64,000 nt of DNA from an uncultured Chloroflexia bacterium (GCA_963813535.1 CAWEZH010000002.1:896001-960000), one strand, 5' to 3'. Positions 1-64,000 are shown, counted from the first letter of the stretch. Translations and numbers: made by a program. Notes: generated by a model from the letters alone, not told the origin.

Positions 1-1007
1 GGGCAGACCCAGCTGACGTTGGCCATGTCGGTGCTGCCCGCGTTCGGGTCGTCGCCCATGTCCTCGACGCCGTATGCAGCCATGTTGGCTCGGAAGCGTT
101 CGACCAGCGGGCGGTTGTTGCGCATCGTCGTCGCGCCGCCCGAGTATGTGACATCGACGGTCGTGCCGGTGGCCAGCGCCGCGCCCTCGGCGATCCGCGT
201 GAATTGCGCCTTCATCTCCTCGTAGTACCCGCTGTCGGTGCTTCGCAGCATGAACCACGCCGAGGTCCGGTCCGGGATGATGTTGGCAGCCGTCCCGCCC
301 TCGCTGATGATCCCGTGGACCCGAGCGTCCGGATGCAGCTGCTGGCGCCACAGGCCGACCGACGAGAAGAGCTGGATCATCGCGTCCAGCGCGTTCTTGC
401 CCTTCCACGGGTCGGAGGAAGCGTGGGCCTGCAGCCCGTGGAACACGACCTCGACGTCCTCCGAGGCGAGCGGATAGCTCTCGACGTGGGTCCGGTCGCA
501 CGGGTGGTAGAGCAGTGCCGCATCGATGCCTTCGAAGAGGCCGTCGTCGATCATGATCTGCTTGCCGCTGCCCCGCTCCTCGGCCGGCGTGCCGAGGAAG
601 ACGATCTCGCCCGGCAGTTCGTCGGCGATGGAGGCGAGGGCGATCGCGGCCCCGACCCCCGACGCCGCCATGGTGTTGTGACCACAACCGTGGCCGAGAC
701 CCGGTAACGCGTCGTACTCGGCGAGGATGCCGACCCTCGGGCCATCTCCGCCACGGGACCCGCGGCGGACCGCTCGGACCGCGGTCGCAAGGCTGCCGGC
801 GGGATGCTCGACCTCGAACCCGTGCCGCCTGAGGACCTCCGCCACCCAGGCCGAGGCGTGATGTTCCTCGAAGGCCGGTTCGGGATCCGCATGGATCCGA
901 TGCGAGAGGTCGATGATCTCGTCCCGGGCGGCCTCGACAGCGGCGGCGACGCGAGCCTTGACGTCGGTGAAGGGTTCGGCGGGGCGTACGGCGGTTCGGT
1001 CGGGCAC
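1..1007 (-). CDS. M20 family amidohydrolase (AbgB/ACY1L2-like), 3' end outside window
   Basis: Hand translation from GTG 1007 (AGGAGG at 1011-1017) gives ILAEYDALPGLGHGCGHN and FLGTPAEERGSGK motifs; absent from ORF track because it runs off the edge. Confidence 0.9.
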   Translation of the reverse strand, partial: MPDRTAVRPAEPFTDVKARVAAAVEAARDEIIDLSHRIHADPEPAFEEHHASAWVAEVLRRHGFEVEHPAGSLATAVRAVRRGSRGGDGPRVGILAEYDALPGLGHGCGHNTMAASGVGAAIALASIADELPGEIVFLGTPAEERGSGKQIMIDDGLFEGIDAALLYHPCDRTHVESYPLASEDVEVVFHGLQAHASSDPWKGKNALDAMIQLFSSVGLWRQQLHPDARVHGIISEGGTAANIIPDRTSAWFMLRSTDSGYYEEMKAQFTRIAEGAALATGTTVDVTYSGGATTMRNNRPLVERFRANMAAYGVEDMGDDPNAGSTDMANVSWVC

Positions 1008-1087
1008 TGGTCCTCCTGGCAAGCTGGGCATCGGACCGACTGGGACTGGTCCGACGGCGGATGGTACGGCGGCTCGCCGCACCGTGC

Positions 1088-1462
1088 TCAGCGCTCGGCG
1101 GACAGGGTGGCCTCGGCGACCGCCGCCAGGGCCAGGATGAACAGGGCGATCGGCAGCTCGAGCGCCGACTGGAGCCTGAGCACGATGAAGATCGCGACGA
1201 TCAGGCCGATCCAGCCTCCTCGACGTGCGGCGCGGACCCAGTCGCCGCGGTAAGCGATCCGGCGATGCCGGCCGAACACCAGCAGCCACGCGATGGGGGT
1301 CATCGTCAGCGCGATCGCGAGACCGATGAGCGCCGCCCCGACGAACCCGGCAACGGGCTCGGCGACCGGGTCGCGGGTCGTCACGATCAGCGCGACGAGA
1401 CCCCAGACGATGACGGCCGCGCCGAAGATCGCCAGGTTCACCAGTCGGTCGCGGGGCTCCAT
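1088..1462 (-). CDS. Hypothetical 4-TM membrane protein
   Basis: 124 aa ORF with four hydrophobic segments; TAGACT -10-like hexamer 8 nt upstream of ATG. Confidence 0.75.
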   Translation of the reverse strand: MEPRDRLVNLAIFGAAVIVWGLVALIVTTRDPVAEPVAGFVGAALIGLAIALTMTPIAWLLVFGRHRRIAYRGDWVRAARRGGWIGLIVAIFIVLRLQSALELPIALFILALAAVAEATLSAER

Positions 1463-1501
1463 GACGAGCGAGTCTAGGGCGCTGCCGCCCCCGCCACGGT
1501 C

Positions 1502-4500
1502 CTATCTCGGCCGGGCCACGCTCGATGGACAGATATCGCGGAACGGGCAGTAACTGCACGCCATCGGGTCCGGCGTGGCATCGAAGCGTCCTGCGCGGAT
1601 GCCACTCGCCACCGTCGAGATCTGCGTCCGCGCCTTGGCCACCCGCTTCGGATCGACGTCGACCTTGCCGACGAGCCCCGAGTCGAGGAAGTGGAGGGCG
1701 ACCTGGTCGGGCAGGCGGCCGGTCATGGCCTCGTAGCCCATCGCATAGATCTGGAGTTGGAGCGAGTCCCGCGCGCGCTGGCGGGCCTTGGCCGGGTCGC
1801 GCACGTCGGACGTCTTGTAATCGGTGATCGTCACTCGTTCGCGACCCATGATCCCGAGCGTCGGTGTCACGACATCGGCCGTCTGGGCGAGCACTTCCGT
1901 GGCGGAGGGCTGGCTCGTGGCAGCAGGCTCGTCTGCATCGGCAGCGACCTGTTCGATGTCCACCCGGTCCCACCTGCCACGGATCCGGTCGCCATCGAGA
2001 TCGAACGCGAACTCGCGCTCGACGTAGGTCGGGATCACCGCCTCCGGCCGTAGTTGCTCCTCGCGGAAGCGCCGAAGGGCCGAACGCGCCGCCTCGAGCC
2101 GTGCCTCTTCGTGCTCGCGGCTGACGAAGCCCTCGTTGGTCCACGCCGCGTCGAGCACCTCGTCGAGCTCGGCCTCGGACATGACCTGGCCACGTGCATG
2201 GCGGTGGTGGAAGACCTGGACGACCTTGTGCAGAGCCGCGCCATAGATGAGCGCGTGATGCGGCGCCACCGGGATGCGCAGCACATGCGCGTACTTGTAG
2301 CGAAGCGGACAGCTGAGGTACGCGTCGACCTGACCGAAGCTCAGCATCAGCGGCTCGTCACGTCGGACACGAGGAGCCGGCGCCGGGAGATCGACGGTCG
2401 CGAACGTGGCAAGCCGTTCCTCGGGCGCCGGCGCGACCGCCCCGAGACCCGGCGCGACCTCCGCGGCCGGCAGATCGAGGGCCTCGAGCACGAACGGCGA
2501 GACGCGTCGCGCGCGGGCGCCGCCGTAGTCGGCCGCGTGGCTCAGAATCAACTCGTCCCGTGCCCGGGTCATCGCCACGTAGCAGAGGCGTCGCTCCTCG
2601 GCGACCGCCCGCTCGGGCGTCATCGGTTCGCCACGGCCCAGCCCGGCCGGGAGCGGCAGCGGTTCGCCGCGGCCATTGCCCGGGAAACGGCCCGCCACCA
2701 GACCCGGCAGGTAGACGACCGGGAATTCCAGGCCCTTCGCCTTGTGGATCGTGAGGACGGCCACCGCGTCGGCGTCAGGGTCGAGATCAGCTGTCGCGGG
2801 ATCGTCGCCCGCGTCGATCAGGGTCTGGAGATGCTGCGCGACGAAGACCGCCCGGTCGTCGGCGAGGACCGCGGACTGGGCCCGGATCAGGTCGAAGAAC
2901 CGGGCGATGTTGCCGAGCCCCTCATCGGCCGCCGTGGTCGCGGTCGCTGCGAGCCGGGCGAGCAGCCCGCTGTCACGCAGGAAGGCGTACAGCACTTCGC
3001 CGGCGGGCCGCTCCTGGGCCATGACGGCGAACCGGGTGATGTCCGCCACCAGTCGGCGGATGGCCGCGCGTGAGGGCTCGGCCAGCCGCAGGATGCCGGG
3101 CTGCTGCTCGAGCTCCACCACCACGTCCCACGTCGACCGGTTGCGCCGGCGCGCCATGTTGACGATGGCGGAGAGATCCTCGGCGCCGACCGCATATACC
3201 TCGGACGACGCAAGGGCATACAGATCCACGCTCGAGTGCGGGTCGGCGACCGACCGAAGGAAGGCCAGGAGCAACCGGACTTCGGGCCGGGTGTAGAGGC
3301 CGGACGAACCGGAGAACCGCCACGGGACGCCGGCGACGTTGAGGGCGCGCAGGACCGGATCGGCGTGACCGTTCGCCCTGACGAGGACCGCGTGATCGCG
3401 CGGCGGGGCACCCTCGGCGACCCGACGTGCGATGTCCGCGGCGATCCAGTCGGCCTCCTCCGATCCCGTGACGAAGGCCTCCAGTCGCACCCGCGCCGGC
3501 GAGGGCTCGCGGCGCTCCGCCTTGAGACGTTTGGTCAGGCCGGTACGTACCTCCAACCGATCCGGGTCGTTGAACCGGACCAGCCGGTACGCCGCATCGA
3601 GGATCGGTGCCAGGGATCGATAGTTGCGGCGGAGGACGACCGTCCGTGCATCCGGGTAGCGGAGACCGAACCCGAGGATGTTGTCGATCGCCGCACCCCG
3701 GAACGCGTAGATCGCCTGGTCGTCATCGCCGACGACCGTCACGTTCCGGTGCGCCTCCGCGAGCAAGGTGACCAACTCGGCCTGGGCGCGGTTCGTGTCC
3801 TGGAACTCGTCCACGAGGATGTAGCGGAACCGGCCGGCGATCGCGCTCCGGGCGGCCGCTGACTCGCGCACCAGCTGCAGCGCCTGCGCGACCTGGTCCC
3901 CGAAGTCGATGAACCCGTTCGCCGCTAGAAGCTCCTGGTAGCGCGCATAGGCGCGCGCGAGCTCGCCCTGCCGGGCGGCCTCCTCGGCTGGTCCGGCGGC
4001 GGCATCGATCCCGGCTGTCTCGGCGAGCGCCGCCGCCTCCGCCGTCAGCCGGCTCGCATGGTCGATGTACGCGTCCGGGGTGACGTCCTCGTCCTTGCAG
4101 CGGCTGAACAACGTCACGAGGGCAGCCAGGAATCGGGTCGGGTCGCCGAGCGGCCGATAGGCGTCGAGCTCGAATTCGAACAGGTGCTCGCGGAGGAAGA
4201 TGACGCATTCGGCGCGCGACAGCACGCGCACGTCGGGCGGCAGGCCCAGCTCGAGGGCGTGCTCGCGGATCAGCCGGTCTCCGAACGCATGGAAGGTCGA
4301 GATCGCGGTGTCCGTGTAGCCGTATGGCGCCAGCTGGTCGACGCGAACGGTCATCTCGTCGGCCGCCTTGTCGGTGAACGTGAGGGCCAGGATCTCCGAG
4401 GGCTTGGCGCGTCGGGTGGCGATGAGCCAGGCGATCCGGCGGGTGATGACCTGGGTCTTCCCCGTGCCAGCGCCTGCCACGACGAGCAGCGGCCCATCCT

Positions 4501-4723
4501 CGTGTGTCACCGCGCGACGCTGGTCGGGATCGAGCCCGCCCAGCAGGCCATCCATGCCGTCGGGCACCGCAGCGCCCGCGACAGCGGGGTCCATGACGGG
4601 GACGAGCTCCCGCCATGCGGGGATCTGCTCCAGCGGCACCGGTCCGCGGCGACGAGCCCGGACCGTCGGCCGTGTCACGGTGCGGGGCGCGGGAGGTGCT
4701 GTCGGGTCGACGGTGGGGGCCAT
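1502..4723 (-). CDS. UvrD/PcrA-like SF1 helicase fused to C-terminal PD-(D/E)XK nuclease (AdnA/AddA-like)
   Basis: AGAGTGKT, ILVDEFQD, VGDDDQAIY, TIHKAKGLEF, EERRLCYVAMTRA; nuclease RWDRVD..TDYKT..QLQIYA; Cys pattern CPLRY..CSYCPFRDIC. Start taken at ATG 4723. Confidence 0.9.
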   Translation of the reverse strand: MAPTVDPTAPPAPRTVTRPTVRARRRGPVPLEQIPAWRELVPVMDPAVAGAAVPDGMDGLLGGLDPDQRRAVTHEDGPLLVVAGAGTGKTQVITRRIAWLIATRRAKPSEILALTFTDKAADEMTVRVDQLAPYGYTDTAISTFHAFGDRLIREHALELGLPPDVRVLSRAECVIFLREHLFEFELDAYRPLGDPTRFLAALVTLFSRCKDEDVTPDAYIDHASRLTAEAAALAETAGIDAAAGPAEEAARQGELARAYARYQELLAANGFIDFGDQVAQALQLVRESAAARSAIAGRFRYILVDEFQDTNRAQAELVTLLAEAHRNVTVVGDDDQAIYAFRGAAIDNILGFGLRYPDARTVVLRRNYRSLAPILDAAYRLVRFNDPDRLEVRTGLTKRLKAERREPSPARVRLEAFVTGSEEADWIAADIARRVAEGAPPRDHAVLVRANGHADPVLRALNVAGVPWRFSGSSGLYTRPEVRLLLAFLRSVADPHSSVDLYALASSEVYAVGAEDLSAIVNMARRRNRSTWDVVVELEQQPGILRLAEPSRAAIRRLVADITRFAVMAQERPAGEVLYAFLRDSGLLARLAATATTAADEGLGNIARFFDLIRAQSAVLADDRAVFVAQHLQTLIDAGDDPATADLDPDADAVAVLTIHKAKGLEFPVVYLPGLVAGRFPGNGRGEPLPLPAGLGRGEPMTPERAVAEERRLCYVAMTRARDELILSHAADYGGARARRVSPFVLEALDLPAAEVAPGLGAVAPAPEERLATFATVDLPAPAPRVRRDEPLMLSFGQVDAYLSCPLRYKYAHVLRIPVAPHHALIYGAALHKVVQVFHHRHARGQVMSEAELDEVLDAAWTNEGFVSREHEEARLEAARSALRRFREEQLRPEAVIPTYVEREFAFDLDGDRIRGRWDRVDIEQVAADADEPAATSQPSATEVLAQTADVVTPTLGIMGRERVTITDYKTSDVRDPAKARQRARDSLQLQIYAMGYEAMTGRLPDQVALHFLDSGLVGKVDVDPKRVAKARTQISTVASGIRAGRFDATPDPMACSYCPFRDICPSSVARPR

Positions 4724-4760
4724 GTGCGGACCATCGCCGACCGCCGTGACACCTAGGCTG

Positions 4761-5249
4761 TCAGGCCGTCGCCTGCTTGATCGCCGCGGTCTCCTCGTCC
4801 GACAGCGCGCCATCCGAGCGGCCCGCCCGGATGGCCTTGGCGTAGACGCGCGTGCCCGTGCGCGCGTGCAGGCTCGACAGGACCCAGCCGTTGCCCTCGG
4901 CGTCGAGCAGCGCCAGCGCGAAGCTCTGGTTGCCGCCGGTGTCCTCGAACGGATTGAACCGCACGAGGCCGACACGTTGGAAGGCCCGAGGTGCCGCCGC
5001 CTCCAACCGGCTCGTCCGCGTGTCCAGCCGATCGACGACCTGGCCGAGCACGTGGACGCGTTCGAGGTGCGCGCCCAGTACGTCGCCGAGGTCGCCGTCC
5101 TCGCCTCGCGTCAGCCCCGTCAGCCTCGTCCGGAGGGTGCTCACTTGCCGGCCGAGCCAGGCCACCAGCACGAGGAGGATCAGGACGACGACGACAAGCC
5201 CGATGACGATCGTTTCGATGTTCGAGGACACCTGTGAGGTCAGGTCGAT
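4761..5249 (-). CDS. DUF4446 family membrane-anchored protein; start ATC 5249 (inferred) or GTG 5231
   Basis: N-terminal TM plus VGLVRFNPFEDTGGNQSFALALLD and YAK motifs; GGAGG at 5258-5262 lies 8 nt before the in-frame ATC. Confidence 0.85.
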   Translation of the reverse strand: MDLTSQVSSNIETIVIGLVVVVLILLVLVAWLGRQVSTLRTRLTGLTRGEDGDLGDVLGAHLERVHVLGQVVDRLDTRTSRLEAAAPRAFQRVGLVRFNPFEDTGGNQSFALALLDAEGNGWVLSSLHARTGTRVYAKAIRAGRSDGALSDEETAAIKQATA

Positions 5250-5421
5250 CGGTCGATCCTCCGAGGGCTGGGGGTCGGCGCGAGTCTAGCAGTCGACCCT
5301 GCACGGCCACCCATCGGAGCGCCCACAGCGGCGGTGCTATCCTCTGCCGCTGGGCAGGCAGGCCGCATCGACCGCGACGCCACCGCCGATCCACGACCGT
5401 CCCGGAGGATCACTCGCGACC

Positions 5422-5820
5422 ATGGCGAAGCGTCTACGCGGCAGCTCGACCCGCCCCGGCCAACGGGCACGACTGCAGCGCCGCGCGCCGAGCTCGCGCC
5501 CTTCGGCCCAGCCCACGTCGCCCGCTCCGACCTCGCTCACCGAGGCCGAGGAAGCGCGTGCAGCCGAGCTCGAAGCCGCGATCGTCGCATCCGAACGCAC
5601 AGCCGAGGCGACGGTCGCGCGCACTCGCGAGCGCTCACGTCGGCAGATGCACGCCGAGTCGACCGGTCCGCGAAGCGGATCGATCGCGCTCCGCGCGAGC
5701 CAGGAATACGCGTACGTCAGTCGCGACGTCCGGCGCATCGTCATCATCGGTGGGTCGTTGATCGGCCTGCTGCTGGGTATCTGGGTCGTCGTCGAGGCGA
5801 CCGGCGTGGGTCCGTTCTGA
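5422..5820 (+). CDS. Hypothetical protein with C-terminal TM helix
   Basis: GGAGG upstream; basic N-terminus, EYAYVSRDVRRI then hydrophobic helix. Confidence 0.7.
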   Translation: MAKRLRGSSTRPGQRARLQRRAPSSRPSAQPTSPAPTSLTEAEEARAAELEAAIVASERTAEATVARTRERSRRQMHAESTGPRSGSIALRASQEYAYVSRDVRRIVIIGGSLIGLLLGIWVVVEATGVGPF

Positions 5821-5835
5821 CCGACGCCCTGGAAC

Positions 5836-6402
5836 TCAACCCCGGATCGGCTCGTAACCAAGGTGCAGGGCGCCGCTCGCGAACGTGTGCGTGGCGACGA
5901 GCCGGAGGCGGAGCGGCGTGTCGAGCTTCGGGAAGAACGGCGTGCCCGCGCCGAGCGCGACGGGGTGGACGACCAGGTCGTAGCGGTCGATCAGGCCGCG
6001 CTCGATGAACGCCCGGGCGAGGGTCGCGCCGCTGATGTCCAGGTCTCCCGAGAACTCGTCGCGGATGCGAGTCAGCTCTTCGACGGCGTCGCCGCGCACG
6101 AGCCGGCAGTTCGAGACCACCTCAGCCAGCGTGGATGAGAAGACGATCTTCGGCTTCGCGTTCCAGCTCCTGGCGTAGTCGAGCATGAAGTCGGTGGCGG
6201 CCGGGTCCGACTCGGCCGTCGGCCAGTACGCCGCCATGCCCTCGTAGAGCCGCCGACCATAGACCAGGGCGTCCGCGTCACGGACGCGGTCCCCGAACCA
6301 GCGATGGATCTCCTCGTTCACGGTCGTCCAATCGAGTGCGTGGTCGGGGGTCTCGACGAAGCCGTCGAGCGAGACATTCATCAGGTATACGAGCCGGCCC
6401 AT
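5836..6402 (-). CDS. Dihydrofolate reductase-like / RibD C-terminal domain protein
   Basis: MNVSLDGFV, GRRLYE, KIVFSSTL, HPVALGAGTPFF. Confidence 0.9.
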   Translation of the reverse strand: MGRLVYLMNVSLDGFVETPDHALDWTTVNEEIHRWFGDRVRDADALVYGRRLYEGMAAYWPTAESDPAATDFMLDYARSWNAKPKIVFSSTLAEVVSNCRLVRGDAVEELTRIRDEFSGDLDISGATLARAFIERGLIDRYDLVVHPVALGAGTPFFPKLDTPLRLRLVATHTFASGALHLGYEPIRG

Positions 6403-6536
6403 GGGCACCTCCACCGCTTGTTGATACGACGTGTCGACTCGGCCGTTCGCGACTCGCGGGCACGAATCCCATCGCCTGCGTGGATTCGATCCGGGCCTGA
6501 CACTGGCTCCACCAAGGAATGTGATCGGAGGTCATC

Positions 6537-6890
6537 ATGGGTGAGTTGATCGGGATCGCTCGATTTCGGTTCCATCCCGGCAAGGTCGAGGAGTACAAGC
6601 GGCTGTCCGCGCAGGCGATGGACATCGTCCGAGCGAAGGAGAGCGGCACCCTGGAGTATGCGATCTACTTCAACGAGGACGAAACCGAGGCAGTCGTGAT
6701 CGAGCGCTTCGCGAGCTCCGAGGCGCTGATCGAGCACGGCGCGAACATGAGCGAGATATCGCCGGCGGTCCTCGCGACGGGGACCGTCGAGGGCGAGCTC
6801 CTCGGTGAGCCGAACGCGGAGCTTCGCGCGAATCTCACGGGACCTGAGCCGGAGCTGTTCACGCCGTTCATGTCGCTGAAACCTAGATAG
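6537..6890 (+). CDS. ABM-like / putative quinol monooxygenase fold protein
   Basis: ARFRFHPGK..KESGTLEYAIY..VIERFASSEALIEH; GGAGG RBS. Confidence 0.75.
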   Translation: MGELIGIARFRFHPGKVEEYKRLSAQAMDIVRAKESGTLEYAIYFNEDETEAVVIERFASSEALIEHGANMSEISPAVLATGTVEGELLGEPNAELRANLTGPEPELFTPFMSLKPR

Positions 6891-6940
6891 GCGTCCTACA
6901 CCTTAACTTCGGTACCCACGGTCGGCCCTAGACTGGCCAC

Positions 6941-8443
6941 ATGCCGACCACCCGTCCCAAGGCAGGCGGCGTCAGACCTCAACCGCTGTTCCAACCGCCC
7001 CCGGGCGCGCAGCCGCTCGCAGCGCGCATGCGACCGCGCGATCTGGACGAGTTCGTCGGGCAGGAGCACCTGGTCGGCGAACGGGGACCGTTGCGCCGTT
7101 CACTCGCTCGGGGACACCTTGCGTCGATCGTCCTGTGGGGCCCGCCCGGCACCGGCAAGACGACGCTCGCACGGCTGCTGGCGGATGCGATCGGCGCCGA
7201 GATGATCGCCATTTCCGCTGTCTCGTCCGGCGTCGCCGAGGTCCGGGGAGCGGTCGCGCAGGCCCAGGACCGGTTGTCGATGAACGGCCAGCGCACCGTC
7301 CTGTTCATCGACGAGATCCACCGCTTCAACAAGGCCCAGCAGGACGCCCTTCTCCCCTACGTGGAGGACGGCACCATCACCCTGACCGGAACGACCACCG
7401 AGAACCCGTATTTCGAGGTGAATTCGGCGCTCCTGTCGCGGATGCGCGTCTGGCGACTCGAAGCGCTGACCGACGAGGACGTCGGGACGGTCGTCCACCG
7501 CGCACTCGAGGACGACCAGCGCGGCCTCGCCGGTTCGCTCGGCCCGGAGGGCGGGGTCGCCCTGGCAGAGGATGCCTTCGATCACCTGGTCGGGCTGGCC
7601 GGAGGCGACGCACGATCGGCGTTGAACGTCCTCGAGGGGGCCGTCGCGCTCGCGGAATCGGAGGGTGTCCGCGACACGGACGGCAAGGTCACGCCTCGAC
7701 TCGAGGACGTCGAGGCGGCGGCACAGCAGCGCGTGCTGGCGTACGACCGGGCGGGTGACGGTCACTACGACACCGTCTCGGCGTTCATCAAGAGCCTGCG
7801 GGGCAACGATCCGGATGCGGCGCTGTACTGGCTGGCCTCGATGGTCGCTGCCGGCGAGGACCCGCAATTCATCGCCCGACGGCTGATCATCTCCGCGTCG
7901 GAGGACGTCGGCAACGCCGATCCGCGGGCGCTCCAGGTTGCGGTGGCAGCGGCTCAGGCGCTCGACCACGTCGGGCTCCCGGAGGCGCAGTACGCACTGG
8001 CGCAGGCGACGACGTACATCGCCACCGCCCCGAAGTCGAACCGGTCGGGCTCGGCGTATTGGGCGGCCGTGAGCGACGTCGAAGGGCGAGGCTCGCTACC
8101 GGTGCCGCTCCACCTCCGCCAGGCGCCGCATCGGCTGATGCGGCAACACGGCATGGGGGTCGGCTATCAGTTCCCGCACGACTTCGAAGAGGCCGATGTC
8201 GCACAGCAATATCTGCCGGACGAGCTTGCGGACCGGCGCTATTACCTGCCGATCGAGCAGGGCTACGAGGCCACCATCGCGGACCGGATGACGGCACGGG
8301 CGGAGAACCGAGCGAGCGGAAAGCCGAAGCGCTCGACGGCGCCCAAGCCGGACGTTGCCAAGGGCGCCGGTGGCGACCTCATGCGGACGCGGGAGGCGAA
8401 CCGCAAGAAGCTGGCCGAGACCGAGAAGCGCGACGCCACTTGA
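6941..8443 (+). CDS. rarA: Replication-associated recombination protein A
   Basis: PLAARMRP, GPPGTGKTT, LFIDEIHRFNKAQQDALLP, SAFIKSLRG, ASEDVGNADP. Confidence 0.95.
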   Translation: MPTTRPKAGGVRPQPLFQPPPGAQPLAARMRPRDLDEFVGQEHLVGERGPLRRSLARGHLASIVLWGPPGTGKTTLARLLADAIGAEMIAISAVSSGVAEVRGAVAQAQDRLSMNGQRTVLFIDEIHRFNKAQQDALLPYVEDGTITLTGTTTENPYFEVNSALLSRMRVWRLEALTDEDVGTVVHRALEDDQRGLAGSLGPEGGVALAEDAFDHLVGLAGGDARSALNVLEGAVALAESEGVRDTDGKVTPRLEDVEAAAQQRVLAYDRAGDGHYDTVSAFIKSLRGNDPDAALYWLASMVAAGEDPQFIARRLIISASEDVGNADPRALQVAVAAAQALDHVGLPEAQYALAQATTYIATAPKSNRSGSAYWAAVSDVEGRGSLPVPLHLRQAPHRLMRQHGMGVGYQFPHDFEEADVAQQYLPDELADRRYYLPIEQGYEATIADRMTARAENRASGKPKRSTAPKPDVAKGAGGDLMRTREANRKKLAETEKRDAT

Positions 8444-8473
8444 GCCGGCGACGAGCCGCGGCCCAGCCATAGG

Positions 8474-8848
8474 TCAGAGCGGGGTGAGCCGAAGCGTGGA
8501 CTCGACCGAGGATGGGGATGTGACCGACCCAACGACCCTCGGGCCATAGCGGTCGTACTTGGCGTGGTACGCAGCCGTCACGGCGTCTTGCACCTCGTCG
8601 CCCGGCACCTCGAAGGCGACGTCCCGTTCGACGCCGCCCGCTCGGATCCGCCCTCTGCCCGTCGCGACGGTGCCCTGGTACCAGGCCCCTTCGCGACCCT
8701 TGACGGACCGCACGTAGAGATCGTCGCCGGAGCGAACGACCCAGATGGTCACGAACGGGCGGAAGCTGCCGTCGGGGCGTCGCGCGGCGATGTCGATTTC
8801 CTCGGCATCGCCGACACGCGTCAGTTCTTCGGGGGTCCAGGTAGGCAT
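8474..8848 (-). CDS. DUF2255 family protein
   Basis: MPTWTPEEL..VTIWVVRSGDDLYVRS..AYHAKY. Confidence 0.8.
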   Translation of the reverse strand: MPTWTPEELTRVGDAEEIDIAARRPDGSFRPFVTIWVVRSGDDLYVRSVKGREGAWYQGTVATGRGRIRAGGVERDVAFEVPGDEVQDAVTAAYHAKYDRYGPRVVGSVTSPSSVESTLRLTPL

Positions 8849-8852
8849 TCGA

Positions 8853-9692
8853 TCAGTCCTCGATGTCCAGCGAGATGAAGCGCGCACGGTTGAGATCGAT
8901 GTCGGCCTGGAGCTCTGCGACCTTCTGCTCCGTCCCGCCGATGGAGTCAGCACCGGCGATGAAGCGACGCCGAGGCGGCTCCTCGTTGGCGACGATGACG
9001 AGCGCCTCGGCAAGCTTGGCAGGATCACCCGACTGCCTGCCGTCTTGGGCGGTCCATCCGGCCATGAGCGCGGCACGTCGCTCGGCGTAATCCTCGATCA
9101 AGGGCGACGCGTAGTTGGTCGACTGCGGCGTGAGTAGCTCGGTGCGGAAGTAGCCCGGGTTGACGATGGTCGTGTGGATGCCGAACGGCGCAACCTCCGG
9201 TCGCAGCGACTCCATCCAGCCCTCGATGCCGAACTTGGACGCGGCGTACGCCGTCCCGAACTCGAAGCCAGCGAGGCCGGCGCTCGACGAGATGGTGATC
9301 ACGTGACCCGAACGCTGCTTCCGCATGACGGGTAGGACGGCGCGCGTGACATTCATCGGACCGACGAGGGTCGTCGCGAGCTGGCGCTCCATCTGCTCCT
9401 CGGTGAGCTCCTCGAAGAAGCCGGCGTAGAAGTTGCCCGCGTTGTTGACGAGTACGTCGATGCGATCGAAGCGGTCGACCGCGGCCGCGACCGCCGCCTC
9501 GGCGTCCGGCTGGCTCGTGACGTCGAGCTTGACCGCGAGCAGGTAGTCGGTCTCGCCGACGGCGTTCGACACGGCATCGGGGTCGCGCCCGGTCGCGACC
9601 ACCGCGTTTCCTGCCGCGAGCGCAGACTTGGCGATGTCGACGCCCATGCCGCGCCCGGCGCCGGTGATGAACCAGACCTTCTTGTCAGCCAT
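8853..9692 (-). CDS. Short-chain dehydrogenase/reductase
   Basis: TGAGRGMG, NNAG, YAASK; AAGGAG RBS. Confidence 0.92.
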   Translation of the reverse strand: MADKKVWFITGAGRGMGVDIAKSALAAGNAVVATGRDPDAVSNAVGETDYLLAVKLDVTSQPDAEAAVAAAVDRFDRIDVLVNNAGNFYAGFFEELTEEQMERQLATTLVGPMNVTRAVLPVMRKQRSGHVITISSSAGLAGFEFGTAYAASKFGIEGWMESLRPEVAPFGIHTTIVNPGYFRTELLTPQSTNYASPLIEDYAERRAALMAGWTAQDGRQSGDPAKLAEALVIVANEEPPRRRFIAGADSIGGTEQKVAELQADIDLNRARFISLDIED

Positions 9693-9794
9693 CTGTCTCT
9701 CCTTGATCGAGGTTGGCCGCTTCTTCGTTGGTGCGCCAGTTGGCAAGCTCGAATGCGAGGCGGCCACAGCCCCACCCGACCATGAAGGACCCGC

Positions 9795-9911
9795 ATGACA
9801 ACCACGCAACCCACGATCACCCTCAACAACGGCGTCGAACTATCGGCTCTCGGGTTCGGCGTCTTCCAGACGATCGACTTCCTGCCGTGGGGCCGCTCCA
9901 TCCCGGAGTGA
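9795..9911 (+). pseudogene. Internally deleted aldo/keto reductase remnant (38 aa)
   Basis: MTTTQPTITLNNGVELSALGFGVFQT matches the AKR5/DkgA-type N-terminus, followed directly by IDFLPWGRSIPE-stop; GAAGGA RBS. Confidence 0.75.
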
Positions 9912-9932
9912 CCCACGGTGTTCGTGGCACCG

Positions 9933-11138
9933 TCAGGCGCGGGCCAGCTCAACGTACGCCGACGCCACCAGGGCGTCGATCTCGGCCGGCACCGGCACGA
10001 CGCAGGCGCTCTTCGGGACCGCGGCACGTGCGACGGCCTCCAAGCAGCGCGCCTGGAGCGTGAAGCCGAGGTCCATCGACTCGATCGAGTTGCCGAGCGG
10101 CCGCGGCCCGGCCAGGTTCACCATGTGGCCGCGCGTGAGGACGTGGACGGCCTTGCCGTCGCGGAGTCGCAGGGTCGTGATGCCGTCGGTGACGTCGTCG
10201 GTCGACTCGACCGAGGGATCGGCGATCAGCGACGGGACGTCGAGCTCCCACGGCAGATGCCCGGCGCTGATCAGGACGACGCCATCGCGCACCCGGGCGA
10301 GATCGGCAGCCTCGATCACGTGGGGCGCGCCGGTGACGGTCACGACCACGTCAGCGGTGGCGACCGCGTCGTCCCGGTCGGGCACGTCGAAGCCGTCGAG
10401 GAGCGCTCGCATCCGGAGCACCGGCTGCGGCTCGACGACCGATACGACGCTGTTGAAGCTCCGGAAGTACGCGGCCACCCCACGACCCACGGAGCCGTAG
10501 CCGAAGACGGCGACTCGGCGGCCGTTGGTGATTCGGTTGGTGATCCGGATGAACGATTCCACCGTCCCGGCGCCGACGGCGTGCGTGTTCTCGGCGAACT
10601 GCTTGATCGGGCTGTCGTTGATGACCAGGAGCGGCATGTCGAGCCGGTCGCGCAACGGCAGCAGTCGATCGCGACCGGACGTGGTCTCCTCCGTCCCGCC
10701 GCGGAGTCCCTCCCACGGGTCGTCCAGGTATCGCGTGAAGAGGTCGCCGCCGTTATCGAGGAGCAGGTCCGGCTTCGTCGCGAGGACGCCGCGCAGGAAG
10801 CGGTCGTGCTCGACCGGGTCGGCGGTCGGGCCGCCGACGACCTCGAGGCCGCGCTCGCGCAGGTAGTCGACGGTCTCCTGCTGCGTGGAGTTGAGGTTGC
10901 CGGTCGAGACGACCGCCGCGCCGCCGCGTTGGAGTGTCAACAGGAGCGCCGCGGTCTTCGGCTCGAGGTGGATCCCGGTCCCGATGCGCAGCCCCTCGAA
11001 CGGGCGGGTCCGCTCGAATTCGTCGCCCGTCTGCTGTAGCAACCGCGCGCTGCCGGCCACCCATTCGAACCGCGACACGGACTCCTCCTCCTGCCGCAGC
11101 GCGGCGTCGATCGATCGTCCTGCCAGCGTAGCGGTCAC
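9933..11138 (-). CDS. Divergent adenosylhomocysteinase (AhcY-like) family protein
   Basis: HLEPKT, DNGGD, EETTSG, INDSPIK, GYGSVGRG, AGH, MVNL; start GTG 11138 uncertain. Confidence 0.85.
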   Translation of the reverse strand: MTATLAGRSIDAALRQEEESVSRFEWVAGSARLLQQTGDEFERTRPFEGLRIGTGIHLEPKTAALLLTLQRGGAAVVSTGNLNSTQQETVDYLRERGLEVVGGPTADPVEHDRFLRGVLATKPDLLLDNGGDLFTRYLDDPWEGLRGGTEETTSGRDRLLPLRDRLDMPLLVINDSPIKQFAENTHAVGAGTVESFIRITNRITNGRRVAVFGYGSVGRGVAAYFRSFNSVVSVVEPQPVLRMRALLDGFDVPDRDDAVATADVVVTVTGAPHVIEAADLARVRDGVVLISAGHLPWELDVPSLIADPSVESTDDVTDGITTLRLRDGKAVHVLTRGHMVNLAGPRPLGNSIESMDLGFTLQARCLEAVARAAVPKSACVVPVPAEIDALVASAYVELARA

Positions 11139-11218
11139 GGGCGGCGTCGCGCCGGGCCCCGTCGGGCCGTCACACTTGGCAGGACGCGGCGCGGGCCGCG
11201 CTGAGTGGGAGGCCTGCC

Positions 11219-12604
11219 GTGTCGCGATCGCCCGTCGCCGTGGCACGCTCCCCGGTCGACCTGATCCGCTCGCTGATCGACAGGATCTTCCCGCGCGGCG
11301 CGCTGATCCTGTCCGTCCTGAGCTTCAGCTACTTCATCGCCGGGATCATCCGCAACCGGATCTTCGCGAACACGTACGGCGCAGGCCCCGAGCTCGATGC
11401 GTACAACGCCGCGTTCCGCATCCCGGAGATCGCCCTCGACGTCCTGGTGGCGGCGGGTCTGACCGCCCCGTTCGTGCCGATCTTCACCAGCCTCCGCCAC
11501 GACGACGAGCGCTCGGCGAACGATTTCGGCCGGACGGTGCTCACGGTCGCAGTCCTCGTGATGGCGATCGCATCGGTCGGCATCTTCCTCGCCGCCCCGT
11601 GGCTGTCGACCCAGATCGGTGCCGGCTTCGACGCTCCGACCCGCGAGCTGTACGTGACCCTGGTGCGCGTCAACTGCCTCGCCCAGATCCTGTTCGCGGC
11701 GTCCATCTGCCTCGGCGAGATCCTCGTCGCGAATCGGCGATTCCTGTTCTATGCCCTCGCCCCGATCATGTACACGGGCGGGATCATCGCCGGGACGGTG
11801 CTCGGCGCGGAACGGTTCGGCATCGTTGCGACCGCGTGGGGCGCCGTCCTCGGCGCGGCCCTCCACCTGGGCATCCGATCGATCGGGATCCTGCGGACGA
11901 GCTTCCGACCGCGAGTGTCATTTCACGTCCGGACCGGGGCGTTCAAGGAGTTCATCCGGCTGATGATCCCGCGGATGATCAGCCACCCGATCGAACCGGC
12001 GATCTTCACGTTCTTCACGGCGTTGGCGTCGACCATCGTTGTGGGCGGTGTGTCGTCGATCAACTTCGCGCTCGACTACCAGGTCGTCCCGGTCAGCCTG
12101 ATCGGCATCTCGTTCTCGCTCGCGGTGTTCCCGACGCTGTCCACGGCCTACGCCGACCGGGACGGCTCGGCGTTCCGCCAGGTCCTGACGCGCAACGTGG
12201 TGACGATCGGCGCGCTGACGACGATCGCCGCGATCGTGCTGTTCATCGGCTCGGGCATCCTCGTCGAGGTCCTGCTCGGCGGTGGCGAATTCGGCCCGGA
12301 GGACGTCGCCGTCACGTCGGCGATCGTCGCCGCATTCGCGATCTCGGTGCCCTTCGACGCGCTCGCCTATCCCCTCTCCCGCGGCCTGTACGCCACGCAC
12401 GACACGATCCGCCAGGTCGCGGCGTCGTTCGCGGGGTTCGGCGTCGTGCTGGTCGCCTCGACAGCGCTCGCGCCGAACCTGGGTCTGCTGGCGATCCCGC
12501 TCGGATACGCCTCGGGGATGGTGGTCAAGGACGCACTCCTCGTGGCGTTCCTGCTCCCGCGGGTACGGGCGATCGGTCGGGCACCGAGCGCCGCGATCGG
12601 CTAG
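11219..12604 (+). CDS. murJ: Lipid II flippase MurJ/MviN
   Basis: LDAYNAAFRIPE, APFVPIF, AVFPTLS, LSRGLYATHDT; multiple TM segments; GGAGG RBS. Confidence 0.85.
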   Translation: MSRSPVAVARSPVDLIRSLIDRIFPRGALILSVLSFSYFIAGIIRNRIFANTYGAGPELDAYNAAFRIPEIALDVLVAAGLTAPFVPIFTSLRHDDERSANDFGRTVLTVAVLVMAIASVGIFLAAPWLSTQIGAGFDAPTRELYVTLVRVNCLAQILFAASICLGEILVANRRFLFYALAPIMYTGGIIAGTVLGAERFGIVATAWGAVLGAALHLGIRSIGILRTSFRPRVSFHVRTGAFKEFIRLMIPRMISHPIEPAIFTFFTALASTIVVGGVSSINFALDYQVVPVSLIGISFSLAVFPTLSTAYADRDGSAFRQVLTRNVVTIGALTTIAAIVLFIGSGILVEVLLGGGEFGPEDVAVTSAIVAAFAISVPFDALAYPLSRGLYATHDTIRQVAASFAGFGVVLVASTALAPNLGLLAIPLGYASGMVVKDALLVAFLLPRVRAIGRAPSAAIG

Positions 12605-12608
12605 GTGC

Positions 12609-13568
12609 CTAGCCGGTGCCGGCGCGCGCCTTCGTCGGGACGACCGTGATGAACAGACCGTCACGATCCGGGTACTGGCCCTCGGGTCGCTTCCAGCGCA
12701 GGAAGTTGTCCTGGAGCTCGGCGAACTTCGTGAACGTGCCCGGCGGGTTCGAGGCGCCCCAGATCGACGAGATGCGGGGGAACCACGGGTCGAGGATGTA
12801 GGCACCCTCGATCTTGGTGTCCCTGAAGGTCGCCGGGTCGGCGTCGGCGCGGTAGCCGGTCATGACCCAGGTGTGGGCGCCTCGCCACGCGAGCAGGATG
12901 GCCGGCGAGTGGGTCTTCTTGATCGCGACCGCCGCGTCGCGCAGGGCGTACGTCATCGTTTCGAACGCCCGGACCTCGTAGCCCGGCGCGCCGTACGCGT
13001 CGAGGGCGAGCGCCATGGCGCCCGGGCCCCATTCGCCGTTGTGGCTGTCGGAATAGGCTTCCCACGAATGGACCCGGCCGGCGATCTCGCGCTGGGTCGC
13101 ATTCGAGGTGTCGGCGAGACCCATCACGGCGAGCGCCATCTGGACGCCGGCCGGGGCGCACCAGTCGTTGCGGAGCTCGGAGGCGAACACCTTGTCCGGA
13201 TCGCCCCGCACGATGTCCACATCGACGGGCTTCGGCTTCGGCTTTGGGGTCGGGGTGGGCGTCGGGTCGGGTGTGGGGCTCGCGCTCTCGCCCGGTGCAG
13301 GCGTCGCTGGCACCGGCGTGGGCGTGGGTGGCTCGCTCTCGAGCGGCGGCTCCGTGACCCGTACGGTCTCGACCGTTTCCCGATGCGGCACCGGCCCGGC
13401 CATGAAACGCTCGATCCTGCCGACCACCGCCAGCCACTTCTCCCCCGCCCCGAACGCATCGGTGGCGATGGCGAGGGATGTGAGGGTCGCGCCCACGATG
13501 GCGATGCCCACCGCGCCCACCAGGAAGCGCCGGAAGCGGCTGGGGGCGCGGCGGGACGATCGATTCAC
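12609..13568 (-). CDS. Membrane-anchored/secreted papain-fold (C39-like) peptidase with Pro/Thr linker
   Basis: N-terminal TM, PTPTPKPKP linker, WCAPAGVQM (Cys), GAHTWVMTGY (His), ILDPW (Asp). Confidence 0.7.
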   Translation of the reverse strand: MNRSSRRAPSRFRRFLVGAVGIAIVGATLTSLAIATDAFGAGEKWLAVVGRIERFMAGPVPHRETVETVRVTEPPLESEPPTPTPVPATPAPGESASPTPDPTPTPTPKPKPKPVDVDIVRGDPDKVFASELRNDWCAPAGVQMALAVMGLADTSNATQREIAGRVHSWEAYSDSHNGEWGPGAMALALDAYGAPGYEVRAFETMTYALRDAAVAIKKTHSPAILLAWRGAHTWVMTGYRADADPATFRDTKIEGAYILDPWFPRISSIWGASNPPGTFTKFAELQDNFLRWKRPEGQYPDRDGLFITVVPTKARAGTG

Positions 13569-13602
13569 GCGGGATGGGCTCCTGGGGTGCGGGCTGTCAG
13601 GT

Positions 13603-14304
13603 TCAAGACGCTTGGGACCGCCGAGTTGCTACAGCCCGCGGCGCGGCAAGCGCGGCCAGCCGTGCCAGGCGTTCTCTCCATGCGGTCCGATGACTGGCGA
13701 CGTCCGCGGCGTCGGCCAGCTTGACGTGCGTGACCGTCACGACGGCGCGATCGTCGCCCTTCGGGTCGAAGACGACGTTCACGCGCGTGCCCTCGGACGG
13801 GACGTCGAACCGGGCTGCGCGACCCATCGTCCGCGTCCCGGTCCGCATCCGCAGCCCGAGATCCAGCCACGACGCCCGGCGCTTCGGCTCGACGAACGCG
13901 CGCCACGCGTCCATCGATGGCATGTCGATGGTCTTCGAGACGCTGACTTCGAACCCTTCCGGGCGCTGGTTCGGCGCGCGCATGCCGCGCGCGCGCTCGT
14001 AACCGACGGTGACCGACTGCGACCACCAGCCGTCGATGCCGTGTTCGCCGTTCACGTACCTGGCGATCTCCGTGTGGGTGTGCGAGGTGGCGTCCCAGGC
14101 GTCGAGGATCCGGAACCAGTCGTCCCATCCTCGGCCGGTGCCCTTGACGATCGCCTCTTCGGACACGGGTGGTTCGGCAAGCCGGGGTGGCAAAGGGGGC
14201 GGTGCGGGATCACGCATGAGGTTGCGCCGGGCGGCGGCATAGCGCTCGCCGGTCTTCTCCATCCGGGAGCGGACGGCCCGCTTGCGGGCCTTGTCGGTGG
14301 TCAT
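13603..14304 (-). CDS. Hypothetical protein: basic N-terminal helical domain + DUF4287-like + SRPBCC-like domain
   Basis: MTTDKARKRAVRSRMEKTGERYAAARR; KGTGRGWDDWF..HTEIA..HGIDGWWSQSVTVGYER; AGGAG RBS. Confidence 0.8.
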   Translation of the reverse strand: MTTDKARKRAVRSRMEKTGERYAAARRNLMRDPAPPPLPPRLAEPPVSEEAIVKGTGRGWDDWFRILDAWDATSHTHTEIARYVNGEHGIDGWWSQSVTVGYERARGMRAPNQRPEGFEVSVSKTIDMPSMDAWRAFVEPKRRASWLDLGLRMRTGTRTMGRAARFDVPSEGTRVNVVFDPKGDDRAVVTVTHVKLADAADVASHRTAWRERLARLAALAAPRAVATRRSQAS

Positions 14305-14473
14305 CTCGTGTGTCTCCTGACCGGCCGTCGGCCCGGACCCACGCTCCGGAGCCACCGACCGTGGCCAGGCACGAACCGACGACCTCGAGGCGGAGCCCCT
14401 TTGCCTCCACGAGGTCGACAGCGTGAGTGCCGACGACGGAGGTGCGGCGCGAGGTGGCGCCGCCGAGAGGATA
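14305..14473 (-). promoter_or_regulatory. Promoter (-10 TATCCT) and structured 5' leader RNA candidate
   Basis: Stems 14444-14450/14457-14463, 14326-14332/14429-14435, 14338-14345/14420-14427, 14380-14387/14410-14417, 14351-14355/14361-14365. Confidence 0.6.
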
Positions 14474-14576
14474 CGCCGAGGTTCGAAATGGCGTCCAGCA
14501 CGGGTCGACCACGGCCCGAGCGGCTGCCTGTGGCACCATCGACCCCACCGCCACGCCGTCACCAGGAGCACCACCC

Positions 14577-15767
14577 GTGGACCGTTTCGAGCCCAACCTC
14601 CGCATCCCCGGCCCGACGTCCCTGCCGCCCAGCGTGCGCACCGCCGGCGCGCGCCAGATGATCAACCACCGCGGTCCGGAGTTCGCGGCGATGCTCGGCC
14701 GGATCCTCGACGGCATCAAGCCCTACTTCGGGACGACCTCGGACGTGGCGATGCTCACCACCGCCGGCTCGGGCGGGCTCGAGGCCGCGATCGTCAACAC
14801 GCTCTCGCCGGGCGATCGGGTGCTCGGCGTGAGCATCGGCTCGTTCGGCGACCGGTTCGCCAAGATCGCCGGGATCTATGGCGCCGACGTGACGAAGCTC
14901 GACGCGGAATGGGGCTATGCGGCGGCCGCCGATGAGATCCGTGAGCGACTGCGCGGGATGCCCGACACCAGGGCCGTCCTGCTCACCCACAACGAGACGT
15001 CGACCGGCGTCATGAACCCGATCGGCGAGCTGGCGGCGGCCATCCGCGCCGAGACGCCCGACGCGCTGATCCTGGTCGACAGCGTGTCCGGTCTCGGTGC
15101 CGTGCCGTTCGAGATGGACGCGTGGGGCGTCGACGTGGTCGTGACCGGATCGCAGAAGGCCTGGATGGCGGCGCCCGGACTATCGATGATCGCGGCCTCA
15201 CCTCGGGCGTGGGCCGCCATGGAACACGCGAGGATGCCGCGGTTCTATCTGGACCTGCGGTCCCACCGCGAGGCGGCGACGGGCGGAGAGACGCCCTTCA
15301 CTCCGGCGATCGCGGTCGTGTACCAGGTCGACGAGGGCCTGCGCCTCATGCAGCAGGAAGGCGCGGAGGCGATCTTCGCCCGCCACGAGACGTGTGCCGC
15401 AGCAGCCCGGGCCGGGCTGGCCGCCCTCGGCTTCGAGTTGTTCGCCGATGCGCGCCACTACTCGCGGACCGTCACGGCCGCGTCCGTCCCCGACGGCCTC
15501 GACTGGAAGGCCTTCAACGGCGCACTCAAGAAGCGCGGCCTCGTGCTGGCCGGCGGCCAGGGCAAGCTCACGGGCCGTATCTTCCGCCTTGGGCATCTGG
15601 GGTCGGTCACGCTCGAGGAGATCCTCGGGGCTATCGGCACGCTCGAGTCCGTGTCGCTCGACCATGGCCTGCCGATCGACCCGGGCACGGCCGTGGCCGC
15701 CGCCCAGCGGGCTGCCCTCGCCAGCCAGGGCGTCGCACGCCTGTCGGTCGCCGGGACCACCGCGTGA
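14577..15767 (+). CDS. Class V PLP aminotransferase (alanine-glyoxylate/serine-pyruvate family), probable phosphoserine aminotransferase
   Basis: IPGPT, HNETSTG, VDSVS, TGSQKAW (PLP Lys), IFRLGHLG; overlaps serA start (GTGA). Confidence 0.9.
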   Translation: MDRFEPNLRIPGPTSLPPSVRTAGARQMINHRGPEFAAMLGRILDGIKPYFGTTSDVAMLTTAGSGGLEAAIVNTLSPGDRVLGVSIGSFGDRFAKIAGIYGADVTKLDAEWGYAAAADEIRERLRGMPDTRAVLLTHNETSTGVMNPIGELAAAIRAETPDALILVDSVSGLGAVPFEMDAWGVDVVVTGSQKAWMAAPGLSMIAASPRAWAAMEHARMPRFYLDLRSHREAATGGETPFTPAIAVVYQVDEGLRLMQQEGAEAIFARHETCAAAARAGLAALGFELFADARHYSRTVTAASVPDGLDWKAFNGALKKRGLVLAGGQGKLTGRIFRLGHLGSVTLEEILGAIGTLESVSLDHGLPIDPGTAVAAAQRAALASQGVARLSVAGTTA

Positions 15768-17353
15768 AGGTCCTCGTCGCCGAGGAGGTGGCGCGCGAGG
15801 GCATCGATGTCCTGGCGGGGCAGCACGAGGTCGACGAGCGTTTCGGCTGCACGCGCGAGGAGCTCGCGGCGATCCTGCCCGAGTACGACGCATTGATCGT
15901 CCGGAGTCAGGTCCAGGTCGACGCCGGACTCATCTCGGCGGGGGCCAAGCTGATCGTCATCGGGCGAGCCGGTGTCGGCGTCGACAACGTCGACCTCGAC
16001 GCCGCGACGCGCGCCGGCATCACGGTCGTCAACGCGCCGACCGGCAACACGATCGCCGCCGCCGAGCACACGCTCGCTCTGCTCTACGGTGTGGCCCGCC
16101 GGACTGCCGCCGCCGACGCCAGCCTCCGCCGCGGGGAGTGGAAGCGGAGCGAGTTCACCGGGCTCGAGCTCCGCGGCCGCACGATCGGGATCATCGGTCT
16201 CGGCAAGATCGGCCAGGCCATCGCGCTGCGTGCCCGCGCGATGGAGATGGTCGTGCTCGGCAGCGACCCGTACGTCACGGCGGAGCAGGCCGAGAACCAC
16301 GGCGTCGAGCTCATCGACATTCGGACGCTGCTCGAACGCTCGGACGTCATCACGGTCCACGTGCCGCTGACGCGGGCGACCCGTGGCCTGATCGGCAAGG
16401 CCGAGATCGCACGGCTCAGACCGGGATCGATCGTCCTGAACGTCGCACGCGGCGGGATCGTCGATGAGGCGGCAGTCGCGGCGGCACTCGAGTCGGGCCA
16501 CCTCGCCGGCGCCGGGTTCGACGTGTTCGAGACCGAGCCACCGACCGATTCACCCCTCCTGGCGGCGCCGAACACACTGCTGACCCCCCACCTCGGCGCC
16601 TCGACCGCCGAGGCCCAGGTGCTCGTCGCCGAGGAGGTCGCGTCCCAGGTCCTCGACGTGCTCGAGGGGCGTAGCGCGCGCTATGCCGTCAATGCTCCGC
16701 TGCTCACCCCGGAGACCGCGCGAGCCATCGCCCCGTACCTGCCGCTCGCCGAGATCCTCGGTCGGTTCTTCGCCCAGTTCTCGCGTGGCGGTGTCCGGAC
16801 CCTGACGCTGGAGATCGCCGGCGAGCTCGCGGAGCACGACGGCTCACCGCTCACTGCCGCTGTGCTCCGCGGCCTACTGGAGACCGTGACGACCGAGCGC
16901 GTGAACCTCGTCAACGCCGGAGCCCTGGCGAAGGCCCGGGGCATCACGCTGGTCGAGCGCAAGACACGTGACGCAGGCGCCTACGCCGCCCAGCTGACGC
17001 TCTCGAGCGACGGTTTACCAGGCGGCCGCGGCATCACGGTGGGTGGCACGGTCGCGGCCGGCGAGGCGCGCATCACCCGGCTCGGTGCCTACCGGCTCGA
17101 CATGGAGCCGTCCGACGTGATGCTCATCACCCGTCACACAGACAAGCCGGGCATGGTCGGCCGGGTCGGGGCGATGCTCGGCGAGGCCGACGTCAACATC
17201 AGCGCGATGCACCTCGCCCGTACCCGGCCGCGCGAGGACGCCCTGATGATCCTGGCGCTCGACGACGACGTGCCGCCCGGCGTCGAGGCGGCGATCCGCG
17301 ACCTGGACGCGGTGCTCGACCTTTGGACGATCCGGCTCGGCCACGAGCAGTGA
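15764..17353 (+). CDS. serA: D-3-phosphoglycerate dehydrogenase (with ASB and ACT domains)
   Basis: GRAGVGVDNVD, GLGKIG, NVARGGIVDE, TPHLGAST, C-terminal DKPGMVG..NISAM. Confidence 0.95.
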   Translation: MKVLVAEEVAREGIDVLAGQHEVDERFGCTREELAAILPEYDALIVRSQVQVDAGLISAGAKLIVIGRAGVGVDNVDLDAATRAGITVVNAPTGNTIAAAEHTLALLYGVARRTAAADASLRRGEWKRSEFTGLELRGRTIGIIGLGKIGQAIALRARAMEMVVLGSDPYVTAEQAENHGVELIDIRTLLERSDVITVHVPLTRATRGLIGKAEIARLRPGSIVLNVARGGIVDEAAVAAALESGHLAGAGFDVFETEPPTDSPLLAAPNTLLTPHLGASTAEAQVLVAEEVASQVLDVLEGRSARYAVNAPLLTPETARAIAPYLPLAEILGRFFAQFSRGGVRTLTLEIAGELAEHDGSPLTAAVLRGLLETVTTERVNLVNAGALAKARGITLVERKTRDAGAYAAQLTLSSDGLPGGRGITVGGTVAAGEARITRLGAYRLDMEPSDVMLITRHTDKPGMVGRVGAMLGEADVNISAMHLARTRPREDALMILALDDDVPPGVEAAIRDLDAVLDLWTIRLGHEQ

Positions 17354-18171
17354 GCGGTCCGCCTGGCGAACCAACCCCACCGCTCATCCCGGACAGGCTC
17401 GACGCGACGCTCGTGCTGGTTCGCCACGGCGAGTCCGAGTTCATCGTCGAGGGACGGTTCCAGGGGCAGGCCGAGACGCCGCTCTCGCCGATCGGGCTGC
17501 GCCAGGCCGCGTTGCTCGCCGAGCGCCTTGCCCATCCCCACGATCCGCCGGCGCTGCCGTTGCCGACCGGGCCACTCCGCGAGATCGTCCATTCGCCGTT
17601 GCGGCGGACGGCACAGACCGCCGAGGCGATCCTCGCGCAGCTCGATGGCGCGCCGCCCTCACGACCCGAGTCGGGTCTCCTCGAGATCGGGCAGGGCGAA
17701 TGGGAGGGCCTGCACCGCGACGAGATCTCCGCACGGTACGGCGACATCCTGGCGGCCTGGCGGCGGACGCCGACCACGACCTGGGCGCCCGGCGGCGAAT
17801 CGATCGCCGAGGTCCAAGCGCGGCTCCGTCCGGCACTCGGTGAGATGCTCGCGACACTGGCGGAAGGCGGCGTCCCGGGCACGCTGGACCGATCGCAGGT
17901 CGCCGGCTACATGGACGAGCTGCCGAGCCACCCCTGGTCGATCGCCGTCGGCCACGACGGGGTGTTCAAGGTCGCGCTGCTCACGCTGTTCGACCTGCCC
18001 CTCGAGCGGTTCTGGATGTGGACGATGGATCTCGCCGCGATCACCGTCGTCGAATTCCGGGCCGGGCGGCCCGTCCTCCGCGCCCACAACCTCACGGGCC
18101 ACCTCGCCGCACTGCTCGACGAGGCGGCCCAGGAGGAGCAGGAACGCCGCAGCCGTAGCGGGGCGCTATAG
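17350..18171 (+). CDS. Histidine phosphatase family protein, probable phosphoserine phosphatase
   Basis: LVRHGES, SPLRR, GGES, VGHDG; GTGA-coupled to serA. Confidence 0.85.
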   Translation: MSGPPGEPTPPLIPDRLDATLVLVRHGESEFIVEGRFQGQAETPLSPIGLRQAALLAERLAHPHDPPALPLPTGPLREIVHSPLRRTAQTAEAILAQLDGAPPSRPESGLLEIGQGEWEGLHRDEISARYGDILAAWRRTPTTTWAPGGESIAEVQARLRPALGEMLATLAEGGVPGTLDRSQVAGYMDELPSHPWSIAVGHDGVFKVALLTLFDLPLERFWMWTMDLAAITVVEFRAGRPVLRAHNLTGHLAALLDEAAQEEQERRSRSGAL

Positions 18172-19218
18172 GGCAGTCGGCGCGGACGCCTCGCTGGCGG
18201 TGGCGTCGGCGAGGATCGCCTCGACCGCGGCGTGGCCGGGCGTATCGCTGCCCCCGGCGCGGCTCCTCCGGCACAGCTCGAGTGGTGTGAGCCCGGATCC
18301 CGGGTCGCGGAGGTTCGGATCAGCGCCATGGTCCAGCAGGCGCCGGACGCCGGCCGGGCGCCCCTCGCTCGCCGCGGTCCGCAGCGGATGGCCACCGAAG
18401 GCCGGGTCGGTGTCGTCGACCGGCACCCCGACACCGATCAGCCGATCGATGACCTCGAGACGCTGATGGTGCGCCGCCATCACGAGGGCACGAACACGGG
18501 CATCCGGAGGTGTCGTGTCGTCCAACCAGGCGCTGACGTCGCCGGCCGCGGCCGCTTCCTCGATCCCGTGGACCTGCGCCCCCGACGCGATGAGCACGTC
18601 GACGACGGCCGTCATGCCGAACACCGCGGCGTGCAGAAGGGCGGTCCCGCCTGGGATCCCGCCGGCGTCATCGGCCGCCCGAGCCTCGATGTCGGCACCG
18701 GCGCCGATCAGGACGCGGGCGACGTCGGGGTCGCCATAGCTCGCGGCGGTGATCAGCGGCGTCTCGGGGTCACCCGGCTGCCCGTCGACCGGCGCCCCCG
18801 CCGCGAGCAGGGCCGAAGCCATGGCCCCGGTGCGATCGACGTCGCGCCAGGCGCCGCTCGCCGTGTCGAGGCGGAGCATCGCGACGTAGCCCAGTGGTGA
18901 GGCACCCTTGGGATGGTCGCCCCAGTGCTCCATCGTCGTCCACGACAGGTCGGGCTCCTCCGACAGCATCGCCTGCAGCCGTCCGACGTCACCGGCGTCG
19001 AGGATCTCCCGCCGCTCGACGTCGCGCTTGAGGCGAGCCCAGCTCGGGAAGCCGTACTCGCGCGCGATCGCGAGCTGTGCACCGGCGAGCGTCGTCGGGG
19101 CGGAGACGGATCGCAACCGCTCGAGCGCTGGTTGCTCGCCCCCCTTGGCGGCACGGACGAGATCCTTCGCCAGCCGCCGAAGCTGGTCGAGATCAGGACG
19201 GGGTGGCAGCGCCGGCAT
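18166..19218 (-). CDS. Ankyrin-repeat protein with basic helical N-terminal domain
   Basis: LPPRPDLDQLRRLAKDL..LAGAQLAIAREYGFPSWARLK; ankyrin repeats TPLITAASYG, TALLHAAVFG, HPLRTAASEG..GADPN; AAGGAG RBS. Confidence 0.85.
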   Translation of the reverse strand: MPALPPRPDLDQLRRLAKDLVRAAKGGEQPALERLRSVSAPTTLAGAQLAIAREYGFPSWARLKRDVERREILDAGDVGRLQAMLSEEPDLSWTTMEHWGDHPKGASPLGYVAMLRLDTASGAWRDVDRTGAMASALLAAGAPVDGQPGDPETPLITAASYGDPDVARVLIGAGADIEARAADDAGGIPGGTALLHAAVFGMTAVVDVLIASGAQVHGIEEAAAAGDVSAWLDDTTPPDARVRALVMAAHHQRLEVIDRLIGVGVPVDDTDPAFGGHPLRTAASEGRPAGVRRLLDHGADPNLRDPGSGLTPLELCRRSRAGGSDTPGHAAVEAILADATASEASAPTAL

Positions 19219-19358
19219 CGGACGACTCCTTTCGGCGGCCCGTGGTCCGCGAGCAGGGCTCAAGGAGATCGTCGAGCGCGGTCAACGCGATGGGAGGTGG
19301 ACTCGGTCCTGTCCGCGGACCCGGCGGCGCCCTCCCGAACGCCGGGCCGATCCTACCA
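19219..19358 (-). promoter_or_regulatory. Extended -10 promoter (TGgTAGGAT) and structured 5' leader RNA candidate
   Basis: 5' hairpin GGCGUUC-GGGA-GGGCGCC (19343-19326); long stem 19321-19308 / 19257-19244; inner CGCG-UUGAC-CGCG hairpin. Confidence 0.6.
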
Positions 19359-19373
19359 CTGGGCGGACGGGCC

Positions 19374-21689
19374 TCAGCGCCGCCTCACGCCGCGCCGCCG
19401 GCGCCGGCGCGGGATCAACCGCAGCAGTTGGACGCGAAGCCGTCGGTGAGCATGGCGGAGGGAGGCGAGCTGCTCGTCGGGCAGCAGGCGTCCGCCGTAG
19501 GCCACGTCGACCTTGGCCTGGGCCACGGTCTCGAGCTCGGGCCGGACCATGGGTAGCTCATCGGCCAGCGCGCCCGCGTACTCGTACACGGTCTGGGTGG
19601 GGCGCGGCCCGAACCCGAGGCGGCTGGCCAACCGGGCGACCGAGCCATAGGCGTCGTCCGCCGAGATGGGTCCGCGCGGCCCACGGCGCCAGGCGACGGC
19701 CGCCAACGAACCGACGATGACAGCCAGCATGATCGTGATCCCGATGAACAGACCGATCGGCGCCTGGTTCTGCGGCCTCGGGCCGACGGAGCCACCTGGG
19801 CCCGCGTCGGCTTCGTCGCGCGGGATGGTCGGGATCGCGGCCCCGGCGGCGCTGCCCGACGGGCCGGGCGAGCCACTCGCGACCGGCTCGCCCGACGGGA
19901 TCGGCGCCAGCTCAGGCCGCGCCGGTCCACCCGTGGGATCGAAGTCGATCCAGCCGTAGCCCGGGAAGTAGGCCTGGACCCACGCATGGGCGTCCGCACT
20001 CTTGACGGTCCGGCCGTTCCCGATCGGGTCGGGTGTGCCGGGCAAGAAACCCTCGACGAAGCGCGCCGGGATGCCGAGTTCGCGCAGGAAGACCGTCATC
20101 GTCGAGGCGTAGTACTGGCAGAAGCCGGCGCGCGTCTGGACGAAGCACTCGACGATAGACGCGTCGTTGCATTGCCGGGCCTCGTCGGTCAGGTCGGTGT
20201 CGTAGGTGAACTCGCTCGGATCGCGAAGGGTCGTCTCGATCGTGTCCGCAAGGTCGTACGGGTTGTCGCTGGGCGCGGCGGCCTGGATCTCCGCCAGGAG
20301 CGCGCGCGCCGCCGGACCGAGGGCGCCTTCGGGCAGCGCCGCCTTGCCATAGAGCGCCTCGACAGCGGCGGGATAGTCCCGCCCGGCTGCCCGCAGACGT
20401 TCCTGCGTCCAGCCGCCTTGGGCCTCCGACGCGCGGACGAGCGCCGTCACCGTGTAGGTCGCGTCGCTCGCGTCGCGCACGATCCCGCTCAGGAACCCGG
20501 CATCACCGGTGAGGTGCAGCCGCGTCGTCGAGCTGAAGGAGGTCGGCGGACCGGGCACGAAGACCTCCCGCCGCGAATAGGCCGGGCTGATCGTGACAGC
20601 GAGCGACCGCCGCCCATCCGCGGTGACCGCCTCGGCGGTGTCGGCGAGGACGTCGCTGCCTGCTTCACGGACGACCTCGGGACCCTCCGCCCGCCGCCAG
20701 CCTCGGAGCTGGAACGCGTCGTAATAGACCGCGGCGAGGAACGGCGGCGATGGCTCGCCCGACGGGAACTCGACATGGAGCTGCGTCTGGTCGCCGGTCG
20801 ACCAGACGTTCTGGATCACCGACGAGTCGCCGAACGTCGGGCCGAACGATCGACCCGAACGCGACGCCGGCAGGAAGCGCTCGAGGAACTGGCCCCACTC
20901 CACGACGCGGGCCCCGACGTCGGTCCACGCTCCCGCAAGTGGCGCGGACGACGCGACGCCGGTCAGCAGGAGCGACCCGGTGATGGCCGCGATGATGAAC
21001 ACCGTCCCACCCCGGAGATACAACGCCGAGATCGCGGTCGGATCGCCGATCCGTCGGCGCAACCAATCGGCCTGCTCGTCGAGCGTGTGGAACCGGACGA
21101 GCAGGAACAGACTCGCGATCGAGAAGATCACCAGATAGGTCAGCTGGTCGCGGACGGTCAGGGCCATGTTGGCGAGCAGCAGCAGCCCGATGATCACGAC
21201 GGCATTGATCGGCCGGCGATGGCCGAAGGCGGCGTAGCTCGCGAACTGCGACGACCCCCACGTCACGAGACCCAGCACGAGCAGGTGATGCCCGGAGTAC
21301 TGGGTGAAGAGCAGCCCGGCCAGGGCGAGATCGGACCAGGCGCCGACGACCTCGTCCGTCGTCTTCTGGAAGAGGATCGCCGGTGCGGCGCCGGTGGGAA
21401 TCATCGCCCAGCCGACGAGCAGCGGGACCAGCAGCGCGGCGAAGACCGCTCCGACGAGGTGGGTCGTCCAGCGGCCCCATCCCGCGAGCGGGCCGATGAA
21501 CCCGGCGACGACACCGCCGATGGCCGCCCAGAACAGGAAGTCGGTGAGCTCGTCCCGCCCAAGGACCAGCAGCGCGTCGTCGAGCGACCAGGCGAGCGTC
21601 GCGCAGATGAGCAGGACGAGGCCGACCGTGAACCAGCCGTCGAGCCGACGCAGCGAATACATCAGGTCACGTCCGTCGCGGGTGGTCAT
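19374..21689 (-). CDS. Membrane transglutaminase-like protein (TgpA/DUF3488 + DUF4129)
   Basis: Multiple N-terminal TMs; GFCQYYAS, DAHAWVQAYFPGYGWIDFDPT (Cys-His-Asp); TVYEYA. Confidence 0.9.
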   Translation of the reverse strand: MTTRDGRDLMYSLRRLDGWFTVGLVLLICATLAWSLDDALLVLGRDELTDFLFWAAIGGVVAGFIGPLAGWGRWTTHLVGAVFAALLVPLLVGWAMIPTGAAPAILFQKTTDEVVGAWSDLALAGLLFTQYSGHHLLVLGLVTWGSSQFASYAAFGHRRPINAVVIIGLLLLANMALTVRDQLTYLVIFSIASLFLLVRFHTLDEQADWLRRRIGDPTAISALYLRGGTVFIIAAITGSLLLTGVASSAPLAGAWTDVGARVVEWGQFLERFLPASRSGRSFGPTFGDSSVIQNVWSTGDQTQLHVEFPSGEPSPPFLAAVYYDAFQLRGWRRAEGPEVVREAGSDVLADTAEAVTADGRRSLAVTISPAYSRREVFVPGPPTSFSSTTRLHLTGDAGFLSGIVRDASDATYTVTALVRASEAQGGWTQERLRAAGRDYPAAVEALYGKAALPEGALGPAARALLAEIQAAAPSDNPYDLADTIETTLRDPSEFTYDTDLTDEARQCNDASIVECFVQTRAGFCQYYASTMTVFLRELGIPARFVEGFLPGTPDPIGNGRTVKSADAHAWVQAYFPGYGWIDFDPTGGPARPELAPIPSGEPVASGSPGPSGSAAGAAIPTIPRDEADAGPGGSVGPRPQNQAPIGLFIGITIMLAVIVGSLAAVAWRRGPRGPISADDAYGSVARLASRLGFGPRPTQTVYEYAGALADELPMVRPELETVAQAKVDVAYGGRLLPDEQLASLRHAHRRLRVQLLRLIPRRRRRRGVRRR

Positions 21690-22942
21690 GAGACCAGGAT
21701 CTCGCCGAGCGGCCTATTGGGCCGGAGGGTGTGCGCCGCGAGCTCGTATTCGGCGAGCGCGTGGTTAAGGGCTCGTCGCCGCTTCGCGACGGCTTCATCG
21801 GCGACCGGATCGGCGTGCAGCTGGACGCCCGTGACCTCCGCCCGTGCCTCCGCCTCCGCCTGTGCATATGCGGCAGCGTCGGCGAGGACGACGACGCAAC
21901 CGATGCCCCGTGTGCGCAGGGACGCGAGCGGCCGGATCCACGATGGATCGCTCGATGCGGTGATGACCACGGCCGTCATCCCGCGCCGGAGTCGGCCGAC
22001 CGACGCGATCAGGGTCTCGACGAGCGCGGTGCTCGAATCGGCGTCCACCGCGGCGAGGAGCTGCATCACCTTCTGGTGCTGGCGACCGCCGCGGTCTGCG
22101 GGGAGGTAGGCGGTCCGGCCGGCGTTGACGGTCATGCCGACCGCGCGGTTCTCGGTGAGCGCCTTGTCGGCGATCGACGCAGCGGCGCGGATCATCGCCT
22201 CCGTGGTCGATTCCTCACCACGGCCGGCCTGGATGCCGCGCTGGAGGTCGAGGATGAGCCACGCGTCGGCGGTCTGCTCGAGGTCGAATTCCTTCACCTG
22301 GATGTCGCCATGACGGGCGGTCGACTTCCAGTGGATGCGGTTCATGCTGTCGCCCGGCGCGTAGGGCCGGACCGTCGTCGCCAGCGGGGTCGTCTGGAGC
22401 GTTCGCTCCGGCGAGGCGTGACTGCCCTCGAGGCTGGCGGCCGGCAGACGCCACATCGGCAGCGGCTCGAGGCGCGGGTAGACGACGACGCTGATCCCCT
22501 GCCCCACCGTCGCGGCCGCCTCGAAGAACCCGAACGGATCGGCGGTCCGGATGTGCAGCGGCTCGATCCGGAAGTGGCCGCGCCGGGTGAGCGGCGCACG
22601 GATGAGCCAGGACCGCTCCGCTCGACCGCCAAGGGTGATCGCCCGGCCCGGCAATCCGCCGGGGAGCGTCGTCGGGTTATGGATCTCGAGCCACGGCTTG
22701 GGGAAGCGACTGCTGTTGCGCAGCGTGTACGTGACCCGCATGCGGTCGCCGACGTGGCCGTGCAGCTGACTGACGGCGTACCCCGCCTCGAGCTCCGACA
22801 ACCCAAGCCGGACCAGCACGTACGACCCGCCGACCACGAGGATGCCGAGGTACAGGAGGTAGAACAGGAAGTCGTACCCGGTCGAGAACGCCGCGACAAC
22901 GAGGATCGTGCCCAGGGCGATGGCCTGGAGTCTCCGGAACAT
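21686..22942 (-). CDS. DUF58 domain protein
   Basis: VRPYAPGDSMNRIHWKSTAR..VKEFD. Confidence 0.92.
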   Translation of the reverse strand: MFRRLQAIALGTILVVAAFSTGYDFLFYLLYLGILVVGGSYVLVRLGLSELEAGYAVSQLHGHVGDRMRVTYTLRNSSRFPKPWLEIHNPTTLPGGLPGRAITLGGRAERSWLIRAPLTRRGHFRIEPLHIRTADPFGFFEAAATVGQGISVVVYPRLEPLPMWRLPAASLEGSHASPERTLQTTPLATTVRPYAPGDSMNRIHWKSTARHGDIQVKEFDLEQTADAWLILDLQRGIQAGRGEESTTEAMIRAAASIADKALTENRAVGMTVNAGRTAYLPADRGGRQHQKVMQLLAAVDADSSTALVETLIASVGRLRRGMTAVVITASSDPSWIRPLASLRTRGIGCVVVLADAAAYAQAEAEARAEVTGVQLHADPVADEAVAKRRRALNHALAEYELAAHTLRPNRPLGEILVS

Positions 22943-22975
22943 CGGTCGACCGGATGAACGCCGGGTGCCGGAGCG

Positions 22976-23983
22976 CTAGGCGCTCGGGCCGGTCTTGACG
23001 CCCGGCGTCGTCGGACGGATCTCCGTCGGGCCGCCACCCGTCGGACGGATGCCGTCGATCGGTGTGGTGTCGAGGATCTCGCGCACGACTTGCGCCGCCT
23101 GCACGTCGTGGATCGACGAGCTCGTCTTGATGATCAGCCGATGGGCGAGCGCGGACTCGGCGAGCGACTTGATGTCGTCGGGGATGACGTAGTCGCGGCC
23201 GAGCAGGCCCGCCAGCGCCTGGCCCGCGCGGTACAGGGCGATCGAGCCACGCGGCGACGCGCCAAGGTAGACGTCGGGATGGGTGCGCGTCGCGCCGACG
23301 ACGCGGACGATGTAATCGGCCACGGTCGAATCGACATAGATCTCGCGGACGGCGTCCTGCAGACCACGCAGGTCCTCGACCCCGAGGACCTCGTCGAGCT
23401 CCTCGAGCGGGTGCGTCCGCTTCTGCTCGTCGAGGATCACGATCTCCTCGATCGGCTGGGGATAGCCGAGCCGGATCCGCAGCATGAACCGGTCGAGCTG
23501 CGCCTCGGGCAGCGCGAACGTGCCCTCGTACTCGATGGGGTTCTGGGTGGCGATGACCAGGAACGGGTCGGGCATCTGGTGGGTGATGCCGTCGATGGTC
23601 GCCTGCCGCTCCTCCATGCTCTCGAGGAGGCTCGACTGCGTCTTCGGCGTGGCCCGGTTGATCTCGTCGGCGAGGACGACCTGGCTCATGATCGGGCCGG
23701 GCCGGAACTCGAACTCCTGGGTCTTCTGGTTGTAGATCGACAGGCCGGTCACGTCGGACGGGAGCAGGTCAGGCGTGAACTGGATGCGCCGGAACGAGCA
23801 GCCCAGGCTGCGGGCGATCGCCTTCGCGAGGACGGTCTTGCCGGTCCCCGGCACGTCCTCGATGAGGAGATGGCCGCGGCACAGCAGGGCGACGAGCGCG
23901 AGACGGACCTCGTGATGCTTGCCGACGATGACGCGCTCGACATTGGCGAGGACCTTGTCCCCGGTCTCCTGGATCTTCGACAT
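22976..23983 (-). CDS. moxR: MoxR family AAA+ ATPase
   Basis: [56 protein letters not shown]. Confidence 0.95.
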
Positions 23984-24180
23984 GAGCCTCTCTCAGAGAA
24001 TGGCGGGTGCGGGGAACCAGCCGTTGATCGGGCACTGGGAACGTGACGAGCCCCTCGGGACGGGAGGTGGTGTCACGGCATAGTACGTCGGCTCCGTGTT
24101 TTCGGTTCCGCGCAGGCAGGGATACACCGCCTCTCCGGATAGGCGTCGACACGTGACGAATCGTTCGATTTCGCCCGCCG

Positions 24181-24414
24181 TCAGCCTCGGAGCAGCGTCA
24201 ATCCGCCGACCCACGCCGTCATGACGCAACCGATGGCGCCCATCGCCGCGAGGAACACCTCCCCACCGACCCACGCGGCGACGGCGACACCGCCGAACGC
24301 GAGCGCCATGACGGCAGCGATCAGGGCCAGTCCGATGCGCTCGATCAGCGGTCGGCGTGGACCTGGCTCGGCCGAATCCGATGGATCCTCGTTCGGTGGC
24401 GCCTCGTCGGTCAC
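24181..24414 (-). CDS. Small 2-TM membrane protein
   Basis: 77 aa, two hydrophobic helices, start overlaps the PBP stop. Confidence 0.7.
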   Translation of the reverse strand: MTDEAPPNEDPSDSAEPGPRRPLIERIGLALIAAVMALAFGGVAVAAWVGGEVFLAAMGAIGCVMTAWVGGLTLLRG

Positions 24415-25904
24415 TGACTGCCCTCGAGGTACGTCGTCATCAGGTCGCCCGCGATCGGCGCGGCCACCTCTGCGCCACGTCCCGCCTGCTCGACCAGGAC
24501 AGCGATCGCGATCGTCGGCGCCTCAGCGGGGGCGAAGCCGATGAACCACGAATGGGGCTCTCCACTGCCACCCAGCTCGGCCGTACCGGACTTGCCCGCT
24601 GTCGTGACGCCGGGCACGCGAGCGCCTGTGGTGAACCGCCGTCCGAGCGGTCCTTCGACCGCCTGGACCATCGCCCGGTTGATCGCCGCCGCATCCGCAG
24701 GGTCGACGACGTGCGCCAGGGTCGACGGTCCGATCTGCCGCGTCCCACCGCGACCGCTCAACGCCGTGACGAGCCGCGGCTTCATGAGGTCGCCGCCATT
24801 CGCCACGGTCGCCGCGACCAGTGCCATCTGGAACGGCGTCACGAAGGTCTCGCCCTGGCCGTAGGCGGCGTTGGCCAGCTCGACATCGTCGACGAAGCCG
24901 CCCGGTGCCGAGCCGGATCCGTTCGTCACCTGCGACGGTGCCGTCGGCAGGTCGAAGGGGATGGGCGCGCCGAAGCCGAGCCGCTCGGCCTGCTGCACGA
25001 GCTGGTCCCCGCCGGTCTCGAGGCCGGTCAGCGCATACCAGATGTTGCAGGACACCTCTGTCGCATCGACGAAGTCGAGGCGCTTGGTCCCGGTCTCTGG
25101 ATGATGGCCGTCGCGGATCCGGAACCCTTCGACCAGCAGGCCGTTCTTCTCGGCAGGCGGCTGCTTCGCATAGGTCGTGTCGGGCGTGATCGCGCCCGAG
25201 CCGAGCCCGGCGATGGCCGTCACGATCTTGAACACCGATCCAGGGACATAGCGACCGAGGGTCGACCGAGGAAGCAGCGGTTCGGCGGGGTCGTCGCGGA
25301 GCGCCTCGAACGCCTGGTCCGAGGTCGACGGATCGGTGATCGCCGAGGCTTCGTACGTCGGCGTTGAGGCGAGCGCGAGGACCTCGCCATTACGCGGGTC
25401 GATCATCACGACCGCGCCTCGACGGTTGCCGAGCGCTCGGACGGCGGCGCGCTGCAGGTCCCACGACATCGCGAGGTGGAGGTCCTTCGGGTCGTACGGG
25501 TTCGTCCCGAACTTGCGCAGCGCATCGGCGAGCGGGTCGCCGGCCAGGCCTGCCAACTCGGCGTCGTAGGCGAGTTCCAGCCCCGCCCGGCCATACCGGG
25601 GCGAGGCGTAGCCGACGACGTGGCTGATCTCGGGTCCGCTGTAGCGCCGGTACAACTCCCCGTTGGCGTCCTCCTCGTTGTGGGTCAACACGTTGCCCTC
25701 GCGATCGATGATCGCGCCGCGCGGCACGGTCCGGCTGGCGGCGATGACCGCTGGGTCGTACGGCGACCGGGACAACTCCGACGAGCGGATGACCGCCCAG
25801 TACCCGCCGGCGCCGGCCAGGATGCCGAACGCCAGCGCGAGCACGATCGCCACGTGGACGATCGTCCGTCCCAGGGGTCGGCGGCGGGTCGAGGTCGCCA
25901 GCAT
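24411..25904 (-). CDS. pbpA: Class B penicillin-binding protein (PbpA-like transpeptidase)
   Basis: PRGAIIDR, GSVFK (SxxK), SCN (SxN), KSG; ATG overlaps the rodA TGA. Confidence 0.9.
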   Translation of the reverse strand: MLATSTRRRPLGRTIVHVAIVLALAFGILAGAGGYWAVIRSSELSRSPYDPAVIAASRTVPRGAIIDREGNVLTHNEEDANGELYRRYSGPEISHVVGYASPRYGRAGLELAYDAELAGLAGDPLADALRKFGTNPYDPKDLHLAMSWDLQRAAVRALGNRRGAVVMIDPRNGEVLALASTPTYEASAITDPSTSDQAFEALRDDPAEPLLPRSTLGRYVPGSVFKIVTAIAGLGSGAITPDTTYAKQPPAEKNGLLVEGFRIRDGHHPETGTKRLDFVDATEVSCNIWYALTGLETGGDQLVQQAERLGFGAPIPFDLPTAPSQVTNGSGSAPGGFVDDVELANAAYGQGETFVTPFQMALVAATVANGGDLMKPRLVTALSGRGGTRQIGPSTLAHVVDPADAAAINRAMVQAVEGPLGRRFTTGARVPGVTTAGKSGTAELGGSGEPHSWFIGFAPAEAPTIAIAVLVEQAGRGAEVAAPIAGDLMTTYLEGSQ

Positions 25905-27335
25905 CAGGCGACCCGCCGTCGTCGCAGACGGTCGCGCCAGCGTCGGACGCCGGCTGGTGGTGGCGGCGGTTCGACGCCCTTGTCGGACAACGCCAGCAGG
26001 AGCCCGACGACGATGGCGTTCACGAGCAGCGACGACCCACCGTAACTGACGAACGGCAACGTGACACCGGTGAGCGGCAGCACCTTGAGGTTGCCGGCCG
26101 CGATGATGAATGCCTGGACGCCGATGACGAGCGCGAGGCCCGTGGCGAGGATCGCCCGGAAGTCGTCGGCGGCGGACGCTCCGATCCGGAGCCCGCGTTC
26201 GATGACCACGAAGAAGAGGCCAAGGATGGCGATGACGCCCACCAGCCCGAGCTCCTCGCCGAGGGCGGCGAGCGGGAAATCGGTATGGACTTCGGGGATC
26301 GGCAGCCGTCCGCCCACCATCGGTAACCCCTCGCCCAGACCCGTGCCGACCAGGCCGCCCCGCGCGAAGGCATGGAGCGACTGGACGATCTGGTAGCCCG
26401 CCCCGAGCGGATCGGCGAAGGGGTCGAGCCAGATCTCGACACGCGCGCGGACATGCGGGAACAGGTCGGCCACCAGCACGCTGCCGACGACGAACAGGAT
26501 CGCGCCGATGACGACCAGGCTGATCCTGACCGGTCGCCGCGTACACCAGGGCGAGGAACACCGCGAAGAAGAGCAATGCCGCACCGAGGTCGCGCTGGAT
26601 CACGACGATCCCGAGGGCGATCGCCCACATCGCGACCATCGGCGCGAGGTACGGCAAGGGAGGCAGGCGGATGGGTCCGAGCCTCGTGTCCTGCTCGATC
26701 AGGAGGGGCCGGTTCTCGGACAGGTACCCCGCGAGGAACACGACGAGGATGACCTTCAGCAGCTCCGACGGCTGACCGGCGAACGGCCCGATGCGGAGCG
26801 TCAGCCGCTGACCGGCGACGTCGGTGCCGAACACGAAGGTGAGCAGCAGGAGACCGATGCCGACCGCCGCCCACGTGTACTTGTACCGTCGCAGCCAGCT
26901 GTCGGAACGGACCACGATGCCGAGCGTCGTCGCGATGGCGAGCCCGAGCAGCAGCCAGATCAGTTGCACGTCCCCGAGGCCCAGCGTCGAACCGCCAAGG
27001 TCCATCGTCACGAGGTCCTGCGGGAGCCGCTGCATCAGGAGGAGCGAGATGCCGCCGAGCAACCCGACCACGGGGAGCAACACCTCGTCGGACCGTCGAC
27101 CCGCCAGGACCTGTGCGATGTGCGCGACGGCGAGCGCCGCGAGGTAGATCGCCATGCCCTCAGGGGCATACACCGTGAGCCGGCCGGTGAGTCCGGCACC
27201 GAGCGAGATGCTTCCGACGACCAGCGCGATGGCGACGATCCCAAGGAGGCGCGCCTCGGTCCACCTCGCCCGGGGATGGATGTCACCCAGGACACGTGGT
27301 AGCTGGACCGGCGCGGGCCTACTGGCTCCAGTCAC
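25904..27335 (-). CDS. rodA: FtsW/RodA/SpoVE (SEDS) protein with a +1 frameshift near 26528
   Basis: QPSELLK and QRDLGAALLFF in one frame; GYQIVQSL, PEVHTDF, LPLTGVTLPFVSYGGSS in another; junction ACC GGT C AGG ATC. Confidence 0.88.
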
Positions 27336-27772
27336 GCGGAACGTGCTCGCTCAAGGCGCAGGCGGACCTGCCCGATCGATACCTCGTCGCCGTACCCGAG
27401 GGGCGCGACCGATGCGATGGCCCGGCCGTTGAGGAAGGTGCCATTGGTGCTCCCGAGGTCCTCGACGTACCAGCTCCGACCCCGGTACGTGAGCACGGCG
27501 TGATCGGCCGATGCGAACGGGTCTTCGACGACGATCGCGTTGTTGACGTCTCGGCCGAGCGTCGTGATGGCGTCGAGATCGAAGGACCGGCCGGCTTCCG
27601 GGTCGCCGCTCGGGGACTCGACGACGATCAGCCGTCCCAGCGCCGCGCCAGGCTCTCGGGCTGCCGCTCGGAGGTCGCGCAGCAACGACCGGACCACCCG
27701 AGCGAGGAAGATGTACAGCAGGGCCAGGAACAGGAGCCGGACGACCCACACCATCAGGAGCAGGCCGTCCAT
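27332..27772 (-). CDS. FHA domain protein with N-terminal TM (FhaB/FipA-like)
   Basis: LGRD..ASADHA..EDLGSTNGTFLNG. Confidence 0.9.
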   Translation of the reverse strand: MDGLLLMVWVVRLLFLALLYIFLARVVRSLLRDLRAAAREPGAALGRLIVVESPSGDPEAGRSFDLDAITTLGRDVNNAIVVEDPFASADHAVLTYRGRSWYVEDLGSTNGTFLNGRAIASVAPLGYGDEVSIGQVRLRLERARSA

Positions 27773-28557
27773 CAGCTCACGTCCCCGGCGACCTCGACCA
27801 TGATCACGGTGTCACCGAGCTCGATCCGGTCGCCCGCACCGAGGACGAGCTCACCGACCTGCACGCCGTTCACGCGCGAACCGTTGGTGCTGCCGAGATC
27901 GGCGTAGACCAGCGTGCCCCGTCGGCCGGCGATCCTGGCGTGGTGGCGCGATACACGGCTGTCGGACAGCACGAGGTCGTTGTCAGCAGCCCGACCGATG
28001 GTCAGGCCGGACCCGTCGAACTCGTGCACGTGTTCCTGGCCGTCGCGGTCGACGACCCGAAGTCGCGCGGCTGGAGCGGTCGGCCGCGGGACGGTGAACA
28101 CCATCGTGTCGCCGTGGACGGCCACGCTCGGCCCCACATCCTGTCCGCTGTCGCCGACCGGGCTCGGGCTGCCGTGGCTGCCCGCGATCGGATCGGCGAA
28201 CCTGGCCGTGACCCGGATGTCGGTACGCTCCACCGTGGAGTCGCTGAACAGGGTGACGCGCGGTCGATCGACCAGCGTGTAGCGACGAGCCCGGGCGAAC
28301 ACGAGCGCCCCGTCGGCGAGCTCCGACGCAAGGGACGCGGTCATATCCCCGAACCCCTCGAGATCGTCGGGGTTGAGGTGGACGACGAACCGATTCGGGA
28401 CGAGCGTCCGGTCGGCCGTAGCCAGGCGTTCCGCCTCCATCGCCCGCTCGATGCGTCGCTGGAGCTGGACCGGCTGCAGTCGTGCTCGGAACAGGCGTGC
28501 CGATGGACGTTCGAAGAGGCGCTCGAAGAACCGCTCGATGGCGGCGAACGGCGGCAT
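27772..28557 (-). CDS. FhaA-like protein (DUF3662 + FHA)
   Basis: ERFFERLFE..LQPVQL..VPNRFVVHL; IGR..VSRHHA..DLGSTNGS. Confidence 0.9.
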   Translation of the reverse strand: MPPFAAIERFFERLFERPSARLFRARLQPVQLQRRIERAMEAERLATADRTLVPNRFVVHLNPDDLEGFGDMTASLASELADGALVFARARRYTLVDRPRVTLFSDSTVERTDIRVTARFADPIAGSHGSPSPVGDSGQDVGPSVAVHGDTMVFTVPRPTAPAARLRVVDRDGQEHVHEFDGSGLTIGRAADNDLVLSDSRVSRHHARIAGRRGTLVYADLGSTNGSRVNGVQVGELVLGAGDRIELGDTVIMVEVAGDVS

Positions 28558-28731
28558 GGTCGGTCGCAGACTAGCAGAGGGTCACCGAGCGGCCCTTCGA
28601 GCGGGGACCGGACCATCCGCGCGTGCTCTGGGGTACCCCCGGTGGAGGGGCGTCAAGGGCCCTGGGCTATACTCTCGCCCCGTTCGAACCCCGTGTCCGA
28701 GCCTTGTCCAGCGCGCACATCCCGGGGACTG

Positions 28732-30687
28732 ATGCCCGAGCTCCTCACCGAATCCTTCTGCGAACGCTGCGGCACGCGCTACACGTTCGAGTCCGCGGCA
28801 CCGCGGGGCCCCCGGCTCAAGGGCCTCAAGGTCGCTTCGCGCGGGTTGCGCAACTTCGTCATGTCCGACGACACGTCGATGGACGAAGCGATGGCGGCGG
28901 CTCGCAACGATGCCGATCGCGAGCAGACGTCGCAGCAGCTCGAGGCATTCCACAAGACCTTCAACTTCTGCATGGACTGCCGCCAGTACACATGCGCCAA
29001 CTGCTGGAACGAGGGCGAGGGTCGCTGCCTGTCCTGCGCGCCGCTGTTCGGTCTCGAGCCGGCCACGACCTTCGGCAACGTCGCTGCCGGAGGCGCCGTC
29101 ACGGTCAGCGGGTCCGAGGCGATCGGGCTCCAGGAGCGGAACGGGCACGATGGGCAGGCCGCACCAGAGCCGATGGCTTGGCCGACGTCCGATCTCATGC
29201 GTCAGGCCGAAGCCGCCGCCGCACCACCGCCGCTAGAGATCGCTGAGGAGCCGGTCCAGGCCGAGCCGCCGCTGGCACCTGACGAGGCAGACACGCCGGT
29301 GACGCCAGTCGCGGCGGAGCCGCCGTTCGAGGCCGAACTACCGGCAGCGGCGTTCGAGCCCGAGCCGCCGCAGGTGACGCCCGTCGCCGACGTGCCCGCA
29401 GCGCACGTCGAGGCGGAGCCGGTCACCGAGGCGCCATATCTCGATGACCTCAGCGCCCTCGCCGACGACGTCGAGCCGATCGATTTCGCGGCTCGCCTCG
29501 CGGCCGTCTCCGGTCCGGCGGCCGCGGTAGCGGGGCCCTCCACCGACGCGGTGCCCGAGGAGATCACGCCCGAACCGATCACGTTCGACGCCCCGGCCGA
29601 GCCCGACCGTCCGGTCGTCGTCGAGCCGTTCCAGCCGCTTCCCGCGGTCGAAGCGGCACGGCCGCCCGAGGTCGAGGCTCCAGCCCCAGCGGCGGCAGCC
29701 GCCCCGGCGGAACCCACCGACCCGCTCGCGCCGGTCGTCGAGGAGGTCGACGACCGCGCCGCTGCGGCCGCTGCCAACACGTCGGACCTGCTGCAGCGGT
29801 TCCGACCGGGCGAGAGCCTCGACGATGAGATCGAGGCATACGAGCGCTCGCACGTTGACGCCGTGGCGCCAGCGCCCGAACCGGTCGCTGCGTCCGAGCC
29901 ACCCTTCGTGCCGTCCGTACCCGAACCGTCGCCCCAGCCGGAGCCCGTCGTCCCGATCGCGGCAGCGCACGAGCCAGTCGACGTCTACCCGGAGCCCGAG
30001 CCAGAACCGGTGGAGGCGTTCGCACCGCCCGCTCCGATCGCGCCCGCTCCTGGACCGGAGATCGTCGAGGCGGCACCGGAACCGGAGGTTCCACCGGCCG
30101 AGCTGCCGGAGTGGCTGCGCCCAGCGATCGTCCTGGAGTCCGTTGCAGCCGCGCCGGAGCCGGAGCCCGAGCCTGTCGCCGCCGCGCCGGAGCCCGAGCC
30201 TGTCGCCGCCGCGCCGGAGCCGGAGCCCGAGCCTGTCGCCGCCGCGCCGGAGCCGGAGCCCGAGCCTGTCGCCGCCGCGCCGGAACCGGAGCCCGAGCCG
30301 GAGCCACGCGTCGATGTCGTCCCGCAGCCGACGTGGCAGATCGTCGCCCCCGACAGCACCCCCGTCGTCGAGACGCCCATCGCCCCGACGCAGGAGCCCG
30401 TCCAGCCCCCGACCGACGCGGTCGCAGCGAGCGCCGAGCCGCAGTGGCCCGCGCAGCCCGAATGGCCGACGCGCGAACCCGCTGCGGGCCTGCCATTCCT
30501 CAATCGACCGCCGGCTGCGACCGGTGGGATCGAAGCACTGTGGGCCGCATCGGCCCAGGAGGTCGCACAGGTCGGCCAGGCGACCGCGACCCGACCGAGC
30601 ACTGGCGTCCAGCCATGTGTCAGTTGCGGACTATCGCTCTCGGCGAACGCTCGCTTCTGCCGCCGTTGCGGGACTCGCCAGGGCTGA
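28732..30687 (+). CDS. Zinc-finger-bracketed acidic Pro/Glu/Ala-rich protein of unknown function
   Basis: N-terminal CERC..CMDC..CANC..CLSC; long low-complexity middle; C-terminal CVSC..CRRC. Confidence 0.8.
   Translation: MPELLTESFCERCGTRYTFESAAPRGPRLKGLKVASRGLRNFVMSDDTSMDEAMAAARNDADREQTSQQLEAFHKTFNFCMDCRQYTCANCWNEGEGRCLSCAPLFGLEPATTFGNVAAGGAVTVSGSEAIGLQERNGHDGQAAPEPMAWPTSDLMRQAEAAAAPPPLEIAEEPVQAEPPLAPDEADTPVTPVAAEPPFEAELPAAAFEPEPPQVTPVADVPAAHVEAEPVTEAPYLDDLSALADDVEPIDFAARLAAVSGPAAAVAGPSTDAVPEEITPEPITFDAPAEPDRPVVVEPFQPLPAVEAARPPEVEAPAPAAAAAPAEPTDPLAPVVEEVDDRAAAAAANTSDLLQRFRPGESLDDEIEAYERSHVDAVAPAPEPVAASEPPFVPSVPEPSPQPEPVVPIAAAHEPVDVYPEPEPEPVEAFAPPAPIAPAPGPEIVEAAPEPEVPPAELPEWLRPAIVLESVAAAPEPEPEPVAAAPEPEPVAAAPEPEPEPVAAAPEPEPEPVAAAPEPEPEPEPRVDVVPQPTWQIVAPDSTPVVETPIAPTQEPVQPPTDAVAASAEPQWPAQPEWPTREPAAGLPFLNRPPAATGGIEALWAASAQEVAQVGQATATRPSTGVQPCVSCGLSLSANARFCRRCGTRQG
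30148..30306 (+). repeat. Coding tandem repeat, 5 units of 27-33 bp (AAPEPEPEPVA)
   Basis: gccgcgccggagccggagcccgagcctgtcgcc x3, one 27-bp variant and one degenerate unit. Confidence 0.95.
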
Positions 30688-30710
30688 CCGGCCCCGGCCA
30701 CGCCCGGAGA

Positions 30711-31631
30711 TCAGCCGCCGACCTCCGCGTCCCCAGGCCCTCCACCACGGGACGACCCGTCACCGCCGCTCGATCCTTCGTCTCCGGCCGTCATCTCGTC
30801 GTCGCGGATCCGTACCCAGGCGGCTCCGTACAGCAGGATCTGGAACGAGAACGACAGCCACGCGAGCGCGATGAACGACGTGGCCAGCGGTCCTGCGAGG
30901 GTCGCGACACCGACCACGCGTGGCGCAAGGAACCCGAACAGCTGGGCGAGCACGAAGATCCCGCTGCCCGCGACGATCGCGGGTGGCAGCGCGGCGCGCC
31001 ACGCCGGCGCGCGGGGCGGCACGACCACGTAGATCACCAACATGACACCGACCGTCACGAGGAGGATGACCCCCGGTGACGTGGCGATCCGGCCGAAAGC
31101 CGACAGCGCGGTCGACGAGGTCGGCAGCAGGGCCTCGGCGGCGGCCGCCAGTGACCCGCCGACGATCAGCGCGACGACCACACCGACCAGCCCCGCCACC
31201 CACATGAACCCTCGGGCCGTCCGATGCAGGACGTCGCGCTCGGGCCGGTCCGCGAAGATCCGCGAGAAGGCGATGTCGAGCGTCACGTAGAACTGGCTGA
31301 CCGTCCATATCAGGCCGGCGATACCGATCACGGATGCCAGCGCCGCTCCCTGCGCCATCGACACCAGGGCCTGCTCGATGAGCTCCCGGAGCGGCGGGAT
31401 GACGTCCGTCAGTGCCGTCGCGAGCTGCTCCTGGACCTGTGGATCCTTGACGAGCAATCCGGCGACCCCGAGGGTGACGAGCGCGATCGGGACGGTCGCG
31501 AAGAGCGCCGTGAACGCCAGCCCGTTGGCCAGCAGGCCGCCCGGCGCGTGGGCGTAGACATCGAGGACCTTGCGGATGACCACGACCGCCGGTCGATCGA
31601 GGACGCGCTCCAGGACCGCCGGGATCTGCAT
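30711..31631 (-). CDS. YihY/virulence factor BrkB family membrane protein
   Basis: GGLLANGLAFTALF, multiple TMs, LAWLSFSFQILLYGA. Confidence 0.85.
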   Translation of the reverse strand: MQIPAVLERVLDRPAVVVIRKVLDVYAHAPGGLLANGLAFTALFATVPIALVTLGVAGLLVKDPQVQEQLATALTDVIPPLRELIEQALVSMAQGAALASVIGIAGLIWTVSQFYVTLDIAFSRIFADRPERDVLHRTARGFMWVAGLVGVVVALIVGGSLAAAAEALLPTSSTALSAFGRIATSPGVILLVTVGVMLVIYVVVPPRAPAWRAALPPAIVAGSGIFVLAQLFGFLAPRVVGVATLAGPLATSFIALAWLSFSFQILLYGAAWVRIRDDEMTAGDEGSSGGDGSSRGGGPGDAEVGG

Positions 31632-31694
31632 GCCGGATCGTCAGGCGCGGTCGACGCCCGGTCGACTCCTCGGGACGACGACCAACGACACGGG

Positions 31695-32078
31695 TCAGTC
31701 GCTCGTGGTCGTCGACGACGAGGTCGACGTCTTGGCGGACCCCGCGTCCTTGGCCGGCTTCGAACTATCGCTGGGTGTCGCCTTCCGCTCCTCGGTGGAT
31801 GTCGACTTCCCCTCCTCGCTGGACGTCGACTTCCCCTCGCCGCCGGTCGCCTCGCCGTCGGTGCCCTCGCCCTTCGAGGCGCTCGAGGACTTCACTGCGG
31901 CGCGACGGTCCCTCTTCGCCCAGCCCGAACCCTTGAAATGGACCGCCGGCGCAGCGACCGCCTTCCTGACCGGCCCCGAGCCGCACAACGGGCATCGTGC
32001 GGGTGGTCCGTCGTGGATCCCGTGGATGACCTCGAAGCGACGACCACAGGCGGCACAGTCGTAGTCGTACAGGGGCAC
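31695..32078 (-). CDS. FmdB family zinc-ribbon protein
   Basis: MPLYDYDCAACG..CPLCG..FKGSGW with Ser/Lys-rich tail. Confidence 0.9.
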   Translation of the reverse strand: MPLYDYDCAACGRRFEVIHGIHDGPPARCPLCGSGPVRKAVAAPAVHFKGSGWAKRDRRAAVKSSSASKGEGTDGEATGGEGKSTSSEEGKSTSTEERKATPSDSSKPAKDAGSAKTSTSSSTTTSD

Positions 32079-32093
32079 GGTTCGGGTCGCGAT

Positions 32094-32852
32094 TCAGCCG
32101 CGGAGGAGCCGCATCCCGCACTTCGGGCAGTAGAACGCCCGCTCGTGGGCGGATGCGAACCCGCAATGGGCGCACACCAGGCCACCCCGACCGGCGGCCG
32201 GGACGGGACGCTCGATCGTGGTCAACCCGACCGCATGCTGGTTCGCAAGGATGTTGGTGAGGATCCCGGCCAGCAGCTTGCTGCCGGTTCGATCGGTATC
32301 ACCACGGACCCCACGCCCACCCCAGCCGACCACGGCGCGACAGATCATGTCGCCCGTCGCCTCGTCCCAGTGGGCAGCCACGCCACCGATGATGGCGTTG
32401 TACTCGGGGTAGCCGCTCGTATCGACCTCGCCGTCGAGCATCGCGCAGACGAACGTATCGAAGGCCAGATCGACCGCGTCGATCGATTCCAGGACCACCA
32501 GCGCGTGCCGCGTGATCGGCGAGTGGATGTGGTGCGCGTTCAGCCACTGCATCGCCTCGGAGGGACGGGCGATCGTCGGTGTGGCCTGGCTGAACTCGAT
32601 CGGCAGCGGCTCGACGACCTCGATCTCCGAATCGGCCAGCCCGACCAGCATCGACGGCAGCTCGGCCATCGCCTTGGGGCCGGCGTTCATGCGCACGCCT
32701 TCGCTGGTCTTCCCGGCGTAGTAGAGCTTGAGCTGGAATTCCTGGGCGACGACCTCCTCGGGCATGACGATCGAGCCGGTCGGCGCCGGCGCCGCGGGCT
32801 GCGGTTCGTCCGGCTCGGGGGCGTTCCTTCGCTTCAGGAAATCGAGCGGCAC
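32094..32852 (-). CDS. Hypothetical protein with C-terminal zinc ribbon
   Basis: GGAGG RBS, coding-like codon usage, CAHCG..YCPKCG. Confidence 0.8.
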   Translation of the reverse strand: MPLDFLKRRNAPEPDEPQPAAPAPTGSIVMPEEVVAQEFQLKLYYAGKTSEGVRMNAGPKAMAELPSMLVGLADSEIEVVEPLPIEFSQATPTIARPSEAMQWLNAHHIHSPITRHALVVLESIDAVDLAFDTFVCAMLDGEVDTSGYPEYNAIIGGVAAHWDEATGDMICRAVVGWGGRGVRGDTDRTGSKLLAGILTNILANQHAVGLTTIERPVPAAGRGGLVCAHCGFASAHERAFYCPKCGMRLLRG

Positions 32853-32919
32853 TGGGCCACCTCCGGAGTCGAGTCGAGCGTGATGCGGGGGCCATCGTAG
32901 CAGCGCACGATCGGCCGGC

Positions 32920-34599
32920 TCAGCCCGCCTGCAGGATCACGGCTTCGAGTGGCCGGAGCACCAGCGTCGTCCGGTCGATCGGTCCGCTCGGGTCGAGGTG
33001 GGAGCCACTGATCGGGCGATAGGTCTCCGCGGCCCCGCTCGGCAGCGTGGCGATGCGGGGTTCGCCGGCGAAGTTGGCGACGATGAGCAGCCGCTCCCCG
33101 GGCGTATCGCGGTGCCATGCCAGGACGTCGGGCGTGCCGGTCGTTGCCAGGCGCAGCGTCCCGGAACGGAGGGCTTCGGACGACCGTCGCAGCGCGATCA
33201 GGCGGCGGTAGGTCGACAGGACGGATCCCTCGTCGTCCAGCTGCCCGGCCACGTTGCGCTCCGCCGCGTCGTCGCCGAACCGGAGCCACGGGCGGCCGAT
33301 CGTGAAGCCGTGTCCCCGCTCGGCCGACCAGGGCATCGGCGAGCGGCACTGGTCGCGGTTCCACCACTCGAAGTCGGGGTCGATGAGCGCCCGCCGCGCG
33401 GGTGGGTCGATGATCTCGTCGACCGGGATCGCGACATCGCGAAGACCGAGTTCCTCCCCGTAGTAGAGGAACGGCGTGCCCCTGATCGTCAGAAGGACGA
33501 CCGCGGCGGCCTTGGCGACCGCATCGCTGTCGGCGATGCCGGCCGAGTCGGCAAGGCGGCTGGCCTGGCGGGACTGGTCATGGTTCGAGAGCACGTTCGC
33601 GAGCCATCGATGGTCGCCGAATAACGTCTCCCGGAGCCAGATCGCGTCGCCGTACGCATCCGACGACCACGGTGCGGCCAGGAGGGCCCAGTCGAACACC
33701 ATGTGCCGGTCGGTGGTCAGGGCGACGGCGCGTTCCGCCTCGCTCGCGAACAGCTCACCGACGGACATCCGTCCGGGCCGTTCGTCGAGGATCGACCGGA
33801 AGCGACCGATGAGGTCCGGGAAGTCGGGCTGGTCGCGGTCATACAGGTGCTGCTGGCGCGCCCATAGGGTCGCCCCCTCGATCTCCGGGTTGGCGAGCAG
33901 CTCGGGATGCTTGAGGAAGGCGTTGAAGACGTCGAGGCGGAAGCCGTCTACGCCCCGGTCGAGCCAGCCACGAACCATGGCGAACTGGGCCTGCTCGACC
34001 GCCGGGAGCCGCCAGTTGAGCTCGGGTTGCTCGACGAGGAAGGTGTGCAGATAGAACTGCCCGCGAGGCTCGTCCCACTGCCAGGCCGAGCCACCGAACC
34101 ACGACAGCCAGTTGTTCGGGGGGATGGGTGTGCCGCTCTCGTCGACGCCGGCAGCGTCGCGCCACAGGTACCAATCGGCCCACTCGTTGTCGCGCGACGA
34201 GCGGCTCGCCTGGAACCACGCATGGTGGTCGCTGGTGTGGTTCATGACCAGGTCGAGGATGATCCGCAGACCTCGCCGGTGGGCCTCGGCCACCAGGTGG
34301 TCGAAGGCGGCATCGCCGCCGAACAGCTCGTCGACGGTCGTGTGATCGCTGACGTCGTACCCGACGTCGCGACCTGGCGACGGGTAGATCGGCGACAGCC
34401 AGAGGGCATCGACGCCCAGTTCGCGCAGGTAGTCGAGCCGGTCGATGATGCCCTGCAGGTCACCCACGCCATCGCCGTCGCTGTCGGCGAAGCTGCGCGG
34501 GTAGATCTGGTAGATGACCCCGTTTCGCCACCAGTCGTCACCGAATGTCGGCGCGACCACCGCCGAGGGTTGCGATCCGGCGCCCGTCCCCTGTGTCAT
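32920..34599 (-). CDS. GH13 alpha-glucosidase / oligo-1,6-glucosidase
   Basis: IYQIYPRSFADS, DLVMNHTS, DGFRLDV, VGE, NHD, GTPFLYYGEELG, RDQCRSPMPW. Confidence 0.93.
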   Translation of the reverse strand: MTQGTGAGSQPSAVVAPTFGDDWWRNGVIYQIYPRSFADSDGDGVGDLQGIIDRLDYLRELGVDALWLSPIYPSPGRDVGYDVSDHTTVDELFGGDAAFDHLVAEAHRRGLRIILDLVMNHTSDHHAWFQASRSSRDNEWADWYLWRDAAGVDESGTPIPPNNWLSWFGGSAWQWDEPRGQFYLHTFLVEQPELNWRLPAVEQAQFAMVRGWLDRGVDGFRLDVFNAFLKHPELLANPEIEGATLWARQQHLYDRDQPDFPDLIGRFRSILDERPGRMSVGELFASEAERAVALTTDRHMVFDWALLAAPWSSDAYGDAIWLRETLFGDHRWLANVLSNHDQSRQASRLADSAGIADSDAVAKAAAVVLLTIRGTPFLYYGEELGLRDVAIPVDEIIDPPARRALIDPDFEWWNRDQCRSPMPWSAERGHGFTIGRPWLRFGDDAAERNVAGQLDDEGSVLSTYRRLIALRRSSEALRSGTLRLATTGTPDVLAWHRDTPGERLLIVANFAGEPRIATLPSGAAETYRPISGSHLDPSGPIDRTTLVLRPLEAVILQAG

Positions 34600-34643
34600 G
34601 GCCGAAAGCCTACGGCACGAGACCCTCGATATACTCGCCCGCG

Positions 34644-35810
34644 ATGACGTCCCAGCCCTCTGCCGGCCGGTCGTCCGACCGCGTGCGTATCGGGATCGCC
34701 GGCCTGGGAGCCGTGGCGCAAGCCGTCCACCTCCCCCTCATCGAGCGCCTCCGGGACGCCTTCGCGATCGACGCCATCGCCGACCTGTCCCCGAGCCTGA
34801 CGATCGCGATCGGCGAGCGCTACCAGGTGCCGCCGGACCGCCGCTTCGACACGGTCGAGGCGCTGGTCGGCGCCGCCGGGCTCGACGCGGTGGCGATCCT
34901 CACCTCCGGCTCGCACGCGCCCGCGGTCGACCTGGCGCTCGACGCGGGCCTGCCGGTCTTCGCCGAGAAGCCGCTCGCCTACACCCTCGCGGAGGTCGAT
35001 GCGATCGAGCGGCGGCTGGCCAGAGCGTCGCGCGCCCGGCTGCAGCTCGGCTACATGAAGCTGGACGACCCGGCGGTCGTGCACGCGCGACGGGTCGCGG
35101 ATGAGCGCGGGTACGGCCCACCCCGCGCCATCGAGGTCACCGTGCTCCATCCCACGTCGGAGGCGCAGTTGGCGCACGCCCGCCTGCTGCCGCCACCCGA
35201 CGACATCCCGTCCGGCGTGCGCGCAGCGCTCACCGACCTGACGGATCGGCTGCGCCGCGAGGCGCTGGGCGCGGCGGCAGCACGCGCGTTCGGGCGCCTC
35301 TACTCCGAGATCCTGCTCGGCAGCGTCGTCCACGAGCTGGCACTCGTCAGGGCGTTCGCCGGGGATCCGACCGCGGTCGACGCTCTGGACGTATGGCCCG
35401 GCGACACGTGGCCCCCATCCGTCCAGCTGACCGGCCACCTCCCGGCCGATGGTCGCGTCGCGATCCGCTGGCACTTCCTCCCGGACTATCCCGCATACCG
35501 CGAGCTGGTCCGGGTCGTCTACGAGGCGTCGACCATCGAGCTCGAGTTCCCGTCGCCCTACCTCCTGCACCGCCCGACGGTCCTGCGCATCACGTCGACC
35601 GACGCCGGCGGGCGGCGTGACGAGGTCTGGACCTCGACCGAGGAGGCGTTCGAGACCGAGCTGCTCGCCTTCCATCGGCTGGTCGTCGAGGGTCGTCCCG
35701 CTGCAGCCGGCGTGGCCGAGGGTCGCGCCGACATCGTCACGTGCCAGCGCGCGATCGCGGCCGTCGCCGCGTCGCGTGGCATCGAGATCGGTGGCGAGGC
35801 CGCCCGGTGA
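34644..35810 (+). CDS. Gfo/Idh/MocA family oxidoreductase
   Basis: GIAGLGAVAQ, AEKPLA, GYMK. Confidence 0.88.
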   Translation: MTSQPSAGRSSDRVRIGIAGLGAVAQAVHLPLIERLRDAFAIDAIADLSPSLTIAIGERYQVPPDRRFDTVEALVGAAGLDAVAILTSGSHAPAVDLALDAGLPVFAEKPLAYTLAEVDAIERRLARASRARLQLGYMKLDDPAVVHARRVADERGYGPPRAIEVTVLHPTSEAQLAHARLLPPPDDIPSGVRAALTDLTDRLRREALGAAAARAFGRLYSEILLGSVVHELALVRAFAGDPTAVDALDVWPGDTWPPSVQLTGHLPADGRVAIRWHFLPDYPAYRELVRVVYEASTIELEFPSPYLLHRPTVLRITSTDAGGRRDEVWTSTEEAFETELLAFHRLVVEGRPAAAGVAEGRADIVTCQRAIAAVAASRGIEIGGEAAR

Positions 35811-38575
35811 CCGACCGCGCGGTCATCCATCTGGTCCCTCACACCCACTGGGACCGCGAGTGGTACGAGCCGTTCCAGGTCTTCCGGATGCGGCTCGTCG
35901 AGCTGATCGACCAGCTGCTCGAGCGGATGGCGGCCGACCCGCGGCTCCGCTTCACCCTCGACGGGCAGGCCGCCACGGTCGACGACTACCTCGAGATCCG
36001 CCCCGAGGCCGAGCCGCTCATCCGCGAGCTCATCGCCGAGGGCCGCCTCGCGATCGGTCCGTGGCAGATCCTGCTCGATGAGTTCCTCGTATCGGGCGAG
36101 ACGATCGTGCGCAACCTCGAGCTCGGCTGGGCGCGTGCCGAGTCGCTCGGTGGAGCGATGCGGGTCGGCTATCTGCCCGACATGTTCGGCCACATCGCCC
36201 AGATGCCCCAGATCCTGCGCCGCGCCGGGATCGACCGAGCGGTCGTCTGGCGCGGCGTCCCGGCGTCGATCGACCGCCACTCGTTCATGTGGCGCTCACC
36301 GGATGGTTCGACCGTCGACACGGAGTACCTGGTCGGCGGCTATGGGAATGGCGCGTACCTGTTCGACGTCCCGGACCGGCTCGGACCCAAGCTCGGCGAG
36401 TACCGCCGCCTGAACGCCGGTCCGTACGGCGACCGCTCGCTCCTCGCCATGTATGGGACCGATCACGCCGTCCCCTCGCCGATGCTGGCGGACCTCGTCG
36501 AGCTCGTGAACGCGGGCGACGGCGATGTCGAGGTCCGGCTGGCCACGCTGACCGAGTACCTCGACCGGGACCGCGACCAGCACCCGGGACCGGCGGGCGA
36601 GGCGCCCGCCTGGGATGGCGAGCTCCGGTCCGGGGCGCGCGCCAACATGCTGATGAACGTCATCTCGGCGCGGGTCGATCTCAAGGCCGCTGCGGCGCGC
36701 GCCGAACGCCGCCTCGAGCGGTATGCCGAGCCGCTGGCGGCGCTCCACGGCGATGCGTGGCCATCTCGCCTGCTCGAGCTCGCATGGCGGCGACTGATCG
36801 AGAACTCAGCGCACGACTCGATCTGCGGCTGTTCGCACGACGAGGTCGTGGCCCAGGTCATCAACCGCTACGCCGAAGCGGAGCAGATCGCATCCGGGCT
36901 GGTCGGCAGCGTTCTGCGTCGCATCGCGGGATCGGTGCCGGCCGGCGGCTGGGCGGTCGTCAACCCCTCTCCGGTCGACCGGCACGAGCTCGTCGAGCTC
37001 GACCTGGCGGTGCCGGCGACGTGGCCGTCCGTGGCCGTCCGCGTCGGGGACCGGGTGCTGCCCACGCAGGAGCTAGTTCGCGAGGGAGCCGTCCACGGCG
37101 TCGTCGAGGTTCGCGGCTCGGATGTCGCTGGGTTCTTCCGCCGGCGGCGTCACGGTCGCGAGCTGCTCGGCCGCTACATCAACGCGTCGGAGGTCGAGGC
37201 GGCGGGCACGTCCCCGCGCATCGTCGTCCACGTCGACCGGTTGGCCGAGCCGCCCGAGCTCGATGTCGAGGAGCTGGTCGGCTCGATCGTGGCCGCCGCC
37301 GAGGCGCGGCCGGACGACGTCTGGGAGGTCACGATCGAGGTCACGAAGCGGCGGCGGGTCCTGGCGCGGCTCCCCGCACCTGCCCTCGGATACGGCTGGG
37401 CCAGCGAACTGGAGGGCGACACGCTGGCGGTGGAGGCGATCCCCCACCCGGTCGAGGGGCACGACCGGACGATGCGCAATGGCCTGGTCGAGGTGACCGT
37501 GGCTGATGACGGCACGTTCCGACTCACCGGCGGCGGCGTCACGCTCGACGGGGTCGGCCGGATCGTCGAGGGCGGTGACGCCGGGGACAGCTACAACTAC
37601 GGGCCGCCGGCGGCCGATCGGCTCGTCGAACAGCCGGACCTGGTCGACATCAGGAGCGGCGCCAGCGGGCCCCTGCGGGCCGAGCTGACGATCATCCGGA
37701 CGTACGCCTGGCCGCGCGGGCTCAGCGCCGATACGCGAGCGCGCTCGGAGCGGACGGCGGAGACCGAGGTCACGACCATGCTCGAGCTGCGCGCCGACGA
37801 ACCGTTTCTGCGCGTCAGCCTGGCGTTCGACAACGACTCCAGCGACCACCGTGTCCGCTTCCACATCCCGCTGCCGGCACCTGTCACGGGCTCCGCGGCG
37901 GAGGGCCAGTTCGCGGTCGTCGAACGAGGCCTCGAGCAGGAGGGCGGTCATGGTGAGATGCCCCTGGCCACGTTCCCCGCGCTCGGGTTCGCCAGCGTCG
38001 AGGGCTGCAGCGTCCTCCTCGACCAGGTGACCGAGTACGAGGTGATCGACGGGCGCCAGCTGGCGCTGACCGTCCTGCGCTCGTTCGGCCTGATCAGTCG
38101 CAATTCGAACCCGTACCGGGAAGATCCGGCCGGACCCGAGGTGGAGGTGCCGGCAGCCCAGCTGCTGGGCACCCGCGCCTATCGATTCGCGCTGCTGCCG
38201 CATGGCGGGGCGTGGTCCGAGGCCGGCACGCCGGTGGCCGCGGAGCGCTATCGGCATCCATTCCTCGTGGTCCGTGGCAGCGGTGCCGCGGATGCCCCGA
38301 CGGCCGCCGTCCGCGGCCTCGCGATCGACGGCGAGGGGGTCGTGCTCAGCGCGGTGCGTAGGCGAGGCGACTGGCTCGAAGTACGCGTCGTCAACCAGGG
38401 CGGCAGTCGCCGCCGAGCCACCCTTCGGCTCCCGGCCGATGCCGCTCGCGAGGCCGATCTGCTCGGCCGTCCGGGCGCGCCGCTCGATGTCGCGCGCATG
38501 GCCGTGACCCTCGATCTCGACCCGTGGGAGATCCGCACGGTCCAGCTTCGTCCGACCCGCCCGGGCGTGTCCTAA
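35807..38575 (+). CDS. GH38 alpha-mannosidase family (MngB-like)
   Basis: HLVPHTHWDREWY, FTLDGQ, GYLPDMFGH, GTDH, NSAHDSICGCS. Confidence 0.92.
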   Translation: MTDRAVIHLVPHTHWDREWYEPFQVFRMRLVELIDQLLERMAADPRLRFTLDGQAATVDDYLEIRPEAEPLIRELIAEGRLAIGPWQILLDEFLVSGETIVRNLELGWARAESLGGAMRVGYLPDMFGHIAQMPQILRRAGIDRAVVWRGVPASIDRHSFMWRSPDGSTVDTEYLVGGYGNGAYLFDVPDRLGPKLGEYRRLNAGPYGDRSLLAMYGTDHAVPSPMLADLVELVNAGDGDVEVRLATLTEYLDRDRDQHPGPAGEAPAWDGELRSGARANMLMNVISARVDLKAAAARAERRLERYAEPLAALHGDAWPSRLLELAWRRLIENSAHDSICGCSHDEVVAQVINRYAEAEQIASGLVGSVLRRIAGSVPAGGWAVVNPSPVDRHELVELDLAVPATWPSVAVRVGDRVLPTQELVREGAVHGVVEVRGSDVAGFFRRRRHGRELLGRYINASEVEAAGTSPRIVVHVDRLAEPPELDVEELVGSIVAAAEARPDDVWEVTIEVTKRRRVLARLPAPALGYGWASELEGDTLAVEAIPHPVEGHDRTMRNGLVEVTVADDGTFRLTGGGVTLDGVGRIVEGGDAGDSYNYGPPAADRLVEQPDLVDIRSGASGPLRAELTIIRTYAWPRGLSADTRARSERTAETEVTTMLELRADEPFLRVSLAFDNDSSDHRVRFHIPLPAPVTGSAAEGQFAVVERGLEQEGGHGEMPLATFPALGFASVEGCSVLLDQVTEYEVIDGRQLALTVLRSFGLISRNSNPYREDPAGPEVEVPAAQLLGTRAYRFALLPHGGAWSEAGTPVAAERYRHPFLVVRGSGAADAPTAAVRGLAIDGEGVVLSAVRRRGDWLEVRVVNQGGSRRRATLRLPADAAREADLLGRPGAPLDVARMAVTLDLDPWEIRTVQLRPTRPGVS

Positions 38576-38610
38576 AAGGCTCGTCGTGGACGGCGGCCAT
38601 GACACGCGCC

Positions 38611-38647
38611 TGCAACGTTGACAGAACGTTCGAACGGACTCTAGGCT
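38611..38647 (+). promoter_or_regulatory. Sigma70-type promoter with overlapping LacI-like operator
   Basis: TTGACA 38618-38623, 18 nt spacer, TAGGCT 38642-38647; palindromes caacgttg and gaacgttc overlap it. Confidence 0.6.
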
Positions 38648-38866
38648 CAGCCCACTTTCGACCGGACCGCACCGTTGTGGGTGGACGGCGGGAGGCTCCG
38701 GTCACGACAGCTGACCGATCGGCGCTCAGGATGTGTACCGAGGCTCGATCGGCAGGTCGCCACCGGCGGAGGAGATCGCGAGTGGACGTGCCAGGCCGCC
38801 GTCAGTCGCGTACGCGAACGCCCGTCGTTGACGGGCACGCGCCATTTTGATTCGAGGAGGATCTCG

Positions 38867-40204
38867 ATGATCAGATCCCTACAATTCCCCGCTCTCGCGC
38901 TCGCAGCCGCGTTGATCGCGGCAGCGTGCGGCGGTGGCGGTGGAACCGGCTCCCCTGCTGCGTCGGCACCGGCCGCCAGCGGCGGCGCCAGTGGCGGGCC
39001 CGTCACCAGTGGTTCAGCGGGCACGCTCAACGTGCTGTCCCTGTGGGGCGGCAGCGAGGAGGAGGCCTTCAAGGCCGTCCTGGCGGACTTCACCGAGAAG
39101 ACCGGCTGGGGCGTCAACTACGAAGCCGACCGCCAGACGTACTCGACGACCCTGCAGTCGCGTATCACCGGTGGGAACCCGCCGGACATCGCGATCATCC
39201 CGGGCATCGGCTTCCTGCGCCGCTTCGCCAAGGATGGCTCGCTCAAGAAGGTCGCCGACCTTGGCGTGGACACCTCGACGTTGACCGAAGACTACCCAGA
39301 GGGCTTCCTCGGGGCAGGTACGGTCGACGGCGAGCTGTACGCGCTGCCGGCGAAGTACAACAACAAGGGCACGATGTGGTTCCGGCCGGACGTCTTCACG
39401 GAGGCGAACGTCACCGCACCGTCGTCATGGGATGAGTACAAGGCAGCGCTCGAGAGCCTGAAGAGCAGCCCTGGCGCCATGGCACTCGGTGCCAAGGACG
39501 ACTGGAACCTGACCGACTGGTTCGAGAGCATCTACGTCCGGCAGTCGGGCGTCGAGGCCTACGACAAGCTGTTCAGCGCCGAAGGCGACTGGGCCGATCC
39601 GACCGTCCAGAAGACCGTCGACACCATGCTCGAGGTCATCAACGACACCTATGTCGTGGGTGGCATCGATGCGGCCGTCGGCCGCGCCTGGACCGACGCG
39701 ATCGCCCAGGTCTTCAAGCCGGAGCCCGAGGCGGCCACCTTCTACGAGGGCGGCTTCGTCGGCGGCATCGCCATGGGCCAGACGAACAAGGACCTCAAGC
39801 CCGGCGAGACGATCGACTGGTTCCCCTTCCCGACCTTCGGTGGCTCCGAGGACGTGACCACGTTCGGTGGCGACGTCATCGGTGCGCTGACGGACAGTGA
39901 GGGCGCCAAGGCGTTCATGAATTACATCATCACGCCCGAGGCGAACACCGTCTGGGCGAGCACCGGCGCCATCGTGTCTCCGCACAAGGGCGTCGGCACC
40001 AATTCCTACCCGAACGACCTCGTCGTCCGTGAGGCGGAGTCCCTGACTGCCGCCGACCAGATCCGCTACGACGGCTCGGACCTGCTGCCTGCCGGCATCC
40101 AGGGCGAGCAGATGGGCCAGCTGCTCCAGCGGGCCATCCGTGGCGACACCATCGATTGGGCCGACTTCCAGACGCGCGTGAAGGCCGCCTGGGACGCGGA
40201 GTGA
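38867..40204 (+). CDS. Carbohydrate ABC transporter substrate-binding lipoprotein (AglE-like)
   Basis: GAGGAGG RBS, lipobox AAAC, GGNPPDIAIIP, WNLTDWFE. Confidence 0.9.
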   Translation: MIRSLQFPALALAAALIAAACGGGGGTGSPAASAPAASGGASGGPVTSGSAGTLNVLSLWGGSEEEAFKAVLADFTEKTGWGVNYEADRQTYSTTLQSRITGGNPPDIAIIPGIGFLRRFAKDGSLKKVADLGVDTSTLTEDYPEGFLGAGTVDGELYALPAKYNNKGTMWFRPDVFTEANVTAPSSWDEYKAALESLKSSPGAMALGAKDDWNLTDWFESIYVRQSGVEAYDKLFSAEGDWADPTVQKTVDTMLEVINDTYVVGGIDAAVGRAWTDAIAQVFKPEPEAATFYEGGFVGGIAMGQTNKDLKPGETIDWFPFPTFGGSEDVTTFGGDVIGALTDSEGAKAFMNYIITPEANTVWASTGAIVSPHKGVGTNSYPNDLVVREAESLTAADQIRYDGSDLLPAGIQGEQMGQLLQRAIRGDTIDWADFQTRVKAAWDAE

Positions 40205-40234
40205 TCGAGAGGCTGCGCCTAGCCTGGTAGAACC

Positions 40235-40264
40235 GACACGGGCGGCCTTCGGGCCGCCCGTGTC
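40235..40264 (+). terminator. 13-bp perfect hairpin with UUCG loop after the SBP gene (mRNA stabiliser or attenuator)
   Basis: gacacgggcggcc-ttcg-ggccgcccgtgtc; no U-tract. Confidence 0.7.
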
Positions 40265-40287
40265 CTATCTCACGAGAGGAGGAGCAG

Positions 40288-41259
40288 ATGGCCGTCGTCG
40301 CGCCAGGCGGAGTGGACCCCGCGGCGATCCCGACCGCCACGAAGGCACCGCCCCCACCCGCCGCTCCGGGGCGCCGGTGGGATCGTACGGCCCTCCTGTT
40401 CCTCGGGCCGCCCGCCCTCCTGATGATCGTCTTCCTGATCTATCCGACGATCTACACGATCGCCTTGAGCTTCAACCGCGGGCGGCGCGGGGAGTTCAAC
40501 GAGTGGGTCGGACTGCAGCACTACACCGGCCTGCTGGCCGACAAGAGCTTCATCGACCTGAGCACGTTCCCGCCATCAGGGGCCATCTGGAACAACGTGC
40601 TGTGGGCGATCTTCTACACGACCTTCGTGATCTTCCTCGGCCTGATCGTCGCCGTGCTCGCCTCACGCGTCCGCTACGAATCGATCATCAAGGCCGTGGT
40701 GTTCCTGCCGATGGCGATCGCCGCGACGGCGCTCGCGATCATCTGGAACTTCGTGTACGCGCCGGACCCGAACATCGGGCTGCTGAACGCCATCCTCGAC
40801 CCCTTCACCGAGCGCGGCATCTCGTGGCTCGGTAACCCATCGCTGGTCAACGCGGCGCTGATCGCGGCCGGCACCTGGGGATCGGTCGGGTTCGCCACGG
40901 TCATCCTGTCGGCGGCCCTCAAGAGCATCCCCACCGAGGTGCTCGAGGCTGCCCGCACCGACGGGGCGAACGAACGGCAGATCTTCTTCCGGATCATCAT
41001 CCCGATGGTCAGCCTGCCGATCTCGGTGCTGGCCGTGACCCTGCTGGTCAACGTGATCAAGCTGTTCGACCTGATCTACGTGCTGACCAACGGCGGCCCG
41101 GGTGTCGCGAGCCGGGTGATCGCGTTCACGATGTACTACGAGTCGATCCCGGGCGGCCAGTTCGGCCGTGGAGCCGCGATCGCCGTGGTCATGCTGATCC
41201 TGTTGATCCCGATCATGGCCTACAACATCCGTCGCTTCCGCAGCTCGAGGGTCGTCTAG
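40288..41259 (+). CDS. Carbohydrate ABC transporter permease 1
   Basis: EAARTDGA motif, IKLFDLIYVLTNGGPG. Confidence 0.93.
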   Translation: MAVVAPGGVDPAAIPTATKAPPPPAAPGRRWDRTALLFLGPPALLMIVFLIYPTIYTIALSFNRGRRGEFNEWVGLQHYTGLLADKSFIDLSTFPPSGAIWNNVLWAIFYTTFVIFLGLIVAVLASRVRYESIIKAVVFLPMAIAATALAIIWNFVYAPDPNIGLLNAILDPFTERGISWLGNPSLVNAALIAAGTWGSVGFATVILSAALKSIPTEVLEAARTDGANERQIFFRIIIPMVSLPISVLAVTLLVNVIKLFDLIYVLTNGGPGVASRVIAFTMYYESIPGGQFGRGAAIAVVMLILLIPIMAYNIRRFRSSRVV

Positions 41260-42147
41260 ATGGATGCCGTCGCCGAGACCCGCCCCGTCGAAAAAGCGCT
41301 GACGACGAACCAGCGGATCCTTCAATTCCTCAACAAGACCCCGATCCACATCGCCCTCGGCGTCATCGCGCTCATCTGGCTGGCGCCGACCATCGGACTG
41401 CTCGTCACGTCGTTCCGACCCAGGAGCGACATCCAGGTGACCGGTTGGTGGGAGAGCTTCACCCAGTTCCGCTACACGCTCGAGAACTACCAGGAGGTGC
41501 TGACCTCGCAGGGCATGCTCGAGGCGTTCGTCAACACCATGTTGATCGCCGTCCCGTCGACGCTCATCCCGCTGGTGCTGGCGTCGATGGCGGCCTACGC
41601 GTTCTCGTGGCTGAACTTCCCGTTCCGCGACGGGCTGTTCCTCCTGGTCGTGGCGTTGCTGATGATCCCCGTGCAGGTCGCGTTCATCCCGCTGCTCAAG
41701 CTGTTCGCGCCGACGGGCCTGCTCAACGGCTATGGCGCGATCTGGCTGGCGCACACGGCATTCGCGCTGCCATTCGGGATCTTTCTGCTGCGCAACTTCT
41801 TCATCACGCTCCCACGTGACCTGATCGAGGCGGCGCGCATCGACGGTTCCTCGACGATCGGCGTCTTCCGGACGATCGTCGTGCCCCTGTCCGTGCCGGC
41901 CATCGCCGCGTACGGGATCTTCCAGTTCCTATGGGTCTGGAACGACCTGCTCATGGCGCTGGTCTTCGTCCAGCGCGGCGACATGTGGCCGATGACCAAG
42001 GCCATCCAGAACCTGCTCAGCCAGTACGGGACGGAGTGGCACCTGCTCGCGGCAGGCGCGTTCATCCTGATGTTCGTGCCCTTGCTGGTGTTCTTCAGCC
42101 TGCAGCGGTACTTCGTGCAGGGCCTGCTCGCGGGCTCCGTCAAGTAG
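41260..42147 (+). CDS. Carbohydrate ABC transporter permease 2
   Basis: EAARIDG, FLWVWNDLL, QRYFVQGLLAGSVK. Confidence 0.93.
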   Translation: MDAVAETRPVEKALTTNQRILQFLNKTPIHIALGVIALIWLAPTIGLLVTSFRPRSDIQVTGWWESFTQFRYTLENYQEVLTSQGMLEAFVNTMLIAVPSTLIPLVLASMAAYAFSWLNFPFRDGLFLLVVALLMIPVQVAFIPLLKLFAPTGLLNGYGAIWLAHTAFALPFGIFLLRNFFITLPRDLIEAARIDGSSTIGVFRTIVVPLSVPAIAAYGIFQFLWVWNDLLMALVFVQRGDMWPMTKAIQNLLSQYGTEWHLLAAGAFILMFVPLLVFFSLQRYFVQGLLAGSVK

Positions 42148-43004
42148 GGACCACGCCGGTTCGCGTCGCGACCTGGAACATCCGGGCCGCGATCGGACCG
42201 GGCGAGCCGTTCCCACCGGCGTGGTGGCGACACACCTCGAGCGAGCGGCTCGAGCGGATCGGACGGATCATCCGCAAGCTCGAGGCGGACATCGTGGCGC
42301 TCCAGGAGGTTGCCTTCTTCGACGTCGATGGTGCCGTCGTCGACCAGCCGCTCGAGCTCGCCCGGCTCACCGATCGCGAGGTCCGCTACGGTGCCGTCCA
42401 TGCCTTCGCGCTGGTCGACCCCGAGACGGAGCGGGCGATCGGTAGCGCGACGTGGGGCAATGCCCTGCTGACACGCGCTCCGGTGCGCGACGGCTTCACG
42501 CTCGGCCTGCCCGTCGGTGGCGACGAGGACCTGGTCGAACCCGTGGGTACCGACCTGCCGCTGGCGGGGGTCCGCTTTGCCGACGCGCCGTATGGCACGC
42601 GGGAGCCGCGTTGCGCCGTCGGCGGCACGGTCGGGCCCGCTGGCGGCGAGGTCGCGGTCGTCTCGACCCACCTGGCCTATGCCGGCAGTGGACAGCGAGC
42701 GGCTCAGGCCGCGGCGATCGCCGCCGCGGCCGGGGACCTGGGCGATCCGACGGTCATCCTGGGCGACTTCAACGCGCCGATCGACGCTCCGGAACTGGAG
42801 CCGCTCGGGATGGCGTTCGTGGACGCGTTCGGCGCGATCGGCGTGCCGCCGGGCGATCCGGCCCGCCAGTCGTGCGGTCCCTGGCCCATCGACCACATCT
42901 TCGTGCGTGGCTTCACGGTCGAGGACTGCCAGGTCGTCCGCGCCGCCGGCGACGCGTCGGATCACCTGCCGGTCGTCGCGACCTTACGAGCCGAGGTCGG
43001 CTAG
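42144..43004 (+). CDS. Endonuclease/exonuclease/phosphatase family protein; start codon unclear
   Basis: VATWNI, DIVALQEV, GNALL, STHL, ILGDFN, IDHIF, SDHLPV. Confidence 0.85.
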   Translation, partial: VGTTPVRVATWNIRAAIGPGEPFPPAWWRHTSSERLERIGRIIRKLEADIVALQEVAFFDVDGAVVDQPLELARLTDREVRYGAVHAFALVDPETERAIGSATWGNALLTRAPVRDGFTLGLPVGGDEDLVEPVGTDLPLAGVRFADAPYGTREPRCAVGGTVGPAGGEVAVVSTHLAYAGSGQRAAQAAAIAAAAGDLGDPTVILGDFNAPIDAPELEPLGMAFVDAFGAIGVPPGDPARQSCGPWPIDHIFVRGFTVEDCQVVRAAGDASDHLPVVATLRAEVG

Positions 43005-45719
43005 CCGGTCCTCGATACGTGCGACCTGATCCGCGAGCTCGGCCTCCCGGGCACGGGCACCCTCGACGACGTTCGCGGGTGCCTTGCTGGTGAAAGCCTC
43101 GTTCGCGAGACGCTGACGAGCGCCGTCCAGCCAGCCGCGCGCCTCGGCGAGGTCGCGCTCGAGCCGTGCACGCTCGGTTTCGCGGCCCGAGCCATCGGCC
43201 GCGTCCGCACCGCGATGGGCGAGCGCCTCGAGCTCGCCGGCGATGACGGTCAACGCCCCGTCGGTCGGCCCGCTCCCCTGGCCCAGGGCCTCGCGCGACA
43301 GCCGTCGGTCCAGCGGACGAGCGCGGGCCAGTCGTTCGACCGCCGGCCGCAGCGCCTCGAACGTCGGACCCATCGCCGGCGGCACCACGACCTCAGTCGG
43401 CAGCCAGGTGGCGGCCTCGACGCGCGATTCGGCGCGGGCGTTGCGCAGGCCACGGACGAGGTCGAGGATGGCGCCGACCTCCGCCTCGGTCCGCTCGTCG
43501 CGACCCGTCGGAGCGGGCCAGCGGGCGACGATCAGCAGCTCCGGGTCGCTGGCGCGATGCGGCAGGGCCTCCCACAGCGCCTCGGTGACGAACGGCATCA
43601 CCGGATGGAGCAGCCGCAGGTATGTGTCGAGCGCCTCGACCAGCGCCCACCAGCTGGCCTCGCGGGTCTCGACCGACAGCGACTCGTCGGCCAGTCGGAC
43701 CTTGACGAGCTCGACGCCCCAGTCGCAGAACTCGTTCCAGATCGCGTCATACAGGACCCGGGTCACTTCGCCGAAGGCGAAGTCGGCCATGGCCTCATCC
43801 ACGGCCTCGACCGTGGCGCTCGCCCGTGACAGGATCCAGCGCTCGGCCGGGCCGAGGTCGCCAGCCGTCGGCAGGCGCCGCTCCGCGCCGGCATCGATGG
43901 ACGCCGGTCGGGCGCCGACCACGAACCGCGTGGCGTTCCACAGCTTGTTCGCGAAGTTGCGAGCGTTCTCGAGCTTGGTCCGCCCGAAGCGCTGGTCCTG
44001 GCCGGCGGCAGTGCCATGGATCACCGCGAAACGGAGCGCGTCAGCCCCGGTCTCGTCGATCACGCCGAGCGGGTCGACGACGTTGCCCTTCGTCTTCGAC
44101 ATCTTCTGGCCTTCGGGGTCGCGGATCAGCCCCGAGAGGTAGATCGTGTGGAACGGCTCACGATCGGTGAGGTGGAGCCCGAGCATCATCATCCGGGCGA
44201 CCCAGAAGAAGATGATGTCGTAGCCGGTCTCCATGACCGACGTCGGGTAGTACGTCCGATAGTCGGCCGTGTCGTCGGGCCAGCCGAGCGTGGAGAACGG
44301 CCACAGCCCCGAGCTGAACCACGTATCGAAGATGTCGGGATCCTGCGTAAGCTCGCCGGCCGGTCGACCGCAGGTCTCGCAGGCCGCAGGCCCGTCGGGC
44401 TCCGAGGAGACCGTCACATGGCCGTCCGGGCAGTACCACGCCGGGATCCGATGCCCCCACCACAGCTGGCGCGAGACGTTCCAGTCGCGGATCGACGTCA
44501 GCCAGTGCTCCCACGTCTTGTCGAACCGTTCGGGCAGGATGCGCGTCCGACCCGACCGGGTGGCCTCGAGTGCCCGCTCGGCCAATGGCCCCGTCCGGAT
44601 GAACCACTGCGTCTTGAGCCGTGGCTCGAGCACGTCGTTGCTGCGCTGGCAGCGCCCGACGATCATCTCGTGCGGCTTCTGGTCGACCAGGTCGCCGCGG
44701 GCCGCGAGCTCGGCCACGATCAGGTCGCGGGCCTCGTAGCGGTCGAGCCCGTCGAACCTCGTCCCTGTATTCGCGATCGTCGCGTCATCGGCCAGGACCG
44801 TCGGTGCCGGTAACCCGTGCCGCTTGCCCGTCGCGTGGTCCTCCGGGTCGTGCGCCGGGGTGATCTTCACGGCACCGGTCCCGAACGACCGCTCGACCAC
44901 GTCGTCCGCGATGATCGGCACGTCGCGCTCGACGAACGGGATCCTCGCCCGTCGCCCGACCAGGGCGCGATAGCGGTCATCGTCGGGATGGACAGCGACC
45001 GCGACGTCACCGAGGATCGTCTCCGGCCGTGTCGTGGCGACGGCGATGGTCGCGTCGGGATCGGGCTCGCCCGTCGCGTCGTCGATCAGGTGGTACCGCA
45101 CGGACCACAACGTGCCCGTCTCCGGCGTCGGGACGACCTCCAGGTCGCTGACGCTCGTGCGGCACCCGGGACACCAGTTCACCAGCGCCTCGGTGCGATA
45201 CGCGAGGTCGTCGCGATACAACCGCTCGAACGCGACGCGCACCGCCCGAGCGGATCCCTCGTCCATCGTGTAGCGCAGGCGGCCCCAGTCGGCCGAGGCG
45301 CCGACCCGCCGCTGCTGGGCCAGCATGACCGGCCTCGTCGAGTCGGAGAACGCGCGCATCCGCTCGAGATATCGCTCGCGACCGAGCGACTGGCGACTCT
45401 CGCCTTCCTTGGCCAGGATCCCGTCGAGGACGAACTGGGCGGCGATGCTCGCGTGGTCGAGGCCCGGCAGGAACAGCGTCCGATGGCCGCGCATCCGAGC
45501 GTGGCGGACGAGCAGGTCCTCGACGGCGGTCCGCTGGGCGTGCCCGAGATGCAGCGAGCCCGTCACATTGGGGGGCGGCTGGATGATCGTGAACGGCGGG
45601 AGGTCAGGATCGGCCGTCGAGCCGGCGCCATCCGGCGCGAAGACGTCCGCCGCCACCCAGCGCTCGTAGATGGCGCCCTCGACGTCACGCGGGGTATAGG
45701 CCTTCGGCAGATCCGTCAT
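42984..45719 (-). CDS. valS: Valine-tRNA ligase
   Basis: PPPNVTGSLHLGH, DWNVSRQLWWGHRIP, KMSKT, C-terminal coiled coil. Confidence 0.97.
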   Translation of the reverse strand: MTDLPKAYTPRDVEGAIYERWVAADVFAPDGAGSTADPDLPPFTIIQPPPNVTGSLHLGHAQRTAVEDLLVRHARMRGHRTLFLPGLDHASIAAQFVLDGILAKEGESRQSLGRERYLERMRAFSDSTRPVMLAQQRRVGASADWGRLRYTMDEGSARAVRVAFERLYRDDLAYRTEALVNWCPGCRTSVSDLEVVPTPETGTLWSVRYHLIDDATGEPDPDATIAVATTRPETILGDVAVAVHPDDDRYRALVGRRARIPFVERDVPIIADDVVERSFGTGAVKITPAHDPEDHATGKRHGLPAPTVLADDATIANTGTRFDGLDRYEARDLIVAELAARGDLVDQKPHEMIVGRCQRSNDVLEPRLKTQWFIRTGPLAERALEATRSGRTRILPERFDKTWEHWLTSIRDWNVSRQLWWGHRIPAWYCPDGHVTVSSEPDGPAACETCGRPAGELTQDPDIFDTWFSSGLWPFSTLGWPDDTADYRTYYPTSVMETGYDIIFFWVARMMMLGLHLTDREPFHTIYLSGLIRDPEGQKMSKTKGNVVDPLGVIDETGADALRFAVIHGTAAGQDQRFGRTKLENARNFANKLWNATRFVVGARPASIDAGAERRLPTAGDLGPAERWILSRASATVEAVDEAMADFAFGEVTRVLYDAIWNEFCDWGVELVKVRLADESLSVETREASWWALVEALDTYLRLLHPVMPFVTEALWEALPHRASDPELLIVARWPAPTGRDERTEAEVGAILDLVRGLRNARAESRVEAATWLPTEVVVPPAMGPTFEALRPAVERLARARPLDRRLSREALGQGSGPTDGALTVIAGELEALAHRGADAADGSGRETERARLERDLAEARGWLDGARQRLANEAFTSKAPANVVEGARAREAELADQVARIEDRLADLGS

Positions 45720-45783
45720 CGGCTCGTGGAGAGTCCTGGAACCGAGCCGCAGGTCGCGATCGTCCGAACGAGGATCGAGCGGA

Positions 45784-47094
<1,311 letters not shown>

Positions 47095-47113
47095 GAGTTG
47101 TTGTCCTTGCTCC

Positions 47114-47806
47114 TTATCCCGCCGGATCGCTCTTGGAGCGCTTCGGCTGCGGTGCCTCTTCGGCGTCGCCCGCTTCGACGGCCGCCTCTGCGGCCTTCTC
47201 GTCGTGATGCTGGGCGGTCAGTGAATCCCACTGCTCCGAGTACACCGCGTCGATGATGCCATAGTCTTTCGCGTTCTCGGGAGCCATGAAGAAGTCCCGA
47301 TTGGTGTCCTCGCGCACCTTGTCGACGGGCTGGCCGCTGTGGCGGGCCAGGATCTCGATGTTGCGGTTGACCAGGAATTCCCATTCCTTCATCTGGATCA
47401 TGGCGTCCGGAGCGTTGCCGCGGAACCCGCCGGAACCCTGGTGGATCATGATCCGGCTGTTCGGCAGTGCGTACCTCTTGCCCTTGGTGCCTGCCGCCAG
47501 CAGGACCGCCGCCATCGATGCCGCCATCCCGAGGCAGATCGTGCTGACGGGTGCGCGAAGGTACTGCATCGTGTCGTAGATGGCCAGCCCCGAGTTCACG
47601 ACGCCGCCCGGCGAATTGATGTAGAGGCTGATGTCCTTCTCCGGGTCTTCCGAATCGAGGAACAGCAGCTGAGCGATGACGAGGTTGGCCAGGTGGTCCT
47701 CGATCGCGTCGCCGAGGAAGATGATCCGTTCTCGGAGCAGGCGTGAGTAGATGTCGTAGGCGCGTTCCCCTCGGCTGGAGGACTCGATGACCATCGGGAC
47801 GAGCAT
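47114..47806 (-). CDS. clpP: ATP-dependent Clp protease proteolytic subunit
   Basis: [36 protein letters not shown]. Confidence 0.98.
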
Positions 47807-47880
47807 GTGGCGGCTCCTGGAGATGCTTTGCGGCGGGGTGTGGTGGTGACGTGGGTAGCGGTGGTCGCTCGGCTGGCTGT

Positions 47881-49359
47881 TCAGGTCGCGGCGGCCGGCT
47901 CGTCGACCGCCTCGTCGACGTCGTCGACCGTCTCGTCGGCAGTGGCTCGGTCGCCGTCCTCGATGACGGTACCCGGGTCGGTCGCCCCGATCGAGGCATT
48001 CGCCTGGGCGCCCTCACCGGCCATGGCCGCGCCGACGGCATCCTCGAGATGGATGAGCGGTGGGTGCTCGGGGTGGGCGGCGAGCCATCCGTCGATCAGG
48101 CCCTCGACCACGCGACTCCGGCGGAGCGTGCTCCGGATGAAGGACCGGCCGCGGTCGGATTCGAAGTACGAGGCGAGCCGACTGTCACTGGCGTAGCGCT
48201 GGCGACCCTGCGCGACCTCGGCATCGACGTCGGCCTCGGAGACATCGACCCCTTCGGCATCCGCGACCTTCGAGAGCACGAGCAGGGTCTTGGCTCGCTT
48301 CTCCGCATTCGGACGGAAGTCGGCGTGGAGGTCCTCGCTCGTCTTCTCGACCGCCTTGAGGTAGGCCTCCTCGCCGATGCCCTGTCGCGCGAGCGAGCCC
48401 TTGAACTCGTCGTGCATGACTTCGACCTCCTGGTCGACGAGCACTTCGGGCAACTCGACGGTGGCATTCGCGACTGCGTATTCGATGATCTTGTCGGCGA
48501 ACTCGTGCCGGGCGCGGTCGGTGGCATTGGCCTCGAGCCGCGACCGGATGTCCGTCCGCAGGGCGTCGATCGACGCGAAGTCGCCGAGGCTCGCGACGAA
48601 ATCATCGTCGAGGTCGGGCTGGATCTTCTCGCGCAGCTCCTTGAGCTCGACACTGAAATGGGCCGGCTGGCCGGCCATCGACGTCTCCGGGTAGTCCTCC
48701 GGGAACGTGACGTCGAACTCCTTCGTGTCGCCGACCTTGAGACCGATCAGGTTCGACTCGAAGCCAGGGATGAGGCGCTCCTGCCCGAGGATGAGCGGCA
48801 TCCGCTCGGACGTCCCGCCGTCGAACGGCTGGCCGTCCTTGGTGCCCACGTACGAGATGACCGCGTAATCGCCATCCTTGGCACCGCGATCCTCGACTGC
48901 GGCGAGCGTGGCGTTCTGGTCGCGCAGCTCCTCGATGACCTGGTCGATCCGCGCGTCATCGATGGTCTCGATCTCGGGCGCGAAGTTGAAGTCCTTGTAG
49001 TCGCCGAGCGTCACCTCCGGGCGGACCGGGACCGTAGCCTTGAAGATAAGCGGCTTGCCTTCCTCGGCCTGGACGACCTGCACGTCGGCGTTCGACAAGG
49101 GGAGGATGTCCTCCTTGACGAGTGCCTCGCGATAGGCGTCCTGCATCAGGTGGTCGACGGCTTCATCGAGCACGACGCCCGGACCGAGGTGCCGCTCGAG
49201 GACGGGTCGCGGCGCCTTGCCGGGGCGGAAACCGGGGATCCGGCTGCGCCGAGCGAGGGCGCGGACGGCGGCATCGACCGCACGATCGAGCCGCTCGGGT
49301 GGCAGCTCGATCTGGAGCTCGACGGTCGACTTGGGAGCGGTCGAACGAGTGATCTGCAT
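47881..49359 (-). CDS. tig: Trigger factor
   Basis: [14 protein letters not shown]-like LIPGFE..FPEDY. Confidence 0.97.
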
Positions 49360-49527
49360 CGAACGGGAAGTATAGGGCGGCCCTTCGGGACGGGCCGGGG
49401 GGCGGGCGTGGGGCCGCGCCGGACCGGGCCGCGGTTCCGAGCCGGGCCGGGCCACCGTGCCGAGCCGCGCAGTCCATCCGGGCCAGGCCGGACCGCCCAC
49501 CCCGTCCGCGCGAGCCCACCCCGTACG

Positions 49528-49856
49528 CGTTTGGAAAATGACGTGTTGTGTCCGACCGGCGAACCGGCGGAAAACACGTCTTGGCCGGCGTTTGGAACAT
49601 GCCGTGTTACAGATGGCGGCTGAAAGGGCTTCTCAGCCGACGCTCGTAACACGTGATGTTCCATGACGAGGCTCGTTGCCCTGACGAGGCCGACTCGCTG
49701 GGTCCGCATCTGGAACATCCCCATGTTCCGATCAACCGGCGAAGCACCGTGGAAGGCACCAGATCGGCCTCTGGAGTGCCGTTCGGAACCTCCTGGGTGT
49801 TCCAAACGACGGATGAGCCGCCGTTCGCCGGTCAGTCGGAACATCAGGAGGTTCCG
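49528..49856. repeat. Cluster of about 6 degenerate palindromic REP-like units in mixed orientation
   Basis: Consensus GGAACAT-N3-5-RTGTTCCGA-N3-ACCGGCGAA at 49533+, 49594+, 49662-, 49712+, 49785, 49855-. Confidence 0.7.
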
Positions 49857-49907
49857 TGGGCCGGCCGATGGCCGTGGCCCGGATCGTGGCACGCAGCCCT
49901 GAGATGG

Positions 49908-49995
49908 TGGTAGGCGAGAGAGGGGTCGAACCTCTACGCCGCTCACGCGGCACCGGCTCCTAAGGCCGGCGCGTCTGCCATTCCGCCACTCGCCC
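49908..49995 (-). tRNA. tRNA-Leu(TAG)
   Basis: Acceptor GGGCGAG/CTCGCCT, anticodon arm ccggc-ctTAGga-gccgg, long variable arm, GGTTCGA T-loop, A73 + encoded CCA. Confidence 0.97.
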
Positions 49996-50060
49996 GTGCC
50001 GAGAGTCTAGCGGAGGGCGGCCGCGACTCACCGGTGGCACCGCGCCCCGGCTCGGGTTCC

Positions 50061-50741
50061 TCAGACCCCCGTCGGCGCGTCCTTGCCCTTGGCCGGATCC
50101 GCGCCCCTCGCAGTTCCCGCGTCTCCCGCCCGATCGACCTGCCCCGTCTCCGGACTGGCAGCTCGCTCGGCGGCGATCCGTGCCTCGTCGACGCGTGCCG
50201 CGGCGCGCAGCTTGGTTTCCTCGGCTTTCATGCCGGCGGTCGCACGCATCTCCTCGAGCCACGTGCTGTAGCCCTTCTGGCTCGGCGACGCGAGGTACTC
50301 GCCGACGCGACGCGCGACGAGCGTGAGCATCGGGCGGGCCAATCCGACGACCAGGATCGGGAGCAGGTTGGCTCCGCGCTTCTTCTCGGCCTTCTTCACG
50401 TAGTCGGCGAAATCGCGCTCGAGCGTGCCGCGAACGCGCTCGCCGTCGTCACCCATCCGGCGAAGCGTCTTCTCGATCTCGTCGGGAAGCATGCTCTTGG
50501 GCATGGGCTTCCTGCGTCCGAACAGCGTCCTCCTAACGGCGGACCACAGCCGCTGCGGCCCGCGCAAGACCACGAACCCGACGGCTCCGGCCGCGGCCGC
50601 GACCTTGACGGGGCTCTGGCGCACCTTGGCCGGGATGTCGACCGCCGCGCGCGCCGACGCTCCGAGGCCCGTCAGGTCCTCCTGGAGGGCCGCGCGCGCC
50701 GCTAGGACGAGTTCCCGGGCGGCATCTTGCTCTGCAGCCAC
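50061..50741 (-). CDS. Hypothetical protein (DUF3618-like partner of the holin-like gene)
   Basis: AAGGAG RBS and GTG 50741; ARELVLAARAALQEDL..AVDIPAKVRQSP. Confidence 0.7.
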   Translation of the reverse strand: MAAEQDAARELVLAARAALQEDLTGLGASARAAVDIPAKVRQSPVKVAAAAGAVGFVVLRGPQRLWSAVRRTLFGRRKPMPKSMLPDEIEKTLRRMGDDGERVRGTLERDFADYVKKAEKKRGANLLPILVVGLARPMLTLVARRVGEYLASPSQKGYSTWLEEMRATAGMKAEETKLRAAARVDEARIAAERAASPETGQVDRAGDAGTARGADPAKGKDAPTGV

Positions 50742-51535
50742 TCGAGCGTCTCCTTGCTGGTCTCGATGGTCTGGGACGGGATGAACTTCGCCTTGAGCGC
50801 CTCGACGTCGATGCCCGACCGCGAGACATCGAGCACCATCAGGCCGATCCACGTGAGATAGCCGACCGCGATCCCGATCCCCGCGCCGACTTGCGGTCCG
50901 GCGTCCAGCGCCGAGATGGCCCCGATGACGACACCGATAACGAGACCCGCGACGGCGGCCCCGCCTCCGGCACCGCGGAACGCGGCGATCAGCCCGAGCA
51001 GCAGCCCGAGACCGCCGAGGATGAGCACGCCGACGAGCAGTGGTCGGACGCCGGGCTCGATGCCCGGGAGGGCGGACTCGCCGATCGACGTGTACGCCTG
51101 GTTCGGCAGGCCGAGCGCCATCAATATGCCGACCACGATGCCCACGATCAGCGCGACCGCGAAGGCCCCGACGACGCGGCCACCGCTCACCCCGACCGCG
51201 AGGAGCACGGATGCCACCGCGATCGCGATGAACAGCAGGACGCCGTGGAGGACGCCCCAGCCAAGCGATCCGAGGATCCACTCGCCGAGGAACAGCGATG
51301 TGCCGACGACGGCCAGGATGAGCGCGAACAGGACGAGCGCGATGGCGATCCCGATGAAGGCCGCGACCTTCGCGACCTCGCCGGCGATCGCCGCCGCTTC
51401 GGCCCTGGCGAGATCGATGTGCGCCTTGACCAGCAGCAGGCCCGAATCGCGGACCGCGCGGATCGACGTGCGCAGGCCGGGAGGCGGCGCGGGGCGGGGT
51501 GGCGGTACCGAGCGGGGAGGTGGTTGGGCGTCCAG
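50702..51535 (-). CDS. Phage-holin-family-like (DUF1469-type) multi-TM membrane protein; inferred CTG start
   Basis: Frame is open well upstream of the track start (LLVKAHIDLARAE plus more TMs); ends PSQTIETSKETLEWL; GGAG 7 nt before CTG 51535. Confidence 0.75.
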   Translation of the reverse strand: MDAQPPPRSVPPPRPAPPPGLRTSIRAVRDSGLLLVKAHIDLARAEAAAIAGEVAKVAAFIGIAIALVLFALILAVVGTSLFLGEWILGSLGWGVLHGVLLFIAIAVASVLLAVGVSGGRVVGAFAVALIVGIVVGILMALGLPNQAYTSIGESALPGIEPGVRPLLVGVLILGGLGLLLGLIAAFRGAGGGAAVAGLVIGVVIGAISALDAGPQVGAGIGIAVGYLTWIGLMVLDVSRSGIDVEALKAKFIPSQTIETSKETLEWLQSKMPPGNSS

Positions 51536-51667
51536 GGTGCTGCTCCAGCTCGAGGGTCGGGGCGGTCACGCGCGAGACCGGCTCGGGTCCGGAATGATAC
51601 CAGCGCACACCTCGCGCCCTGACGCGGTCATGCGCGCGCGGGCTCACGGGACCGTTACGCTGCGGTC

Positions 51668-52897
51668 ATGCCGCCGACACCCGAGCGCCGTCATCTCCGC
51701 ACGGCCGAGCTCCTCAGCATCGGATCGGAGCTGACCGTCGGCGAGACCCGCGACACCAATGCCGGCGAGCTGGCACGAGGGCTCACCCTCGAGGGCGTGA
51801 CCGTCGGCAGGATCGTCGCCCTCCCCGACAGACTCGACATCGTGACCGACGCCTTCACGACCGCCTTCCGGCGGGCAGATCTCGTACTCAGCACGGGCGG
51901 GCTCGGCCCGACACCCGACGATCTCACCCGCGAGTCGATCGCCGCCGCGCTGGGCGAGACGCCGGAGGTCGATCCGAACCTCGAAGCCTGGCTGCGCGGC
52001 CGCTGGGAACGGCGCGGTCTGCCGTTCCCCGAGATCAACCTCAAGCAGGCCTGGCGCATCCCATCGAGTGAGCCGCTCCCGAACCCGAACGGGAGCGCCC
52101 CAGGCTGGTTCGTCAGCCGCCCCGACGGCGGCGTTGCGATCGCGCTGCCGGGGCCGCCGCGCGAGATGCGGCCGATGTGGTCGAACGAAGCGATGCCCCG
52201 TCTGCGAGAACGCGGCCTCGGCACCGACATGTCGGTCCGCACGTTCCGATTGACCGGTATCGGCGAGTCGAGCGTGGCCGAGATCCTGGGTGAGGAGATG
52301 TTGCGCCGCTCCGACCCGGAGGTGGCGACCTACGCCCGGCTCGAGGCCGTCGACGTTCGGGTGAGTGCCAGCGGGACGGACGCGGCCGGCACCACCGCAG
52401 ACGACCGCGTCGAGGGAGCCGCCTCGATCGTCCGGGAACGCCTCGGCGACCACATCTGGGCGGAGGGCGAGACGACCTGGTCGGACGCGGTCGGCGAGCG
52501 CCTGACCGGACTCGGATGGCGGCTGGCGGTCGAGGAGATCGGGACCGGTGGCCAGCTCGTCGCCCTCTTCGGCGACGTCCCATGGCTCGGCCTCGTGCGC
52601 ACGCGACCTGGAGCCGACCGGCCGCCCGATAGCGGTCAGCCGCCCGACGACGACGAGGACGCGGGCGGACTCATCTCTCGTGCGGCGATCGTTCGCGACG
52701 AGGCCGGCGTCGACGTCGGTCTGGCCGTTCGTGTCCGCCCGCGGGGATCCGAGTACGCGGTGAGCGTCGCCATCGTGACCCCCACCGCGGAGCGCCGGCA
52801 GACGCGTGCCACCTACATCGGCGGGGCGATGGGTCTGAGCCAGGCAGCGCTGATCGCCGCCTCGACGCTCTTCCAGGCGCTGGGCGACCGACCCTAG
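51668..52897 (+). CDS. cinA: CinA-like protein (COG1058 N-domain + degenerate PncC domain)
   Basis: SIGSEL..DTNA, TGGLGPTPDDLTRE, NPNGSAPG, LPGPPREM. Confidence 0.85.
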   Translation: MPPTPERRHLRTAELLSIGSELTVGETRDTNAGELARGLTLEGVTVGRIVALPDRLDIVTDAFTTAFRRADLVLSTGGLGPTPDDLTRESIAAALGETPEVDPNLEAWLRGRWERRGLPFPEINLKQAWRIPSSEPLPNPNGSAPGWFVSRPDGGVAIALPGPPREMRPMWSNEAMPRLRERGLGTDMSVRTFRLTGIGESSVAEILGEEMLRRSDPEVATYARLEAVDVRVSASGTDAAGTTADDRVEGAASIVRERLGDHIWAEGETTWSDAVGERLTGLGWRLAVEEIGTGGQLVALFGDVPWLGLVRTRPGADRPPDSGQPPDDDEDAGGLISRAAIVRDEAGVDVGLAVRVRPRGSEYAVSVAIVTPTAERRQTRATYIGGAMGLSQAALIAASTLFQALGDRP

Positions 52898-53592
52898 CGG
52901 CGCGACGCCGCCGTTAGGCCGTCGATGTCGGTCACCACGATGCCCTCGCGCCCGAGGCGGATGAGGCCATCGTCAGTGAACTGGCCCAGGAGCTTGTTCA
53001 CGCTCTGCCGGGTGCAGCCGACCATCGCGGCCAGGTCGCCCTGGGTCAGGTTCTTGCGGAGTCGGATGCCCCCGTCCGGCTGGACCGTCCCGCCATCGTG
53101 CGCGAGCCGAACGAGTCGGGCCGCAAGCCGGCCGGTGATGTCGAGGAAATGCAGCTCCTCGACATGCGTCGTCAGACGCCGCAGCTCCCCGGCGATCGAC
53201 GCGAGCAGGGCGTCGCGAACACCGGTCTCCGTGGCGATCAGCTCGCGGAAGCGGTCGCGTGGCAGGACGACGGTCTCGGTCGGGGTGACGGCCGTCGCAC
53301 TCGCCGACCGCGGGGCCCCGTCGAGCAGGGCGAGCTCGCCGAAGACGTCGCCGGCGCGCAGGGTCGCCAGGATGGCTTCCTCGCCGGTCTCGGATGGCAA
53401 CGAGATCTTCACGTCGCCGGAGACGATCACGAAGAGCGCGTCACCCGGATCGCCGACATGGAAGATGACCTCGCCGCGTCGGAACCGGCGCGCCCGGACG
53501 GTGCCCGCGAGCCGTTCCAGGGCGGCCTGATCCAAACCCGCGAAGAACGGGATCGCCGCCAAGGCATCGAGGACGGGTCGGCCGACCAGCAT
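52894..53592 (-). CDS. Crp/Fnr family transcriptional regulator
   Basis: FGELALLDGAPRSASA cNMP pocket; LTQGDLAAMVGCTRQSVNK HTH. Confidence 0.93.
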   Translation of the reverse strand: MLVGRPVLDALAAIPFFAGLDQAALERLAGTVRARRFRRGEVIFHVGDPGDALFVIVSGDVKISLPSETGEEAILATLRAGDVFGELALLDGAPRSASATAVTPTETVVLPRDRFRELIATETGVRDALLASIAGELRRLTTHVEELHFLDITGRLAARLVRLAHDGGTVQPDGGIRLRKNLTQGDLAAMVGCTRQSVNKLLGQFTDDGLIRLGREGIVVTDIDGLTAASRR

Positions 53593-53662
53593 GCGGGCGA
53601 TGGTAACCGTGTCGAAATGCCGACACATCACGTCCGATCCGCGCCGATAGCATGCGTGGGAC

Positions 53663-54496
53663 ATGACCGAACCGCTGGGCGCGCGCCTCCGATTGACCGT
53701 GCTCGGTTGCAGCACGGCCGCTCCGCATCCCGCCACGCCGACGGCCGGGTTCCTGGTCGAGTGGGGCTCGACGGCGGTGCTGCTGGACTGCGGCCAGGGC
53801 GTGATCCGGAACCTGCAGAAGGTGCTCGAACCGCACGATCTGTCTGCGATCGTGATCGGCCATATGCATGCCGACCACTACCTGGACATCGTCGGCCTCC
53901 GCTACCTCTACCCGTGGGGCGAGCGTGCGCCCGACCCGCTGCCGATCCACCTGCCGCCGGGCGGGCGCGCACGACTGGATGCGCTCGCGACCGCGGTGAG
54001 CGAGCGAGCCGGCTTCTTCGACGCGGCGTTCGACGCGATCGAGTACGACCCCGACAGCACCATCGACGTCGGTGAGCTGCGGCTGCGCTTCGTCCGTGGC
54101 CGCCACTACGTCCCGGCATGGGGCGTGGTCATCGATGCGCCCGACGGGTCCCGACTGGCGTACACGGGCGACACGGGGCCGTCCGCCTCGGTCGAGGAGC
54201 GCGTGCGCGATGCCGACCTGCTGCTCGTCGAGAGTGCGCTCGGGCTGGCGGCCCACGACGATGCGGAACGCGGCCATCTCACGCCGGAGGAGGCCATCGA
54301 GCTCGCCCGGAGAGCGAATGCTCGCAGGGCGATCCTGGTCCACTACGGACCGGCCCGAAAGGCGGAAATGGATGCGATGTGCGCTGCCGCCGGTCCGTGG
54401 GTCCGCACAGCCGTGGACGGGCTGACCGTGACCGTCCGGCCGTCGTCGGCCCCGCGGATCGCGGCCCAGCCGAACTCGAACCGGGCCTCGGCCTAG
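53663..54496 (+). CDS. MBL-fold metallohydrolase (RNase Z-like / class II-type cNMP phosphodiesterase candidate)
   Basis: LLDCGQG, HMHADH, YTGDT, GHLT, LVH. Confidence 0.85.
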   Translation: MTEPLGARLRLTVLGCSTAAPHPATPTAGFLVEWGSTAVLLDCGQGVIRNLQKVLEPHDLSAIVIGHMHADHYLDIVGLRYLYPWGERAPDPLPIHLPPGGRARLDALATAVSERAGFFDAAFDAIEYDPDSTIDVGELRLRFVRGRHYVPAWGVVIDAPDGSRLAYTGDTGPSASVEERVRDADLLLVESALGLAAHDDAERGHLTPEEAIELARRANARRAILVHYGPARKAEMDAMCAAAGPWVRTAVDGLTVTVRPSSAPRIAAQPNSNRASA

Positions 54497-56664
54497 GGCG
54501 CTCCCCCGCCAGGGACCGCACCCGCCGTCGCGGTCTCCCGAAGCGCAGCCAATGTCGCCGACGCCGCATCCGCGTGCGTACGGTCGACGGCCGCACCCTC
54601 GGGATCATCGGCCTCCGCAAGTTCGGCGGCCTGGCGCCAGAACGCTGCCGCCTCGGCGACCGCACCGAGCGCGATGGCGCTCTCGGCCGCTTCTCGGAGC
54701 AGCGGGACGGCACGGGAGGCATCGCCGGCCGCGACCCGATGCGCCGCGATCTGACCGGGACTGCCGGCGGGTAGGGTCTGCTCCAGCCGATCGGCGAGCA
54801 GCCCATGGAGGACGCGTCGGCGACTGGCGAGGAGGCCGGCGTACGCGGCGTCATGGATCAACGTGTGGGCGAATCGCCAGCGTTCATCGTCCTGTGGCAG
54901 CACCAGCGCACTACCCGCGAGCTGGTCGAAGACCTCCGGCTCGAGCGGGCGATCGAGCAGATCCTCGACCGTCGCCGGCCGGAACGAGATGCCGATGACC
55001 GACGCCACGCCGAGCACCTCCCGGGCGCCCGGCGGGAGGGCATCGATACGCGCGCCGAGCACCGCACGCAACGTGATGGGCACGCGAGTCCCGCCCGTGC
55101 CCGTCATCGCCACCAGCCCATCGCGCCACTGGAGCGTCCCGTCCTCGAGGAACGCCCGCACGGTCTCCCCGACGAACAGCGGGTTCCCGCCGGTCCGCTC
55201 GTGGATGCTTCGGGCCCCGTGGGCGTCCAGGGCTGCCCGCGCGACGATCGTCGCCAGCTTGCCGGTGTCCGGTTCGTCGAGACCCGCGAGCGTGAGGCGG
55301 GTCGCCTCGGGGCGCGACGCCCACTCCGGCAGCGATCCGGGCCGAGCCGCCGCCAGCACGACGACCGGGTGGCTCCGTGTCCGGCCGACCACGAGGTCGA
55401 CCATGCCGATACTCGACGGGTCCAGCCACTGCAGGTCGTCGATGACGATCACGCGGGGCCCACTCATCTCGAGCAGCCGATCGAGATACTGGGCCGCGAC
55501 CTCCATCAGGGCGGCACCGACCTCCGCCGGGTCGCTCGGCATGTCGGCCGCCTCGGCCTCCCAACCGGTGAACGAGGCGTCCCTGGCGATCGCCGCGATG
55601 GCACCGCCGAACCGGCGGCGGTTCTCGGGGGACAGGTCGTCGGTGAAGAGGAAGCGTCGGACCAACGTTCCCGAGTCGACCCCATGCTCGTCGGCGACGA
55701 CCTGGGCGAACCGACGCGCCCAGCGGTACGGCTCGCCACGGGCATACGACACGTTCTCCGTCCACGACCAGGCGAATCCTGCGGTCCGTGCAGATGCCTC
55801 CACAGCGGCGAGCAGCCGGGACTTGCCGACGCCGGCCTCGCCCTCGATGACGACCACACCGCCACGGCCGGTCCGGCGCGCGGCGTCCAGCGTCCTGCCG
55901 ATGACGCCGAGCTCTCCCGTACGGCCGACCAGCGGGCCACGGCTGCCAGCCTGGTACGGGATCCACGGACCCTCACCGGCCTCGCCGCGCAGGCCGTGGA
56001 GCTCGACCGCCGTCGACTGGCCGCGGAGGACGACGGCCCCGCGCGGGTCGGTCGCGAGGCGTCCACGCGAGGCGCGCATGGTCGCGTCGTCGAGAAGGAT
56101 CTCGCCCGGCCTGGCCATCGACTGGATCCGCGCCGCCGTCGTGATGGCCACGCCGGTCAACCGCAGGTCGGCATCCGGGGCGACGCTCGCCGACCCAGCC
56201 ACGACCTCGCCCGTTGCGATCCCGATCCGGACGTCGAGTGGCTCGGCACCGGCCGCAGCTTCGTGGAGTCCGGCTCGGATGGCGAGGGCGGCCAGCGCCG
56301 CGCGAACGGCGTCGTCGTCATGCGCTCGGGGCCAGCCGAACACGGCGAAGACAGCGTCACCGATGAACTTCTCGCGCGTCCCGTCGAACCGCTCGATCGC
56401 CGCGGCCATCGTGGCCAGGGCCTCGGTCACGCGGGCGCGGACATCCTCCGGGTCGTGCTCTGCGAGCATGCGGACGTAGTCGACCAGGTCGGCGAACAGT
56501 GCGGTGACGACACGTCGATCACCACTTGCACCGGCCTCGGTGAGCTGCCGCCCGTCTGGCGCAGGTTCGACGGCATCGGCCTGTGGACCGTCGAGCGCGG
56601 CACCGCAACGGTCGCAGAACCGCGCGTCCTGTGCCGCGACCGCCTCGCACGACGGACACCGCAC
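54493..56664 (-). CDS. Zinc ribbon + class III adenylate/guanylate cyclase + AAA (STAND-type) ATPase
   Basis: CPSC..FCDRCG; FADLV, EKFIGDAV, RIGIATGEV; GEAGVGKSRL, IDDLQW, TGGNPLFV. Confidence 0.88.
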   Translation of the reverse strand: MRCPSCEAVAAQDARFCDRCGAALDGPQADAVEPAPDGRQLTEAGASGDRRVVTALFADLVDYVRMLAEHDPEDVRARVTEALATMAAAIERFDGTREKFIGDAVFAVFGWPRAHDDDAVRAALAALAIRAGLHEAAAGAEPLDVRIGIATGEVVAGSASVAPDADLRLTGVAITTAARIQSMARPGEILLDDATMRASRGRLATDPRGAVVLRGQSTAVELHGLRGEAGEGPWIPYQAGSRGPLVGRTGELGVIGRTLDAARRTGRGGVVVIEGEAGVGKSRLLAAVEASARTAGFAWSWTENVSYARGEPYRWARRFAQVVADEHGVDSGTLVRRFLFTDDLSPENRRRFGGAIAAIARDASFTGWEAEAADMPSDPAEVGAALMEVAAQYLDRLLEMSGPRVIVIDDLQWLDPSSIGMVDLVVGRTRSHPVVVLAAARPGSLPEWASRPEATRLTLAGLDEPDTGKLATIVARAALDAHGARSIHERTGGNPLFVGETVRAFLEDGTLQWRDGLVAMTGTGGTRVPITLRAVLGARIDALPPGAREVLGVASVIGISFRPATVEDLLDRPLEPEVFDQLAGSALVLPQDDERWRFAHTLIHDAAYAGLLASRRRVLHGLLADRLEQTLPAGSPGQIAAHRVAAGDASRAVPLLREAAESAIALGAVAEAAAFWRQAAELAEADDPEGAAVDRTHADAASATLAALRETATAGAVPGGGAP

Positions 56665-56677
56665 GTCGTGCGCGACC

Positions 56678-57757
56678 TCAGGAGATGGTCAGCAGCGGTC
56701 GCGATTCGGCCGCTGCAGCGCGGACGCTCATCCTGGCCGCGACCGTCTGCGCCACCGCGGTCAAGGCACGCGCGGCCGGTCCCGGCTCGCGCTGGGCGAC
56801 CGCCGGCACGCCGACGTCGCCGCCCTGACGGACGGTGATATCGAGCGGCACGCCGCCGAGGTACTCGAGGCCGTGCTGGGCCGCGAATCGCTCGCCGCCG
56901 CCGCGTCCGAAGATCTCGGTCATCTCCCCGCAATGCGGGCACGCGAATGCGGTCATGTTCTCGACGAGGCCGAGGACCGGGACGTTCATCCGCTGGAACA
57001 TCGCCAGGGCCTTGCCCACGTCGCTCAGGCTGACCTCCTGCGGGGTCGTCACGAGCACCGCGCCGGAGATCGGCACGGCCTGGGCGAGGGTCAGCTGGGC
57101 GTCCGACGTGCCCGGCGGCAGGTCGATGACGAGGTAGTCGAGCTCGCCCCAATCGACGTCTCGCAGGAACTGCTGGATCGCGCCCCCGACGAGCGGTCCG
57201 CGCCAGACGATCGGCTGCCCCTCGGGCACGAAGAACTGGATCGAGATGGTCTTGACGCCGTGGCGCTCGAGCGGGGTGATCTTGTTGTTCGCGCTGGCCT
57301 TCGGCTGGCCTTCCACGCCGAGCATCTGCGGGATATTCGGGCCGGTGATGTCCGCGTCGAGCAGGCCTACCGTCGCGCCGGCCTGTGCCAGCGCGACCGC
57401 CAGGTTGACGCTGACCGTCGACTTGCCGACCCCGCCCTTGCCGGACGCGACCGCGACGATGTTCTTGACGCCCGGGACCAGCTGCTCGGCCTGGCGGGGC
57501 TGGGCGCGGCGGACCATCGCTCCCCAGGTGATGTCCACATCGGTCGCGCCGAGATCGGTCAGCACCATCCGGGCGTTGGATTCGATCTCATCCTTGAGCG
57601 GGCACGCCGGCGTCGTGAGCTCGATCGTGAACGCGACGCGTGTCTCCTCGATCGCGATGGACTTGACCATCTCGAGCGTGACGATGTCCCGTCCGAGCTC
57701 AGGCTCCTGCACGTTGCGCAGTGCATCGAGCACGGCGCCTTCGGTGATCACGGTCAT
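56678..57757 (-). CDS. mrp: Mrp/NBP35 Fe-S cluster carrier ATPase (ApbC)
   Basis: LTTPACP, SGKGGVGKST, DLPPGTSD, ENM..CPHC. Confidence 0.95.
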   Translation of the reverse strand: MTVITEGAVLDALRNVQEPELGRDIVTLEMVKSIAIEETRVAFTIELTTPACPLKDEIESNARMVLTDLGATDVDITWGAMVRRAQPRQAEQLVPGVKNIVAVASGKGGVGKSTVSVNLAVALAQAGATVGLLDADITGPNIPQMLGVEGQPKASANNKITPLERHGVKTISIQFFVPEGQPIVWRGPLVGGAIQQFLRDVDWGELDYLVIDLPPGTSDAQLTLAQAVPISGAVLVTTPQEVSLSDVGKALAMFQRMNVPVLGLVENMTAFACPHCGEMTEIFGRGGGERFAAQHGLEYLGGVPLDITVRQGGDVGVPAVAQREPGPAARALTAVAQTVAARMSVRAAAAESRPLLTIS

Positions 57758-57850
57758 GCGACGGGTGGGCCCTCGTTCTGTCACGGGAAGTGTCGGAATA
57801 CATCGTACCTCCCTTCGCGAGAGAGCCCGCCCACCGGGATCGCGACCGGT

Positions 57851-58837
57851 CTACACGCGAACGAACTTCTGGACGCCGCGACTTCCGCGGTCGAGGCCGA
57901 TCCACGACTCCGCCGCGTCAGCCACGTAGAAGCTGCCCTCCGAATCCACGCCGATGCCATGGGGCGCGCAGAACATCCCCGGACCGGGCTCGTTCATGAC
58001 CCGCCCGCGCACCATCGGGTCACGTGACGGCGCCGACGCGAGAGCGAGCGGGACACCGCCGGTCTTGAAGTCGTCCACGACCACGCCGTCACCCCAGCGC
58101 GCGAGGACCGTGCCGTCTCGATCGAGCACGGTCACCCGGTGCGACAGCTCGGCGACGTAGAACGTGCCGTCGGGGGCCTTGCGGACGCTCTGCGGCAGAC
58201 GCAGGCCCGTCCATTCACCGAGGAACTCGCCAGCCAGGTCGAAGTATTGGACGCGGTTGTTGTAGCGATCCGCGGCGTACAGGCGCTCGTCGGCCGGGTC
58301 GATGAACACGCTATGGACGGTATTGAACTCGCCCGGACCGTGACCCGACGAGCCCCATGAGAACTTGTGCTCCCCATCCGCGCTGAAGCAGTGGATGCGC
58401 GCGTTGCCGTAGCCGTCGCTGACGTAGATGTCGCCGTTCGGGGCGGCCGTGGCGTGCGTCGGGCGGTTGAACGGCTTGCCACTGAAGGCCGGGGCGTTCT
58501 GGTGGGGACTCCCTAGCGTCAGGACGTGCTTGCCGTCCTTGGTGAACTTGCGGATCGAGTGGTCGCGGCTGTCGGCGGTATACACGAAGCCGTCGGGCGC
58601 GACGCTCAGGCCATGCGGGAACGTGAAGTAGTGCTCCCCGCCCATCTCGCCCCAGGCGTCCAGGAATCGACCGTCCTTGTCGAAGATCATCACCGGGTGG
58701 CTGCCCCGGTTGAAGACGTAGACGTTGTCGTCGGGATCGATGCCGACGTCGGCCACTTCGACGAACGTCCAACCCTTCGGACGCCTGAAGAATCCGTCGA
58801 CGACCTCGTACCGATCGCGACCGATCTCACCCTCCAT
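57851..58837 (-). CDS. NHL-repeat beta-propeller (PAL-like) protein
   Basis: FTFPHGL, FNRPT, YVSDGYGNARIH, GPGEFN..H, ADRYNNRVQ; GAGGAGG RBS. Confidence 0.88.
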   Translation of the reverse strand: MEGEIGRDRYEVVDGFFRRPKGWTFVEVADVGIDPDDNVYVFNRGSHPVMIFDKDGRFLDAWGEMGGEHYFTFPHGLSVAPDGFVYTADSRDHSIRKFTKDGKHVLTLGSPHQNAPAFSGKPFNRPTHATAAPNGDIYVSDGYGNARIHCFSADGEHKFSWGSSGHGPGEFNTVHSVFIDPADERLYAADRYNNRVQYFDLAGEFLGEWTGLRLPQSVRKAPDGTFYVAELSHRVTVLDRDGTVLARWGDGVVVDDFKTGGVPLALASAPSRDPMVRGRVMNEPGPGMFCAPHGIGVDSEGSFYVADAAESWIGLDRGSRGVQKFVRV

Positions 58838-58973
58838 GACTACCTCCTCGAAAGCGCCCTGCGCGGATGTTCATCCCACCCATACACTCCCCAAGTACGC
58901 CTGACCATCACTAAGCGTTAGCGACACGGTGCGCGGTCGCAACGGGACTATCGGTGGGTTAACGCCCGGACCA

Positions 58974-58998
58974 TTGACAGCGTTCGAGCGGTACCGCT
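58974..58998 (+). promoter_or_regulatory. -35 TTGACA with adjacent 12-bp palindrome agcggtaccgct (putative operator)
   Basis: Perfect palindrome at 58987-58998 in the divergent intergenic region. Confidence 0.45.
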
Positions 58999-59038
58999 GT
59001 ATACGGAGTATTCCGTCGGATCTAGGGGGGACCTCGAC

Positions 59039-60805
59039 ATCGCTACTCCAGCCGCTGCTATCGCCTCGTCCGCAGCCACCAATGTCGGCATCGCGGAAGG
59101 CACCGCCACCATCAAGGCGGCCGCCGCCATCGCGCTTGAGATGCAGGCTCTCGGAGTCGAGCATTTCTTCTTGATGACCGGTCGCGACAATGGCCTCTGG
59201 ATCGCCCTCGAGGAGGTGGGGATCCGCCAGGTGCTCGCCCGGAGCGAGGCTGCCGCGGTCTATATGGCCGATGGCTACGCCCGCCTCCGCGGCACGCCGA
59301 CCTTCGTGTACGGACCGTACGGCCCGGGCGCCGCCAACGTCGCCGGCGGTCTGGCCGAGCCGTTCTGGGCCGGTAGTCCCGTGGTCGCCCTGGTATCGGC
59401 CATGCGCCGATCCGATCGGTACCGCAGGGAGTACCAGGAGCTCGAGCAGCAGCCGCTGTTCGCATCGGTCACCAAGTGGGGCATCGAGGCGTCCGTCGTG
59501 AACCACGTGCCGCGCCTCGTGCGCGAGGCGGCACGGCACGCGATCGCCGGCGCCCCGGGTCCCGTGTATATCGGCATCCCGAACGACCTCTTCGAGGAGG
59601 ACCTTCCGGGATACAACGGCCCCGCGCCGCTCGACCACGTCTTCGAGGTGCCGTTCGCGCGCCCCGCACCGACCGCAGCCGACGCTGAAGCCGTCGTGCG
59701 TGCGCTCACCACTGCTGAGCGCCCGATCATCCTCGCGGGTGGCGGCATCCACCAGTCCTCGGCCTACGACGCCCTCCGGCAGGTCGCCGAGCGCCTTGGG
59801 ATCCCGGTCGCGACCAGCAACTCGGGCAAGGGCAGCATCGCCGAGACCCACGACCTCGCCCTCGGCAGCGTCGGACGCTACTCGCGCAACTATGCGAACG
59901 CCGCATTGCGCGACGCCGACGTCATCCTGGCGGTCGGGACCGCGCTCGGTGGCATGGTCACCGACTCATACCGACTGATCAGCAAGGGCACGCGGATCAT
60001 CCACGTGTCGATCGATCCCGATGTCATCGGGATGAACTTCCCGACCGAGCTCGGCTTGGTCGCCGACGCCAGGACGTTCCTCGAGGCCGTCTATGACGCG
60101 TGCGTCCGTCTCGAGGCACTCCCGTCGACGGCCGCGATGGAGTCCTCGCGGAACCTTGCCTCCGAGCGCGCCGAGTGGCGCGAGCGGCGGGCGGGTCTGG
60201 CGGCCCAGAACGGCCTCGACGGTGGTCCGATGCGACCCGAGGCGATCATGGCCATGCTCGATGCCCGCCTCGCGGACGATGCGGTCCTCGTCGCGGACAC
60301 CGGCTACTCGTCGGCCTGGGCAGGCGCCCTGGCCGAGGTGAAGCAGGCAGGCCGCCACTTCATGCGGGCCGATGGGTCACTCGGCTGGGCATTCCCGGCC
60401 GCCCTGGGCGCGCAGCTCGCGGCACCGGACCGGCAGGTCGTCTGCATCACCGGTGACGGTGGCTTCGGCTATCACATCGGCGATATCGAGACCGCCATCC
60501 GCCAGCAGCTTCCGGTCATCGTGGTGATCCTCAACAACCAGACGCTGGCGTTCGAGGAGCACGTGCAGGAGCTGCTGTACGGCAAGGTCGTCCCGTCGGT
60601 CAACGAGTTCGTGGACGTCAACTACGGCGCCATCGCCCGGGCATTCGGGGCGAGCGGGTTCCGGGTGGCGAACGTGGAGGACTTCGAGCAGGCGCTCATC
60701 CATGGCCTCAAGCGCAACGGCCCGACGATCATCGACGCAGTCATCGACCGCGACGCGATCGCACCGGTCACCCGCTACGACCGCGTCCGAATCCGCGAAC
60801 TATGA
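59039..60805 (+). CDS. Thiamine-diphosphate-dependent enzyme (acetolactate synthase-like family); inferred ATC start
   Basis: ARSE..MADGYAR, GPGAAN, GSLGWAFPAALG, GDGG..LNN; family N-terminal helix lies upstream of ATG 59141. Confidence 0.88.
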   Translation: MATPAAAIASSAATNVGIAEGTATIKAAAAIALEMQALGVEHFFLMTGRDNGLWIALEEVGIRQVLARSEAAAVYMADGYARLRGTPTFVYGPYGPGAANVAGGLAEPFWAGSPVVALVSAMRRSDRYRREYQELEQQPLFASVTKWGIEASVVNHVPRLVREAARHAIAGAPGPVYIGIPNDLFEEDLPGYNGPAPLDHVFEVPFARPAPTAADAEAVVRALTTAERPIILAGGGIHQSSAYDALRQVAERLGIPVATSNSGKGSIAETHDLALGSVGRYSRNYANAALRDADVILAVGTALGGMVTDSYRLISKGTRIIHVSIDPDVIGMNFPTELGLVADARTFLEAVYDACVRLEALPSTAAMESSRNLASERAEWRERRAGLAAQNGLDGGPMRPEAIMAMLDARLADDAVLVADTGYSSAWAGALAEVKQAGRHFMRADGSLGWAFPAALGAQLAAPDRQVVCITGDGGFGYHIGDIETAIRQQLPVIVVILNNQTLAFEEHVQELLYGKVVPSVNEFVDVNYGAIARAFGASGFRVANVEDFEQALIHGLKRNGPTIIDAVIDRDAIAPVTRYDRVRIREL

Positions 60806-61821
60806 CCACCACTGCCGCGCGGATCGACGGCCCCGGCCTGCCGGAGGCCGATCCGGCGCTACCTGACATCGACACGGTCCGGGAACTCGCCCAGCGCTAC
60901 TCCAATTGGGGGCGCTGGGGGCCCGACGATGAGCTCGGGACGCTGAACCTCATCAGCCCGAGCGACGTCGTCGCGGCCTCCGGCCTGGTCCGTTCCGGTC
61001 GCACGTTCTCGCTGGCCATCCCGGTCGACGAGAACGGGCCGCAGTCGGGCGGGTTCGGGCGTTTCAATCCGATCCATCTGATGATCCGCGACGGGAACGC
61101 GGCCGCGACCGGGACCGTCGTCCGTGACTTCTACGGCGGCCGGGACCGCTACATCCGCGGCACGGACGACCTGCTGATCCTGCCGCTCCAGTCCGGGACG
61201 CAATGGGACGCGCTGGCACACATCGTGTTCGACGGCCGCATCTACAACGGCTACGACGCGACGGATGTCGGCAGCAAGGGTGCGATCCGCAACGACATCG
61301 CCAAGATGCGCGACCGCGTCATCGGGCGGGGCGTGCTCCTCGATATCCCGCGCAGCAAGGGCCGGCCGTGGCTCGATCCCGGTGAACCGATCCATGCAGC
61401 CGACCTCGATGCCTGCGCTCGAGCGCAAGGGGTCGAGATCGGGCGCGGGGACATCGTGCTCATCCGGACCGGACAGATGGCCCAGTGCCGCGCCGAGGGC
61501 GCGTGGGGTGCCTATGCCGGCGGCGCTGCCCCCGGGCTGGCGCTCGACACCGTCGGCTGGATCCACGACCGCGACATCGCGGCCATCGCGAGCGATACGT
61601 GGGGCGCCGAGGTCCTGCCGAACGAGACCCTCGACGTCTTCCAACCGCTCCACATCATCCTCATCGTGCACATGGGTCTGCTCGTCGGCGAGATCTTCGA
61701 TCTCGAGGGGCTCGCGACCGATTGCGCCGAGGACGGGCGGTACGAGTTCCTCTTCTCGGCACCGCCCCTGCCGATCACCGGCGGGGTGGGCTCGCCCGTG
61801 AACCCGCTCGCCATCAAGTAA
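60802..61821 (+). CDS. Cyclase-family metal-dependent hydrolase (kynurenine formamidase-like fold)
   Basis: NWGRWGPDDELGTLN, QSGTQWDALAH, GRGVLLD, GDIVLIRTG, GSPVNPLAIK. Confidence 0.9.
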   Translation: MTTTAARIDGPGLPEADPALPDIDTVRELAQRYSNWGRWGPDDELGTLNLISPSDVVAASGLVRSGRTFSLAIPVDENGPQSGGFGRFNPIHLMIRDGNAAATGTVVRDFYGGRDRYIRGTDDLLILPLQSGTQWDALAHIVFDGRIYNGYDATDVGSKGAIRNDIAKMRDRVIGRGVLLDIPRSKGRPWLDPGEPIHAADLDACARAQGVEIGRGDIVLIRTGQMAQCRAEGAWGAYAGGAAPGLALDTVGWIHDRDIAAIASDTWGAEVLPNETLDVFQPLHIILIVHMGLLVGEIFDLEGLATDCAEDGRYEFLFSAPPLPITGGVGSPVNPLAIK

Positions 61822-61828
61822 GGCCGTG

Positions 61829-63079
61829 ATGACCGCCCCCCGGACCCAGGAACCCGTACTCATCTTCGGGCCGCACATCGCGGCACTCGGCGTGCTGCGC
61901 GTGCTCGCTCGCCGTCGCATCCCGACGTTCGTCGTGGATGACACGACGAACGTGATCACGCGGTCGCGCTGGTATCGGCCCGCCGAGCGGACCCTGGCGG
62001 AAACGTCCGACCCGGCGACGCTGGCGGCCTACCTTCGATCGTTGGACCTGCCCGGTGCGGTCCTCATCGCCTGCAGCGACCAGTGGGCGCTCGCGGTCGC
62101 GGGCCTCCCGGAGGACCTCCGACAGCGGTTCCCGACGAGCCTCGCACCACACGCCGCCATCGAGCAGTTCGTCGACAAGGACCGGTTCCAGGCCCTGGTC
62201 GATCGGCTGGACATCCCTCGGCCGCGCACCATGCCGATCCACCATCCGGGGGATCTGGCGCACGCGACCGACGAGGACCTCGCCAACGGTTTCCTGAAGC
62301 CGACCGAGTCGCAGGCGCACAACCGCCGGTTCAAGACGAAGGGCTTCTTCGTCGAGTCGCGCGAGGAGGCTCGCCGCCTCGTCGACGAGGCTGCCGAGGC
62401 CGGCGTCACCTTCATGCTCCAGGAGTACATCCCAGGCGACTCGTCGAAGACGTTCCTCATCGACGGGTTCGTCGACCGCGACGGGACCATCAGCGCGATG
62501 GTGGCGCGGCGACGAGTGCGGATGGATCCGCCACGGCTTGCCAACACCTGCTCGGACGTCACGATCCCGCTCGCGGACGTCGAGGCGTGCCTGCCGTCGC
62601 TGCGGACCTTGCTCGAGGCGACCGATTACCGCGGCATCTTCAACGTCGAGTTCAAGCTCGACGAGCGCGATGGCCGGTTCAAGATCATCGAGCTCAACCC
62701 GCGGCCGTTCTGGCTGATCGGCCACATCGAGCGGGCCGGCGTCGACCTCCCGTGGCTGAGCTACCTCGACGCCCAGGGACTGCCGGTCCCGACGCCGCCG
62801 TCCTACCAGGTCGGGCGCTACGGGATGTACGAGATCCCCGACGCGACGGCCATCGGCCGGGCCATCGTCTCGCGCCGCCGACCGGAAGGTCCGATCCTCA
62901 AGCCCTGGCTGCGGGGCGACAAGGCGCTGTTCTGGTTCCGCGATCCGCTGCCTGCCGTCGAGGGGCTCGGCCAGATCGCCGGGAAGCGGCTCGGCCACGT
63001 CGTCGACCGGTTCCGGCGGGGCGCTGTGTCCGTGCCGGACACCACCGATCCCACGAACCACGCGGTGTCGGCTCGCTGA
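61829..63079 (+). CDS. ATP-grasp carboxylate-amine ligase (D-aspartate ligase-like family)
   Basis: DK, FLKP, LQEYIPG, NVEFKLDERDGRFKIIELNPR. Confidence 0.85.
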   Translation: MTAPRTQEPVLIFGPHIAALGVLRVLARRRIPTFVVDDTTNVITRSRWYRPAERTLAETSDPATLAAYLRSLDLPGAVLIACSDQWALAVAGLPEDLRQRFPTSLAPHAAIEQFVDKDRFQALVDRLDIPRPRTMPIHHPGDLAHATDEDLANGFLKPTESQAHNRRFKTKGFFVESREEARRLVDEAAEAGVTFMLQEYIPGDSSKTFLIDGFVDRDGTISAMVARRRVRMDPPRLANTCSDVTIPLADVEACLPSLRTLLEATDYRGIFNVEFKLDERDGRFKIIELNPRPFWLIGHIERAGVDLPWLSYLDAQGLPVPTPPSYQVGRYGMYEIPDATAIGRAIVSRRRPEGPILKPWLRGDKALFWFRDPLPAVEGLGQIAGKRLGHVVDRFRRGAVSVPDTTDPTNHAVSAR

Positions 63080-63259
63080 GACCCACGAATTCTCGCATGC
63101 GGACCCCGGCCACGGCGCCGGTTCCCGCGTCCTTGACACCCTGAACGGGGCGCCCATATCCTCGCCCGACCGGCCCCCAGGCGCGCCTGACCGGCACAGT
63201 CGCGGAAACCCGTCCGGCCTGTCCCCCGGACGCCCCTAGCGCCAGGAGTGCTACCGAAC

Positions 63260-64000
63260 GTGCCCGCCGTCGACGTCAGGCTCGTGGACGTGGTCAAGCG
63301 ATACGGGGATGCCCTCGCGGTCGACCACATCAACCTCGAGGTCCAGACCGGGGAGTTCTTCACGCTCCTCGGCCCGTCCGGTTGTGGCAAGACCACGACC
63401 CTTCGGATGATCGGCGGCTTCGAGGAGCCGACCTCCGGTCTCATCGAGCTCAAGGGCGAGGACGTGACGTGGCTGCCGCCCTACAAGCGACACGTCAACA
63501 CGGTCTTCCAGAACTACGCGCTCTTCCCCCACCTATCGGTCTTCGAGAACGTCGCGTTCGGCCTTCGGCGCCAGAAGGTCAGCGACTCCGAGGTGCGCAA
63601 CCGGGTCGGCGAGATGCTCCAGCTCGTCGAGCTGCCCGGCTTCGAGCGCCGCAAGCCCACCCAGATCTCCGGTGGCCAGGCCCAGCGCGTGGCTCTCGCC
63701 CGCGCGCTGATCAACAGGCCCTCGGTCCTGCTCCTCGACGAGCCGCTGGGCGCGCTCGACCTGAAGCTGCGCAAGCAGATGCAGGTCGAACTGAAGCGCA
63801 TCCAGCAGGAGGTCGGCATCACGTTCATCTTCGTGACGCACGACCAGGAAGAGGCGATGACGATGTCCGATCGCATCGCCGTCATGAACAAGGGCCGCTA
63901 CGAACAGCTGGCCGACCCGGCCAGCCTGTACGAGCGGCCGCGGACGAGGTTCGTCGCCGGCTTCCTTGGCGTGAGCAACCTCCTCGCATCGACGCCGAGC
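63260..64000 (+). CDS. potA: Polyamine ABC transporter ATP-binding protein (PotA-like), runs off window
   Basis: Hand translation: [58 protein letters not shown]. Confidence 0.9.

Follow-up and report, generated by a model that had tools for sequence, protein, structure and literature searches.

Layout of the locus

The window, by which we mean the whole 64,000-nucleotide stretch of DNA that was analysed, carries two minus-strand genes with structured leaders, gene A (13603-14304, 233 aa) and an ankyrin gene (18166-19218, 350 aa). Their starts had been predicted at ATG 14304 and ATG 19218, where both were indeed found, each backed by homologues beginning at the same residue. The two genes had also been described as carrying different cargo domains, and Pfam agrees, assigning DUF4287-like and SRPBCC domains to gene A and Ank families to the ankyrin gene. 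The AF2 model of gene A has a mean pLDDT of 92.8, and the top Foldseek match is CalU16 (4fpw_A, E 2.6e-5). Another ORF begins 35 nt downstream of gene A. The main features are:

13603..14304, minus strand: gene A, comprising module 1, a linker, a DUF4287-like domain and an SRPBCC/AHSA1 domain (Pfam)
14215..14304, minus strand: coding region of module 1, residues 1-30 MTTDKARKRAVRSRMEKTGERYAAARRNLM, a basic helix-turn-helix hairpin
14305..14463, minus strand: RNA-1, the ~160-nt structured leader of gene A (covariance-model match 14302-14463, which takes in the ATG)
14314..14318, minus strand: Shine-Dalgarno AGGAG of gene A, read from the sequence
14468..14473, minus strand: -10-like hexamer TATCCT of the RNA-1 promoter, located in the sequence
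18166..19218, minus strand: ankyrin-repeat gene with module 2 (Pfam Ank families, E down to 1.5e-19)
19009..19218, minus strand: coding region of module 2, residues 1-70 MPALPPRPDLDQLRRLAKDL...AQLAIAREYGFPSWARLKRDVE, a four-helix N-terminal domain
19219..19343, minus strand: RNA-2, the ~125-nt structured leader of the ankyrin gene (covariance-model match 19216-19343)
19350..19355, minus strand: -10-like hexamer TAGGAT of the RNA-2 promoter, with TGg just upstream, located in the sequence

A common upstream layout of -10 element, GC hairpin, AGGAG and ATG had been proposed and is present at both genes. The GC hairpins begin 6-7 nt past each -10 (14446-14461 in RNA-1, 19326-19343 in RNA-2), and the ribosome-binding motifs AGGAG and AAGGAG lie upstream of the two ATGs. 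Across the RNA-1 family, a TANNNT box ending 2-10 nt before the model start was observed in 70 of 79 distinct upstream sequences, compared with 23 of 1580 control windows. For RNA-2, a TANNNT box lies 2-6 nt before the match start in 16 of 23 members (range scanned, 0-10 nt), and several members also have a TTGACA -35 box. No terminator-like sites were found in either leader. Each RNA begins at a conserved promoter and stops at the start codon.

Structure of RNA-1

The R1 covariance model has a single strong match in the window, at the gene A leader (133.9 bits, E 3.9e-27). The RNA-1 fold consists of five helices and two covarying pseudoknots (PK1 and PK2), the pairs of the latter being absent from the search model. 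Its elements are:

14446..14461, minus strand: helix P1, GGCGC...GCGCC, with the loop ACCUCG (14450-14455) as the PK1 5' strand
14404..14442, minus strand: helix P2, CCUCCG (14437-14442) with UGGAGG (14404-14409), enclosing P3
14414..14434, minus strand: hairpin P3, with the loop CUCACGC (14421-14427) as the PK2 5' strand
14396..14403, minus strand: near-invariant CAAAGGGG, from the family alignment and the leader's own sequence
14387..14399, minus strand: hairpin P4, from family pair counts and the leader's own sequence
14382..14387, minus strand: PK1 3' strand CGAGGU, pairing with the P1 loop
14333..14349, minus strand: hairpin P7, with the loop GCGUGGG (14338-14344) complementary to the P3 loop

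Across 80 members, 92.3% of cells are paired. Shuffling gives 80.2%, none of 500 shuffles reaching the observed value, and slid partners give 38-49%. Both-sided changes occur at 27 of 38 pairs, including both pseudoknots, and are seen in some members at 5 of 6 P2 pairs and all six P3 pairs. The covariation score is 0.368, against 0.150 for shuffled alignments, and again none of 500 shuffles scored as high. PK1 columns alternate between CG, UA and UG (at one pair, 45 CG, 23 UA and 7 UG). PK2 is a kissing-loop pseudoknot between the P3 and P7 loops, with 98.2% of cells paired over its 7 pairs and with matched variants CUCACGC/GCGUGAG, CCCACGC/GCGUGGG, CCCCAGC/GCUGGGG, UCCCCGC/GCGGGGA and CCUGCGC/GCGCAGG. 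When the leader is folded as a single sequence, its MFE structure joins CCUGGCC to GGUCAGG, and the latter overlaps the Shine-Dalgarno sequence. Over the family, anti-SD pairing averages 6.18 bp within a member's own sequence and 6.07 bp in mismatched controls.

Structure of RNA-2

At the ankyrin leader the R2 covariance model has its only match in both the window and the whole genome (89.7 bits, E 3.4e-14). Its elements are:

19326..19343, minus strand: hairpin P1, with the loop GGGAGG (19331-19336)
19331-19336 with CCUCCC at 19292-19297, minus strand: pseudoknot PKa, from per-sequence helices (6 bp in the leader's own sequence)
19244..19321, minus strand: long-range helix P2, GGUCCGC (19315-19321) with GCGGACC (19244-19250), enclosing P3
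19299..19309, minus strand: hairpin P3, inside P2
19221..19273, minus strand: SD-sequestering stem, anti-SD GACGAUCUCCUU (19262-19273) with AAGGAGUCGUC (19221-19231)
19256-19259 (GCCC) with 19238-19241 (GGGC), minus strand: P5, extending the SD stem, its loop carrying the P2 3' strand

RNA-2 pair counts give 84.0% paired, compared with 75.4% after shuffling (0 of 500 shuffles as high) and 39-50% with slid partners; the covariation score is 0.326 against 0.199 for shuffled alignments, likewise with 0 of 500 as high. P2 is paired in 91.4% of cells and P3 in 100%, the latter alternating among GC, AU, CG and UA. PKa averages 5.05 bp with its own partner and 4.25 bp with mismatched partners, its variants including CAGG/CCUG, UUUGGGG/CCCCGAA and GUGGG/CCCGC. 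The anti-SD:SD helix reaches 9-11 contiguous bp in most members, with flanking compensatory changes; it shows both-sided changes at 7 of 10 pairs and averages 8.45 bp with its own partner, compared with 6.78 bp for mismatched partners. The real folds of RNA-1 and RNA-2 are thus pseudoknotted, and the single large closing stem with inner hairpins of the original prediction has to be given up.

Two distinct RNA families

Single-sequence folding gives z-scores of -1.71 for RNA-1, a stability equalled by 8 of 200 shuffles, and -0.45 for RNA-2, equalled by 58 of 200. By this measure the leaders do not stand out from chance, as had been expected of them, but by comparison they decisively do, since both match conserved, covarying families. 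The conserved, covarying structure anticipated upstream of homologues was found for both RNAs, and we conclude that the two leaders are local copies of two real, widespread structured-RNA families.

Known families were searched for with Rfam 15. Scanning window positions 12500-21000 at E<=10 returned three weak matches only, two of them outside both leaders, and scanning eight diverse RNA-1 loci at E<=5 returned nothing at the leader. The third, to an archaeal snoRNA model at the RNA-2 5' end, was rejected, its 18.7 bits (E 8.8) falling well below that model's gathering score of 42. That the leaders belong to no named RNA family therefore agrees with Rfam 15, over eight loci and the window for RNA-1 and over the window copy for RNA-2. 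Tandem Repeats Finder detected no repeat array of the kind seen in type III toxin-antitoxin RNA in 14305-14463 or 19219-19343.

The leaders had been taken for one system seen twice. However, R1 fails to match the ankyrin leader at a threshold as loose as E<=10, and R2 matches the ankyrin leader alone; with covariance models that do not cross-match, RNA-1 and RNA-2 are analogous rather than homologous. The motif CACCUCC was correctly noted in both (CACCTCC at 14438-14444 and 19293-19299), but its reading as a mimic of the 16S anti-SD tail is not supported, as it is a base-paired strand that covaries with its partner in other members: the P2 5' strand in RNA-1, and a strand pairing with the P1 loop in RNA-2. 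The window holds 20 copies of CACCTCC, against 11.5 +/- 3.4 expected.

N-terminal modules and their cargo

Module 1 is a short basic peptide, with K or R at 10 of residues 1-27 as read from the sequence, and its AF2 model places helices at residues 3-18 and 22-30. Its alignment has 16 invariant columns, including K8, R12, R14, K17, Y22 and R26. The profile recovers 3110 cluster representatives at E<=0.001, almost all from residue 1, and in viral contigs only one partial match was found among 11 pattern stretches. Entropies at codon positions 1, 2 and 3 are 0.49, 0.35 and 1.00, and as many as four synonymous codons encode the invariant Arg residues; the third-position value indicates that selection on module 1 acts on the peptide and not on the RNA.

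Of 401 Chloroflexota genomes, 25 carry module 2. AF2 models it as four helices (mean pLDDT 83.5), and in one relative it matches positions 5-85 of Pfam Glyoxalase_8. The model shows no likeness to known RNA-binding folds. The two modules are unrelated (hhalign probability 0.28%), and no relatives of known structure were found for either. A short basic helical module on both proteins is therefore an accurate description of module 1 but not of module 2, which is a four-helix domain of ~70 aa.

Cargo differs within each group. Module 1 precedes two main families, DUF4287-SRPBCC and BtrH-like (BtrH_N+DUF4872), and also DnaJ and GerE; module 2 precedes at least four types (ankyrin, SAICAR synthetase, APH kinase and DUF5655+DUF5990).

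Each RNA is coupled to its own module

Module-first loci for RNA-1 were fetched via the 30-aa module of gene A, giving 80 loci from six phyla as titled in the records. RNA-1 is present in all 80, with scores from 150 down to 25 bits; it adjoins the start codon in 76 and lies just upstream in four divergent loci. When searches began from RNA-1 instead, module 1 followed 18 of 19 new matches, the exception being the weakest. For the second pair, RNA-2 was found in 20 of 25 module-first loci, and module 2 followed all eight new matches of RNA-2-first searches (Actinomycetota and a Gemmatimonadales genome). Two of the five loci that have module 2 without RNA-2 hold the nearest orthologues beyond the genus (76% aa identity), and these five indicate that the protein can do without RNA-2. 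RNA-1 was never seen with module 2, nor RNA-2 with module 1.

That the RNA would track the module rather than the cargo was the central expectation, and it is borne out over two main cargo families for RNA-1 and at least four cargo types for RNA-2. The genome analysed here itself has exactly two RNA-1 copies, one per cargo family. Related genomes in these counts are non-independent samples, and the recurrence of few cargo families per module across phyla means that part of the association reflects common descent. RNA-1 subtypes also track cargo lineages across phyla; for example, UAAAGGGG usually accompanies BtrH-like cargo, and CAAAGGGG that of the DUF4287 type. These observations show that each RNA is coupled to its own N-terminal module, with the cargo differing by gene, and they point to leaders and modules forming a portable RNA-plus-peptide control unit common to several bacterial phyla.

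Proposed function and alternatives

The best explanation, in which binding is what we infer, is that each module recognises its own leader and autoregulates translation, a reading to which we give slightly less than an even chance. The module would recognise its cognate leader, probably on emerging from the ribosome, and its binding would stabilise a fold that hides the ribosome-binding site, so that translation of the gene would be self-limiting. Together, the promoter, the leader and the module would make a self-contained expression-control unit that could be placed before different proteins. In favour are the strongly basic make-up of module 1, its selection as a peptide, and the anti-SD:SD helix of RNA-2, which could serve as a translational platform for such control; counting against autoregulation are the nearly equal own and mismatched anti-SD pairing in RNA-1, the absence of a known RNA-binding fold in module 2, the lack of structurally characterised relatives for either module, the loci with module 2 but no RNA-2, and the share of the association that reflects common descent. 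A broader and more doubtful proposal is that several high-GC phyla use orthogonal "RNA-peptide handshakes", in which a nascent tag reads its cognate pseudoknotted leader and either sets translation or keeps the RNA bound. If true, this would be a modular, cargo-independent control cassette with two unrelated examples here, and more pairs may exist.

Alternatively, each RNA could be a small-molecule or ion riboswitch, the module binding or responding to that signal too, be it a nucleotide second messenger, a xenobiotic or another compound, without RNA-module contact. The cores of both RNAs are aptamer-like, with pseudoknots and high conservation, the SD-sequestering helix of RNA-2 resembles a classic expression platform, and several cargoes resemble handlers of small molecules or antibiotics: the SRPBCC (START) domain closest to CalU16, the APH kinase, the BtrH-like proteins and the glyoxalase-type match to Glyoxalase_8 would also fit a shared small-molecule signal, which counts against module binding. 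However, the downstream genes are metabolically incoherent (ankyrin, SAICAR synthetase, DUF5655/DUF5990, DnaJ, GerE), gene context points to no ligand, and a riboswitch alone leaves unexplained why the first 30 or 70 residues best predict the RNA type. We regard this alternative as unlikely.

The leaders could also be operators for a separate trans factor (protein, sRNA or ribosome), the modules having an unrelated job such as localisation, docking or acting as a degradation tag, with promoter, leader and first codons linked merely as one inherited or recombined block. Leader and module are contiguous, so duplication or 5' exchange would move both; the pairing of UAAAGGGG and CAAAGGGG subtypes with BtrH-like and DUF4287 cargo fits old vertical lineages, and RNA-2 can be lost while module 2 is kept. 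This view nevertheless appears distinctly unlikely, as two unrelated RNA-module pairs are equally strict, module 1 never occurs without RNA-1 in its module-first loci despite deep divergence, and no candidate factor was seen.

A working ribonucleoprotein is improbable, in which the 5' leader, possibly released from the mRNA by processing, would remain attached to the module and serve the cargo as scaffold, guide or cofactor. The cargo domains have no evident nucleic-acid activity, module 2 proteins occur without RNA-2, and each RNA runs into the SD and start codon, free-standing copies never having been found in the genomes searched; these points weigh against the resemblance of a structured RNA just upstream of an ORF with a dedicated N-terminal domain to RNA-guided systems, and against folds more elaborate than those of most protein-binding operators. 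Finally, self-cleaving ribozymes or other catalytic or processing 5' UTR elements are very improbable for one or both RNAs, since no Rfam ribozyme family matched and the link to the modules would be left unexplained, although double pseudoknots in which near-invariant nucleotides are left unpaired, like CAAAGGGG in RNA-1, are characteristic of small ribozymes.

Comparison with known systems

Like riboswitches, the leaders have a promoter-proximal, conserved, pseudoknotted and covarying fold in the 5' UTR, an SD-sequestering helix (in RNA-2) and a distribution over several phyla. They differ in matching no Rfam family and in the genes that follow, which share an N-terminal peptide and do not centre on one metabolite or pathway.

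In IscB/OMEGA systems, the protein gene directly follows the sequence encoding the omega-RNA. Both arrangements place a large structured RNA just 5' of the ORF and include an N-terminal domain dedicated to that RNA, but here the cargo has no nuclease or other nucleic-acid enzyme, there is no guide segment, and the RNA contains the gene's own SD.

Arginine-rich-motif peptides bind RNA hairpins, as in phage lambda N with boxB and in HIV Tat/Rev. For module 1 only, a short basic helical N-terminal peptide and an RNA on the same transcript are shared with this type. Those RNAs are small hairpins serving antitermination or export, whereas here the folds are pseudoknotted, span 125-160 nt and adjoin the start codon, and what follows the peptide in the same protein is an enzyme or a binding domain. 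An antitermination context of the lambda N type was not found for the leaders, which lack terminator-like sites and form a multi-helix pseudoknot, and module 1 is nearly absent from viral contigs.

Autogenous operators of ribosomal proteins and tRNA synthetases (such as the S15, L20 and S6:S18 leaders) are structured, often pseudoknotted RNAs in the 5' UTR of their own gene. Here, in contrast, the presumed binder is a small N-terminal module on non-ribosomal cargo, there are two orthogonal module-RNA pairs, and there is no known primary RNA target for the leader to mimic. In both cases a structured 5' UTR RNA lies at or over the SD and co-occurs with the gene of its presumed binder, and negative translational feedback is expected.

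Two minus-strand genes with leaders and their surroundings

Two minus-strand genes with leaders lie either side of a plus-strand serine-type cluster, which contains a class-V aminotransferase, the long ORF 15122-17353 and a histidine-phosphatase gene. The features considered here are as follows.

13603-14304, minus strand: gene A, 233 aa, with DUF4287 and AHSA1/SRPBCC matches, both weak
14305-14463, minus strand: RNA-1, the leader of gene A
18166-19218, minus strand: ankyrin-repeat gene, 350 aa
19219-19343, minus strand: RNA-2, the leader of the ankyrin gene

The sequence features originally listed for both leaders (-10 hexamers, a GC hairpin 6-7 nt after, a Shine-Dalgarno (SD) sequence, ATG and CACCTCC) were all found. 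The gene A leader is located in a divergent intergenic region, and the ankyrin leader occupies 155 nt past the stop of a transglutaminase-like gene on the same strand (19374-21689). For the plus-strand aminotransferase, the most likely start is GTG 14577, with AGGAG ahead of it, and not the first in-frame GTG (14427); this start leaves ~100 nt (14474-14579) between the RNA-1 promoter and the aminotransferase for the latter's own promoter. Gene A may not be monocistronic, since another minus-strand ORF (12609-13568), weakly matched by Peptidase_C39_2, begins 35 nt past its stop.

The leaders were predicted to fold better than shuffled sequences. Judged singly, they did not bear this out (gene A, z -1.71, equalled by 8 of 200 shuffles; ankyrin, z -0.45, 58 of 200), and such a comparison is uninformative here because the sequence is 72% GC. 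Consensus promoter and terminator scans, which demand a strong -35/-10 pair, returned no sites in either leader region. As anticipated, no named RNA family was recovered, Rfam 15 giving no match to RNA-1 (nine members) or RNA-2 (window copy). Given the weak folding z-scores and the lack of an Rfam family, the comparison was moved to related genomes.

A conserved RNA precedes module 1 genes

Searching 60 relatives with gene A recovered orthologues and also, through its first ~30 residues alone, a second family of ~451-aa proteins with BtrH_N and DUF4872, one member of which is encoded in the window's own genome. The ~160 nt ahead of genes for this N-terminal part (module 1) is visibly conserved in both cargo families, cargo being the protein part behind the module. 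In the predicted fold, hairpin P1 forms at the 5' end right behind the -10, followed by P2 (CCUCC with GGAGG) around hairpin P3. After P2, a near-invariant (C/U)AAAGGGG opens hairpin P4, and a variable region, hairpin P7, the SD and AUG follow. Two pseudoknots are predicted: PK1 joins the P1 loop to the segment immediately 3' of P4, and PK2 joins the 7-nt loop of P3 to that of P7, to which it is perfectly complementary.

A covariance model of RNA-1, R1, was built from nested helices only; since the pseudoknots were left out, the alignment is not fitted to PK1 or PK2. R1 gives a single strong match in the window (14302-14463, 133.9 bits) and exactly two in the whole genome (G000), one for each cargo family.

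G000:C2:1231155-1231322, plus strand: second RNA-1 copy, 149.2 bits, ahead of a 451-aa BtrH_N + DUF4872 protein starting with module 1 (locus L047/L027)

The window also has a weak R1 look-alike (3835-3959, minus strand; E 0.096, 14.1 bits), probably due to chance, in which a GGCGAACGGG segment accompanies a P1-like hairpin.

Pairing was counted over the full structure, including both pseudoknots, in 80 further members (76 distinct rows). The predicted covariation was observed, with 92.3% of alignment cells paired against 80.2% in shuffles (0/500 as high) and 38-49% with slid partners. Both sides change in 27 of the 38 pairs, and PK2 is 98.2% paired, with the matched variants CUCACGC/GCGUGAG, CCCACGC/GCGUGGG, CCCCAGC/GCUGGGG, UCCCCGC/GCGGGGA and CCUGCGC/GCGCAGG. 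Family-wide anti-SD pairing averages 6.18 bp with the own partner and 6.07 bp with mismatched partners. In a close relative (L003:2197-2382, minus strand), an extra ~24-nt GC hairpin stands between the P2 5' strand and P3, the remaining fold being the same. Neighbour-gene clustering around RNA-1 loci was dominated by spurious long ORFs of high-GC DNA.

A second RNA precedes module 2 genes

The ankyrin gene has only one close orthologue among the 60 relatives, in which leader and coding sequence are equally similar (90.4% each), a comparison silent on structure. The first 75 residues were used as a query against 400 Chloroflexota genomes. Of 401 genomes, 25 encode module 2, the ~70-aa N-terminal part of the ankyrin protein, at the start of variously sized proteins; two of those counted, G329 and G286, are unpublished and their loci were left unused, and the Actinomycetota tally below is the only other claim that depends on unpublished genomes. 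A second conserved RNA, RNA-2, is common to the window's ankyrin leader and the leaders of distant members.

The predicted RNA-2 fold includes a pseudoknot, PKa, between the purine-rich loop of hairpin P1 and a CCACCUCC-type segment 3' of hairpin P3; a long-range helix, P2 (GGUCCGC with GCGGACC); and P3, which covaries (GGAC/GUCC, GGGC/GCCC, GGGU/ACCC). A long stem pairs a CU-rich anti-SD with the SD and is extended by P5, whose loop holds the P2 3' strand. The anti-SD:SD helix has 9-11 contiguous pairs in most members, with compensatory flanks, and averages 8.45 bp with the own partner against 6.78 bp with mismatched ones. These comparisons establish an SD-sequestering stem in the predicted RNA-2 fold. 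Covariation was again found, based on 22 distinct sequences: 84.0% of cells pair on the model alignment against 75.4% in shuffles (0/500) and 39-50% with slid partners. The RNA-2 covariance model, R2, matches only 19216-19343 in the window, and only this site in the whole genome.

Thus, comparative analysis establishes two conserved predicted folds and backs both RNAs strongly, although single-sequence folding statistics alone would have discarded them. On this evidence, they are two widespread classes of structured RNA with predicted double-pseudoknot folds and no Rfam 15 match.

The RNAs follow the modules

Each RNA was predicted to follow its module and not the cargo, a test set beforehand. 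A module-first scan with one genome per species yielded at least 599 pattern stretches for module 1, at least 477 of them confirmed, and the best 80 were used. Their record titles place them in Chloroflexota, Actinomycetota (Nocardiopsis and Planobispora among them), Gemmatimonadales, Myxococcota, Acidobacteriota and Planctomycetota. An R1 match was present upstream on the plus strand in all 80 of these best loci (E 4.5e-30 to 1.4e-3, R1 and R2 E-values being rough because model calibration was shortened). It reaches the start codon in 76 and ends 6-90 nt short in the divergent loci L099, L109, L110 and L120. Searches in the opposite direction agree in 18 of 19 new matches.

RNA-first searches with R1
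151 Chloroflexota genomes: 6 R1 matches (2 own, 4 new); module 1 behind 3/4 new
Planobispora genome: 2 new R1 matches; module 1 behind 2/2
151 Actinomycetota genomes: 20 R1 matches in 16 genomes (tally including unpublished genomes), 13 examined; module 1 behind 13/13

The sole exception is the weakest Chloroflexota match (39 bits), which has no AAAGGGG core. The Actinomycetota matches left out comprise four from unpublished genomes and three already known.

For RNA-2, the module-first search found the RNA in 20 of 25 usable loci. It is missing from L136, L137, L144, L148 (a broken gene) and L157 (a doubtful protein match); outside the genus, no ankyrin orthologues are closer than L136 and L137 (76% aa identity), which have kept module 2. 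At these two loci, a strong unrelated hairpin, CUCGACGCAGGCA...UGCCUGCGUCGAG, replaces RNA-2 ~170 nt upstream of the ankyrin start. RNA first, all six R2 matches in the 151-genome Chloroflexota sample lie directly 5' of module 2 genes, all of them training-set members. Module 2 also stands behind all eight new matches, three from Planobispora and a Gemmatimonadales genome and five from the 151 Actinomycetota genomes. Taken together, these counts establish, at the level of sequence comparison, that each fold is paired with its own distinct N-terminal module across differing cargo.

The modules and their cargo

Module 1 comprises the N-terminal 27-30 residues (consensus MTTxKAFKRxVRARMxKTGERYAAARR), with 16 invariant columns. 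Judging by its codons, module 1 is under selection at the peptide level. Conservation as RNA instead of peptide was ruled out by the codon-position entropies (0.49, 0.35 and 1.00) together with the invariant arginines, which use up to four synonymous codons. Against 1.84 billion cluster representatives, the module 1 profile gave 3110 matches at E<=0.001, 338 of which reach E<=1e-10; almost every one of the best 150 begins at residue 1. AlphaFold2 predicts a helix at 3-18, a turn and a helix at 22-30.

Among 30 module 1 locus proteins, the cargo is DUF4287 and/or SRPBCC-type in 17 and BtrH_N/DUF4872 in six, with no family in seven; among 60 representatives, it is BtrH_N in 16, DUF4287 in nine, DnaJ in one and GerE in one, with no family in 33. 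The C-terminal domain of gene A has a START/AHSA1 fold, best matched by the enediyne-resistance protein CalU16. A PDB sequence search with module 1 gave no match, and viral contigs gave one partial match in 11 pattern stretches. At one Gemmatimonadales locus (L104:1501-1674, plus strand), RNA-1 is followed by a 58-aa ORF consisting of module 1 and a short tail; the gene either is truncated or encodes a module-only protein.

Module 2 cargo is mostly ankyrin repeats and elsewhere DUF5655+DUF5990, SAICAR synthetase or an APH kinase. The Pfam Glyoxalase_8 model spans module 2 in the APH-kinase protein, and at L160:1495-2700 (plus strand) module 2 corresponds to roughly the first 85 positions of Glyoxalase_8 (PF20066). 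This model seems to merge a portable module 2 with a glyoxalase-fold domain. Save for the overlap in L160, NCBIfam and Pfam hold no family for either module itself. In genus g54 of the same phylum (L147, L150-L155, L159), module 2 and RNA-2 go with a ~420-aa PurC-type SAICAR synthetase; this cassette occurs in at least eight genomes, with a full TTGACA-17-TATAAG-type promoter and a housekeeping-type enzyme as cargo. The module 2 model has four helices (mean pLDDT 83.5). It had no informative structural neighbour (nothing at E<=0.001 with Foldseek; best VIA-align Z 4.4), a result that indicates neither a new fold nor a function. The PDB sequence search gave one weak match (9s82_A, 'JUBO2', E 0.0025), a name present in the full text of four papers, all of them irrelevant, and the ESM Atlas gave unnamed clusters only (best score 0.90).

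Several cargo domains resemble handlers of antibiotics or xenobiotics (the CalU16-like START domain, the APH kinase, the Glyoxalase_8 model and BtrH-like acyltransferases or peptidases), which could hint at a common stress or small-molecule theme.

Relation between the pairs and candidate functions

R1 does not match the ankyrin leader even at E<=10, and RNA-1 and RNA-2 give no cross-matches, so homology of the two leaders was rejected. By profile comparison, the modules are likewise unrelated (hhalign probability 0.28%), and no crossed RNA/module pair was seen in the loci examined. The shared layout proposed for the two leaders holds in that both have a promoter-proximal hairpin with a pseudoknot-forming loop, a compact fold, the SD and ATG; the RNAs being unrelated, the likeness is one of analogy. 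The reading of CACCUCC as a mimic of the anti-SD has to be abandoned. Its structural role differs between RNA-1 and RNA-2, and in other members it is replaced together with its partner, which argues against an anti-SD mimic.

Our leading explanation, to which we give slightly less than an even chance, is autogenous translational control. Once made, each module would recognise its cognate leader RNA (putative binding) and stabilise the fold that occludes the SD, thereby limiting its own translation. Against this reading, RNA-2 is dispensable in some lineages, anti-SD pairing in RNA-1 is about as long with mismatched partners as with the own one, neither module resembles a known RNA-binding domain, and each module is found chiefly with a handful of old cargo families, so that related genomes inflate the coupling counts. 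A small-molecule riboswitch, with the module sensing the same signal, is unlikely but deserves some weight. Behind it we place, with little credence, operators that serve a different trans factor, the leader and its module being simply inherited as a unit. A working ribonucleoprotein is improbable, and a ribozyme very improbable.

Regardless of mechanism, the RNAs offer a first clue to the function of two N-terminal modules that are so far uncharacterised. If the modules do bind their own leaders, they would constitute compact, naturally orthogonal RNA-peptide pairs that make expression self-limiting for any protein placed behind them; bacterial gene control would then gain a new design principle, and synthetic biology a ready-made tool.

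Full-text literature searches gave no description of RNA-1 or RNA-2, of DUF4287/DUF4872 leaders or of the modules, and neither did term look-ups in the main text of three bacterial RNA motif catalogues (PMC5737381, PMC11109978, PMC8632094), although catalogue supplements may include motifs of this sort. Among known systems, autogenous protein-binding leaders come closest; here, in contrast, the putative binder is a fused, cargo-independent N-terminal module, and there are two orthogonal pairs.
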